DNA of 54,740 bases, filler included, from Basidioascus undulatus (GCA_000826855.1; 5 parts of 5 records of this genome joined end to end with filler, not necessarily neighbours in it); one strand, 5' to 3'; counted from the first letter of the whole stretch, positions 1 to 54,740 are shown. The notes: generated by a model not told the origin, from the sequence alone. A program made the numbers and translations.

Positions 1-52
1 GGAGGGGAGGAGGGGAGGAGGAGGAGAGGAAGAGGTGGGGAGGAGGACGCAC

Positions 53-918
53 CCCATCAACCGTGTCCCGCTTGTCCGTCTCGAGGTGCTGCGCTTTGTC
101 CGCGCGCGCGGCGTCCTCCGGGAGCGTTATCGTCTCCTCCGCGAGCAGCGTCGCGACCGTCCGGTCTGCGAGCGTCTTGGGGTCCTTTTTGACGAAGCGC
201 TCGGCTTTGACCTGCTCAGGGTGAAAATGGGTCGAGGACAGGAAGCAAAGGGAGGGAGAAGGTAAAGAGTGGGGAGAGATGGAATGGGGAAGGGTGAAGA
301 AGGATAAGGGGAAGGGAAGGGGAAGGTGGGAAGTGGGAAAGGAAGGGGAAGGGGAATAGATGGGAAAGGAAGGGGAAGAGAAATAGAAGGGGAAGGGAAT
401 GGGAAGGGGGAAGGAGGGGAGAGGGATTGTAGGGCCGTCATTTCAGGGCATCAGCCACCGACCGAGTGGGGGGGCAGGCGCACGACCTGTTCCGATTGAG
501 CTGTAGTCGAACGTCCCAAATCTCAGCACACCCAGAATGATAGAAGGTGGAGAATGCAAGACGACGAGACGTACTGCGCTTCTCTTCGTTCCATACCTCA
601 GGCAGATCACTGTCCCCGCCCCACGCACATCACACGCGTAAGCCCACTCGCGTTCATCTGTACGCGCTCCAGGTCCGGGCACGCCCAAGCGTAAGTGGAG
701 GACCAAATAATTTGAAGGCTAATAATCCCTGGCCCGGTGGAGCGCGCATAGGGGAGGGGAGAGGGGGAGGGAAAGTGGGCGAACATGTCGTCAGGATCGG
801 GGTTCTTTGGGTCGAGCGGCTTGTCCACGTTCGCCCGCCCGCCCGCGACCCCGCGGCGGGCGGTCGCGAGCATTGTCGGGGGGACTTGGACCCGTACGCG
901 GCGGATGGTAGAAAGCAT
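53..918 (-). CDS. Small mitochondrially targeted protein with WNxxxx[ST]xSExxVKAER motif; 3' end truncated by contig start
   Basis: Manual splicing of exons 918-785, 609-575, 500-484 and 211-53 (all GT-AG, phases consistent) gives MLSTIRRVRVQVPPTMLATARRG...DIDLPEVWNEEKRTQSEQVVKAERFVKKDPKTLADRTVATLL...DTVDG. The Arg-rich, acid-free N-terminus resembles a mitochondrial presequence. Confidence 0.7.
241..425 (+). repeat. Polypurine (GGGAA/GGAAG-type) low-complexity tract inside a 272-nt intron
   Basis: Almost pure G/A run seen directly; it lies in intron 212-483 of the minus-strand gene. Confidence 0.9.
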
Positions 919-1368
919 TGTTGTGGTGGTGGGAACGATGATGATGATGGGGGTCGAGGATGCAGGTGTGAGTGGGGTGGGCGAGGCGTGAGAGCGTTTA
1001 TCTATGACCGATAGCGTGCTGCGTCTGCTGCGAGGCGTCGAGCGGGTGCGTCCGGCTGGGAAACGCTATTGGGTTGCCGGTATGCTATTACTGTATTATT
1101 GTATCGTATTCCTGACTCAAATGGCGGCCCCAAAAGCCAGAGCGGGCGGTTCTCATCGGAGACGGTGGGATTGGTGGGACGATAGGGAAGACGCAACTAC
1201 GTCATCGTCATGCTTTCAATTGGAAGTGCGGATCCCTCAGCCTCAACTGCCGTCCGACCTCCATCTTGTCTTCCTTCCACTCTCATCTTCGCACACACAA
1301 ACACACTCAAACCTAGCAAGCACTCCATACCCGCCTTACCCACCCACCAAGACACTAGACCGCCCACG

Positions 1369-2132
1369 ATGCTGTCCTCCCGCTTCTCGACCCGCCTCGC
1401 CCTCGCCCAGCGCTCCACCGCGCCCCTCGCTCGCTCCTTCGCCGGATCTGCCCGCGTACTGGTCCGCCCTGAAGACCCCGAGGTGCGTCTTGACGGCTTT
1501 CATGCTTTCATCGTGAGAGCCAGGGCAAGGAAGAGCAGGAGCACGGCGCCCGTCAAGCTGACGCTTCGCGTCCTCGAGCAGAGGCTGGATCAGGAGCAGC
1601 AGCGCAACTTGAAGCAGGGCAATAAGGACTCTACCGGCCAGGATGGTGCATCCCTTGCTTGCACCAGCTCCCTTCCCTCCCCCCTCGCTCCCGTCATGCT
1701 GACCTCGACCTCCAACCCCGCAGTCTCTCCCCAGTTTGTCTGCATCCTCTTCCCGCGCTCCATGCCTCTCCCACCTAGAGAGCTACTAACAGCCGCACCC
1801 CCATGTGCCAACACCAACAGTGAACACGCGCCCGGTAAGTTCCCCCCTCCTACACCTCCTGCCTTCCTTCGACCGGTTGGACTGACGTGTGAGTGCGGAA
1901 CGGAGCAGGCTGGAACCCTATGCTCGCGTCCGACTCCGAAGCGAACGTCAAGGCCGAGCGCGACCCGCACGCTACCCCGGAGAACCTCAAGGTCCGTCTT
2001 CCCTCCGTCTTTCCTTCTCCCCTTCTCCCACCTACCTACTCCTCCCTCCCTCTCTGGTGGACCTGACACCCCGCCTGTACCCAGAACCTGCGCCACAAGA
2101 CTGCAGAGCAGGTCAGCAAGAAGTCGGACTAG
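1369..2132 (+). CDS. 110-aa uncharacterised fungal mitochondrial protein (HAPGWN..LASDSEANVKAER type)
   Basis: Exons 1369-1482, 1582-1645, 1724-1733, 1821-1834, 1909-1991 and 2085-2132 total 333 nt and splice in frame: MLSSRFSTRLALAQRSTAPLARSFAGSARVL...VSPHEHAPGWNPMLASDSEANVKAERDPHATPENLKNLRHKTAEQVSKKSD*. Branch points and a presequence-like N-terminus are visible. Confidence 0.85.
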
Positions 2133-3198
2133 GTGTATAGGATTGGTGGATGGCCTTTGAACCAGATTTGAATTGAATCAATGGACACTTTTGCAAGAGA
2201 AGTCAGCGGGAATATACTCTGGTTGTAGCACGTTTTCAGATCTTACAGGTCCATGGGTGCCAAGCACAAAATCAAAGATCCAGCGTCTGGCGGCAAACAT
2301 GCACAACTTCTATGTACAGGGATTTTCGGGCCATTCTGGCTGCCTTACAGCAGCTCTCAGGTGCAGAACGAAATCAAGCTGCAGCTTTGGTTTGACTGGG
2401 AGCTCAAGGGTGGCGGACAGGAGTTTACAGATGATCCTCTGTCTTGTTTTTCCTCAAGTCAGAGCTTCTTGTATTTTCATGTGTAACTGTCAATGAAGTA
2501 TGCTAAGGGTCCCATAGTGTTAATCAGTGAAATGAGCAACACACCCTTTTCTTTTACCCATAATAGTGTAGATCGCAAAGGATTACTTACCTTGCTATCC
2601 TGCTTCAGCATCGCTGTAGAGCGTGTCTTGTCTTTGTCCGCTCTCCTCTGCAGTGACCTATCTCCTTCCTTTGAGAATCTCAGGCAGCACGAAGGTGGAC
2701 CAGAGGATCAGGGAGGGGTTGTGGGTGTGGTTCTCGGGGGGGGGCGTGCAGAAGCGGGACGCAGGTCTTGCCTAGAATGTGCTCGCGTTCTTCAATCACT
2801 GTATAAGCTGTTCAAACCAGTTTACACATTTGTAAACTATATATGTTTGTGTCTAAGGCAAATTGCATATACAAGTAAAACAGTGCGACCTCTTGGAGAG
2901 CGGACATGCAATCAGAAAGCGATGGCGGACCGACATCGCTACTTGTTCTGTGACTGAATTATAGAGTTGAAACACATGTTTGCTCAAGATTTGCATGAAC
3001 TGGGCATTCGTCGGTCGAGTCGTCGTGAGCTGCTCAGGCCTTGTTAGACGTCTGCCACGTTGCACCGCGTCTTCCGAAACACCACGCCCTTCAAACTTCG
3101 TCTTGACTTCCTCCCACGTACCTTGACGAACCGCCTCTCCTTTTTCCTACCTCCCGCATTCGTCTTCTCTCCTTTCTCTTTAGACCTCTGCCGTTATC

Positions 3199-4814
3199 AT
3201 GACTTCTCGCCGCTCTCAACACAACACTGCACTCGTCCTCGACCTGTGCACGCCCTTTCTTGCTCGCGATGAGCTCAAGTGGCTTTCGTTCGTCTCGCGC
3301 TCGTTCTCCACCTCTGCGCGTCCGCGCGTTCTGCGCTCCATCGATACTATGAATCTTCTTTATTCGTATTCACCGCAGGCGGATGACGTGCGGAGGATTT
3401 GCGAGGGGAGATGGGAAGGCGCGAAGTTCGTCAGGTGCGATGCGGTGCAAATGTCGCTTCCCCCTTGATTCCCTATGCTGACGGGCGGCTCCTTCGTTCA
3501 AGACGACTTGCTCTGAATGCTCAATTTCGGAGACCTTCTTAGCTTCCTGACGAATACCCCACTTTCGCCCACTGCGCCGCCGCCATCGTGCGAGCTCTTC
3601 CGAACCTTCAAACCTCACCGTGAATGCTTCTTACTCCACCATGACGAACCTCGACCCCCTCCCGCTCGCAATCGCCGAGTCCGCTTCGCTCGTCTCTCTC
3701 TACCTGGACGGCCGCGCTTGGCTCGCGTCCGTCACCCGCGCCCCTGCTCTTCTTGAGCGCCTCGTCTTGCGGCTGGGATGGGGCGAGCATCTAGTCCCCT
3801 CATCGCCAGTGAGGCGCCCACGCTCAAAGCGCTCGAGGTATTAACTTTCTCCCTCTCGACCCTACACCCTCCCGCTCTTCTCCCGTGCCTTCGCGAGCTC
3901 CGCATTCACCTCACCTCGGGCGACCCTGCCCCATGGTGGCAGACCTTTCTCGCCGGTCACCCGTGGATCGAGGTTCTCGAGCTTTTCGGCCATGCCAACA
4001 TCCTTTCTTTCTCGAACTGCCTCTCACTTCGCCGCCTGCGCCTCGGCGCGCGCCTCACTTGCGGATCGCTGGTCCAGCGCCTCGACACGCTGCCCAACCC
4101 TCACCTGCTCCGAGCGCTCGGCGTGGATATCCTCAGCCAGTCGGACGAGTGCGATATGAGCAGGTTCGGGGAGAAATTGAGCGCCCTCGTGGAGCTTGAT
4201 GTGGACGGACGCTTTTATTTGGATTGGGACGAGGACGACTCGGTAGGTCACACCTTTTTTTTTTTTTTTCAGACCTTCGAATCCATATAACATACATCTT
4301 GCTGACTGCTCTCGTCCCCCGATTGCCTTTCTAGAACTCCATCGCTTCCTTGATTTCCGTCCTCCCCTCGCTCCACAGCGTCCACGTCTCGGGCCGCCTC
4401 CCCACGTGCACTGCTCCCTCGTGGCCCCGCACCTGCACAGCTGGGGGCACTTCTTGCAGTGGGGCGAGCTGACTGAGTTCAGGGATGACGATCGGCGGGA
4501 GAAAATGATCAAGGAAAGGATCAATGAGGACAATAACAATAACGTGGAGGCGATCAAGTGGATCAACGCCGCCCTCTCTCCGCTTCGCGTCCGAGATCCT
4601 TGGGTGGAAGCTGAGGAAGTTGGAGAGGGTTTGCTGGGAGGGCTTCTTCGTTGAGCTGGACTATAGGACTTCTCCGGTCTGCGGCGCCCGGGTCAAGAGG
4701 GAGGGAGGGAAGGTCACGCTGAGGGGTGGGTTCTACTGGTGGGACAGCGAGGTTCGCTGGCGAGATGACTGTTGGTTGGAAGACGGGGAGGAGGGGACGA
4801 AGCTGGAGCCGTAA
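3199..4814 (+). pseudogene. Disabled F-box-like/LRR-type gene
   Basis: F-box-like N-terminus (VLDLCTPFLARDELKWLSFVSRSFSTSARPRVLRSI) and LxxLxL repeats (LPCLRELRIHL, LSLRRLRLG, LSALVELDV). After intron 3435-3502 there is an in-frame TAG at 3540-3542, and frame changes are needed near 3613 (ALPNLQT/LTVNA) and near 3798 (GEHLVP/LIASEAPTL). Confidence 0.65.
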
Positions 4815-5744
4815 TGCAAGATGAACATTCGTATCTGCTTGAAGTCCTGCCTGAGTCACTTTCAACCGTCACCTTTCGCGCGCAACTACGAGCCTCATGC
4901 TTTTGCGCTCGAACCTTTTAGTGTAACACTGGAAACATGGACCTAGCTCAGAGACAGTATCCCCGCGATAACGCGAAAGCAGATGGACACTATCTTCCCA
5001 CTGACGCGGGGGCGGTCGACCACCGACTGGCTTCGTGGCTTTGCGACGTTTGGTTCAGCCTGTTCGTCCTGGAGACTTAATAACTCTGGTAACTGAATGC
5101 ATTCTTGCATTGTCGAGCCCAGTCTGTGTTTGGGGAAAGCTAGGTGGGCAGCAGCAGGCTGCAGCAAACTTTCGATCGTACTTGGTCGTCCGAAGGGAAT
5201 CTCTGATTAATGCTAACACTGGTTTGTCATTCGCCAAGAATAGAAGTTGAATTCTTGTAATAGGTTTGAGGCGTGGTGCTAGAGAAGCTGTAATTCTTGA
5301 CCTTGCATTGCATTCACGCCGCAGCTTGAACGGCTTGGGTTGAAGCTACCTACGGACCTCGTCTATTCGAGCATTACACAATGCGAATGGTGAATACCTG
5401 ATTTACAATGTCAGATATATCCTATATTCAAGAGTAACTGCGGGCAGGTATCCTGATCTCTGACACCGATGCCCCGAAAGCGCTACCCGCAGCTCCGGTT
5501 CCCTGTGGCGGCACCCAGTCTGTCAACACTGCACTTACCTGACTAAACCAGGATGAGTCTCTCCACAGATTGACATAGCCATTGAATTTTGCGCCTTAAA
5601 AAACACTCCAAAGACTTTAGGAGGTGCAGGGGCTGCTCGCCGGGTCGCTGCGAACGCTTCTTGCTGAATGCAGGCTTTCGACGGCTCATACTTGCCCGAA
5701 TGTTAATTCATAATTTCCGCGTGTAGCAACACATCTTTCGAAAT

Positions 5745-8574
5745 TCAATCCCTGTCGAGGGAGCCGAGAAATTAGCCTCCCTGCTGTCGAAATCGACAAT
5801 GGTCGCCAACAGTGACGCACTCTTCGTCGAAGTGTTCACGGCAATCTGCAACGAGGGAGCGTGGACGTGGCACAGCAACGGTCAGCTACTAGGACAGGGA
5901 TCCCAACGGGGACATCGCACGTACAGGGGCTGGCATAGCGAACTCGTCGGCCGTGGAAGTACAAGAAGAATGGAATCGGTATCTGGGTTCGTTGCAAAGC
6001 GTGTCAACCCTCTACGCCGCCCCTCAAGGTGCAGTCCAAGCACTTACCATAAGTAGGCTCAGGAAGGCAAGCAAGCTTGTCGCCCATTGGTTTCCGAGTC
6101 TTTCGTACATCTTCCGGGCAACTGCAGGATGAAACTAACTGCGTGAGTGAAGTGCAACACCGTGGGTTGCACAGGGCTGCTCACAAAGCGGAAAGCCGGC
6201 GCCTCACAGGGAGAAGAAACATGGTCATAAGCGAGGATTCTTCCAATTGCAACGGGTCTGGCTCACCGAATAGGTTGCGAACGAGCACGACACCCGCGCT
6301 GTAGCGCGTTGAGGTCAGCAATCTCGTGCTCTCCAAGTCAACTCCGCCACGACGTACAGAGCAGATGCGCTATAATGACCGTAACCGTCCACGACGTAGT
6401 TTAAAATAGAGTATATAATTTGACTGCGGTACGGAACGACAGAGTCAGCGACAAGTCCTCCATGCCTAAGCATGCAGTCGAGGCGCTCACTAGAAGCCCA
6501 AGCCGAAAATCGCTGCACCAATGAGCGGAGCAATGAACGGCAAGTTCTGGTAGCTTGTCCAGGCAGCGAGGAACTGGATCCGGGAGATGGATTAGCTTAT
6601 CACTTCCAAGTGTCTATAATTGAAAGTTCATGCGGGCTTACCAAGCCGATGGGCAACAAGAACGTCCCGATGAGCGAACAAGCCATGCGAGCCTCCGGAA
6701 CACTCTTGCCCTGATTCTCAGCGAGTTTGCGCTGGTAGACTAGCTCTTGAAGAGGCGTGAAGAGCCAGCCTCTTCGGGGATACGTAGTAAATGTCAGCTG
6801 TGCGGGGCTGAGAGTCCTAAGAAAGAGACGAACATGATGGAGCCGGTCACGAGCGACAGAAAGGTGAGATTGACGATGCCCGAGTCTGATCATGGCAGTG
6901 GGTGAGCATGCGGAGAGACCGGGACACGGGCGGGAGTGAAGGCTCACGTGTCAAGCCATGTCCGCCATTTGCGGGGCCAAAGATGAGAGGGAACTGTAAC
7001 CTATGGGTCAGCGACAAGATCGTGGGTGACAGGAAGCTCAGCAACATACCGCCTCGTTGAAGAGGAAAATCAAGCCGAACGTGAATCCGTTACTGAGTTC
7101 CCCTCAACCTTCAGTTTCACAGAGACTGTCCAAGGAAGATGTACGTACTACAGCGCGGAAAACATAGTGATCGGCTCGGTTAACAGGAATTTGAACGGTC
7201 GGACGAGCGAAACCTTCCAGAGATGACCAGGCTGCGTCCGTTCGGTCTCGTGCGGCGCCACTATCTTCTCGTTTCCGGTCTCCTTGCGTAGCGTTTTGGC
7301 CTTCTTGATGAGGAGGATGGTGGATCGTGTCTCGGGGAAGAAGAACAACTGACGGCCAGATAGGCGTCAGCGACACATGAGAAAAAGGTACACATCGAGA
7401 CTCCGAGGAGGCACAATAAGAAGCCAGTGAGCACCGAAAACGATCAGGTAGACCCCTGCGCAATTTTCGGTCAATCAATGGACAAGTTTGGTATACGGAT
7501 GACTAACTTACAGAAGAGCCAGCGCCACCCTTTCTGTTGTGCAATATAGCCACTGACTGCGTTCCCGAATGGTGGACCACTGCAACAAGATCCTTCAGTT
7601 TATGCGTAACCCGACTTCCCAAAAGAATACGGACATGGTGCTAGAGAGTGCGTCTGCGCTCCCATCGTCGTTAGCAAGCTCAGTTGAGTGGCGAAACGGC
7701 TGCCCTGCTCACAGATTGACGTCGCATAGCCCGACTCGTCGCGCTTAAAGACATCATGTACCACGCCGCCAGCTGGGGAAATGGCCTTGCATCAGTGCTG
7801 GCGGAAGGTGAAGCTGCCAAAGTTGCTCACTGTTCGCAAGCGGCGGAGAGCCAGCGAAGCCCTGTATGAACCGACATACGAGGACCGTTCCTGAAACGCA
7901 CGTAAGAAGTCAGATTCCAATATGACCTTTGAGGCGGAGGATTGAATGCCGTACCAATGTTCGGTGCCAGGGAGAGTGGTATTTGGAAGACAACGAAGAC
8001 GAACCACGATGCCAAGTACTGCAAACATGCTCTAACACCATGAGTTCCATGAAGCCCTGGGATGACAAAGAACTATACATACAACAGGTTTACGGCCATA
8101 AAACTCGCTGAGTGGTGCCAATAGCAGAGGGCCCACTGCGAAGCCGAGCTGCGAAGCGCGTTCAAAATTTTCAGCCTCCTCGACATAAGGGATAATGGCA
8201 AAGCCACTCACGATATAAAGCGACAGTCCTACCGTTCCCACCTCCGCTGACACCCCAAAACTACTCTCCACCCCCTCCTGGCCCGTCGAGTAGCCCGAGA
8301 CGCAGACACAGACGAGGACGTTCAGCCACGAGGCAAAGGTAACGACGCCGTAGCGCTTCCACGTTGGCCAGTGATGCGGATCATCCCGGTCTTCGGGAGA
8401 GAAATGGACGACAGGCTCGCCGTTTTGCGCCGCCAATGTATGTGCGTCGTGGGAGTTGGAGGAGGAAGCAGAGTTTGTCTGGTCGTGCTCGGTCGAGCGG
8501 TCATCGATATGCGCGTGGGCGGCCTTCTCGAGGTCGGGTGGGGAGGGCGTCGACTGAGGAGCGGGGCGTGACAT
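5745..8574 (-). CDS. MFS drug:H+ antiporter (DHA1, TPO1/FLU1-like), many exons
   Basis: Motifs DDPHHWPTWKR, LGFAVGPLLLAPLSEFYGRKP, FQIPLSLAPNIG, PETRSTILLIKKAKTLRKETG, LVRPFKFLLTEP, PEARM, YVVDGYGHYSASA, MYERLGNQWATSLLAFL, PIPFFLYFHGRRVR. Stop inferred at 5745-5747; an alternative ATG lies at 8595. Confidence 0.93.
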
Positions 8575-10880
8575 GTCGTTGGACGAGAAATTCATATGGG
8601 CAGCGGAGGGTCGAGAGAAGTGAGTCTGCACATGTATGTGGACTGTGGTAGTCGGTGGAAGAGTTGCGGGACGAGCCCATGTGGCCGTTGGGGCCTCACC
8701 AGGGAATGCTGTAGATCAAGGTGTCGAGGTGTAGAGGGCCAAATGACATCAGATTTCTCCTCACCGGAACTCCGTCCTTGTCTGCTTTCATTTGCGGCAG
8801 GCGATGTGCCGTCGACGTCGAGATGAGAGCGCGGAGGCGGAGCGTGTCGACTGTCGGCTGGGAGCGGAGGCTGCTCGGCACCGGGCAGACTGCCAAAATT
8901 GGCACAAGGTGCAGGGAGAACCAGATGCATCCTTGACCTCTGTCCGTGGTGTAATATTCAAAGAGGCTGGGGCGGAAAGGCAACGGAAGGTCGTTACGGA
9001 CTCAAGGGCCGAAGCGGGACTGTGAATCTTTGGTGAAACGGGACCTGAGCTGGTCCTGAGAGTGGACGTGTCATGGCGGACTGAGTGAGCATTGCCGGTA
9101 CAATGCCTCGGGTATGCACAGCACGACGTTGTTGATGTCTTCTGTTTCCTCGGCCTTCCGCTTGTGACATAAAGCCTGCTCCCATGAGCTTTGAGCGGAA
9201 CTGCTGTCACACTAGGCAGCTTATGAAAGCGATTGCCGCAAGCCATATGTTCAGATGGACAGTGTAGTGGACCAGACAATTGATTAGTATCACTTTCTCT
9301 TTTTCTACAGGAGATACACAAGTGCGCAGGCGAAAAGGGAGAGCTAGGAGGCAGCTTTGGACGAGACAAGCGCACAAGCCTGGGCTCGCGTTCGAGTCAT
9401 ACAGCCCCTTCATAGGCTATAGTTGGCAGATCCAAGAGACTTATTTCTAAGAGGATCCATTCCTGCTTTTATAAATTATAACCCAAACGGCGGTGCCTAG
9501 ACGTTATCACACCCTGAACACATGCTGCAGTAGCCTAAGCCAGAAGATGCGAAGCCCGTCCCCGTGAAGCAATATAAGGGTCACCTCACTGAAGAAAAAA
9601 AAATTAAGTGATTTATGAATACTTCTGCAATATCCTTGAATACCTTCGGTTCACCTGTTGAAAGAGTAGATACACGGGGTCGTCAAGGGGGGTGACAAGG
9701 CACCGTCCGGGGATGTCCTGGTCAAGCACCTCGGTAAGCAGTTATGGACGGACATAGGGGAGAATTTTTCTTAAGTTTAGGGAGACCACATATTGGTGTT
9801 TGCCTATATAGTCTTTATCGAGGTTGAACAGCGCTGGTCATCTTCTAACAGGCTGAGCTCGCTGGACATCACCGGTCAAGCGTGCACAGATGTCTACAAA
9901 TTCTGGGGATGTAGTTTGGTAGGAAATATATGGAAAAAATCCTCAAAATTTGAAGACTGTTGATAAGCAGTCAATAGACTGTCAAAGAGGCAACGGTGCG
10001 AACTTCGCCAAGAGGCGGCTGATGAGGAGGTTGGGGCCCTGAGGCATGACTCTGCCACATTTGCAGAGGTGGGTACTGACAGGTATTGAGTCTGATTCCA
10101 AAGGAAAACTCAAGGCATAATTCCCGAGCCCGGTATAGAGAGCCAAAGAGTTTCATGAAAGACGCTGCGGGAACGCTCATATCCTGCTTATCGAGGTGAT
10201 CCACTCGTTCCAGTGGGTGCCCAGTTTGGTTTTCCCATAATGTTCAGTATATAAAAAATGGGACAGAAGAGTGACACGAGCCATCCCATGGGCTTGTGCA
10301 AGACGTTATGTTCACCTGCAGATCACAGAACAGGGACGAACTTTCAAGGGCTTGTGTGTAGAGCTGTCCCTGCCCCTTGCAGTGGGCTGTTCAAGTATCC
10401 GGACTTATTCCTTCCTATAACATGGAAAGGGTAAGATAACACCGAACGAGGACTTGTTTCCCCAAGGAGAAGCTCACCCTGTGCCCAAGCGTCGGCGGCG
10501 CAGTCTCGGGCGTCTCGGATCCGGGCGTCCTTGTCCACCACTGGCCGCTATAGTATGAAACAAGGTACATGTAGATGTCATAGGGCCAGCACCCAAGGTA
10601 GAGGTTGCCCCAAGTCGTCTGAAGACCTATATGGACGGGTCCCACCGTAAAATTTTCGGGAATTCCACGAGAAAACGGCCTGGTAGGGTGAAAGTGGCTC
10701 ACCGCACCCGCACCGTACGCTGTTAGACGCCGTGTGACAACCAGTGCTATACCCAGGGCATCTTATCGCACGCCAGTCTGAACGGACGTGCTTCGTGTGA
10801 CCCGTGCTGTAACACGTTTCGCAGAGAACCAGCTAACTCCTGGTCAGGTATGCCTTTCGCTCCCTAGTCAGCGTTCATCA

Positions 10881-10980
10881 NNNNNNNNNNNNNNNNNNNN
10901 NNNNNNNNNNNNNNNNNNNNNNNNTTAATTAATTAANNNNNNNNNNNNNNNNNNNNNNNNNNNNNNNNNNNNNNNNNNNN
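10881..10980. other. Artificial contig linker (N44-TTAATTAATTAA-N44)
   Basis: 100-bp spacer carrying stops in all six frames; identical at four places. Confidence 0.99.
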
Positions 10981-11028
10981 TCCTTCCCCGTTCTCACACC
11001 CACCTCCCCCACGCCGCCCCCCGCGCAG

Positions 11029-11354
11029 TGGGCTGCACCAAGACCTCGCTCCTGCTGGACTCGCTCGTCTCCTCCCTGAACATCACCGCCTCCCCGTCCT
11101 TCACCGTCCAGATCCTCGGCACGGTCCCGACGATCCTCGTCGACGCGACTGACTCGGGCCAGGTCTTCCTCTCCCGCGACAGCCTCGGCGCGGAAATCAT
11201 TACCGCCAAGGCGTCGGCCATCAACATCTCCCTCCCTGACCCCGAGCAGGGGGAAGAGGAGGGACTGTTCAAGGAGTTTGCGGTGCCGGAGCAGTTTAGG
11301 ACGCGCGTTGTGGAGGGACAGTTGGTGACGGAGGTGCTTCAGCACAAGGATTAG
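11029..11354 (+). CDS. SRV2: Adenylyl cyclase-associated protein CAP/Srv2, last exon only (C-terminal CARP beta-helix)
   Basis: GCTKTSLLLDSLVSS...VQILGTVPTILVD...GQVFLSRDSL..EIITAKASAINISLP...EFAVPEQF matches the CAP C-terminus; CAG acceptor at 11026-11028. Confidence 0.92.
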
Positions 11355-11600
11355 GCGGTGCCAGGGGAAGGAGGGGAAGGAGGGGGGGAGCAGGGGGAGC
11401 GAGGGAGGAGGGGGAAGGAGGGATAGGTGACTTGACGCGATGGACGAGTGATGACGCTTTTGCTTGTTTTGTTCGAATGTCATCTGGCCGCTTGCAGGGA
11501 GCCCCTGCACAACAACGTCGCGTCGCCTCTCATCTCCTACTTTCGGCTTGATTTCGCTCTCCTCCCTACCCACCACTTCTCCATCCTCCCACAAAGCAGC

Positions 11601-12266
11601 ATGCCCCCGAACCCGAAAAAGACGACGACCCCCAAGCGCCCCGCTTCGCTCATGCTCCTGAACACGCTCCCGCCCACTCCGCCTACTTCAGCAGAGCTAC
11701 GCACCCCCACCTTGCGCTCGAGCCCGAGTCTGAGTCCGAGTGTCAGCATCTTCCCCCTCGAAGCGTCAGCGTCGAAGAAGGGGGACGACTCGCCGGCGCC
11801 GGCTGCTACGCCGCTCGGGGAGAGGGAAATGGAGAAGGAGAAGAGGCCCGGGTCGGGTGGGAAGAGATGGGAGAAGAAGGAGGATAAGAAGGAGGATCCG
11901 ACGCAGGGCGTGATTCGTCCTCCTCTGACGGAAGGCACGACGTTGAAAGCACCAGGCGAGGATGCGAAGAAGCCGCCGACGTCGCAGGCACGGCAGCGTG
12001 GCTCCAAGCGACTGCCTGTCCAGCCCTCCCCTATCCCCAAGAACCGCGAAGAGAAGCCCCAGGAGCGCGTCCCGGGGAAAATCAACAAGGCGCCTCAGAA
12101 AAAGGAAGAGGACGAGGACGACAACGAGAAGCAGGCGTGGGCGCGTATCGAGCGCGTCGCGGCGGCGCTGGATGACGCTGCTGTGCGGGTGAAGAGGATT
12201 GGGAAGGCACTGGAGCGGAAGGATAAGCTGTTGGAGGTGTTGCTGTTGGAGGTGCGGCGGATGTAG
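11601..12266 (+). CDS. Hypothetical Pro/Lys/Glu-rich disordered protein with C-terminal helix (221 aa)
   Basis: Uninterrupted ORF from ATG 11601 (MPPNPKKTTTPKRP...) with a helical C-terminus AWARIERVAAALDDAAVRVKRIGKALERKDKLLEVLLLEVRRM; no family recognised. Confidence 0.6.
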   Translation: MPPNPKKTTTPKRPASLMLLNTLPPTPPTSAELRTPTLRSSPSLSPSVSIFPLEASASKKGDDSPAPAATPLGEREMEKEKRPGSGGKRWEKKEDKKEDPTQGVIRPPLTEGTTLKAPGEDAKKPPTSQARQRGSKRLPVQPSPIPKNREEKPQERVPGKINKAPQKKEEDEDDNEKQAWARIERVAAALDDAAVRVKRIGKALERKDKLLEVLLLEVRRM

Positions 12267-13489
12267 AGGTATGCGATGCAGTCGGACATGAGCATGAGCA
12301 GGAACGACGCTCGCGATGGGCTCTGAAAGATCAGCTTCACGGGCTCCTAAAAAACTCCCGCCCTTCAATTGATATTTCTAGAATGGTATTTATCTTGATC
12401 TTTTGAGGGCGTGCAAGGATGAATACTCCGGTCGAGGGCGATTGTCGGAGAAGAGAGGGCTGCAGAGGTGAGGCGTGGGTCTGTAATGCGGCGCATTGAG
12501 GAATATCCAATGCATCTTCCCATACATGTGACATATCGAGTACAGTGCAGTAAAATTTCTGAATTTCCGCATTGTTAGGTTTATGACCCTTCACGATCGC
12601 TGCCAGCGTAAGGACACTTCTCCGCTTCGACGACTAGGCGCACACGCATTAAGCATGCTGTTCTGCCTGACGCATCGGATAGAGGACCTGTACTTTGGTA
12701 TTGGGAGATAGTATGGATTCTGTTGTTCAGGATTAAACTTCCCCGAGATTGGAGCAAAGTAATCAACCGACTGTCGAGCTGACGGCGCGGGTTCAGCGGC
12801 TGCTCACTGCGTGCGTGCTTATACGGTGCATGGGACTTATTTAGTTGGGCGTTATGGGATATCCGAGAAAATCTTTACCCTAACTCTAACCAGGCAGACA
12901 GGTGCATGATAGAAAAATGGACGGCCCGGGAGACCTGCACCCTGCCGCCAAGCACTCAGGCTCACAAACTCGACATCCTGCGCTGTTGCTTTTGTTTTCT
13001 GTAAACTCCGTCAATTATGGAGGTAGGTACAAGAAGAGAATATTATCGGTCTTTCTAAATATATTATCAACAATGTGTGCCTAAAATTATCGCTGCTTGT
13101 TGCTTTCGGGTCAAGCCCAGCACGCCAGCACGATCTCCTCCTCGGCGATGGCAGGGCAAAAGACCTGCCGCTTGGAAAGTCAGGTGGGTAGGAAGAAATA
13201 AACGCGATTAACCAATGACTGAGTTTGTGAAGTCGTTCAAACCTTGACAAACACCACAGACACCTGGACTGAGACCACATCCGCTTGAATCGACGCGCCG
13301 CGGCCTGCAGCGCGCCGCGGCCTACAGCTCTGTCGCCGACCACTCCTCTTTATCACTCGCACCGTCAGCACCACCACACACACCCACACCAACTCGAGAA
13401 CTCTCCCCCATGCTAGACTGTTCTCATCCTGACTCCTGCATCGTATTCGCTAACAACCCCAATACCTCATCCCATCGATCGCTGTCGAG

Positions 13490-14850
13490 ATGCAGCTCAT
13501 TCCGGACCCTCTCCCGCTCGACGTTTGGCACTGTGTCGCCGACCACTGCGACGATGTGGCCGACCTCAAAGCTCGGCTTGCGGTCGCTCCGCTCACCTTT
13601 ACGCGGAACATGCACGATGTCGTTTCCCCTCGCGCTTTCGGCACGCTCGTTCTCCGTGTCGATAGATAGCCCGGCACAGATCTCGAACACTTGGTGAGTT
13701 CTACCGTGGATTGCCCGTCAGCCCGTGCTGCTGCGAAGCCACCGGAAAGTCCAGGTTAACTGGGTTGAGCTGTACATTTACGGAGCGGGTGCGCCACTTC
13801 CACGTGTACTTCTTCATCGTGCGTCGCAATCTCTTCTAGTCTCTCAGGGGTGCGCCGTCGATCGCTGATTGCGTGACTCGACTAACAGTCTTGGGTAAAG
13901 TGCTCGGTTCGGGGCCTGAGATTCGCGACTTCACATGGCGCAACGGGTTTTCCGTCGACTGCAGCGTGCCAGAGCACTCTATTCGAAGCATCCCTGCCTC
14001 CCACGAGATTTAAGACTTCGACGACGAGGTGATGCACAGGTCACTCCATTCCAGGCTCATTTCCTCGCACTTCTCGATCGCACCGCTTCATTCGGAGAGC
14101 CTCGTTTCCGAGGATTGCCATGTAACCGCCTCTTCAAACTACCACCATCTAAATTCCATGACTTCGACACCATTACCCCACTTGCGACTGTAGCGGCACT
14201 TCAATCGAGTGCGTGGATGCTGCGCACCCTGGACGGCTTCCACTGTACCTTCAAGCCAGAGATCCTTGTCCTCATGCTCAACAACTTCAAAGCTCTCGAG
14301 GTTCTCACCGGCTCCAACACCTATGCTTGCCCTGATGCAATACCCCTTGCAGTCGAGCTTGACCTGTCCCGCCTCTGAAAACTTGGCTGGGGCACGGTTG
14401 ACGACTGTGCCGTCTTTGCTTGCGTCCTTCCGCAATGCAACTTGCTGGCACTCATGGGCCTTGACTACACCCTCTACAATACCAACCTTTCAGCTGGAAA
14501 TATGTGGTACCACTCGTTCCTTCATTGTCTGGGACCTCAGCTGCGTCGGTTCAACCTGCTGGAGACGGGCGAACAACCCAGGTGTTGTCGGACCATCTGC
14601 CTCATCTCACACAGCTGTCACCGAACCTTGAAGTCTTGGGTGTTTTGGAAGAATACCTTACCAGGAGAACTACAACGCTTTGTACATCCAACTGTCCACA
14701 CGATCGAGCTCGAGGAGGCTCCTGAGCGCTCGCCGACAGAGGAGGACGATGATGTCGGCTAGTATTGCTCAAATCGTTGAGCCGCGAACGTTTGCCCAGG
14801 ATCCGCTCGGTCGTCCTGCAAGGATTATCAGAGGAGGAGCCGTCTGATGT
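13490..14850 (+). pseudogene. Disabled F-box/LRR gene
   Basis: ATG 13490 gives MQLIPDPLPLDVWHCVADHCDDVADLKARLAV (F-box LP-D-W motif). In-frame TAG at 13667-13669 precedes a GTGAGT donor; in-frame TGA at 14376-14378 interrupts LDLSRL*KLGW; a frame change near 14760 leads into LKSLSRERLPRIRSVVLQG. 3' end approximate. Confidence 0.75.
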
Positions 14851-15353
14851 CCGGAACCTTGTGTTCCAGGACTGGTATGATGATGCGACAGGGAACTGAC
14901 TGCGAAGGGGATCACGGTGGAGAGGCAGGCGCGGTGCCGACTTCTGTAATGCTTGCTCATGGGATCCGCTTTATTCAAACCCTATGTGCAAATCTGCCTG
15001 TGGCTGAGCTGAACTGCGTGGACTGTCGAATTTTCGTAGTGGCGCCGCACAGTGAACACGTTGGCGAGGTTCGCGACAGTCAAAACTTCTGCCGCAACTC
15101 AGACCCGTATTCTTGCGCATCCGCTCTATTGACACTGCATAATGTATGAACTAGTCAAAACCGTGCGTAGTGGTGTGGGAAACGCGGTATCAATCTCTTA
15201 CACAGTGGGAGATTGTCTGTTGTCGAAGGCACAGCCTGAAGCGCAATGTAACAGTCAGGCAGTCGCAGTCGCACACAGCGCACTTCTCTCCAAGAGAAGC
15301 TATTCTTCGATACTCCCAACCGACAGTCAAAACTATTTCACCACTCGATATCT

Positions 15354-18310
15354 CTAGCAAAGATCGAACAGCGACACGACGGGGTCATGGTCGCTCTGTG
15401 CCTCCGCCGCGATATCCCGCCCCCAGTTGTTCGCATGCACGATCTCGATCTTGGCGCCCTTCACGAGACGCCCACTCGCAAAGACGTGGTCGATCTGCTG
15501 AGAGTTCTGGTCGTACACGTAGCTGTTCAGAAGGAGAAATGATTAGTAGGATAATATGGCGAACTGGGAAAGGCCGAAGGGCGGAGGCGACGCACGAGTA
15601 CCGCTCGGCGCGATCGGCAGGAAGGACCTCGGTGAGCGTCTCGCTCAGCGTCTGCAAGGGCTGAACGCCTGAGAACTCGTTCAGGTCGCCGACCATGACG
15701 ATACGTGCCTGTAAACGCGTCCCCCAATCGTCAGCGTTTTGCGTCAATGCGAAGTAGCGACGAAGGTCAAGCATCACGCACATCCGGCTCAACAGCCTGC
15801 ACCTGCTTGACGAACTCGCTGACCACGCGCGCCTGCTCAACACGCTGCTGGACCCCGCCGTTCACAGGAGGCTGGAAGCGGTCGTATGGTCCCGAGGATC
15901 CCCCCTTCGAGGCGAAGTGGGCCACGATCGCTGTGATGCGGGGGCCAGTCGGGTCCGAGGCGACCCGGAAGGAAGCGGTGAGGGGCTTGCGTGAGTCCGT
16001 CCAGGCGGGGTTGAGCGGGTCGATGCGCCCTGGCTGGAGCGCGAGGAGTGCACCGCCGGTGGTGGGGTCGCGGGAGACGGTCTGCGCAGTCGTAGCGTCC
16101 CCGACGGTGGAGTTCGAAGGGTCGAGGATGAGACGGTCGGGCCGGTACAAGAACGCAACCCGGATGTTCCCGCCAGGAGCCCCACTGCAGATGAAGGATC
16201 TGGTCAGCATTGATGACATGCATACGAAAGCAAGAAGAGCACCGACGCACCCGTCCTCCTTGTCAACCGGGTCGATCACAAGAGGCTCATACTGGGCGCC
16301 TCCAGCAGCGACTACCGCATCCGCAATAAGCTTGAGCGTCTCGGCGCTCGAGACCTTGCCCGAGTCGGTGTCTCCATCTGTTTATCGCCCGAAACGATCA
16401 CTGCATTTCAGCTCACATCCGAGAACGTCGGCAATGCAAACACCCACCATCGTCCTGGATCTCCTGCAGCCCGAGCAGGTCCGGCTGCTTGAGGAGGTTT
16501 ACGATTTGAGCGCCAATGCGCGTAATGCGCGCCTTGTTGCGCGCCGAGATGTTCTGAGTAGATCGAACGCCGTCCAGTAAGCCTCTGAAACACGCGAAGA
16601 AAAAGTGAGATCCACGAACCTCGACATTGTAGCTGCCGACGCTCACAGCCGAGCACGTCCCGGAGGAAACAAGCGACGTGGGCGGCGGGGTAGGGTCACG
16701 GGGGGACGAGGTGCGCTCCAGCGGGGCCGTAGGGTCTAGACGCGTTCACGGGAACTGGTTGGCATTTATGGGGAGGGAAAGGGGGAATGAGCAGAGACGC
16801 ACAGATCACCGGAAACCCGTAGTTGTATGACACGACTCCCGTGATTTCTTTAAGCGAGTCTCCCATGACGATGCTGAAGCAACAAGGGGTCGTCAGCAAC
16901 GTGTTGAGGTGGAGACCATCCCGATGCGCAGCGAGCAGGCGGAGAGCAAGACGCACTCCTTCGAATGCCGCACGCCGTCCAGCGTGGGCCAGATCCAAAT
17001 GGCCTGTAGGCGCGCTGCGAGCGTCAGAAATTAAATACAGTCTGAGCGCAACATCGACAATCTCACCTCCGGGTTCACATCCCCTACGCACGATCCACAT
17101 TCGCATCAACACCATGCTCGCTTCTGTCGCCCCTTAAACTTGCCACTCACACTGGGACTCCCAGAACTTCCACCACGGCCGCTGGTCGTTCCATGCGAGG
17201 GTGATGCCGCCGCGGGCGTTCGTGCCCGACTCCGCGCCCGCTGCGACGACCCACACCTCGCCGTACGAGTTTGTGCGGCTGACTGCGCGCGGGCTGGGGA
17301 TCGTGACTAGCATACCCTCGAGCGACTCCCAGAAGTCGGCGCCGTACTTCCACGGCTCTAGCAACTTGCGGGAGGACTCGATATCCTGCATACCCATTCC
17401 ATATTGCATCTGGTCAGCTGGTATAGGAGAAAACGCGGGCGAAGCGACCCACGGTCGTGTTTCCCGGGATCGCGAAGGGGTCTTCCACCGCGATGCGCTC
17501 GGTCGGCGGCGAGCGGTCACGCCCGAGGATGATGGGCTTGGGCAGTGCGTTCCCGGAGGAGCGCATAGTAACGTTGGCGCGGGTGATCTCTGTAAGGCGC
17601 AACGAGTCCGAGTCCGTGGAGTACTCCTCGACGCTGCCGGAGACGGAGACGGCGTCGCCTACGGTAGGCTTAGAAGAAGAGGAGCCGGTGAAAACCTGGG
17701 CAGGGAGGAGGAGACGTTTGAGATCGGTCAACTTCAGAACGAAGGGGACTAGGAAAGGTTGCACGCACGAAGACGGCCTCGCTCGTCCGATCATCCGAGT
17801 CGGGCTGAGCAGACTGAACGTAGAAGCCAGTGTCGCTGTAAATTGTACCAGTGACTCGGATTTATCAGAACCAAAAAGATTCCCATGGGCTCACTCTCCA
17901 TTCACTCACGCAACAGCCGTCACGACGCCTTCGACGCCCTCGACCGCCTGCCCAGCAAAGGGCGAGAGGAACCCGCCGCCCTGTACGTCTCGGGGCGTGA
18001 GTGACTTGGAGCTCCCGCTTCCCGGCCAAGACCAGGACGGCACGGGCCAAGCGAGTGTGGACGAAGCGAGGAGGGGCAGCGCGGAGAGCGCCGCCGTGGC
18101 CGTGTTCGAGCAGCGCATGAGTGCGGCGCTGAAGGTGAGCAGACAAAGGAGCGTGAGTCCCAGGGCGGTGCGGCGTACGGCTTTCCGCTTCGGTGGGCGG
18201 TCGAATGGAGGGAGGAGGAGCGCGACCTCGGAGGAAGGAGGGCGGGGGTTTAAGTCGTCCGGGCGAGTCGCTCGCAAGCGGCGGTCAGTGTTGGAGAGCG
18301 GCGCCCGCAT
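15354..18310 (-). CDS. Extracellular endonuclease/exonuclease/phosphatase (EEP, DNase I-like) family nuclease with N-terminal OB-fold-like region
   Basis: Motifs VQGGGFLSPFAGQAVEGVEGVVTA, VGDAVSVSGSVEEY, FWESLEGMLVTI, DVNPE, GSYNVE, LQEIQDD, GGNIRVAFLY, PGRIDP, SRKPL, HFASKGG, GDLNEF, IDHVF, SDHDP. Start is either ATG 18310 or ATG 18118. Confidence 0.92.
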
Positions 18311-18983
18311 GCCGGCAAGAGTTGATATAACTAATCACAGACTCCGTGGCGTTCATAGAGAGTGCAAAATGCGATCGAAAGAGGCAGGTACACGCGAGGG
18401 CAGTGCTTGGCGAGGAGAAGACGTGCAGCGACGAGGCGAAAGATAGCGGCCCTGAGCAGCACGTGCGTGCCTGTTCGCGCAATGTTGCCCTTGATTGCCT
18501 CGAGGCTCGCCCAAAGCGCTCTCCGGTAACTCCGTCTCGCTGAATTCACGGATAACGAGGCGCAAATGAGCGAGGGAGATGAACGGACTCGTCCAAGCTC
18601 GCCGAATCAGGCAGCACGAGCAACAACAGCAAGCATGCGGAGCGGGCGTGGGTCATCAGAGTAACGTTGCATGTGTAGATGCGTAACTCCCACAAGCAAC
18701 CATGGTGCTGGTGCATCGACTCAGCGCTAAAATATCAAGCATCCCAACGACCGACAGCGTCGGTTCACCAACCCCGCAGCGATCAAGACTGTCCCGAATG
18801 CGACGAAACAGCGACCGCACCCACCCTTCACCCATCTCGACTCGACCCGCGCCGGCGCGCCCAATCCCATCCCATCCCACCTCGCCAACTCCGGCCGGCC
18901 GCACGACTGCCGAGCACGACACCGCGTGCCCTCGGAGCGTGCGCGATTCCGGTCCCGCGACCCTTCGCGCACGGGCGCGCCGC

Positions 18984-21721
18984 TCAGAACTCGGTGAACG
19001 CTTGGCTCTGGGTGGCCGAGTACACGCTCTGGGTGTCCAAGTCGGGTGCTTCGTCCTTGTAGTCGAGCGTCGTGGCCGTGCCGAGCTCGCTCGGGGGCGC
19101 GATGCTGCTGGAGAACGAGCCCGCGCGCCTGCGGAGCCTGTCGGACTGGGAGAACGCGACGGAGGGCGGGCCGGCGGCGTGCGGAGGCGCGTCGCGGTGC
19201 GGGTGGTGGCTGCCGACGTCCTGGGAGATGACGGACGAGGCGTAGGATGAGAACGTCGCCGGCTTGATCGACCCGGGCCGGAGAGGGAAGCCGGAGGAGG
19301 CGGTGCGTCCGAAGGAGGGGGGAAGACCGGACGAGTACGTCGCTTGCGACTTGATGGACTGCACGTCCGAGGGGATGTACCCGAGCGGGTCCGAGCGGTA
19401 GAACGCGGCGTCGAAGCCGTTCGTCGCATGCCCTGTCAGCCACCCATCAGTCAATCTTCCAGCCCTTTCCTTGAAACCAACAGAAGTAGAAGGAGAAAGA
19501 GAAATAATCGACGACGAACCGTTCGTGGGCGTGGCCGGCGCGCTGCCGAACGCTTCGCGAGCCGAGACCTCGTGGCGGCGGGTGAGGTCGTTCTTGTTGA
19601 GCGCGCGGCGGGGCTTGGAGAAGCGAATCATGCTCTCCTGGAGGTTGTTGAGCGGGCCCTCGACGAGCGTCTTCTTTTCCTTGAAGTGCACAAGCAAGTG
19701 GTGCCAAAGCGGGTGCTGCCCATCCTCATCGCATCAGCAACTTCGCTTTCTCCCCCCGACCGTTACCGCCACGCCAGCACAACGAACAAACGCACCTTGC
19801 TCAGGACCTTCGGGTTACCCAAAATGACCAAGCCGTACTTGGCACGCGTGAGCGCGACATTGAGACGGCGGGGGTCGGACAAGAAGCCGATGCCCTGGTG
19901 CTCGTTGGAACGGACGCAGGAGAGAATAATGTAGTCCTTCTCGCGGCCCTGGAACGCGTCGACGGACGCGACCTCGACCTGGTTGTAAAGCTCCTTCTTG
20001 AGCGCGCCGTTGAACTGCATGTAGTTGACGATATATGACCGCTGGCCCTCGTACGGCGTCACGATGCCGATCTGCGACGGCACGACGCCCGCCTTGAAGA
20101 ACTTGGTCACGATCTTCTCGCAGTTGGACGCCTCCGTCCTGTACTCCCGTCCTTCCCATCAGCAAGCCTGCCTTTCCTCCAACCTCCCGCACGAACATCT
20201 CCAGTGGAAGAGGGACACTGAAAGGAGGTGGAGGAACGCACCGGTTCAAGAACGACGTCCCACTGCTCGAGATCTCTTCCTGGCCGAGGTTCTGGTAAAA
20301 GAACATGGGCGTGTCCGGTACGGGCCAGGGGAAGTCGACGTTCTTGCGGAGGCGCTCGGGCGCGGTGACGCCGTTCTGGAGCGTGCCCTCGTAGAACATG
20401 TTGGACGGGAACTCGGACAGGCACGGGTGCATGCGGTACTGGACCTGCAGCCGGATCGGCCGGTTGCCGAGCATGACGAGACGCTCGAACAGCGACTGCG
20501 TCAGCCCCGCGCGCGCCGCCTTCTTGTTCATGATCACCGGGCCTGGGGAGAGACGAGCGTCAGAACGCGGCGTGAAACCGGGACGTGACGGAGGGGGAGG
20601 AGGGACTCACCGAGCTGCTGGTGGTCGCCCACCAGGACGGCCTGCTTGCAGCCGAGGACGAGGGGGATCATGCATTCTGTTCGCCGCGCCCGTCCGATCA
20701 GTCACCGTCGAGCTCTCCCGCTCTCCACCACGCCCACTCACCCGGCTCCGCCGCCTGCGTGGCCTCATCAATAAGCACCGTCCTGAACTTGAACTTGCTC
20801 AAGCGCGGGTCTCCCGTCCCGACGCAAGTGCAGCAGATGACGTCGGCAGCGTTCAAGATCTCCTTCTCGCACGCGCGCGTGAGGGCCTTGTACTTGCGCT
20901 CGTCGCCCGACGAAAGCTCGCCCTGCTCATTCTTGAGCTGGATGAGCTTCTGGAGCTCGACGTGCGCGACGCTATTCGCGACCTGCTCGTGCAGTGTGAG
21001 GAAGCTGATGGGCGAGTCGAGCGCCTCGCGCGACTTGGCCGTCAGCCGCACGACCTTCAGCCCCGTCGTGTGGATCTTCTCGCAGAGCTGGTCGACGGCG
21101 ACGTTCGACGGCGCGCAGACGAGGACTTGGCCCGGGTTCATCTTGGCGAGATGGTAGACGATCGACGCGGACGTCACGGTCTTGCCGGTACCGGGCGGGC
21201 CCTGTGTGCGGCGACGTCATCCATGGTGCCCTCTACCTTGTCTTTGCCTTCTCCTTAGACGCACCTGGATCAGGCTGAGCGGCTTCTGTAGCACGCTCTT
21301 GACGGCGTACATCTGCGAGTGGTTGAGTTCGGGCAAGCCGGGCGCCGAAAAGCTTTGAAAAGGTCACTTCCCTCCATCAGCAACTGCCCATCGTCTTCCT
21401 GCGCTCCTCAATTAACCCACAACGCACCGTTTCGGCATCTGCGTCCTAAGCACCTGCGGCTCGAGCTCGTGCCCAAGGAGTTTGTGGTACTGTTCCCGAC
21501 CGCACCTCATCAGCCCCTCCCTCTTGTCAATCTCGAAGAGATGGAACGACGCACGATGTACCCGCTCACGCTCTGCTCGTCGACCGCAAACGTCTTCATC
21601 GCGAGCTGCATGCGGTCGAAGCTCGTGCTTTTCCACACAAAGTCCGCCGCGAAGCCGTGCGTGACGTCCGTGGGGCACCCGTCCGCGCGGCGCAGCTCGA
21701 GCGCGATCTCGTCTGAGACGT
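18984..21721 (-). CDS. UPF1: UPF1/NAM7 NMD RNA helicase, 5' part missing at contig end
   Basis: [108 protein letters not shown]. Confidence 0.98.
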
Positions 21722-21852
21722 CTGATCACCCAAAAGCCGCCACACAAACCCCACATCATCCCCATTAGCTTCATACTCCCAAGCCCGAAAGATCCCCCAC
21801 TCCCCGAGCCCGGAAGAGAGGAATGGGGGGAGGGGGAGGGGGGAGGGAGAGT

Positions 21853-21952
21853 NNNNNNNNNNNNNNNNNNNNNNNNNNNNNNNNNNNNNNNNNNNNTTAA
21901 TTAATTAANNNNNNNNNNNNNNNNNNNNNNNNNNNNNNNNNNNNNNNNNNNN
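21853..21952. other. Artificial contig linker
   Basis: N44-TTAATTAATTAA-N44. Confidence 0.99.
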
Positions 21953-22012
21953 CGGGGGTGGCGGGGGGGGCGTGGCATGCGATGTCGCCGTGTGTAAACA
22001 CAAATAAAATGT

Positions 22013-24108
22013 TCATAGAACACAATCAGGCAGCTTGATTTCCTTTAGCCTCTTATCGTTGGTGACTGCGAAAAGCGAACAAGTCAGATTTAGGCCAAGC
22101 TGCACAAACGGCGTAAACGGAGCCCGTACAGAGACCCCAGTGTCCCTCTACACCGCCATACAAGGGGACCTGGGGCAATTATATCAGTTTAGGTTGAAAT
22201 AGAAGACCTGTTGGCATAGAGAAAGATGTCGAAGCGTACCTTCCAGTCTTCATCGAACATCTGCCGCAGTGTCTTTCACAATGAGCCGACGCAACCACGC
22301 TTGCAACATGTAGGGCACACTCACCTCGAAGTAATAGTATTGATATCCTTTCTGGTTGGATTCGCAGACGAAAGTGTCCAGGAACGTTTGCAAGTTGGGT
22401 ATGGAGGCTGACGCATTGCCCGCACTGTACGAAGTCCGCTCAGCACACCAAGGTGTGTGGAGGCTTCGGAGGGTTGTGCGTACTTGTACATATGTTCGGC
22501 GTCCTCCGAGCCCTGAGAGGTATAACTGTAAGGTAGGCAACCAAACACGCCATGGAATTTCAAGGCTCACCGATGGCCATCCGACTTCGGCGATGTACAA
22601 GGCTGGGTCATTCTTGAGACCCATAGTCGGCTTCTTGACGAAGTTTTCGAAGAATTGCCAAGTCCAAGCACTGAGGATTACCAGCCACGAATGTCAGTGC
22701 ACATCGCGTAGCGAACCCTGCACATCGCTTTAGACTTACGCTGCTCCGTCCACCGGCGTCCCCGCGAACCAGGGGTGTGTATTGGCCGCGACGAAGTCCG
22801 CACCTTCCGCGAGCTCCGGCGTCACCAGGCTCGCTGCGTCGGAGGTACCGACTGGAATACCCAAACCCATATCCTTCAGCATTGACCGCACGTCTGCCAT
22901 TTTCTTGATCAGGTTGTCCCGAGCAGCGACTGCCGTGGGGTTGTTGGCGTCTCGGAGCGGGGGATTTAGTGCCGAAATTTGATTCAGGATGTCTGTAATA
23001 GCATGAACAGGATTATCAGTATGGAATTATACGCTATGAAACAAGAGAGACGTGCATTCGTTCCCGACTGCGATGCCCATGATATGATCCGTGCCATAAG
23101 CTATCAGAGCGTCTCGAATCGCTTGTCTCTGGCGAATGTAGGCATCCTCCTCGTTGGTGACGTCTAGTGGACTGTTTCAGCGAAAAACCTGTCAAGAGCG
23201 AAAGAGGCACTCACAGACAGCAATAATTATGTCGAGGTCCACTTTCGTTCGGTGTATCGCCTCGAGGACCAGGGCAGTTTGGTTGCAGTCTGGAAGGAAA
23301 CAGTCCATTTTCCATGGGTCATGTTATGGCAGTACCAGGGATACTCTGTGGGTCTTTTTTCATATGAAAGTAAAACGCACCGGCCCCATAAAGTCGAACT
23401 CTGGGGGTGACCTGCGCCAGAAGTTGGACGCTTGGTGCAAAGGGAGAGCGTCAGCTGCACATCGCTACTCCTGTTGGAACAAGATAGGAATGCTCACTCT
23501 TCGGTGACGTTGGCCTGTGTTGCACCGCATTCAGGCATGAGAGCACCTCTCGCCGTGTAGCTGCTCGACCGTCCCACCTTCTGTTCAGTGTGCCAGAGTG
23601 CGTGTACTGTTCAGCTTTCCCTCACTCACGCAAAGCCCCAGAAAGCCCGCTTCAGCCTATCATCCTTCTCGAAGATACTCCAGTCTCCTGGATTGCTTTT
23701 GACCGCTCGAGCCGTCCCGTCGATGTACACGAGATCGCGATTTCCTCCTCCAGGGGCCGTCTTGTTTCCTCCCCCGTTCGGCCCATCGTTTGTCGTGCCG
23801 CCAGATGTGTCGGTAGGGCCCCCACTGTTTCCGTCCGTCGACGACCTATTGGAGCTCCCATTGTCTTCGGCCGAGTATAGAACGCCGAGTGCTATCGCTG
23901 CTGCCAGGAGGGCTACCATCGCGAAAACCAGTACGGCCAACAACCCTCGGTGCCGTCTGACCCAGGAGCGCCGAGGAGGTGGCCGGGGTGACTCGTAGTA
24001 ATAAGTATTATCGACAGGGGTTCCGGTCCGGAGCTGGCTGATCTCGCGTGGAGGTGGTTCAAAGGAGAAGTCCAGGTACTCCTTCGATGGCGAAAACGGT
24101 GAAGGCAT
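22013..24108 (-). CDS. Glycoside hydrolase family 17 beta-1,3-glucanase/transglucosylase with type II membrane anchor (BtgC-like)
   Basis: TM segment LLAVLVFAMVALLAAAIALGVLY, a G/S/T/N linker, then AFWGFAYT..GALMPECGATQANVTED, PRVRLYG, DCNQTALVLEAI, AEVGWPS, LQTFLDTFVC, YYYFEMFDEDWK, GVEGHWGLF. Confidence 0.93.
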
Positions 24109-24725
24109 TGCCGAGACAGTTCCGGGTCCACAGAGCCCGAGGAGATGTGTGAGGCTATATCCAGCAGGCCACAACGGCAAGATTGAGAAGGTCGTCGGAT
24201 GAGGGGATTAGGGAAGAAAGCGTCGAAAGCTCGGCGGAACCTGACCAACAGGTCGAGCAAGCCAAGCGGGGCGCCACGGCTCAGAAAAACCAGCTAGCCT
24301 GGACGAGACTGAGAATCACCCGGACAAACACTGCTACTGAGTTGGTCCAAATCAGCAAGATATTTCAGGTATCCGGCGTCCATAATTGCCTGCGTTCCGC
24401 CCATCGACACGATTAACAGCGCTGTGTGAATCGATCTGAGGAGCAACTGTAGTCCAGCATGTCCACTATATGGCATGCCATGCTTGGAGGGCTCTTCTTC
24501 TAGCATTCCTGAGGATCTCAGAGATGTTTTCTTGGCTTACTTGACTTAAAACAGAGTAGGGCGCTTGAGCGAAATCGCACCCAGGACTGCCTGTTGAGCA
24601 ACTTTCCAGGTTCTCGATGCGGTCCCTCAGCGCGTCGGCGCTCCCCCCCCCTGCAAGTTCACCTCTCGCTCTCGGGACTTCGCCACAGAACCTGGAGCGC
24701 CCACTGTTACGCCTCACTCACCGCC

Positions 24726-26596
24726 ATGTCGGTATTGTTGGAGACGTCTCTCGGTGACATAGTCGTGCGTTGTCTTGTCATCGTAGGCCTCAGAGGCGTG
24801 CTGACCACGTGAAGGGGCGAACGAGCAGATCGATCTGTTCACCGAGGACTGCCCAAAGACTTCGGAGAACTTCCTGAAGCTCTGCAAGGTCTATTACTAC
24901 AATCTCAACGCTTTTTTCAATGGTACGTCTCTTGACGTTCGCTGTTGAAGTCCAGCTCACCCTTGGCTTTGCTCGCTACCACAGTCTCCAAGAACTTCCT
25001 CGCCCAGGTCGGCGACCCGCTCGCGAACGGCAAGGGTGGCGCCTCAATCTACCACCAAATCTCTTCCTCCTCCGCGCCGCGCTACTTCCCGCCCGAGATG
25101 AAGCCGAGCCTGAAGCACACCGCGCGCGGGACCGTCTCCATGGCGGTCGCGCACCCGGAACACGGCACGCCCGGGTGCGGGAGCCAGTTCTTCATCACCC
25201 TTGGCGAGAATATCGACTACCTGGACGGGAAGCACGCACCTTTTGGCGTCGTCGTGGAGGGCCTCGACACGCTCGAGAAGCTCAACGAGGTGTACACGGA
25301 TCGGGACGGGCGGCCGTTGAAGGACGTGCGGATCAGGCATGTGGTGGTGCTGGGTGAGTCGCTCTTTCCTGCGTCGGGTTCGGGTGGATAGCAGCGAGAT
25401 CATGAGATGGTCAAACGCTTACATTGCTGTCTTGGACAGACGACCCCTATGACGATCCGCCGGGCCTGGTTGTCCCTGATGAGCCCCCGACCGTCCCTCC
25501 CGACGCTGGAAGCGGCACCATCCGCATCGAATCCGATGAAGAGCTGGAGTCTGACGTGCGTACTCCTCTTTTTTTCTCTCTTGGTTCCATAATCTCACAA
25601 TGTTTCCCTTACAGCTTCCTGAAGAAGAGCAAGAGCGCAAGCGGCGGGAGCAAGCCGCGTCCGCCTCTGCGCTCACGCTCGAGATGGTCGGCGACCTGCC
25701 ATTCGCCGAGGTCCGCCCGCCTGAGAACATCCTCTTCGTCTGCAAGCTCAACCCCGTCACGCGCGACGAGGACCTCGAGCTCATCTTCAGCCGCTTTGGC
25801 ACGGTGCTCAGCTGCGAGGTCATCCGTGACAAGAAGACGGGCGACAGCTTGCAGTACGCGTTCATCGAGTTTGACAAGCAGGAGGAGGCGGAACAGGTGT
25901 GTGCGTGTGGATTGGGGAAGCGGTAGACGGGGACTGACGTGTGCCTGCTCGCAGGCCTACTTCAAGATGCAGAACGTTCTGGTAGACGACCGTCGTATTT
26001 GGGTCGACTTGTGCGTCATGTGTCTTTCTTTCCTGTTTGCAGGCGCTGATAACCCGTTGCATCGCACACAGCTCGCAATCCGTTTCGAAGCTTCACGACT
26101 CTTGGCTGGAGGGACGTCGTGGCGGAGGCGGAGGTGGGCGAGGAGGGCGCGGCGGACGCGGAGGACGCGGAGGAGGACGTGGTGGCCGCGGCGGTGGCGG
26201 CTACCGAGCAGGCACGGTGGAGCCTTCGCGCGCATACGGCGGCGGGGCGTCAGCGGGCGCAGGGGGACACGGCATGGTATTTGACCTCGGCGAAACTGAC
26301 AATGTGAGTCTACCCTTCCCCCAACACCGCCCTCGAAAGCAAGCCGCTCATTCGGTCCGCACGCAACGCAGCGCGAGCTTCGTCGCGCACGCCAGGACGA
26401 AGGGCGTCTTGAGGAGAGGGACCGCGACCGGGACCGTCGGCGGAGCCGGAGCCCTGGCAGGCGCAATTATCGAGATGGCGGGAGGGACAGGGACAGGGAT
26501 CGGGAGCGTGAGCGCGACCGCAACAGGGACCGGGACGGATATAGGCGGAGGGAGTACGATGACCGCGACCGGAGAAGGGATTATGACCGTCGCTAA
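24726..26596 (+). CDS. PPIL4: Peptidyl-prolyl isomerase-like 4 (cyclophilin + RRM + RGG/RD-rich tail)
   Basis: [105 protein letters not shown]. Confidence 0.97.
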
Positions 26597-26858
26597 GTTG
26601 AATATCAATTGTTTCGGCGACACAAAAGCAACTCGCTGCGGTGCGGTACTGTTGGGGTCGCTGACATGGCGCGGTCCGCCTCAAGAGAACTGAGAACCGC
26701 AAGCACGCGCATCGTGCGTTGATTACCGTGCGCCTGTGGATGTGTTGTGGAAGATGCATCCGTCCCGCCCCCCATCTCCCTTCTCTCTGGTATAGCACAT
26801 TCCCCCCAACACCTCTCCCGTCGACCCTTCCCCGCAATGTCCTTCCCCAGTTCCTGTT

Positions 26859-27887
26859 CTACTTCTGCACGACCACAGGAGCATTATTTGCCCTGTAAGT
26901 CAGCAAAGAGGCGCTTAAGGCGGTGATCGAGGAAGGACACAACTTGCCTGACGGCGGGTGTAGACGGGGTTCTGCTTCTCATGAATTTGGGGCTGGTCTT
27001 CGGGAGAGCCGGGAATGTTTTTGGTGAGGCTCTGTGGGAGGTGTGGTGTCAGCGATCTATCGCATGTGGACGTGGTCGGGCAATTGTCCTCGTTGGCTCG
27101 GGAGCTGGGGGATCGCTGCCCAGACACCAGTACCTCGGCATAAGGCGTGGCTGGGCCCCAGCCAGACCCGACCTCCTTGGCCTACTCGAGCCTGCAGCCG
27201 TGCGTGCTTCCTTGAAAGCAGCATCCCCTCCCGAAACCTCCGACCCATCCCGTGTAGCAGCGTAGGACGTCAGACTCACGAGCTTGGTGAAGACACACTT
27301 GTTAAGCGCGCGCTCCGGCTCTCGGCAAGTATGGAATTTCTGGACGCGATCATCCCCTGTCAGTTACGTAAAGAAACGGTATCAAACTGAGCAAGAAGAC
27401 GGACGTGGTTGTTGTACTCCAAGCATTTCCAGTGGGCGTCGAACTCCGCAAGACAGTTCTCCCGAATCTTGCTGATACTGTAAGACGAAGCGAGTGCCAC
27501 GTCAATCATCAAGAGACGGCGGGGACAGAGGGTAGGGTGAGGGAGGAGAGAACGTACACGTCCTGCGCACAGCGAGTGACCTTGCGACCCTCGGCCAGGC
27601 AGTGTGCGGGGTCCCGGTTCTCCGCCTTGCAGAGCATGAAGTCCTCTGAATTATTTCCCACCCATCCGAACCATCCCGAGTATGAGCGCCGGGGCCCAAG
27701 GCAGAGCCGCGAGGAAGGCCAAGAACGGACCATTGACCTCCTTGCAGTGGTCGCCGATGAAGAAGCTCGCGCTCTTCAGAGGCGCGGAAGTGACGCCGAG
27801 CTCGTCAACGTGGGGGACGTCAGACGGGAGCGGCGTCGTGTCGACGTAAGGCTTCGAGTTGAAGATGGCATCGCGGTGGGTCGCCAT
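26859..27887 (-). CDS. NDUFA8: NADH:ubiquinone oxidoreductase subunit NDUFA8 (CX9C, 19-20 kDa)
   Basis: VDELGVTSAPLKSASFFIGDHCKEVNEDFMLCKAENRDPAHCLAEGRKVTRCA...NCLAEFDAHWKCLE...CREPERALNKCVFTKL...IPGSPEDQPQIHEK. The last intron is inferred to be GC-AG, ending the protein ...RRQK*. Confidence 0.96.
27074..27245 (-). other. Long imperfect hairpin inside NDUFA8 intron 27032-27279
   Basis: Nested sense-strand complementary segments GGUCGG/CCGACC, GGUUUCGGGAG/CUCCCGAGCC and GGGGAUGCUGC/GCAGCGAUCCCC, plus an apical UGGCUGG/CCAGCCA hairpin. Confidence 0.75.
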
Positions 27888-28628
27888 GGCGGAAGGAGCG
27901 GGGCCAGGGGAAGGGCGAGCGGTGGGGGAAGGGGGGACTGCTGCGTGTCGCCAGAATCCCAGTCAGCGTTCGGGGTGCTCTGTAAATTGAGAATCGTGTA
28001 TATGGCTGACGCGAGGAGAAATAAGGGCCGCAGCGGTGAGGAGAGCTACGGCAACAACCGCGATGGACGAATGGGTGCAAGCGAGTTCGACGACGCGCGA
28101 AGGCAAGGCGCTCTGTCCGACGGCTGCCGAGCTTGCCTTTCGGTGCTGCTGGAATTCATCCTGATTCAACAGCCCGCCTTCCTGCTCTGTTATTTATGTC
28201 TCAACGCGAGCCTGACCACTCTGGCAATCATAACATGCTCGGAAATACACTGTTTTTCGTACGGTATAGGCGACAAAGAGCTGGTGTCTCCGCGAAAGTT
28301 CGTCCTTGCTGGCCCAGAGTGATCTTCAACCGGCATAAGTGCTTCTCACTCTGCCCGTCTCTGGTTTCCGACAATCGCGTATTGCGACTGTTAACTGGCC
28401 TCGCTAGTCAAAATGCTACCAGTTACGGAACTTACGATCAAAAGCCAAGAAGCCGAATCCCGCAGTGAGCGCGAGTCCGACTGCCATGGGACCGCTGTGT
28501 TCAGCCTCCACAGCGCTAGGTCATGTTGGCAGCGCGTCGTGAGCCGGCAAGTCCAAGACCGGGGACATCCTCCAACAACCTCCAAGACCTACAAAAGGCC
28601 GCCCATCGATAACCAAGCTGACGCCAAC

Positions 28629-30175
28629 ATGACTGCTTACGCGTTAGAACCTATTGCGCCTCCTTCGCCTTCTCCCCTCGTCTACCAGCTCCGACGGTTC
28701 TTTTATGCCGTGAAGCTCGTCTCTCTCCATATACCCTTCACGATGTAAGAAGGCTTCCCTTTCGGCCTATTTGATTCTTCTGGGCATCAGGACGGAGCCA
28801 GCGCTAAACCGGACGTTTCTCTGCAGTCTCCGAGTCTTCCTCACGCACCCTTTCCCGTTTCTGCGCCCCCACCGCGGCTGGAGCCTAGGCCAGCACTTTA
28901 GCTACCTGATAGTGCAGGCTGCCAGTCGGCACACGACGAACTGGGACATCGCGCCGCCCCGGTCGGACGCGGAGAGATGGAGCGTCCCGGCTGAGGCGGG
29001 GGCTCGGCTGCGCAACGACCTCGCCGTCAAGGTCGCCCGAATCGAGGCCGCCGACGAGGAGTACATCCTCGGTCAGGCCGAGCACGACAAGGTCCGGCCG
29101 GGCGCTGTGCCTGGTTTCTGGGTGTGGAAGAAGGGATCCGGCAGGGAGGGGACTGGCCCGGCTAAGGACGGCGAGAAAGTCGTCCTTTACCTCCACGGCG
29201 GTGGGCATCTCTTTACACTGCTCAAAACTCTAGGACTGCATTCGGTACTAATTGGTTGATGGTAGGCGGCTACATCGCCATGCACGCGCTGACCTTCCCG
29301 ATCCCAACGTCCGTCGCTCGGAGCACTGCGCACCGCGTTCTCACCGTGGAGTACCGCCTCTCCCTGAGCGACTCGAGTAAGCTGGGCTTATTTATCCCAT
29401 CCGTATACCTTCAGCGGCTGACGATCTTCCGATTGAAGCCGCCTGGCCGGCTGCGCTGCAGGATGCGCTCGCAGCCTACCTCCACCTCGTCCTCCCAGCG
29501 AAAGCAGGCGGGCTGGGCTTCTCTCCCGAGAACGTCGTAGTCGCGGGCGACTCGGCTGGTGCAAACCTGACTTCCGCTCTCTGTCTCTACATTGCGGAGC
29601 TGCGCGAAGTCGGTCTCGAAATCGGGTTCCCTGGCAGCGTGGCACTGATCTCCGCGCGTCCCCCGCCCACTTCCCTTTCGGTCTAAAGCTGATGTCCCGT
29701 TCGGAAACAGCCCTGGGTCGACCTGACCTCCTCCTTCCCCTCGACTCACACCAATGTCCATACCGACTTCCTCCCAAACATGGGGCTCAACTCCGACGCC
29801 GTCCGCTCGCACACCCGCCACTTCCCCGCCTGCGTCGCGAGCCGTTACTTCAGCCCGGCGTTGGCGACCGTACCTGCGTCCGTCTTTGCGCCCCTCGCCG
29901 AGGCAGGCGTTAATGCCTGGATCCAGGTCGCGGGCGCGGAGATGTTGCGCGACGAAGGTCGGTCGATTCATGGACTGCGCCGGCGTTTGGCGGGCTGTGC
30001 TGATTTTTGGAGGTGATCAATAGGCCTCGCTTATGCTGCTAAGCTGAAGGAGGCTGGGATGCAGGTCGAGCTGAGCTTCCTCGAGGGTGAGGTGCACGAT
30101 TCCCTCGTCCTTCCTCTCGGGACCAGGACGGCCATGCGGGACCTCCTCCAGGCCATCAACAAGCTGCTTGCTTAG
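28629..30175 (+). CDS. Alpha/beta hydrolase, HSL-like family (abhydrolase_3; Say1/Mug81-like esterase)
   Basis: VVLYLHGGGY oxyanion motif, VEYRLS, WPAALQDALAAYLHL, VVVAGDSAGANL nucleophile elbow, SPWVDLT, GAEMLRDE, GEVHD. Confidence 0.92.
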
Positions 30176-30628
30176 CGTGTGAGCCGTTGCGTGCTGTCCA
30201 ATGGGGCATTTTGAATAATATACCAAATCAATGTATCATGAGCATGTAGTTTGCCTTCGCTTCTTGACTTCGCACGGTCAGTGGTTTGCCAAAAGTGTTC
30301 CGTACAGGTAAAGGTTGAAAGAGATGGCCGCAAATTGAAAGTTAGTCTGCAACGAGGCTTGTCAGGCAATACATTTTCGAAATGTTTTACGTCTCGAGAG
30401 GCTGGAACTGGACCATACAACTTGGTGGAAAAGCGCCGAGTACACCAGCGACCACTGCAGAGCATGACTGCATCGGGCGGAGTGGTTGAGGCATTCTCTC
30501 TTGAACCATACTAAGAGAACCAGCACAAAGAGAACGCTCAAAATGATTGCAATTCCTCCAAGCTTTTCACGGCAACAAGCCCCGCTACACGGCAGAGCCG
30601 CTACACTTCTCAACCCTGATGTCCCACA

Positions 30629-31164
30629 TCAGATCCGGGAGCCGTCCTCCGGCGACGGTCCTGACTTGCGGTCCGAAAGCATCTGATTTGAAACCCAAGG
30701 CAACCATTAGAACCGTAGAGCAAGATGCTAGCCGGACACATACGGACCTTCTTCAGTCCCTCCAGCTGACCGGAGAGGAAGTCGATTTTGTCTTCGGCGA
30801 ACGTAGCAGCCTGCCATATTCCGGCGTTGTTAGGGTGATTTCAAGAACCATTGGCTTACATCCCATCAAAAAGGAGTGAACTCACCTTGTCCTTGGCCTG
30901 CTCCCTCCAAGCTTCCATTTGCCGTCTCTTGGCCTCGAACTCTTCCTCCTTCTCCGCCGCACGCGCAGTGCTCCACTCCCAGCCGACGCGGCTTTCCCCA
31001 TAGTTGCGGTGCTCCCGGTGCTTCATGAAGAAATAGGTTGTTCCAGCGCCAATGAGGAACCACCACAGGCGGTGCGGGCGGCGCTGGTAGACGAACATCG
31101 GGCTGGCGAACTGGATGGCGTGAGCGGAGTGGTGCGGGTAGTGAGGGGGAGGGTAGCAAGGCAT
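30629..31164 (-). CDS. Small single-TM uncharacterised protein with C-terminal helical/coiled region
   Basis: Three exons splice cleanly: MPCYPPPHYPHH...RRPHRLWWFLIGAGTTYFFMKHREH...QAKDK / AATFAEDKIDFLSGQLEGLKK / MLSDRKSGPSPEDGSRI*. Confidence 0.8.
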
Positions 31165-31224
31165 TGGTGTGTGCGGATGTTTGAGTGCTGTTGAGTTGGA
31201 AGAGGATATCGAGCGAGTGCGGAT

Positions 31225-31231
31225 ATTTATA
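31225..31231 (-). promoter_or_regulatory. Candidate TATA box
   Basis: TATAAAT about 60 nt upstream of ATG 31164, in otherwise GC-rich sequence. Confidence 0.45.
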
Positions 31232-32822
31232 CGCTCCGCATAGCGGCTCGCTGCAGGCAGGACAGCGACGCGCGGTGGTGCCGTTGCCGTTCGGCTCGGC
31301 GTGGGCGTCGTCAATGTCCGGCATCCCACAGCCCATACCGCGTACACACTTGCGGGTGTCGTCCAACGAAGATATACATAGGCACGGAACCACACAAGAT
31401 GGCAGCAAGGAGCCTTTACGGCCGAGAGACGATATGCCCGAACCTGGCAGCGAGTCCACGCCTGCGCCTTGCCGAGCGAGGCGCGGTTTGCTTTGCAGCG
31501 TTGCACACCGTGGTACTCCGACGCCATCTTTCCGCCTCAAATACAGAGTACACCAAAGAGGCTTTGCAGAGAATAAACCATATAACTGAGTAGTATGCGG
31601 TTGGAAAGCACCACTTACACAGACGACACGACACGGCAATCCCACACTTCCAGGACACGACGTTGCAGCGGTTGGAGAGCGAGTCTGACAAGCAACAGAA
31701 CGTATCAGGGTAGAAAGCTTTGAAGAAATCCTCAAAAATTGGTTCGAATAGTCAGCTTCACAGGTGTCCGCAGGTTAAGGTCCGCGAGCCTCGCCAGAGA
31801 AAACTGATCATGCTTTTACGGCTGCTTCTGGCCCTGCCAGGTAAGCCAGGTCTATTTATTCAAGGGCGTTTAGAACAGAAATGCTCTTGGTTAATGGATT
31901 GAGTATGATCATCAAGTGTCTGACCATACCTCAGTCGCAATTTCGGTAACGCGCACTTCAAGAGGGGTGGCCCACAGTGTCCGTCCTCGCCTGCCGAACG
32001 CTGTTCAATGTAGCAACCAGATACCACCATTAGAGTTTGCTAGCTTTGTTTATTTTCAAGTTCCGTGCTACCTAATGCCCAGTTGATGGCTCTGATTTTG
32101 ATTAAAACCGCAGGGCTACGCATCTGAACGGTGGTGGCAGGCAGTCCAAGCATGACATCGCTTGGTTTGCACTTGCGCTGGGCTTTGCCCTTCATCACAC
32201 CCTTGAACACTTTTTGTGTACTATCGCAATTGCGTGTCTGTTGAATCTGCCTCTGTAGCAATGGCTTCTGTTGGTGGGCAAGGAGCCTTGACTGACAGGC
32301 CACCGTCGCACTGCGTCGCTTGAGGTAGAGGTGCGTTGTCAACAAGGAGTGATAAGACTATAAGCATCTACCTCAAAATGTTCTGTGCAGAGATCCTTGT
32401 GAGCGACCATCGATGTTCTCACTCGCTGTTTGGTCGCTGCCATGTGCCACGTCGCCAACGGACAGCAGCTTGGGACACGGATGAAAGAGCGGGCGACCAC
32501 TCCCGAATGTGAAATTACAGCTTAAATATATTGCAACGTGAAGATGAGGGTCTAGTTGAACATCCACATAGCGACTGAAGTCGAAAATGCCTGAAATTGT
32601 CGCTTGCAGTCCATCTGAAACAAAAAATGGTATGCCTTCCGGCGACGTGCATTCGCCTGGCGTCGCGCGCAACGGCCAGCCAGCGCACCTCAACCTCGAC
32701 CACCGCGACCGCATACGCTTCTCCACCCCCAAACGCACTTTTCCTCTCCTCTCTGACGCCGAAAAGGCGTACAAAATTCGCTAGCAGGAGCCTCCGCGTT
32801 TCGAAGCTCTTGCCCACAGCTT

Positions 32823-32922
32823 NNNNNNNNNNNNNNNNNNNNNNNNNNNNNNNNNNNNNNNNNNNNTTAATTAATTAANNNNNNNNNNNNNNNNNNNNNN
32901 NNNNNNNNNNNNNNNNNNNNNN
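32823..32922. other. Artificial contig linker
   Basis: N44-TTAATTAATTAA-N44. Confidence 0.99.
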
Positions 32923-34392
32923 GAGCGTGTGTGTGTGTTTGCTGATGTGGCTGATGGTGTGTATGTCGTGAGTCGTGCGTGTGAGATGAGGTCGTTAGAG
33001 TGCCGTAGCGTGTTGGATGTCGAGTGGAAGTGGAAAGCAACAACAGTCGTTGGTGTGTGGAGGTCGTTCACTCTCGTGTTGTCGACATCGGCCTAGCCGA
33101 TGACGACGGCGGGGGGGAGGAGGGCAAGGAGGAAGATGGGAAGACCTCAGACGAGATGGTGATGGTGGTGATGGGTATAACAGTGCGAAGGGTGCGAGTG
33201 AGAGACGGTCGGGATGGAAACCCCTAAGGGCGCGAGCGCCGCCAGCTGAGCGGCAGCCCTCGCCCGCCGGCCGACGCGTCCCCTCACACGACGCGCCTCG
33301 CGTCCGAGTTCAGCCATCATCGACAGTCGAATTTCTTCAACAAACAGCCTCTTCTCCTGCAATTTCTTGAATTCCAATGAATCCATGCTCAAGTACTTTC
33401 TCTGGGTTGCTCAGAGAGGCTCACGCAAACGTCTTGCGCAACGACATCGCTCGAGCCCCTATCTCGCTGATTGCCACAGCCTGACAGCGTCACGTGCATG
33501 AAAGCCGATACAGGACTGCCAGAGGATTACATTGCCTGTATAGTTCACAGGTTGTACAGTTTAAACAGGAGCGTCTCCTTAGGCACACCGTACCCAGGTT
33601 AAAGTCCCCTTCCCAAGACCTGAGGCTTGCGGACGTGCTTGAGCACCGCAACCTGCTGACAACGGCTACCTTCGCTGAGGAGACTACCAGCTGAATCTAA
33701 AAAAACGCCATGTATTTTCAATGTGGTATACTAACCTTCCATCAGCGACAATGCTTCAATAACGGAGGCAGCAGCTGGCGCCGGTTCTTCCCAATCCTCG
33801 CAGGGACTGCTTCCATCGACGAGGTGGGCTCGCACCCCCGGGCCCACTCCTCAACAAGGTTCAGGTTTCGGAAGGAAATAACTTTATCTCGTCCATTATC
33901 CCTCTTCGCAGTCAACCACGAGTTCGCTCAGCCGCATTCTTCGACGCTCAGTGGCCAGCCCAAGTCGGTGCACGTCTATCAATATGCCCCAACTGTGCTC
34001 CCGAAGAAGCATTATAGCGATTAAAGAAACCCCTGATGGACCATAAGACAAACACACTACTTGCCTCAGGCAGCAGGGGCCAGTCCGAGGCACGCACGCA
34101 GGGTGAAGTTTTCCAGTGCGAGTGGCCTGTCTGGCCGCGGAGCCGCCATTTCCCCTTCCAAGGGATCTGACATTTCCAGAACCTCAAGCTTCGATTCATT
34201 TTTTTTTTCCTGTGAGAACCATTTGAGCTTTCAACGTAAAGGTGCCCCTTGGGAGGGGCCGTGGGCGCCCCTCCGTGCAATATGGGTACGGCGCACGCTG
34301 GAATGCCCCCTGGCTCCCACGTGTCCCTTGCCGTTGGGTAAATAAACACAACACTTCTCCATCGAGCTACGGGTGTGACTGTAGCCAGAATC

Positions 34393-34399
34393 TATAAGA
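34393..34399 (+). promoter_or_regulatory. Candidate TATA box
   Basis: TATAAGA about 160 nt upstream of ATG 34555, followed by a CT-rich leader. Confidence 0.4.
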
Positions 34400-34554
34400 G
34401 GACGGCTGCCCCGCTGCAGTTTAATCCCCATCAGCAGCAGTCCGCTTCTCTTCCTCCCTCACACTCAGCCAGTCCTTCTCACTCCCACATTCGCTCAACA
34501 CCCACACTCCTTCCACCTCCACGAGCACAAGGACCACCACCCCTATCCCGAGCC

Positions 34555-35995
34555 ATGCACTTCCGCGCCACCCCCACCGCGCTCACCCTCATCGGCCTCT
34601 CCTGCTCGAGCATCGCCTTCCCGCTCCTGCACTCCTCCACCTCCCCCTCCTCTTCCTCGCTCAGCGCACGAGGCTCCAGCCGCGGCCCGATCAACATCAA
34701 GAACGACGTCGTCGCGGACCTGGTTATCACCGAGGAGGACTTCGACCACAACCACCTGGAGAGCGGGTCGCGCGGCGGCGGGAAGAAGAAGAAGAAGCAC
34801 TCCAAGCGCGACTACGACAGCGAGGACAGCGAGGAGGAGGATGAGGATGAGGAGGATTACGATGATGAGTACTCGGATGATGAGTACGTGGTCGAGTACC
34901 ACCACGGCGGGTACTTCGGCGGGGACAAGGGCAAGTGCGATGTGTACTGTAGGAAACTGCCTTGGTGCGTCTTCGACTTTCTCTTGTTCAAGTGCAGGGC
35001 AGAGCTGACGACAAAACCCCTGCCTGTTTCACAGGCAAGAGTGGAAGCCCTCCGAGTCCAAGTGTGGGAAAAGGCCGGAGTATGTCTACCTCGCCGAGGT
35101 CAAGGAGCACGTCCCCAAGAAGGACGTCTGCGCGATCGAGGTCTCCAAGTGCCTATACAAGCCGCAGCGCCCCGCTGCGGTGCAAGTGAAGAAGCCGAAG
35201 AAGCCCGAGTACCTCGAGGTCGAAATCGTCGAGGAGGAGAAGCCCGAGTACGTCGAGGTCGAGTTTGTAGAGGAGAAGAAGCCCAAGCCGGAGTACGTCG
35301 AGGCCGAGTACGTCGAGGCCGAGTTCGTTGAGGTGGAGGAGGAGGAGCAGCCCGAGTACGCGTACATCGTTGAGATCCAGGGCGAGAAGCCGCAGTGCGT
35401 CGAGTGCCTGCAGGCGCCCGCCCCGCCCGTCTACTACGAGGAGAGGCCCAAGCCGGAGTACTACGAGGAGTACAAGCCACAGCACAAGCCCGAGTACTAC
35501 GAGCTCAAGGAGGAGCACAAGGTCGAGTACCACATGGGCAAGGGCGCGCCGTGCTATGAGGAGGAGTGCCAGCCCCAGCACGAGTACAAGCCCGCTCCGG
35601 TCTATTATGAGGAGAAGAAGCCCGAGTACAAGCCTGCACCCGTATACTACCAGGAGAAGAAGCCCGAGTACAAGCCCGAGTACAAGCCCGAGTACAAGCC
35701 CGAGTACAAGCCCGAGTACAAACCCGAGTACAAGCCCGAGTACAAGCCTGAGGAGGAGTGCGAGGAAGAGAAGCCGGCGTACAAGCCCGAGCATAAGCCG
35801 GAGGTCGTACAGGTCGAGCAGCCCAAGCATGAGGAGCACCAGCCGTTCTACTACGAGGAGGAGAAGTACGAGCACAACCAGAAGTACGAGCACAAGAAGT
35901 TCGGGTACGGGAACGCTCCGCGGGCCGAGTGCCCCAAGAAGGAGTGCGGGCAGGGCGCGCAGTGGAAGGGCGAGCATGGGTGCGAGACTGTGTAG
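34555..35995 (+). CDS. Secreted Glu/Tyr/Lys/Pro-rich repetitive protein (456 aa)
   Basis: Exons 34555-34964 and 35035-35995 splice in frame (1371 nt). Signal-peptide-like N-terminus MHFRATPTALTLIGLSCSSIAFP, a KR site, an acidic block, KPEY repeats, scattered Cys and strong GC3 codon bias. Confidence 0.88.
35660..35752 (+). repeat. Coding 12-nt tandem repeat (AAGCCCGAGTAC), 7 full copies plus a partial, encoding (KPEY)n
   Basis: Seen directly; near-perfect units, with further degenerate copies across 35200-35800. Confidence 0.97.
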
Positions 35996-36816
35996 GTCCT
36001 TCAGACTTTCTCTACTCGAGCTTTGAGGCCCACAAGTACTGATGGCAGGATCTCTTGGGACAGTTGCAAACCCGGGCACAAGTCGCAGATCGCTTTCGTA
36101 GACGAGAAGGAAGTTCACCATTGCCGCTAGATGTGTCTCCCTTCCGAGCAATAGGCTTTTCTTTCTCTGCCCCTCCTCGCATATAGACATTTTTAGTTTT
36201 TTTGAACATGTACACTGCTGGTTCTTCGAATCGATCCTTGTAAACGACAATGTGCACGCCACTTTGCAGTTCGCCGTTTCGCAACGCATCTACTTGCATC
36301 AACCAATATCTGCGTGCTGTTCACGAGTTCAAGGAAGGGAAACGAGAAATACATTCTAGAACGATCAAATGCAGGCTTTTCTGTCTTTTTAAATCTCGTT
36401 CGATATCATGAAGCTCGCCTGCCAGGGCGACGCAACGGTTTCGACTCAAGTCCTCCATTGCTTTTTGGCTGACAGAAATTCACATCAAGTTCCGCCCAAA
36501 ACGCTTCCGCATCAAACCTCATATGAATGTTCATAGCCCAAAGAGACCGCAGGCCCTCCCACTCGTCTTCACCAGTCCATCCCCATCCCATGGAAAGGCA
36601 CCGTCTCCAGCGGCACGCACTCGTCGCCCCACTAAGTCACCCTCCCATCCATCCCACCAGTAGTCTCCTGCATTTTCCCGGAATCATCGCGGACGGCGAG
36701 AAACTCCGCGACCTGCACGATCGGAAACATCCGTTCCCCCATCCACTTCAATCCCAGCGTGACCTCGTCAAGGGTTGAGACAGTGTAGTCGTTCACGCTC
36801 GCATGACAGCTAGGAG

Positions 36817-37416
36817 ATGGCTGACCAGCTTGTCGCCGAGACGGAGGACAGCAGCCGGGTCATTGGGCCACTCGAGCCGCACGTCGTTGACATGCAGGAC
36901 GGGCAGGTTGCGGAAGCGGGCGATACTGCTCAGACACGTAAACTGCAGACCGTAGAGGGGTTTCAGTAAAACAACATGCTGGATCTATGGGTTTGGACTG
37001 ACAACATTACCGACGAGACGGTGCTTGAAAGGCAGCCCGAACTGATGGAGCGCCAGCGACATCGCGTCCATCTCGAAGCCCAGCTCCAGGATTTCAAGGC
37101 CCGACTGGGCTTCAAGAAGCTCGTCGATGTCCACCAGCCCTCGCCTTTTAGAACTGACTTCAATCATTCCTCGGACCCTAACGGCGTCGATCTGTCTTCG
37201 CCAGTGAGCTACCGGCGGAGCGCTGGCTCAACTGCCGGCTTTGACCTTGACTTTCAGGCTTCGCTTGACTCTCTCTCCGCCAAGTCTCTGCGCAGGATGG
37301 CCAAACTTTTTTAGTTATACTGAGCACTAGACCCACGTATATTGTCGTTGATAATGGAGTTACAAGTTTCCTTCCTGAAGCAGCCAGCGAGCCGGTCGGT
37401 AGCCAGCGTCCGGTGA
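36817..37416 (+). pseudogene. Relic ORF of unknown family interrupted by three in-frame stops
   Basis: One frame runs from ATG 36817 (MADQLVAETED...) with stops at 36967, 37312 and 37321 and protein-like sequence on both sides of each. Confidence 0.4.
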
Positions 37417-37839
37417 GATTCGTCCCCGTTTGAAGGGGCGGCCTCAGAGGTGGGATTTAAGAATTTCAACTTCACTAAAGTCTCTTTGGATCCCCGCAAC
37501 CGACACCTTAGAAGACGGCATCATTACCCGGGGTCCAGCGCCCCCCCTGCTCTCACCCTTCGGCTTTCAAAGCTGAAGCGGTGTTTTTCTCTGGCATTGG
37601 TTTCGAGAACCCATCAACAAAGGTTTATTACGGAACAGGGCAGCTCTATCACAAGGGGTATACGCTTGTTTCGAGGGCCACAGAGAGCACTAGGCTTTTG
37701 CCGACTTGTCCTGCGCATCGCTGGTTGCCCTCCCGCCATCACCACCTTTGTCCACACACCGCACCCCAGAAGCCAGCTACACAGTCACCATACCCTCCTC
37801 GTACCCCTACATCGCCTGGGTTCCCGCTCAAGTTCTCCT

Positions 37840-38742
37840 TCAGACGGGTGCTACCTCGACACACCTACGCTCGCTGTCCTTTCCACGTTGTAGCCACGCC
37901 GTCCGCAAGCGGGTCTTCCCCATCCTCTTCTGCCGGATCAGAATCACGGCGGATTCGCTGATATCGTCGGATGAGATTGAGCGGCGTCAGTGGGCGAAGA
38001 AGGACATGCGCCTGAGGGAAGTTGTCGTGTGAGTTCTCCGACGTGGAGTGCTTGGGCGGGCTGTGGTGTTTCTTGGCTACTGACGCGGGGCTCGGTGTGT
38101 ATAGGGAGCTGACCGTCGGGATGATCCACGTTGAACAGATGGAAAGATCTTCGACGGAGCGATCGCCTCCGTATTGAAATCGCTCCTTGCCTGGACACTC
38201 TGTCCTTTCGCGGTCGCCCGCCTCAGGCCCCAGCTGCTCACCTCCATCGCTCGCCTGCGCCCCCCCCTCCGCTCTTTGACTCTGCACGGCGACCTGGTCG
38301 AAGGGCTCTCCAGCCTTTCTCGGCTTCGTCCCCTCTCTCATCTCCACACCTTTTCGATCAACCATGTCGATTCCTCCCTCGAAACGCGTAACACGCTGGA
38401 CATCCCGGAGCTCGCGGGGCTCTTCCCCCAGCTCCACCGTCTCGCGTCCGCACAGCTCTTGCCCTCCGCTCCCTCATCCAGTCTATTCCCCAGTTTGAGG
38501 CAACCGTGCAGCTCGGCTCCACGAGCGACATCAGGCCCCTGTGGTTCTTTGCCGAGGAGCACTACGAGGTCTACACGACTGCGCACTTCGCGGTGCTGGC
38601 AGCCTCGCTGCAGCAGTGCAATATCTTGCAGCAGATTAGGTTCAGATACTCCGAAAGCCAAAGTGGAATATGGCGGCCCAATGGATGCCAGCAGGTAGCG
38701 GAACACCACCGAACGTGTCACGGTCAGGCCGTACATCTGTAA
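37840..38742 (+). pseudogene. Disabled F-box-like/LRR gene
   Basis: YLDTPTLAVLS joins RCSHAVRKRVFPILFCRIRI only across a 1-nt shift near 37885. An intron starts near 38029 (GTGAGT). LRR-like LRSLTLHG, LSHLHTFSI and FPQLHRLA follow, with further frame changes near 38185 and 38505. Confidence 0.6.
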
Positions 38743-38879
38743 ACGCAGAAACACCTTTGCGAAACTGAAAGTGTGCAGTGCTGGACGGCTGCTGGAATAA
38801 GAGAAACAGAAGGCAGACTTGAGATGGACGGACAGTCGACAAGGGGAGCTGCGTGCATGTCAAAGAAACCCTCCCCACA

Positions 38880-39234
38880 CCCTCCCTTCTCGGCGATTTG
38901 CTCGATCTGCTTGGCAACACCCCACACACGCTCCCTGTTTCTCATGGAAGGGCACCGACTACATGCTTTCGCGTATGCGAGCCAGGGGAAACGGCGACCC
39001 TTCCCGCCGGCCTTCATCACCTGGGCGTCCCACCACTGTACGTCGGCATACCCGTACTTGCCGTCTACGTCGTGAGCGTGGAGTGGGGCTGGTGGGTTGC
39101 AATAGAATCGCCCGCGAGACGGTCGATGAAGGGAAGGTGCGCGGGACGGATGGCGGTAGACGTGCTAAGCAGGGCGGTGACGGAGGAGAGCGGAAGGTAG
39201 GATGCGAGGGCGAGGAGGATGTCCTCGGTAGGCA
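38880..39234 (-). pseudogene. 3' fragment of an F-box protein gene, frameshifted
   Basis: PTEDILLALASYLPLSSVTALLSTSTAIR...FIDRLA (F-box-like), then in another frame QWWDAQV...FPWLAYAKACSRCPSMRNRERVWGVAKQIEQIA, which from memory resembles the MxNRxRIW C-terminus of a fungal F-box family. No 5' exons are evident. Confidence 0.65.
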
Positions 39235-40050
39235 CTGAGACTGATATATCTTGGCTGCATACACAACATGAAGGTAATGTAAAAATTACCTCAGGAAGAA
39301 GGCAATCTTTCTCATGGTCAGCTGGGGTCCGACATGGATGGAAGCAACCTGACCGGATCGGTTGGCTGAGCTCATGACCTCATGGCCAACACCGCAGAAG
39401 TTCCTTGTCGAGTTGCACGTTCTACTCATGGACCAGCATCTAGAACGACCGCAACATCTTTGAATGAGATATCTCTGAAAAAATTGCTAAGAGCCCCCCA
39501 GGCAGTCCTTTCGTTTAGCAGTCCTGGTCGAACCGTCTGCGTCCAGACATGGCCAGACAGACGCCACTTGACTGTGCCTTGCGGCAACTCCGAGTCCGAG
39601 TTACCGCCGCTCCTGGATACAGTCAATGTTGTGAAATGGGAGTCCCAGAAAAGCTCACGCAATGTCAAGAGGGACTGCCATGCACAGACGAAGCGTGCCT
39701 GTTCCCCTGCGCAGTCTCCTAAGCTCGCATTCCTACTGCACCCCTGCATCTCGAAGCCGCTCAATGGTCAGAAAGGCGTCCTTGATATCTGGATGGTCCT
39801 TCAAATACATACCCTGGAATGAGCTCTACCTCTATCTTTCTTCCCCACCCCAACAAACTATGAGCGTAAAGCATTCTTCGCAACAGCTGCGTCTTCGTGT
39901 CCATACCGGCTTTCACAACACGCCCACAGGCATATAACGCCGGCGCTGGGAGACTCTCAGAACCCAACAGTCACTTCTTCTTCTTACCTCCAGTTCTTCC
40001 TAGCTCTACATCCTCTCAACACTCGTACTCCCGCTCATACACACACCGCG

Positions 40051-40815
40051 ATGTCCGCCCGCCCCTCCACGCTCCTCCTCTTCCTCGCAACCTTTACCGC
40101 GCCGACCCTCCTCGCGCACCCGCTCCCGCACACACCCCCTGCTTCCTCCGACCTCAGCGCCCTCGCGTCCAACCTGGGCCCGGTGATCCTCAGCAACCGC
40201 GCGCTCTCCCCGCCGGCGCCGGGGACGTCCCCGAATCTCGTTGGGCGGCTGGCGCGGCGCCAGGTGACGATCGACAACTCTGTCGACACGGACCTCGACT
40301 TCGAGCTGGAGGAGTTCAAGTACTCGAAGTCGGGAAAGGGCGGCGGGGGAGACGTGCCGTACTTCCCGCACCACCACAACAATCACAAGCACCACAAGAA
40401 GGACGTCTCCGCGAAGCCCCGGGCCTACGCGCGCCGCGCCCTGACGGACCTCGTCCGCATGCCGGCGGACACGCTCAACAGGGCTCAGGGGGAAGCGAAG
40501 CAGCAAGCGGCGGCCCAGGCCCAGCGCGCACAGCAGTCCCGCCCCCAGCTCGTCCACGACGACGCGCCCCCGCCGTTCCGCCCTGCGGGGTCGGGCGACG
40601 ACGCGCAGGCCCAGCAGGCCGGAGGGTCGCAGCCGATAAATATCAAGAACAACGTGGACACGGACTTGAACATCGAGCAGGAGCAGTACAGGCATGACCG
40701 GTGAGCTTCCCTCATGCTTTGCGATGCGAGGAGCAGTGCGCTGAAATGCACCTCGATGCACGGCAGCCTCGGACACCTCAGCCGCAAGCGCTTCCTCTTC
40801 AGCACGCTGCACTAG
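40051..40815 (+). CDS. Secreted small protein with candidate Kex2 sites and two copies of an IxNxVDTDL motif
   Basis: Signal-peptide-like MSARPSTLLLFLATFTAPTLLAHP; basic sites LARR, YARR and SRKR. Probable intron 40701-40766 adds the terminal RLGHLSRKRFLFSTLH*; the unspliced ORF stops at 40704. Confidence 0.85.
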
Positions 40816-40953
40816 ACGTTCGAAACCTGTACACCCTTACATCACCTAGTGAACAGCCTGCCTTCCGTTTCCTTTCTCCTTTCCTCTTAGTCTTAAACGC
40901 GTCGCACATACTAGCATCTTCGTATCAGCTAATATAATATCCCCCCTCGCCTC

Positions 40954-43754
40954 TCAAAGGCCCGGCTCCTCCTTCTCATACGCCCCCGCAACCATGCACA
41001 GATTCCTCCCCGTAAACTGAACGTCCACGATCGGCGTGCGCTTGGTCATGAAAGTCGCAAGCAAGTCCTCACTGTCCCCCCAACCACCCCAATCAGTTCC
41101 CGTCCTCCTTCTCCCTCCTCTCAACCTTATTCAACTCCTCCCCAAGCCTAAGAGAACGCACCTGGCGCTGCCCTCCGCAGCCTCCGACCCCGCGCTCTTG
41201 ACGTCCCAGCACCGGACGCTCCAGTCCGCCCCGCCGGAGACGAGCATGTCCGACCCGGCATCGAACGACAGGGAGTAGATCGCACCACTGTGGCCCGTCA
41301 TCTTCTTTACGCGCCGGCCGGAACCGAGGTCCCACAGGTTGATGGAGAGGTCGTCGGCTGTCCCACCAACAATCATCAGCACTTCGCTTCCGAAAACCTT
41401 TCGGGAACTCGCGCAGGGAGGAGGGAAGAGGGTGGAGGAAGGGAGAAGGAGGTGGGGTGGAGGGGACAGGAAAGGGAGAAAAGACGCACCAGCCGACGCG
41501 AGGTACCGCCCGTCCGGGCTGACAGCGAGCGCAGACAGCGCGCCCTGGTGGCCGATAAAGACACGCACGCACGCGCCGCGCTGGACGTCCCACAGGCGCG
41601 CAGTCCGGTCGGACGAGCCCGTCGCGAGGTAGAGCGAGTTCGGGTGGAACTTTAGGCACTGCGGTCCGCCGCCCCCACCCACGGGTCAGCTGCCTCTTCT
41701 TCCAAGCCCTTCTACCGGGGAGTGATGGACCCGGTAGAAGGGATGGACAGGGAAAGCGGGAGGGAGCGAGAGAAGAAGCAACGCACGTCCACGTCCCCCA
41801 AGTGCCCCGCAAAGCACCTGAGCGCGCCGGCCCTCTCAGCGCTCCACAACCTCGCCGTCCTATCCCTACTCGCCGTCGCAAAATAAACCCCCAGAGGGCC
41901 CCACTCCACATCCCAAACCGGGTCCCGATGCCCGCGATATACCGCCAAATTGCTCAAGGTCTCCAAACTCCACAGCCTGGCTGTCCCGTCCCCCGAGGCG
42001 GAGAGGAGATGCCGCGGCGGGGAAGCGGCGCCGGCGGAGGGGTCGAAGGAGAGGGAGTAGATGGGGGCGGAGTGGGCGATTAGGCGGAGCTGGGGGGAAG
42101 GCGTGGAGGTGGGGGAGCGGAGCTTCTTGAGGGAGGAGGGAGGATGCGTGGAGGGGAAGTCGGAGCGGAGGCCGCGGAAGGGCGTGCCGCGCAGAGAGTA
42201 GAGACGGATGGAGGAGTCGGAGAACCCCCCGGCTAGGAGGGTCGAGTCGGGGGAGAAGGTCGCGGTGTTGAGCCTGCGGGTCCACCATCCATCAGCTCCT
42301 TCTTCCTACACCTCGTTCCCAGGAAAGAAGAAACGCACGAGTCCCCCGCATCATGGAACGTGAACGCGCAGACGCTGGGCAGACTAACCCTCGTCTTCGC
42401 GCCCGCCCCACCCAACGCCCCCGCACCCAACGCACCCTCCATCACCCGCCCCTTCCCCTTCTCCCCCTCCAGCACCCCCAACCGGATCCGCTTCCGCGCA
42501 TCCCGGACCTTCTCCACCTCCCTCTTGACGTCCGCGGTCCTAAACACCGGAAGAGGGGGCATGTCCGCCCTCGTAGGCGCCTCCACCCCCCCTTTCTCGG
42601 GCTTATTCTCCTCCTCCTTCTTCTCCGCCGCTGCCGCCGCCGCCGCCCCCGCGTCCTCGCCCTCCTTCTTCAACTGCGGCTGCTGCTCGCCGTCCACGTC
42701 CATCCGCTCCCCAGGGCCCGGATCTTCGGCCTTGACGGTCCGCTCGACCTCCGCGCGCAGCCCCTCTTCCAGAGGGGCCGGCCCGAGCTTGAGCGGGCCC
42801 GCCGCTGCGTTGAATGCGGACGGAGAGGCGGCGGTGATGGGCCGTGCGCCGCGCAGGGTCGGGTAGGAGGTTACCAGGTCGGAGACGAGGCCGGTGGACT
42901 CTTCGAGGAGCGAGGGCGTGAGGCGGATGGAGGCGTCGAGGACTGCGGGTGGGGGTGTGAGTCCCGGGAGCAGAAGGGGAAAAGTGGCAAAGAAGAGGGG
43001 AGGAAGAGGAAGAGGAAGAGAGACGAAGACGCACCATCCACCTTCAACCTCTCATTAACCAACTTTAGCATCGCCTGCCTCCCCTTCCCCTCCACTCCCC
43101 CTCTCACGCCTCCCCCCTCTCCAGCGGGGCCCCCAACAAGCGCGTCGCTCAACCATCCCAAGAAAAGCCCCCACGCGGCCCGGCCCATGCGGACCACGTA
43201 CTTCTGGCTCCGCCAGCGCTGCGCGAGCGGGTCGGTCCGCACGTGCGAGGGGAGCGTGATCCCCGCCAGCCGGGCGATCGTCTCCCCGTGCGCCGGGAGG
43301 AGCGGGCCTGAGTGGCGCAGGAGCAGGGCGCGCGCGGCGGAGGTGAAGGAGAGGGAGGTTAGGTCCAGGTAGGCGTGCACGAAGAGAGGGAAGAGGAGGG
43401 GGCGGAGCTCGGGCTGCGATCATCCCCATGTCAGCTTTCGGTCTTTCCCACCTTCTGAAAAGAGGAAGAGGAAGAGAAGGGGAAAGGAGAAGGGGAAAGG
43501 AGAACGCACCCGATACACATCCAAACTCCCCTCAACCCACCTCTCCAAATCCCTATACCCCCTCGGCCTCTCCGCCGGATCACTAAGCAGCGCCTCCTCC
43601 GCCGCCGCCCCTCCCGCGCCCTGCGTCGCCGCAACGCCAACCAGATGCGCAAGGACCGCCTGGTCCTTCCCCCCCGCCGGCGCGACCCCCCCGTCCGGCT
43701 TCGCCGCGCGCGGCGCGTGCGGGGCGTTCTTGGACGCGAGCTCGGCGAGGGTCA
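40954..43754 (-). CDS. TAF5: TFIID/SAGA subunit TAF5 (NTD2 + WD40), 5' part missing at contig end
   Basis: GYRDLERWVEGSLDVYRPELRPLLFPLFVHAYLDL, DVKREVEKVRDARKRIRL, LPSVCAFTFHD, AVYRGHRDPVWDVEWGPLGVYFATASRDRTARLW, FHPNSLYLATGSSDRTARLWDVQRG, TKRTPIVDVQFTGRNL. Confidence 0.97.
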
Positions 43755-43790
43755 CTGTGTTTCCCGGTGCGGTCGAAGGAGTAGGGGCGG

Positions 43791-43890
43791 NNNNNNNNNN
43801 NNNNNNNNNNNNNNNNNNNNNNNNNNNNNNNNNNTTAATTAATTAANNNNNNNNNNNNNNNNNNNNNNNNNNNNNNNNNNNNNNNNNNNN
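43791..43890. other. Artificial contig linker
   Basis: N44-TTAATTAATTAA-N44. Confidence 0.99.
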
Positions 43891-45637
43891 CGCACACCCC
43901 ATCCCGAACGCATCCATCAGACTGAAAGTAGGTTAAAGTAAACATTGGAAGGTAGACATTGGAAGGTATACGTTTGACGGCGAAAGTACTAGTTGGCTGC
44001 CCACCACTGCTGCTCGACAAGAACCGCATCCTTCATGCAAGTTTCCCAAGTGTAGGTAGGGCGGGCTAATTAAAGTAGAAATTTCAACAAATCTCAACCT
44101 GATGGTCTGGCGTACGGAGGAAAGCGCCCATAGCCGCCATTCTGCGGTCCGTTGGTTGTCACTCTCAAGGATGAGCACGAACAGAGAGGCAAGCCCTTAC
44201 CACAAAGTTGAAATAGAATAGGGGGGAGTAAAAAATTAAGAATTTTACATCTCATATGCCGTTCGGAATCAGGCATTTCTTCGCACTGCAAGAAGCACTC
44301 CGACGAGTGTTGTCAGCCAACGCGGACAACGTCGGCAGCGGCAGCGCCGTGAATCCTCTGCCTCTCCGTTTCTTTGGAAAAACTTACAAAAATATGGTGC
44401 CTCACTTGTAAAATACGAATGTTGTAGGGGTAACAAATTAACGGAGCTGGTATACCTCGGCGGACGAACGTGTGTCATCCCGCTCGAAAGCCGTATCCCC
44501 GCGTATCGTCAAGGCACACGCAGGACCTTGCCCTACGACTCTGAACCTGCCACCACCGCCTACCCGCCCTTTAACCGCCTACATAAGTAGGGTATATACT
44601 CGAATTTTCAGCAGAAGAAGTATGGCTCGCCACTACACCACCACCTAGCTCAAAGCCCAGCACGAGCGGCACCGGGCAATCCGCCAGCGACCGCGCGCAT
44701 GTGGCTCGCATCATCGCGGAGCACCTCCTCGACAGCGGTCTTCCGCCCTCGAGAAACAAGAAGGTCCGGGAGGAGCTCTGCTCAAATCCAAACGTCGACT
44801 CCAAGGACGTCCTTGCGGCGCACCGCGCGCTCTCGGCGGCCGAATGGAACGCGAGGCAGGACAAGGCCACGGAGGAGCGCAAGGAGAGAAGCACCAAATG
44901 TGAGCCTTTAACTGTGGGGTTTGTTCAGTTGGGGTTGATGTAGAGGTGGTTGGGGGATGATAGGGGTGGCGACGATGCCCGACGTGGGGAAGCAGACACG
45001 CCGGGGGACCATGTCGGAGAGCGAGGCGAAGGCGATAGTTCAAAGGTGCGGCATTGATGCTCCATTCCTTCAAGTTTTTTTTAAAGCGCTGAAATTTTTT
45101 TGGTTGCCTTAATCGTGGTCTAACCTTCAAAGACACGGCCGAGGCGGGACCGTCGTCGTGAGCGCGTTAGGGGGCATGCAGTTCAGATCGGGTCGGCCGA
45201 ATGGGTGGGGTGCGTGGCGCGTCTGACCAAGTATTTCTTGAACGAATACCAATGATACATTCTGTCGAGCTTGCTGATCTTAATGCTGTCTCTGTGCCAA
45301 ACCAAAGCCGGTGTTTTGGTAGGCGTCCTGTCCCTTAACAAAGCGTCGTGCCACTACGGTAGGCGGGTTTCGAAGAATCCCGTTGGGTTGTCGCAAAGAG
45401 ACCACAGGACATGTTCCTCGAAACAGCTCAAACACTTAATTTACACAAATACGTTCAGGGGGAAATGCACATCCAGTCCTCCTCCGACACGGCGTCCTCG
45501 TACCACCGGACTGTACTGCCGTTCCGGCTCGCCCCTTCTGCAGAACACCAGATATCCAGTCGCGGCCCGGGATACTTTTGAGAAGGCAGAAGTTTGTTTC
45601 ACGTATGCAAACGTTGAGTTCACCGACACCTGCTACC

Positions 45638-46671
45638 TCAGTACCCATCCTTGCTCTCGCTGTCTCCCGTCTCCGTACCCTCCTTGCAAATACTGCTCGT
45701 GCGACTCGCCCCGATGCGTTCAGCGCCAGACGCAAGCACTGCGTTCCGCCAGATTTTCAATATCAGCACGACACTACCTCGTCCCCTGATCCCTCGAGAA
45801 GCCCTCAACGTACTCTTCGAGACGTCCTCCCTCGTCCGGATCCCCCCGCTCGCCTTGACCCTCACCCTCCGCCCAGTCGTGCCCTCAAAGTACTCGCATG
45901 CAGCGCGCATGAGCTGCACGTCATCCACACGCGCGCCGCCCGCGGCGGAGAAGCCTGTGGAGGTCTTTACGAAGGCTGCGCCAGCGTGCGCAGCGAGCAG
46001 CGTGCCGACGAGGATGTCGCGGGGGGTCAAGAGGGCAGTTTCAAGGATGACCTTGAATGGAGTTCCGGGGAAGGCAGAGGTGAGAGAATGGATGTCGTGG
46101 TAGACGTCTGAGGTGGGTAAAGTAAGTGGTCAGCGTCCGAAGATCGGGGTAGGACATGGAAAGGGGTACATTCGAGGTTGCCGGAAAGAAGGTGTCCAAT
46201 GTGCACGACTGTTTGTAAGTAACCAAGCGTCAGCTCCTCTTAGAAGCAAAAATTCCAAGTGGATAAGGAGAACTCACCCACGTCGATCTCGTTCGCGCCA
46301 AGCTCAATCGCCTCCCTCGCCTCTTCCACCTTCCCCCTCGTTCCCATCGCGCCCAACGGGAACCCAACGACGCAGCACACGCGCACATCCGTGCCCTTCA
46401 GTGCGGCCGAACACTGTTCCGCGTACGACGCATTCACGCAGACCGTCGCGGTGCCCAGGGCGACCGCCTCGGTGCAGAGATCGGCGACCTCTTGCGGCTT
46501 AGCAGAGCTGGTGAGGAGCGTGTGATCGATGATGGATGCGATGGACTCCGGATTGGGGTATGAGGTGGCTTTGAGGGAGGGAGGAACGCCTTCGCCTTGC
46601 GGGAAGAAGTGAGCCTCGGCGGCTTTGAGGAGGCCGACGAAGTCGTCAGGGAGCTCGGGAGCTGGCGGCAT
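45638..46671 (-). CDS. deoC: Deoxyribose-phosphate aldolase (DERA)
   Basis: [47 protein letters not shown] (Schiff-base Lys), [17 protein letters not shown]; spliceosomal introns present. Confidence 0.97.
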
Positions 46672-47337
46672 CGTGTGGGCCTGCTCGGATGTTTACCGGT
46701 GCCTTGAGAGGGGACAGATGTAGAAGTAGTGCCGGGTGGTCTGACCAACCTGTTGAGATGCAAGTTAATTTGCGGACGGAGAAGACGGAGGTCGAAGGGT
46801 GAGCAGCATGCAGTTCGGTGCAACGGACATCGAAATGCCGAGCGTGTGGGAACCGCTGACTTCTGATTGACCACTTGAGGATCACCGCTGGTCAAAGCAA
46901 GCACTTTCAGAGCCCACATGTTGCCTCAAAGTTCGTGGTAAGTGCGAAAAGGCGAGCTGTACACACTGTACACCAACCCCTCCTCAGCCCCAATGTCGTG
47001 AAAGTGGGGAAAGCAGGCACTCCGCCTGGCGCCTAACTTTTCAGACTCCTCCGCTGCTGGCCCAACGATGCTCACCAGGTCCCGTCTGTTCCGGTGTTTC
47101 TATTCGATCGCTGATCACCGATCAGGCGGCTACCGAGCGATTTTTTTAGGGCATGTGCACCAAGACAAGGAAACTGTCATCTCTGGCTACAACTGCCATT
47201 CCGCTCACGCGGCACGTACATACGAGACATTGTTCCGAGAAGCAAGAAAACAAGAAGGAATTTAACCCGTCCCTCCAGCCCGCTTCCCATCTTCTAAAGA
47301 CACAGTTCCACTCCAACCCCGCCGCCGCCACCCGCAT

Positions 47338-49040
47338 TTACTGCTTGAAGAGCATCTCGTCGCGGCCGGGGCCGACGCCTACGGACGTGACCGGGACGCC
47401 GAGGTACTCCTCGATGAACGCGACGTACTTGCGCGCGTTCTCGGGGAGGTCGTCCCACTTGCGCGCCTTGTTGATCGGCGTCTGCCAGCCGGGGAGCGTG
47501 ACGTACTTGACGGTGATGCGCTCGAGGAGGTTGAGGTTCGCTACAGGCGGGCACAAGCAATGCAGTCAGATTTCCTGGCGCGGATAAAGCTGGGGACAGC
47601 AAAGAGGGAAGGGCGCACCAGGGAAGGACTCGAGCTCCTTGCCGTCGAGCTCGTACGCGACCGCAACCTTGATCTCGGGCAGAGCGTCGAGCACGTCGAG
47701 CTTGGTGAGGTTCAGCTGCGTGTAACCGTTGATGAGGTGGCTGTACTTGAGCACGACGAGGTCGAGCCAGCCGCAGCGACGGCGGCGGCCGGTCGTCACG
47801 CCCCACTCGGCGCCGACCTCCTGGAGGTGCGTGCCGACGTCCTGAACCACCACGCACGAACATTCCCATCAGAATCAACAGGCAAAGATGAGCGTTGTTT
47901 GCCGAACGACTCACGTTCAGCTGCTCAGTCGGGAACGGCCCACCACCGACGCGGGTCGTGTACGCCTTGACGACACCGTAGACCTCGCCGATGCGCTGGG
48001 GCGGGACACCGAGACCGGTGCAGACGCCGCCGATGGACGTGGACGAGGAGGTCACGTAGGGGTACGTGCCGAAGTCGATGTCGAGCATGAGCGCGTTCGC
48101 GCCCTCGACGAGCACGCGCTTGCCCGAGTTGAGCGCCTTGTGCACGTAGGACGGCCCGTCGACGAGATGAGGACGGAGGCGCTCGGCGAGCTCCTGTGAA
48201 TAATCATGCATGTGGGTGAACCGATCAGAATCGGAAAGGGGACAACAGGCGAACCTTGTACCGCTTGATCTCGGCCTCGGTGTCATACTCGAAGTGGCCG
48301 TAGCGCTTGAAACGGCCCTCGACGAGCTTGCGGAACTTGGCGGGGAAGTCCTCGTCGTAGAGGTGGTGGATACGGAGACCCGAGCGGGAAGCCTTGGACG
48401 AGTACGCGGGGCCGATGCCCTTCTTGGTCGTGCCGATGCTGCTGCCGCCGAGCTCGACCTCCTTCAGGCCGTCGACGATCTGGTGGAAGTCGAACACGAC
48501 CTGGGCGCGGTCCGAGACGAAGAGGCGGTGCGCGCAGTCGAGGCCTTTGCCGACGAGCGTGTCGAGTTCGGCAAAGAACGAGGGGATGTGCACGACCACG
48601 CCCGAGCCGATGAAGCCGATGCAGGACGGGTTGACGAGCCCCGAGGGGAGAAGGTGGAAGTCGAACTTTTGCCGGATCGGACCCGAGGGCGTCGGGAAGT
48701 CGTCGACGACAATCGTGTGCCCGGCGTTGTTGCCGCCGGCGCAACGAGCGCAGAGGTCAACCTCGTGGCCTGCGAACAGGAAGCCGCAGAATTGGTCAGT
48801 ATCACGTCCAGGAGCACCATGACTCGATCACCTTTTGCCAGCGCACCCCTCCCTCCCATTCCACACAACTTCGCCCGTTGAAAAAGTATGGTGCTCACCG
48901 AGAACGTCCACGAGCTTGCCCTTGCCCTCGTCGCCCCATTGCTGCCCCGCCGCACCACTCGCGAGTCAGCCACCGGGCTGGCTGGTCTGCCGCCCCAACC
49001 GTCAACTTACGCTACCGAGAACAACCTGCACTTTAGCCAT
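47338..49040 (-). CDS. ADE12: Adenylosuccinate synthetase
   Basis: [107 protein letters not shown]. Confidence 0.99.
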
Positions 49041-49983
49041 GACGGCGGTAAAGCGGCAGGATGGTATTCTCAGTCCCTAAGCGAGCGTCGCTAGCGAAAC
49101 GAGCGGAAAACGGAGAGTGAGGAGGCGATGGCCAAGAGGAACGATGTGCAGAGCAAGTCAAGGGAAGACGCTCGGGACTGAGACACGCCCTCGCGCGACC
49201 GAGGCACTCGCCCGAAGACCCGAAACGCAGGTTTCTTCCTCGACTGCATTCTCCCTCGCAAACAAACTGCTGACCCTTTTCCAGTTGTGATGGCCAGAGA
49301 TATAGAGAGTGTGTTGATCAGGTAAGAAAACGTGGTCACAGGCCAAATCCGGTGTCCCAGCATGCACTGGTCGGGCGGCGGCTGTCGGCGGTTGAAGTGC
49401 AATGGGGCGGTCTGACATCTTGAACCCTACGCCTGCAACGGTTTTTCCAAATTTTACGTGAAAGTCGCCCGTTTGTTTTCCTTCTAAGTTGTGGAAGTGT
49501 TCATTATGCTGAAAGGGCGAGCTGGCGCGGGGCAGTCCCGTTCCATCAAGAGGCTTTTCCTGCGGAATCGGCTTCATCGACACTTGCGCCAGGGACAATT
49601 TCTCGAAGTTGCAGACCCTGTTATTCTCCGATATATCCCAGCATAAATGATGCGGCACGATGCAACTGAAGAACAGCGTCGGCTATCGCAGGCGGCAGCG
49701 AGGCAGTCCTCCTCGATTGAAGTGTCCAGGCGGTGCCGACGCCCTGCCGCGACAAGACAGCAGAATATCTATCAGTACCTTTCATATAAATCAAATATCC
49801 GGAATATAGCTGCTTATACCCATTCTCCACACCTGAATGTATGACCAGTGCTCGTGAATCTTGTTCTTCCCCGTGCATCCAACCCTCTGGCAACTCAATC
49901 TCATCCGCTCCTTCGGATCCCAGCCACTTCCTTTCCCCTTTACACCTTCTCCCAATTCTTTGAACCCCATACTTGCTTTCCCC

Positions 49984-52071
49984 ATGCTGGACGGCTCACC
50001 CAGCGACTCAGAAGCAAGCGACGTCGCGCCGCTCCTCCCCCCGCACGCAACGGCTGCGCGCGCGTCGGAGGAGGCCTTTCGTCTGGGACGGCGGCGAATC
50101 CCGAAAAAGCCGCTGGTGGTGGCCTTTGGGCGTACTCCGGGCGCTCCGCTGGCAGGAAGGCAAGAAGCTTATGGAGGTGGAAGAACAGGTCGCGCTGAGC
50201 ATGATGACCCTCGGGCTGAACGACTCCGCTACGGGCGCGAATCTGCCGGCGATGCAGGAAGACTATGGGGTAGGCTATGACAGAATTTCGCTCATATTTC
50301 TGGCATTCATGGGCGGGTGAGCCACTCCTGAATACACCCACTTAGTCCGGTACTTACGGCGCATGCAGGTACATCGTCTCTTGTATATCTACCTCCTTCA
50401 TCTTGCACCACTTCAGCCTGCGATGGGCTCTGATGGTGAGCTCTCTTTAAGCCCACAACCCCATGTCACCAAGATCCACAACGAGCTCAGTTTCTGCAAG
50501 ACGCAGTTCGCATGCGCCCTGTACGCCGCCGGCTGCCTGACGATGGTCGCCAGGCCACCATTCGGAGGCCTCGTCGCTGCGCTGGGGCTGCTCGGTCTGG
50601 GTGGAGGACTGCTAGACGTCTGCGTGATTACCACACTTGCTCATGTGGGCTGTTTCCACCTGATTTGGGATGTGTTGCTCGGTGTTGACCTGAGGGGTCC
50701 GCGGGTCACACACAGTATGAAGACGGCAAGCTGTTCTTGGTTGTGTATACCCTTTTCTCAGTCAGTATGCAGCCACGGGGATGCGACATCATTCATTGAC
50801 ACGACATTTATCAGATTGGATCTGTGGGCCGCTCTCTAGAATTCGTGGGCGTAAAACTGTCTGATCCCTCTTCAGCTCATAGCGCCCTTCGTAATTGGAC
50901 TTTACGTGCGAAACGGCATTCCCTGGCATGTGAGTGATCAGTCTCTAAAGCTCCCTTAATGCCCAAACTTAATACAACGACCCAGGTTTACTACTGGCTG
51001 CCATTGTGAGACGCATCCTGTTCGACGCCGGGCTTTCTTGACTTGACTGCCTGGCCGTCGAACCAGAGCTATCACCCTCCTTCTCGCCTTATCCGGCTTC
51101 CTCCTCTTCGCAAACCACGTCCAGAAACTCGACGATGTGCACTCTCATCGGACGGCATTCGGACGACTGAAACAGGTCTTTCGCGTTCCCGTCGCACTGT
51201 GTGCCACGCTTTCTGCTCCAACCCATTCAAGTCGAGCAATTGACAAGCCAAGCGCACCAGACTCGGCTTCTTCATGGCCGCCACGTCGTACTCCATGCTA
51301 TATATCTTAGTCAATTGGCTCCCCACTTATCTCCTCCGAGTAAAACACGCGCCCGACGGCATTGCGCAGTTTGAGCTGTCTGGGTTCTGGACAGGTGAGC
51401 TGCACCTTGAGTCGCTTCTGTCTGGGTTTCTGGCTGACGCATATGGGCGTGAGGAATGGCTTCCGGAAGATTGCTCGTAGCATATCCCACCCACCGCATG
51501 GGCAACCGCCTACCCTACTTCTGCTTGCTCTGCATGGTCGCACTGCTGTACGGCGTGCTCTGGCTCTCCTGCACCGTCTCGCAGCACGCTCCGACCATAT
51601 TCTTTGTGGGGTTTTTCTATGGGTAAGGGGAATCTTTTTGTGTATCTCAACCATGTCCGCTTAGGGCATAGATCCCACACAGTCCCATAACGCCCACCGT
51701 TATCTCGCTCGCCTCCATCCGCGTGCCACCGAGCCTCAAGAGCGCAGTCGTCTCTCTCACGACAGGTCTTTTATGATCTCTTTATCCTAAACAAGGCCTG
51801 GTTTGGCACAAGATTCTTGACACCTCCGGTCTTGCAGGTCTCGGTCTGATGGGTTCTGCCGCGGCTCCTCTCGTCTTCGGGCAAGTTGCGCACCTCTACG
51901 GCGTACGCATCCTCCCTCCGGTGCTCGTAAGTGGTACAGAACCTTTCCTTCTTCCTGTATAGTGCACGAATTGACTACGAGAGGTTGTGTTGTTGCCCAT
52001 GAAAGATGGTCCTCGCTTTGTTATGTGCTTCGGCATTTCTTCTTGTACCACCGCAGCGCGCCGAAACCTGA
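49984..52071 (+). CDS. MFS transporter (Bsc6/fucose-permease-like), many small exons
   Basis: LGLNDSATGANLPAMQEDYGVGYDRISLIF, PPFGGLVAALGLLGLGGGLLD, NWLPTYLLRVK, LSGFWTG, multiple hydrophobic segments. Exon boundaries partly uncertain. Confidence 0.85.
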
Positions 52072-52271
52072 ATTTGCGATGATCATCATCAAGTAATCTG
52101 GACATTTCTCAAGTAAAATCCAGTACTGCATGTTATGCAGCTAGCCGATCTCCTAGGCAGTGCTTCCCCTGTCTATCTGTCCAGCAAACCGCGTGCCACT
52201 GCGCACCCAAGAGCAAGTACAGTGGAGCTGTCCGTCTATTCCTCTCAAAATCAAATCAGAAGCTACATCCT

Positions 52272-54740
52272 TCAGAACTTGGTGATATCACGTCCAAAGA
52301 TCCAGTTGAGGAACCTTTTCCGAGCATCCCCGATTCAGTCAGCCTTCCGGCCCGGTTCTTCAGACAAACAGCATGACGCACCAGAAGTAGGGGATCGTCA
52401 GCTTGTTCCGGATTGAGAGAGTCATAGTCCAGTCTGATCGGGGCGAGAAAGAAGTGAGCGATGGGATGAAGAGAAGGGGAGCGGGGGAGAAGGTGGACGG
52501 ACAGGCACTGCGCCACAAGAGCCAGGCGAAGCGTCTGGCCGCGAACTCGCAATATCAGTATCCATCCGCCCTTACCACCTTGTCATTCGAGAATGAAACG
52601 ACGCACCCCGCTTCCCCGCCCTTGGGCCCACTGACGTCCTGCTGCGTGCGGTCGACCAGCGCTGTTCGCCCCCCGCCCGCCCCCGGTCTGAGCCCGTCCA
52701 TTCTCATTAACCCTCGCAGTAACAAAGACAGCCAACCTTGCCACCCGCCGATGTAGCTCATGCTCCCCTTGTTGCGGAACTTGAACTCGCCGACCTCCTG
52801 CTCCGGCACGCCCTGCGCCTGCTTGTTGAGCACCTCGCTGAGGTAGATCGCCTTCTGCGCCGCAACTGTCCATCTCTGTCATCAGTTACCACCTTCCCAC
52901 TTCCCACTTCAGATCACGAAGGAAGGAGGACCAAGAAGAAACGGACCCTGCGCAGTAGCCGGCAACAACGGCGAGTCCCTGATCGTCGCGCAGTCGCCCG
53001 CGGCGTACACGCCCAGGATCGGGCGGCCGTCCTTGTCGAGCAGGCGCAGGTGGTTGTCCGTCTGGACGCTGCCGGTCTTGGGGTGCTTGTCCACGTCGAG
53101 CGCTTGCACGAGCGGGTTCGGGGCAAGGCCGGTGGACCTGTGCATGTCTCAGTTGGCTGCGATGTTCGAAGTGAGGGGGTGGAGAGGAGAGGCATACCAG
53201 ACTAGCAGACCGAATGGAACTGTGTGCATGGATGCGTCAGTAGGACACACTCTCCCAGATGAAAGCTTCGGAGACTGACCAGTCCCCTCCTCCTTCACCT
53301 TCAGCCACCCGTCGCCGACCTCCAAAACATGCCGGTTGCCCTTAACGACCACGCCGTCTCTTGCGAACTGCACATGCGCCCACGCACCACCACCCACATC
53401 AGCACCGAGTATCTCACAATTCAAATGCTCGCACCTTCTCCTCCGCATACGCGCGCAAGCCTTCGTCGAACGACCCCAAGATTCCGGGTGCGACGTCGTA
53501 GATCGTGATCCTGCACTCCAACCCAAAGCAAGTGCGCTGAGCAAGTCAAGTTACCTCTTGAAAAATATGGATACGGCAGGACGCACATCGCATGCGGCAC
53601 CAGGCTCGGGTAGTACCGCTTGAAGTCGCTAGTGAGGAGGTCGTGCAGCTCCGCGGCGAACTCGACTCCCGTAGGGCCTGTGCAGCGCCGCACTCAGCCA
53701 AGAAGCTATATAAGGGAAGGGGAAAGGACGCACCCCCGCCAACGATCACGAAGCTGAGGAGCTTCCGGCGCTGCTCGAACGTCAGCGATGGTTGCGCGGC
53801 GAGCTCGAACACCTCGACGATGCGCCCGCGAATGGCGCGCGAGTCGCCAGCGGTCTTCAAGAAGTTCGCGTACTCTTTGACCTGTCCTCCCCACACCCCC
53901 ATTCAAGCCCCAAAATCAGCTTCAAGTCGTATCAGCTCTCCTTCCGCCCGGAAGAACCGAAACGCACCCCCGGCGTCCCGAACGTTTGACTATAGCTTCC
54001 CACCGCAACAACAAGCTTATCGTACTCCAGATCGAATGCGGGAGCGCGCACGCTCGGCGGCTCCTCCTTCGGGTGCGTCGGCGGGTCCTCGTACGCGGGC
54101 GCGGGGTCGCCGCTCGCGGACGCCGGGGCAGGCGCAACCTCCTTCTCGTCGCCCTCCAGCTTCTCCGGGATCGGGATCTTACGGAACGGGTCAGGCTTGT
54201 ATGGGACTGCGGGCGTGACACGGAGTGTGCGCGAGGAGAAGTCGATCGCGTCTACCCAGGCCTGGGAGGGGAGAGGGCAGGGTGAGGAGGAGGGAGGGGA
54301 GAAGAGAGGAGAAAACGCACTTGGAGGTACGTCGTTTTTTGGGAGCGCACGGGCTCGAGGGCGCAGCGGAATTCGAGCGTGCCTACCGCCTGTTTAAAGG
54401 GCGCGCAGTCAGTTGGAAGGCGCGTTGAGGGAGGCTGGTGGGTAAGGGCGCACCGTGCTCGCCAGCAAGGGCGTAAAAGCGAAGTACGTGCTCGGGCTAA
54501 TAACCGTTACTGTCTCCCCCGCCGACACCACATCATCAGCCTTCTCCTTCCCTTCCCTCCCTCCTCTCTCTTCGCACCGCACAACCCACACGCACCATCA
54601 TACCGCCTCTTATCGACCTGTCCCCCGCTACCTCTCTCTCAGCTCCTGCCCCGCCTTCCCTACACCCCCGAACAAAACGCACCTTCCGCAACAAACTGTA
54701 CCCCGCCCACCCGCTCCCCAGGATGACCAGCCGCTCCTTC
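52272..54740 (-). CDS. Type II (alternative) NADH dehydrogenase, Nde1/Ndi1 family; 5' end truncated
   Basis: RLVILGSGWAGY, SPSTYFAFTPLLAS, GTLEFR, YDKLVVAVG, FVIVGGGPTGVEFAAELHD, VYAAGDCA, LPATAQVAAQKA, AWLLWRSA, NWIFGRDITKF*. Confidence 0.96.

Follow-up and report, generated by a model that had tools for sequence, protein, structure and literature searches.

Two genes of Basidioascus undulatus, encoded on the same strand of a 54,740-nucleotide window (the whole stretch of DNA analysed), begin with a common colinear module of ~90 residues, and judging from the protein alignments they appear better read as paralogues in that leader than as sharers of a 19-residue motif alone. We tentatively regard them as two secreted-protein genes with a paralogous N-terminal prepro leader, in which a repeated unit would serve as a Kex2-delimited pro-region or peptide. 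This is the reading we prefer, while granting that the case for it is well short of settled.

Gene models and coding status

The window consists of five blocks joined by N spacers. Gene 1 (34555..35995) and gene 2 (40051..40815) are both on the + strand, with 4055 bp between them, and the first-pass annotation was right to assign them to one contig: both fall in block 32923-43790, with zero N between them. This block provides 10.9 kb of contiguous sequence, 1.6 kb of it before the gene pair and 3 kb after it. The features are as follows.

34555..34964, + strand: gene 1 exon 1, from the first ATG of the frame; signal-like start (residues 1-22), Ser-rich linker with LSAR (36-39), motif A, Gly hinge, Lys-rich tail to KR84-85, acidic stretch; GC3 0.91, positive codon log-likelihood ratio; donor GTGCGT at 34965
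34687..34743, + strand: motif copy A, gene 1 residues 45-63; net charge -4
34744..34809, + strand: copy A tail; a linker with His in it, followed by GGG and KKKKKHSKR, up to KR84-85; 3 His; net +6
34965..35034, + strand: inferred gene 1 intron, 70 nt (GTGCGT...GCTGAC...CACAG), from the GC3 phase shift and splice signals
35035..35995, + strand: gene 1 exon 2; Glu/Lys/Pro/Tyr-rich repeats; GC3 0.91; stop codon 35993-35995
40051..40700, + strand: gene 2 exon 1; signal-like start (residues 1-22), Pro/Ser-rich linker, LARR67-70, motif B, GGGG, His/Lys tail to RR128-129, Ala/Gln helix (predicted), motif C
40261..40317, + strand: motif copy B, gene 2 residues 71-89; net charge -7; starts right after RR69-70
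40318..40437, + strand: copy B tail; GGGG followed by a stretch rich in His and Lys, up to RR128-129; 6 His; net +8
40633..40689, + strand: motif copy C, gene 2 residues 195-213; net charge -3
40701..40766, + strand: inferred gene 2 intron, 66 nt (GTGAGC...GGCAG); GC3 stays high past it (0.82-0.93)
40767..40815, + strand: gene 2 exon 2; Arg/His-rich tail of copy C to KR224-225, heptapeptide FLFSTLH, stop codon

Both are real coding genes in these frames. GC3 is 0.91 in every exon of the two genes, as against 0.875 in Pfam-anchored exons, and the codon log-likelihood peaks in the frame given here (+0.50 to +0.74 per codon; -1.57 to +0.28 in the other five frames). Synonymous codons differ at conserved motif residues, four of them between copies A and C. 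The GC3 phase of gene 1 moves from coordinate%3=0 to 1 between ~34950 and 35035, and its intron was picked from 52 frame-compatible GT-AG pairs by a G+5/T+6 donor and a pyrimidine-rich acceptor. Lacking its intron, the gene 2 reading frame would stop at the TGA at 40702-40704; the SRKR flank of copy C and the gene end at 40815 both hinge on that inferred intron.

The gene 1 product (P0001) has 456 aa in total. After KR84-85 comes an acidic stretch with a net charge of -20 across 30 residues. The 371 residues past KR85 have the composition E86 K50 P42 Y44 C13, and the repetitive region holds repeat families D1-D5, with PEYK (seven times), PEYVEVEFVEE-type units and Cys pairs. The gene 2 product, 232 aa in total, has zero Pfam matches and a single predicted helical stretch (the Ala/Gln segment at residues 123-162); its Pro/Ser-rich linker holds a degenerate half-motif, GPVILSN.

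The motif, the shared leader and its candidate processing sites

The motif on which the first-pass annotation was built is where it was said to be: translation from 34687, 40261 and 40633 yields exactly the 19-mers quoted, and the consensus x-[IV]-x-I-x-N-x-V-x-[AT]-D-L-x-[IF]-x-x-E-x-[FY] fits all three, with I4, N6, V8, D11, L12 and E17 invariant. Identities (BLOSUM62 scores in brackets) are 11/19 (54) for A-C, 9/19 (51) for B-C and 7/19 (28) for A-B. The best 19-mer score was reached in none of 1000 composition-preserving shuffles, whether between the genes (54 observed, shuffle maximum 48) or within gene 2 (54 observed, shuffle maximum 45), and BLASTP aligns copy A with copy C at E 2e-5. 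A profile HMM of the three copies, run against the 1601 six-frame ORFs of the window, found no fourth copy (next best 3.1 bits). The claimed i,i+2 alternation is borne out as well, in that no part of gene 2 exceeds its motif windows in beta hydrophobic moment and shuffles of the 14-residue cores match the observed value in 219, 17 and 10 of 5000.

The two genes had been described as otherwise dissimilar, which is wrong for their N-terminal 90-120 residues. Residues 3-90 of gene 1 align colinearly with residues 11-122 of gene 2 (E 8e-6), and in a phmmer search of the gene 1 leader against the 1601 ORFs gene 2 is the best non-self match (E 5.9e-7; the next is at 0.034). In both leaders a signal-like start leads into a Ser-rich linker that holds an LxxR site, after which come the motif, a hinge of three or four Gly, and a Lys/His tail that ends in KR or RR. 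Gene 2 bears copy C in addition, near its C-terminus, an odd place for a leader element. Both leaders are predicted to be disordered: Ser, Pro and Gly abound in their linkers, and single-sequence AlphaFold2, which is weak evidence when run without an alignment, gives mean pLDDT values of 51 and 55 with no strands, and 42-59 in the linker blocks.

As proposed earlier, both products have what we judged by hand to be a secreted-type start, comprising a basic n-region (R4), a hydrophobic core and a small residue, Ala, at -1. The best hydrophobic 10-mer has a Kyte-Doolittle mean of 1.81 in gene 1, which is only moderate, and 2.30 in gene 2; neither product has a later hydrophobic stretch (19-mer maximum 0.35 and 0.86). 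Secretion and cleavage we infer, as we do any role that the pieces might have after release. Kex2-type sites occur at LSAR36-39 and KR84-85 in gene 1, and at LARR67-70, RR128-129 and KR224-225 in gene 2. The statement that each motif copy lies between basic sites holds in so far as Kex2-type sites bound the units, but LSAR is not dibasic (it fits LxxR and has no basic P2 residue), and the nearest site upstream of copy C is RR128-129, 65 residues off. The sites enclose 46, 60 and ~96 residues per unit, an irregularity unlike the usual repeat precursors. The GGG or GGGG and Lys/His-rich stretch reported behind two of the copies are indeed present after A and B, and motif and tail have opposite net charges in each of the copies, of which there are only three (A -4/+6, B -7/+8, C -3/+4).

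Relatives and known precursor types

Searches of Pfam, the PDB, 1.84 billion representative proteins and the KEP catalogues found no relatives and no orthologue, and the motif strings are absent from the supplement files of both catalogues (4 and 3 files). No named family matches, in keeping with the first-pass annotation. Exhaustive phmmer of gene 2 against the 1.84 billion proteins gave 0 matches at E <= 0.001, and therefore any relationship to Rep1 or Hum3 would lie below that level. An absence of homologues is not unusual for proteins of this kind, because 2560 of 7878 catalogued KEPs are stand-alone, without homologues (PMC7329392).

The repeats of gene 1 do have a match, to an Ophidiomyces repeat protein, P0002 (48% identity over 45% of the query, E 4e-18). 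It is restricted to the repeats (HKPE/DYKP in P0002, akin to the short repeats of gene 1); the C-terminal domain of P0002 is unrelated, and its partial record contains no leader. With its short Pro-Glu-Tyr-Lys repeats, the gene 1 body also resembles plant proline-rich proteins and extensins, which are Tyr/Pro/Lys-rich repetitive wall proteins; the gene 1 product is not known to be cross-linked or to lie in a wall.

Like KEPs, both products would be secreted precursors with amphipathic units bounded by Kex2-type sites, and like Hum3, in which the units precede a hydrophobin domain, gene 1 places its unit ahead of a Tyr-rich body. The analogy to Rep1 and KEPs drawn in the first-pass annotation nevertheless fails on the number of repeats. 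The KEP pipeline asks for at least three like fragments per protein, a signal peptide, no transmembrane segment and, when every KR/RR is cut, four fragments or more (PMC6339444). Cutting in this way gives four fragments in gene 2 (after RR70, RR129 and KR225) and three in gene 1 (two KR sites), and the motif is present in two copies in gene 2 and one in gene 1. Rep1-type repellents have at least ten tandem amphipathic repeats of 34-55 aa with Kex2 sites between them, according to PMC4617103; Rep1 has 12 copies and Hum3 has 17. Unlike those of KEPs, the copies here are neither tandem nor regular in length, and the unit combines strong acidity with a basic tail.

The prepro layout of Kex2-processed pro-domain (K2PP) proteins is a better fit. 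By the rule given in bioRxiv 10.1101/2020.05.27.120113, a K2PP protein has a signal peptide and, in its first half, an LxxR, KR or RR site preceded by more than 4 aa and followed by more than half of the protein; pro-domains are reported there to be disordered, and examples include SnTox3, ToxA and SIX1/4/6. In gene 1 the sites are LSAR36-39 and KR84-85, and 371 of the 434 post-signal residues lie past KR85; in gene 2, 162 of 210 post-signal residues follow LARR67-70. The Ser/Pro/Gly linkers make both pro-regions rich in disorder-promoting residues, to which the single-sequence AlphaFold2 models add weak support. Gene 1 in particular looks like a K2PP protein, with its signal-like start, predicted disordered pro-region, site in the first half and larger mature part. 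The correspondence ends there: the pro-region of these genes is a conserved, internally duplicated unit common to both, gene 2 lacks any folded mature domain, gene 1 has as its cargo a charged, repetitive protein in place of a Cys-rich globular effector, and cleavage is predicted from the sites.

Competing readings and a possible role for the unit

One alternative, put forward in the first-pass annotation, is that the motif is an extracellular self-assembling tag, amyloid-like or beta-sheet, through which, once it is freed or exposed, the small product of gene 2 would co-polymerise on the cell surface with the Tyr-rich protein of gene 1. The strong beta-type alternation, the presence of one motif in both proteins and repeat family D4 of the gene 1 body, in which more alternating acidic PEYVEVEFVEE-type strands are followed by KK(P)K, are consistent with this, as is the finding that Kex2-released Rep1 peptides form amyloid-like fibrils (PMC4617103). 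We consider it unlikely. Strong acidity (net -3 to -7 on a 19-residue strand) speaks against the motif aggregating spontaneously by itself; one face of the strand is all Asp, Glu and Asn, so that self-association without counter-charges is disfavored. A cut at KR84-85 would sever the motif from the Tyr-rich body and therefore could not leave it as a tether. The one and two copies contrast with the 12 of Rep1, and the searches run found no sequence relative among known assembling proteins.

Precursors of defensins and frog-skin peptides combine a conserved prepro region with a hypervariable cationic peptide. If the genes were of this antimicrobial type, the signal and acidic propiece would form the cassette and the His/Lys-rich tail would be the active product, kept inert until processing. 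As in those precursors, a conserved signal and acidic piece precede a variable cationic one with matched charge: the tails of A and B contain 3 and 6 His, and they are kept in composition only, their length varying. The differences make this improbable in a fungal gene pair. In A and B the motif runs on to its tail with no dibasic site between them, the Lys run being the sole candidate, the tail of copy A is barely more than a run of five Lys, and a 371-residue protein follows the gene 1 unit, which is the wrong layout for such precursors.

As something of a long shot, we can also imagine the unit as a new, lineage-restricted extracellular "charge-zipper" assembly tag, with gene 2 as a dedicated nucleator or glue. 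Strands and tails would pair between molecules after Kex2 release, seeding a polyampholyte beta-sheet matrix with the acidic strands and Lys-rich linkers of gene 1, which tyrosine cross-links could then fix.

It is very doubtful that the genes encode precursors of ribosomal cyclic peptides of the ustiloxin/dikaritin type, in which part of the unit would be a core peptide modified by neighboring enzymes. Precursors of that type go with a highly repeated short core and a UstYa gene close by. The signal-like start, repeats and Kex2-type sites do recall KEP/ust-RiPS precursors as PMC7329392 presents them, but there are only two copies, irregularly spaced, and the motif strings are missing from the catalogue supplements. 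Among the 106 ORFs of at least 110 aa from 24878 to the window end, Pfam recognises a cyclophilin, an RRM protein, a WD40/TFIID protein (TAF5) and an adenylosuccinate synthetase, and no DUF3328 (UstYa), tyrosinase or methyltransferase; the contiguous block spans only 10.9 kb, and TAF5 is the sole Pfam-recognised neighbor within it. Least credible of all is a chance or low-complexity likeness, or ORFs that are not genes: long ORFs run in several frames of this GC-rich region, A-B by itself scores at the shuffle mean and very large libraries hold no homologue, but we regard this reading as refuted by the A-C and B-C scores that no shuffle reaches, by a colinear alignment that runs well past the motif, by GC3 and codon likelihoods that single out one frame, and by the synonymous differences.

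Returning to the prepro-leader reading that we prefer, the repeated unit would consist of an acidic, amphipathic strand of 19 residues, a hinge of three or four Gly and a tail rich in Lys, His and Arg that has KR or RR at its end. Once the signal peptide had been taken off, a Kex2-type protease of the late Golgi would cut at LxxR or RR before the unit and at KR or RR after it. In gene 1 this would free a pro-piece of ~46-63 residues from the 371-residue Glu/Lys/Pro/Tyr-rich, Cys-containing repetitive protein, a mature body that in composition is like a structural protein of wall or matrix. Since gene 2 has no other domain, its product would be a stand-alone precursor of two unit-bearing peptides; with no Pfam match and one helical stretch only, selection on its motifs would imply that the unit-bearing pieces are themselves the product.

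The leader is so far without relatives, and the precursor layout itself looks like a common fungal kind. Because the acidic strand offsets the basic tail within each unit, the most likely role for the unit is that of a charge-balanced pro-region or peptide that holds a very highly charged cargo soluble during secretion, and the freed peptides may possibly be active by themselves.

Gene models and genomic setting

The window comprises five blocks of about 10.87 kb separated by 100-nt spacers. Because gene 1 (34555-35995) and gene 2 (40051-40815) both lie in the fourth block (32923-43790), uninterrupted by any N, the first-pass annotation was right to place them on one contig and one strand. The genomic context of the pair is this block only; genes in the other blocks, including a cyclophilin/RRM gene and an adenylosuccinate synthetase gene, need not be neighbours of the pair. 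The adenylosuccinate synthetase fragment scores best against PDB chain 5i33_A (272 bits), well above animal (160, 154), plant (145, 144) and bacterial chains; we take 5i33 to be a fungal enzyme. This match and the short introns both indicate a fungal source.

Features of the window, with introns as predicted from sequence
10881-10980, 21853-21952, 32823-32922 and 43791-43890: spacers, each 44 N, TTAATTAATTAA and 44 N
34555-34964, plus strand: gene 1 exon 1
34965-35034, plus strand: gene 1 intron, 70 nt (GTGCGT...GCTGAC...CACAG)
35035-35995, plus strand: gene 1 exon 2; product of the whole gene, 456 aa
40051-40700, plus strand: gene 2 exon 1
40701-40766, plus strand: gene 2 intron, 66 nt (GTGAGC...GGCAG)
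40767-40815, plus strand: gene 2 exon 2; product of the whole gene, 232 aa
41096-43531, minus strand: TAF5-like gene of several exons (TFIID NTD2 and WD40 repeats; Pfam-type match)

Third codon positions are 91% G+C in every proposed exon, compared with 87.5% in 807 Pfam-anchored codons, and the codon-usage log-likelihood peaks in the frame of the model in all four exons. The periodicity profile changes phase between about 34950 and 35035, ends at 35995, and returns only from 40051 to about 40815. Both introns are placed by inference from the sequence, having been chosen by enumerating every frame-compatible GT-AG pair; for gene 1, a version at 34944-35034 (donor GTACTG) was superseded in this way by 34965-35034 (donor GTGCGT).

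The TAF5-like gene is the sole recognisable neighbour in the block and offers a handy synteny anchor for tracing orthologous loci. It is convergent with gene 2, with about 300 bp separating its 3′ end from the stop codon of gene 2. Strong coding periodicity is absent from the 4055 bp that separate gene 1 and gene 2 and from the 1.6 kb 5′ of gene 1. Between 36000 and 40050 there are two same-frame ORFs of moderate periodicity split by a stop (36817-36969 and 36976-37314) and a short patch with GC3 of about 0.85 (38480-38660); neither the ORFs nor the patch has a Pfam match, and this stretch could house a decayed or weakly biased gene. C/T-rich leaders lie immediately 5′ of the ATG in both genes (34440-34554 and 39960-40050), and such tracts are common upstream of strongly expressed fungal genes. 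A common upstream DNA element (family D13; 26 nt, 77%) was dropped as being within chance at such a length.

The shared leader module and its motif copies

Gene 1 and gene 2 had been described as dissimilar apart from a 19-residue motif, and that description was wrong. A colinear gapped alignment joins gene 1 residues 3-90 to gene 2 residues 11-122 (E = 8e-6), so what the two genes share is a leader module some 90 residues long. When the gene 1 leader was compared with the window's ORFs by phmmer, the gene 2 ORF was the top non-self match (E = 5.9e-7; next, 0.034). Both leaders open with a hydrophobic, signal-like sequence; then come, in turn, [F/H]-P-L-x-H, a stretch rich in Ser that includes S-x-L-S-A, G-P, the motif, S-G-x-x-G-G-G and lastly a tail rich in Lys and His. 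In gene 2 a 27-residue insertion follows a degenerate half-motif (GPVILSN), and copy C of the motif is an internal duplicate of the module's core. A 21/23-nt match encoding KKDV[C/S]A joins gene 1 exon 2 (35113-35135) to the copy B tail of gene 2 (40392-40414); it may be an additional trace of common descent past the leader, or a codon-bias coincidence.

The three 19-mers of the first-pass annotation were recovered exactly where it had put them, and each acidic motif copy is followed by a basic stretch.

Motif copies and their tails
34687-34743, plus strand: copy A (gene 1); motif net charge -4, tail net charge +6, tail His 3
40261-40317, plus strand: copy B (gene 2); motif net charge -7, tail net charge +8, tail His 6
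40633-40689, plus strand: copy C (gene 2); motif net charge -3, tail net charge +4 (split-codon Arg counted), tail His 2

Copies A and C share 11 of 19 residues (BLOSUM62 score 54) and B and C share 9 (score 51); A and B share 7 (score 28), which taken alone is at chance level, and A is related to B by way of C. When the two proteins were shuffled 1000 times, the best observed score was never reached, the shuffle maxima being 48 and 45. I4, N6, V8, D11, L12 and E17 are invariant. The conserved residues are encoded by differing synonymous codons (four between A and C), as expected if the peptide is under selection in this frame. No fourth copy occurs among the window's 1601 six-frame ORFs; a weak motif-like match at 22198-22281 (E = 0.48), in a 28-codon ORF of another block, was taken as noise. 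The i,i+2 alternation noted earlier is real: in gene 2 no window has a higher beta-type hydrophobic moment than those of the motif, and the observed moment was attained by 219 of 5000 shuffled cores for A, 17 of 5000 for B and 10 of 5000 for C.

The tails end at KR84-85 in gene 1 and at RR128-129 and KR224-225 in gene 2, and the sites ahead of the units are LSAR36-39 in gene 1 and LARR67-70 in gene 2, where motif B begins at the residue directly after RR70. Every copy had been said to lie between basic sites; this holds for A, for B, and downstream of C, but C is without a nearby upstream site. Past KR85, the first 30 residues of gene 1 carry a net charge of -20. Glu, Lys, Pro and Tyr together make up 60% of the body that follows, which has 13 Cys and contains PEYK and PEYVEVEFVEE-type repeats. 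At 35202-35389 it has alternating acidic strands of its own (PEYLEVEIVEEE, PEYVEVEFVEE and PEYVEAEYVEAEFVEVEEEE), each followed by a Lys/Pro-rich linker; the acid-strand, basic-linker logic is that of the motif unit, but the sequence is different.

Searches for relatives

Word-indexed searches gave no match for gene 2 (217 aa) among 1273 candidates of near length, none for gene 1 exon 1 (129 aa) among 3816 candidates of longer length, and four for gene 1 exon 2 among 5993 candidates. Three of the four (P0002-P0004) are other short-repeat proteins whose likeness is limited to the short repeats, and the fourth (P0005) is a fish gap-junction protein (E = 4.1e-4). P0002, a partial hypothetical protein of 287 aa from Ophidiomyces ophidiicola matched from 35036-35992, has long HKPE/DYKP repeats that resemble the PEYK run of gene 1, but its C-terminal domain of about 140 residues is unrelated and the resemblance is in the repeats only.

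An exhaustive phmmer search of gene 2 against 1,835,955,588 representative proteins returned no match; in the ESM Atlas the best score for gene 2 was 0.76, nothing usable, and gene 1 exon 2 had no usable match. Pfam searches of the three exon products gave nothing above noise, in line with the first-pass annotation, which did not recognise the motif from a named family, and a profile of the three units matched nothing in the PDB at E ≤ 10. Fragments of the motif are absent from the examined text of the supplements to two surveys of Kex2-processed repeat proteins, or KEPs (PMC6339444 and PMC7329392), and motif and repeat fragments had no occurrence in the full-text literature searched. Since 2560 of 7878 catalogued KEPs stand alone, without homologues, according to PMC7329392, such an absence is not unusual for genes of this kind and is common in fungi. 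As matters stand, the two genes would constitute one lineage-restricted pair.

Proposed processing and possible roles of the leader unit

The sequence evidence establishes both genes, the module they share, the alternation, the pattern of charges and where the sites lie. The layout reads as signal, disordered linker, LxxR/RR site, unit, and KR/RR. It is the arrangement sought by the search rule for Kex2-processed pro-domain proteins (K2PPs), whose pro-domains are disordered and assist folding or secretion, as reported in bioRxiv 10.1101/2020.05.27.120113. Gene 1 conforms to the K2PP sequence rules open to testing, cleavage itself being predicted, and the pair fails the three-repeat rule for KEPs applied by the PMC6339444 pipeline. 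AlphaFold2 single-sequence models of both leaders are of low confidence (pLDDT 51 and 55) and have no strands, which is compatible with disorder but weak evidence for it. We therefore tentatively favor the reading that the units are a Kex2-delimited pro-region or peptide, a reading with a little less than an even chance of being correct. Within such a unit the acidic strand would offset the tail's positive charge; cleavage would separate the gene 1 unit from a highly charged, structural-type protein, and in gene 2, which is without other content, two such pieces would be the product. Secretion, cleavage and function are putative for both products.

The first-pass annotation had instead proposed that the motif self-assembles, joining the gene 2 product to the Tyr-rich gene 1 protein. 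The alternation favors this, but the motif is strongly acidic, it would be severed from the Tyr-rich body of gene 1, and its copy number is far under that of Rep1 or Hum3, which have 12 and 17 repeats (PMC4617103), against one copy in gene 1 and two in gene 2; we consider self-assembly unlikely. A complex prediction that paired residues 36-95 of gene 1 and residues 62-130 of gene 2 scored 0.00 in two uncontrolled runs and is counted neither for nor against binding. That the unit is an antimicrobial precursor would account for a conserved acidic half beside a variable basic half, yet the two halves are without a cleavage site between them, and this too seems improbable. We give very little credence to a cyclic-peptide precursor, given too few copies and a short block that yields no modifying enzymes. 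Chance resemblance, or ORFs that are not genes, is contradicted by the shuffle statistics and the codon evidence and is the least credible of all.

The gene pair represents a new sequence family within an already recognised type of secreted precursor in fungi, and it could yield a Tyr-rich protein of the wall or matrix. Pro-domains of Kex2-processed fungal secreted proteins are usually regarded as featureless and disordered. If the processing model is true, a sequence-defined, duplicated pro-region unit would join this growing class of proteins; a conserved acidic-strand, basic-tail unit carried on two different cargoes would give a handle on the role of the pro-region, be it solubility, sorting or a released peptide, and would bear on the correct expression and study of Kex2-processed secreted proteins.
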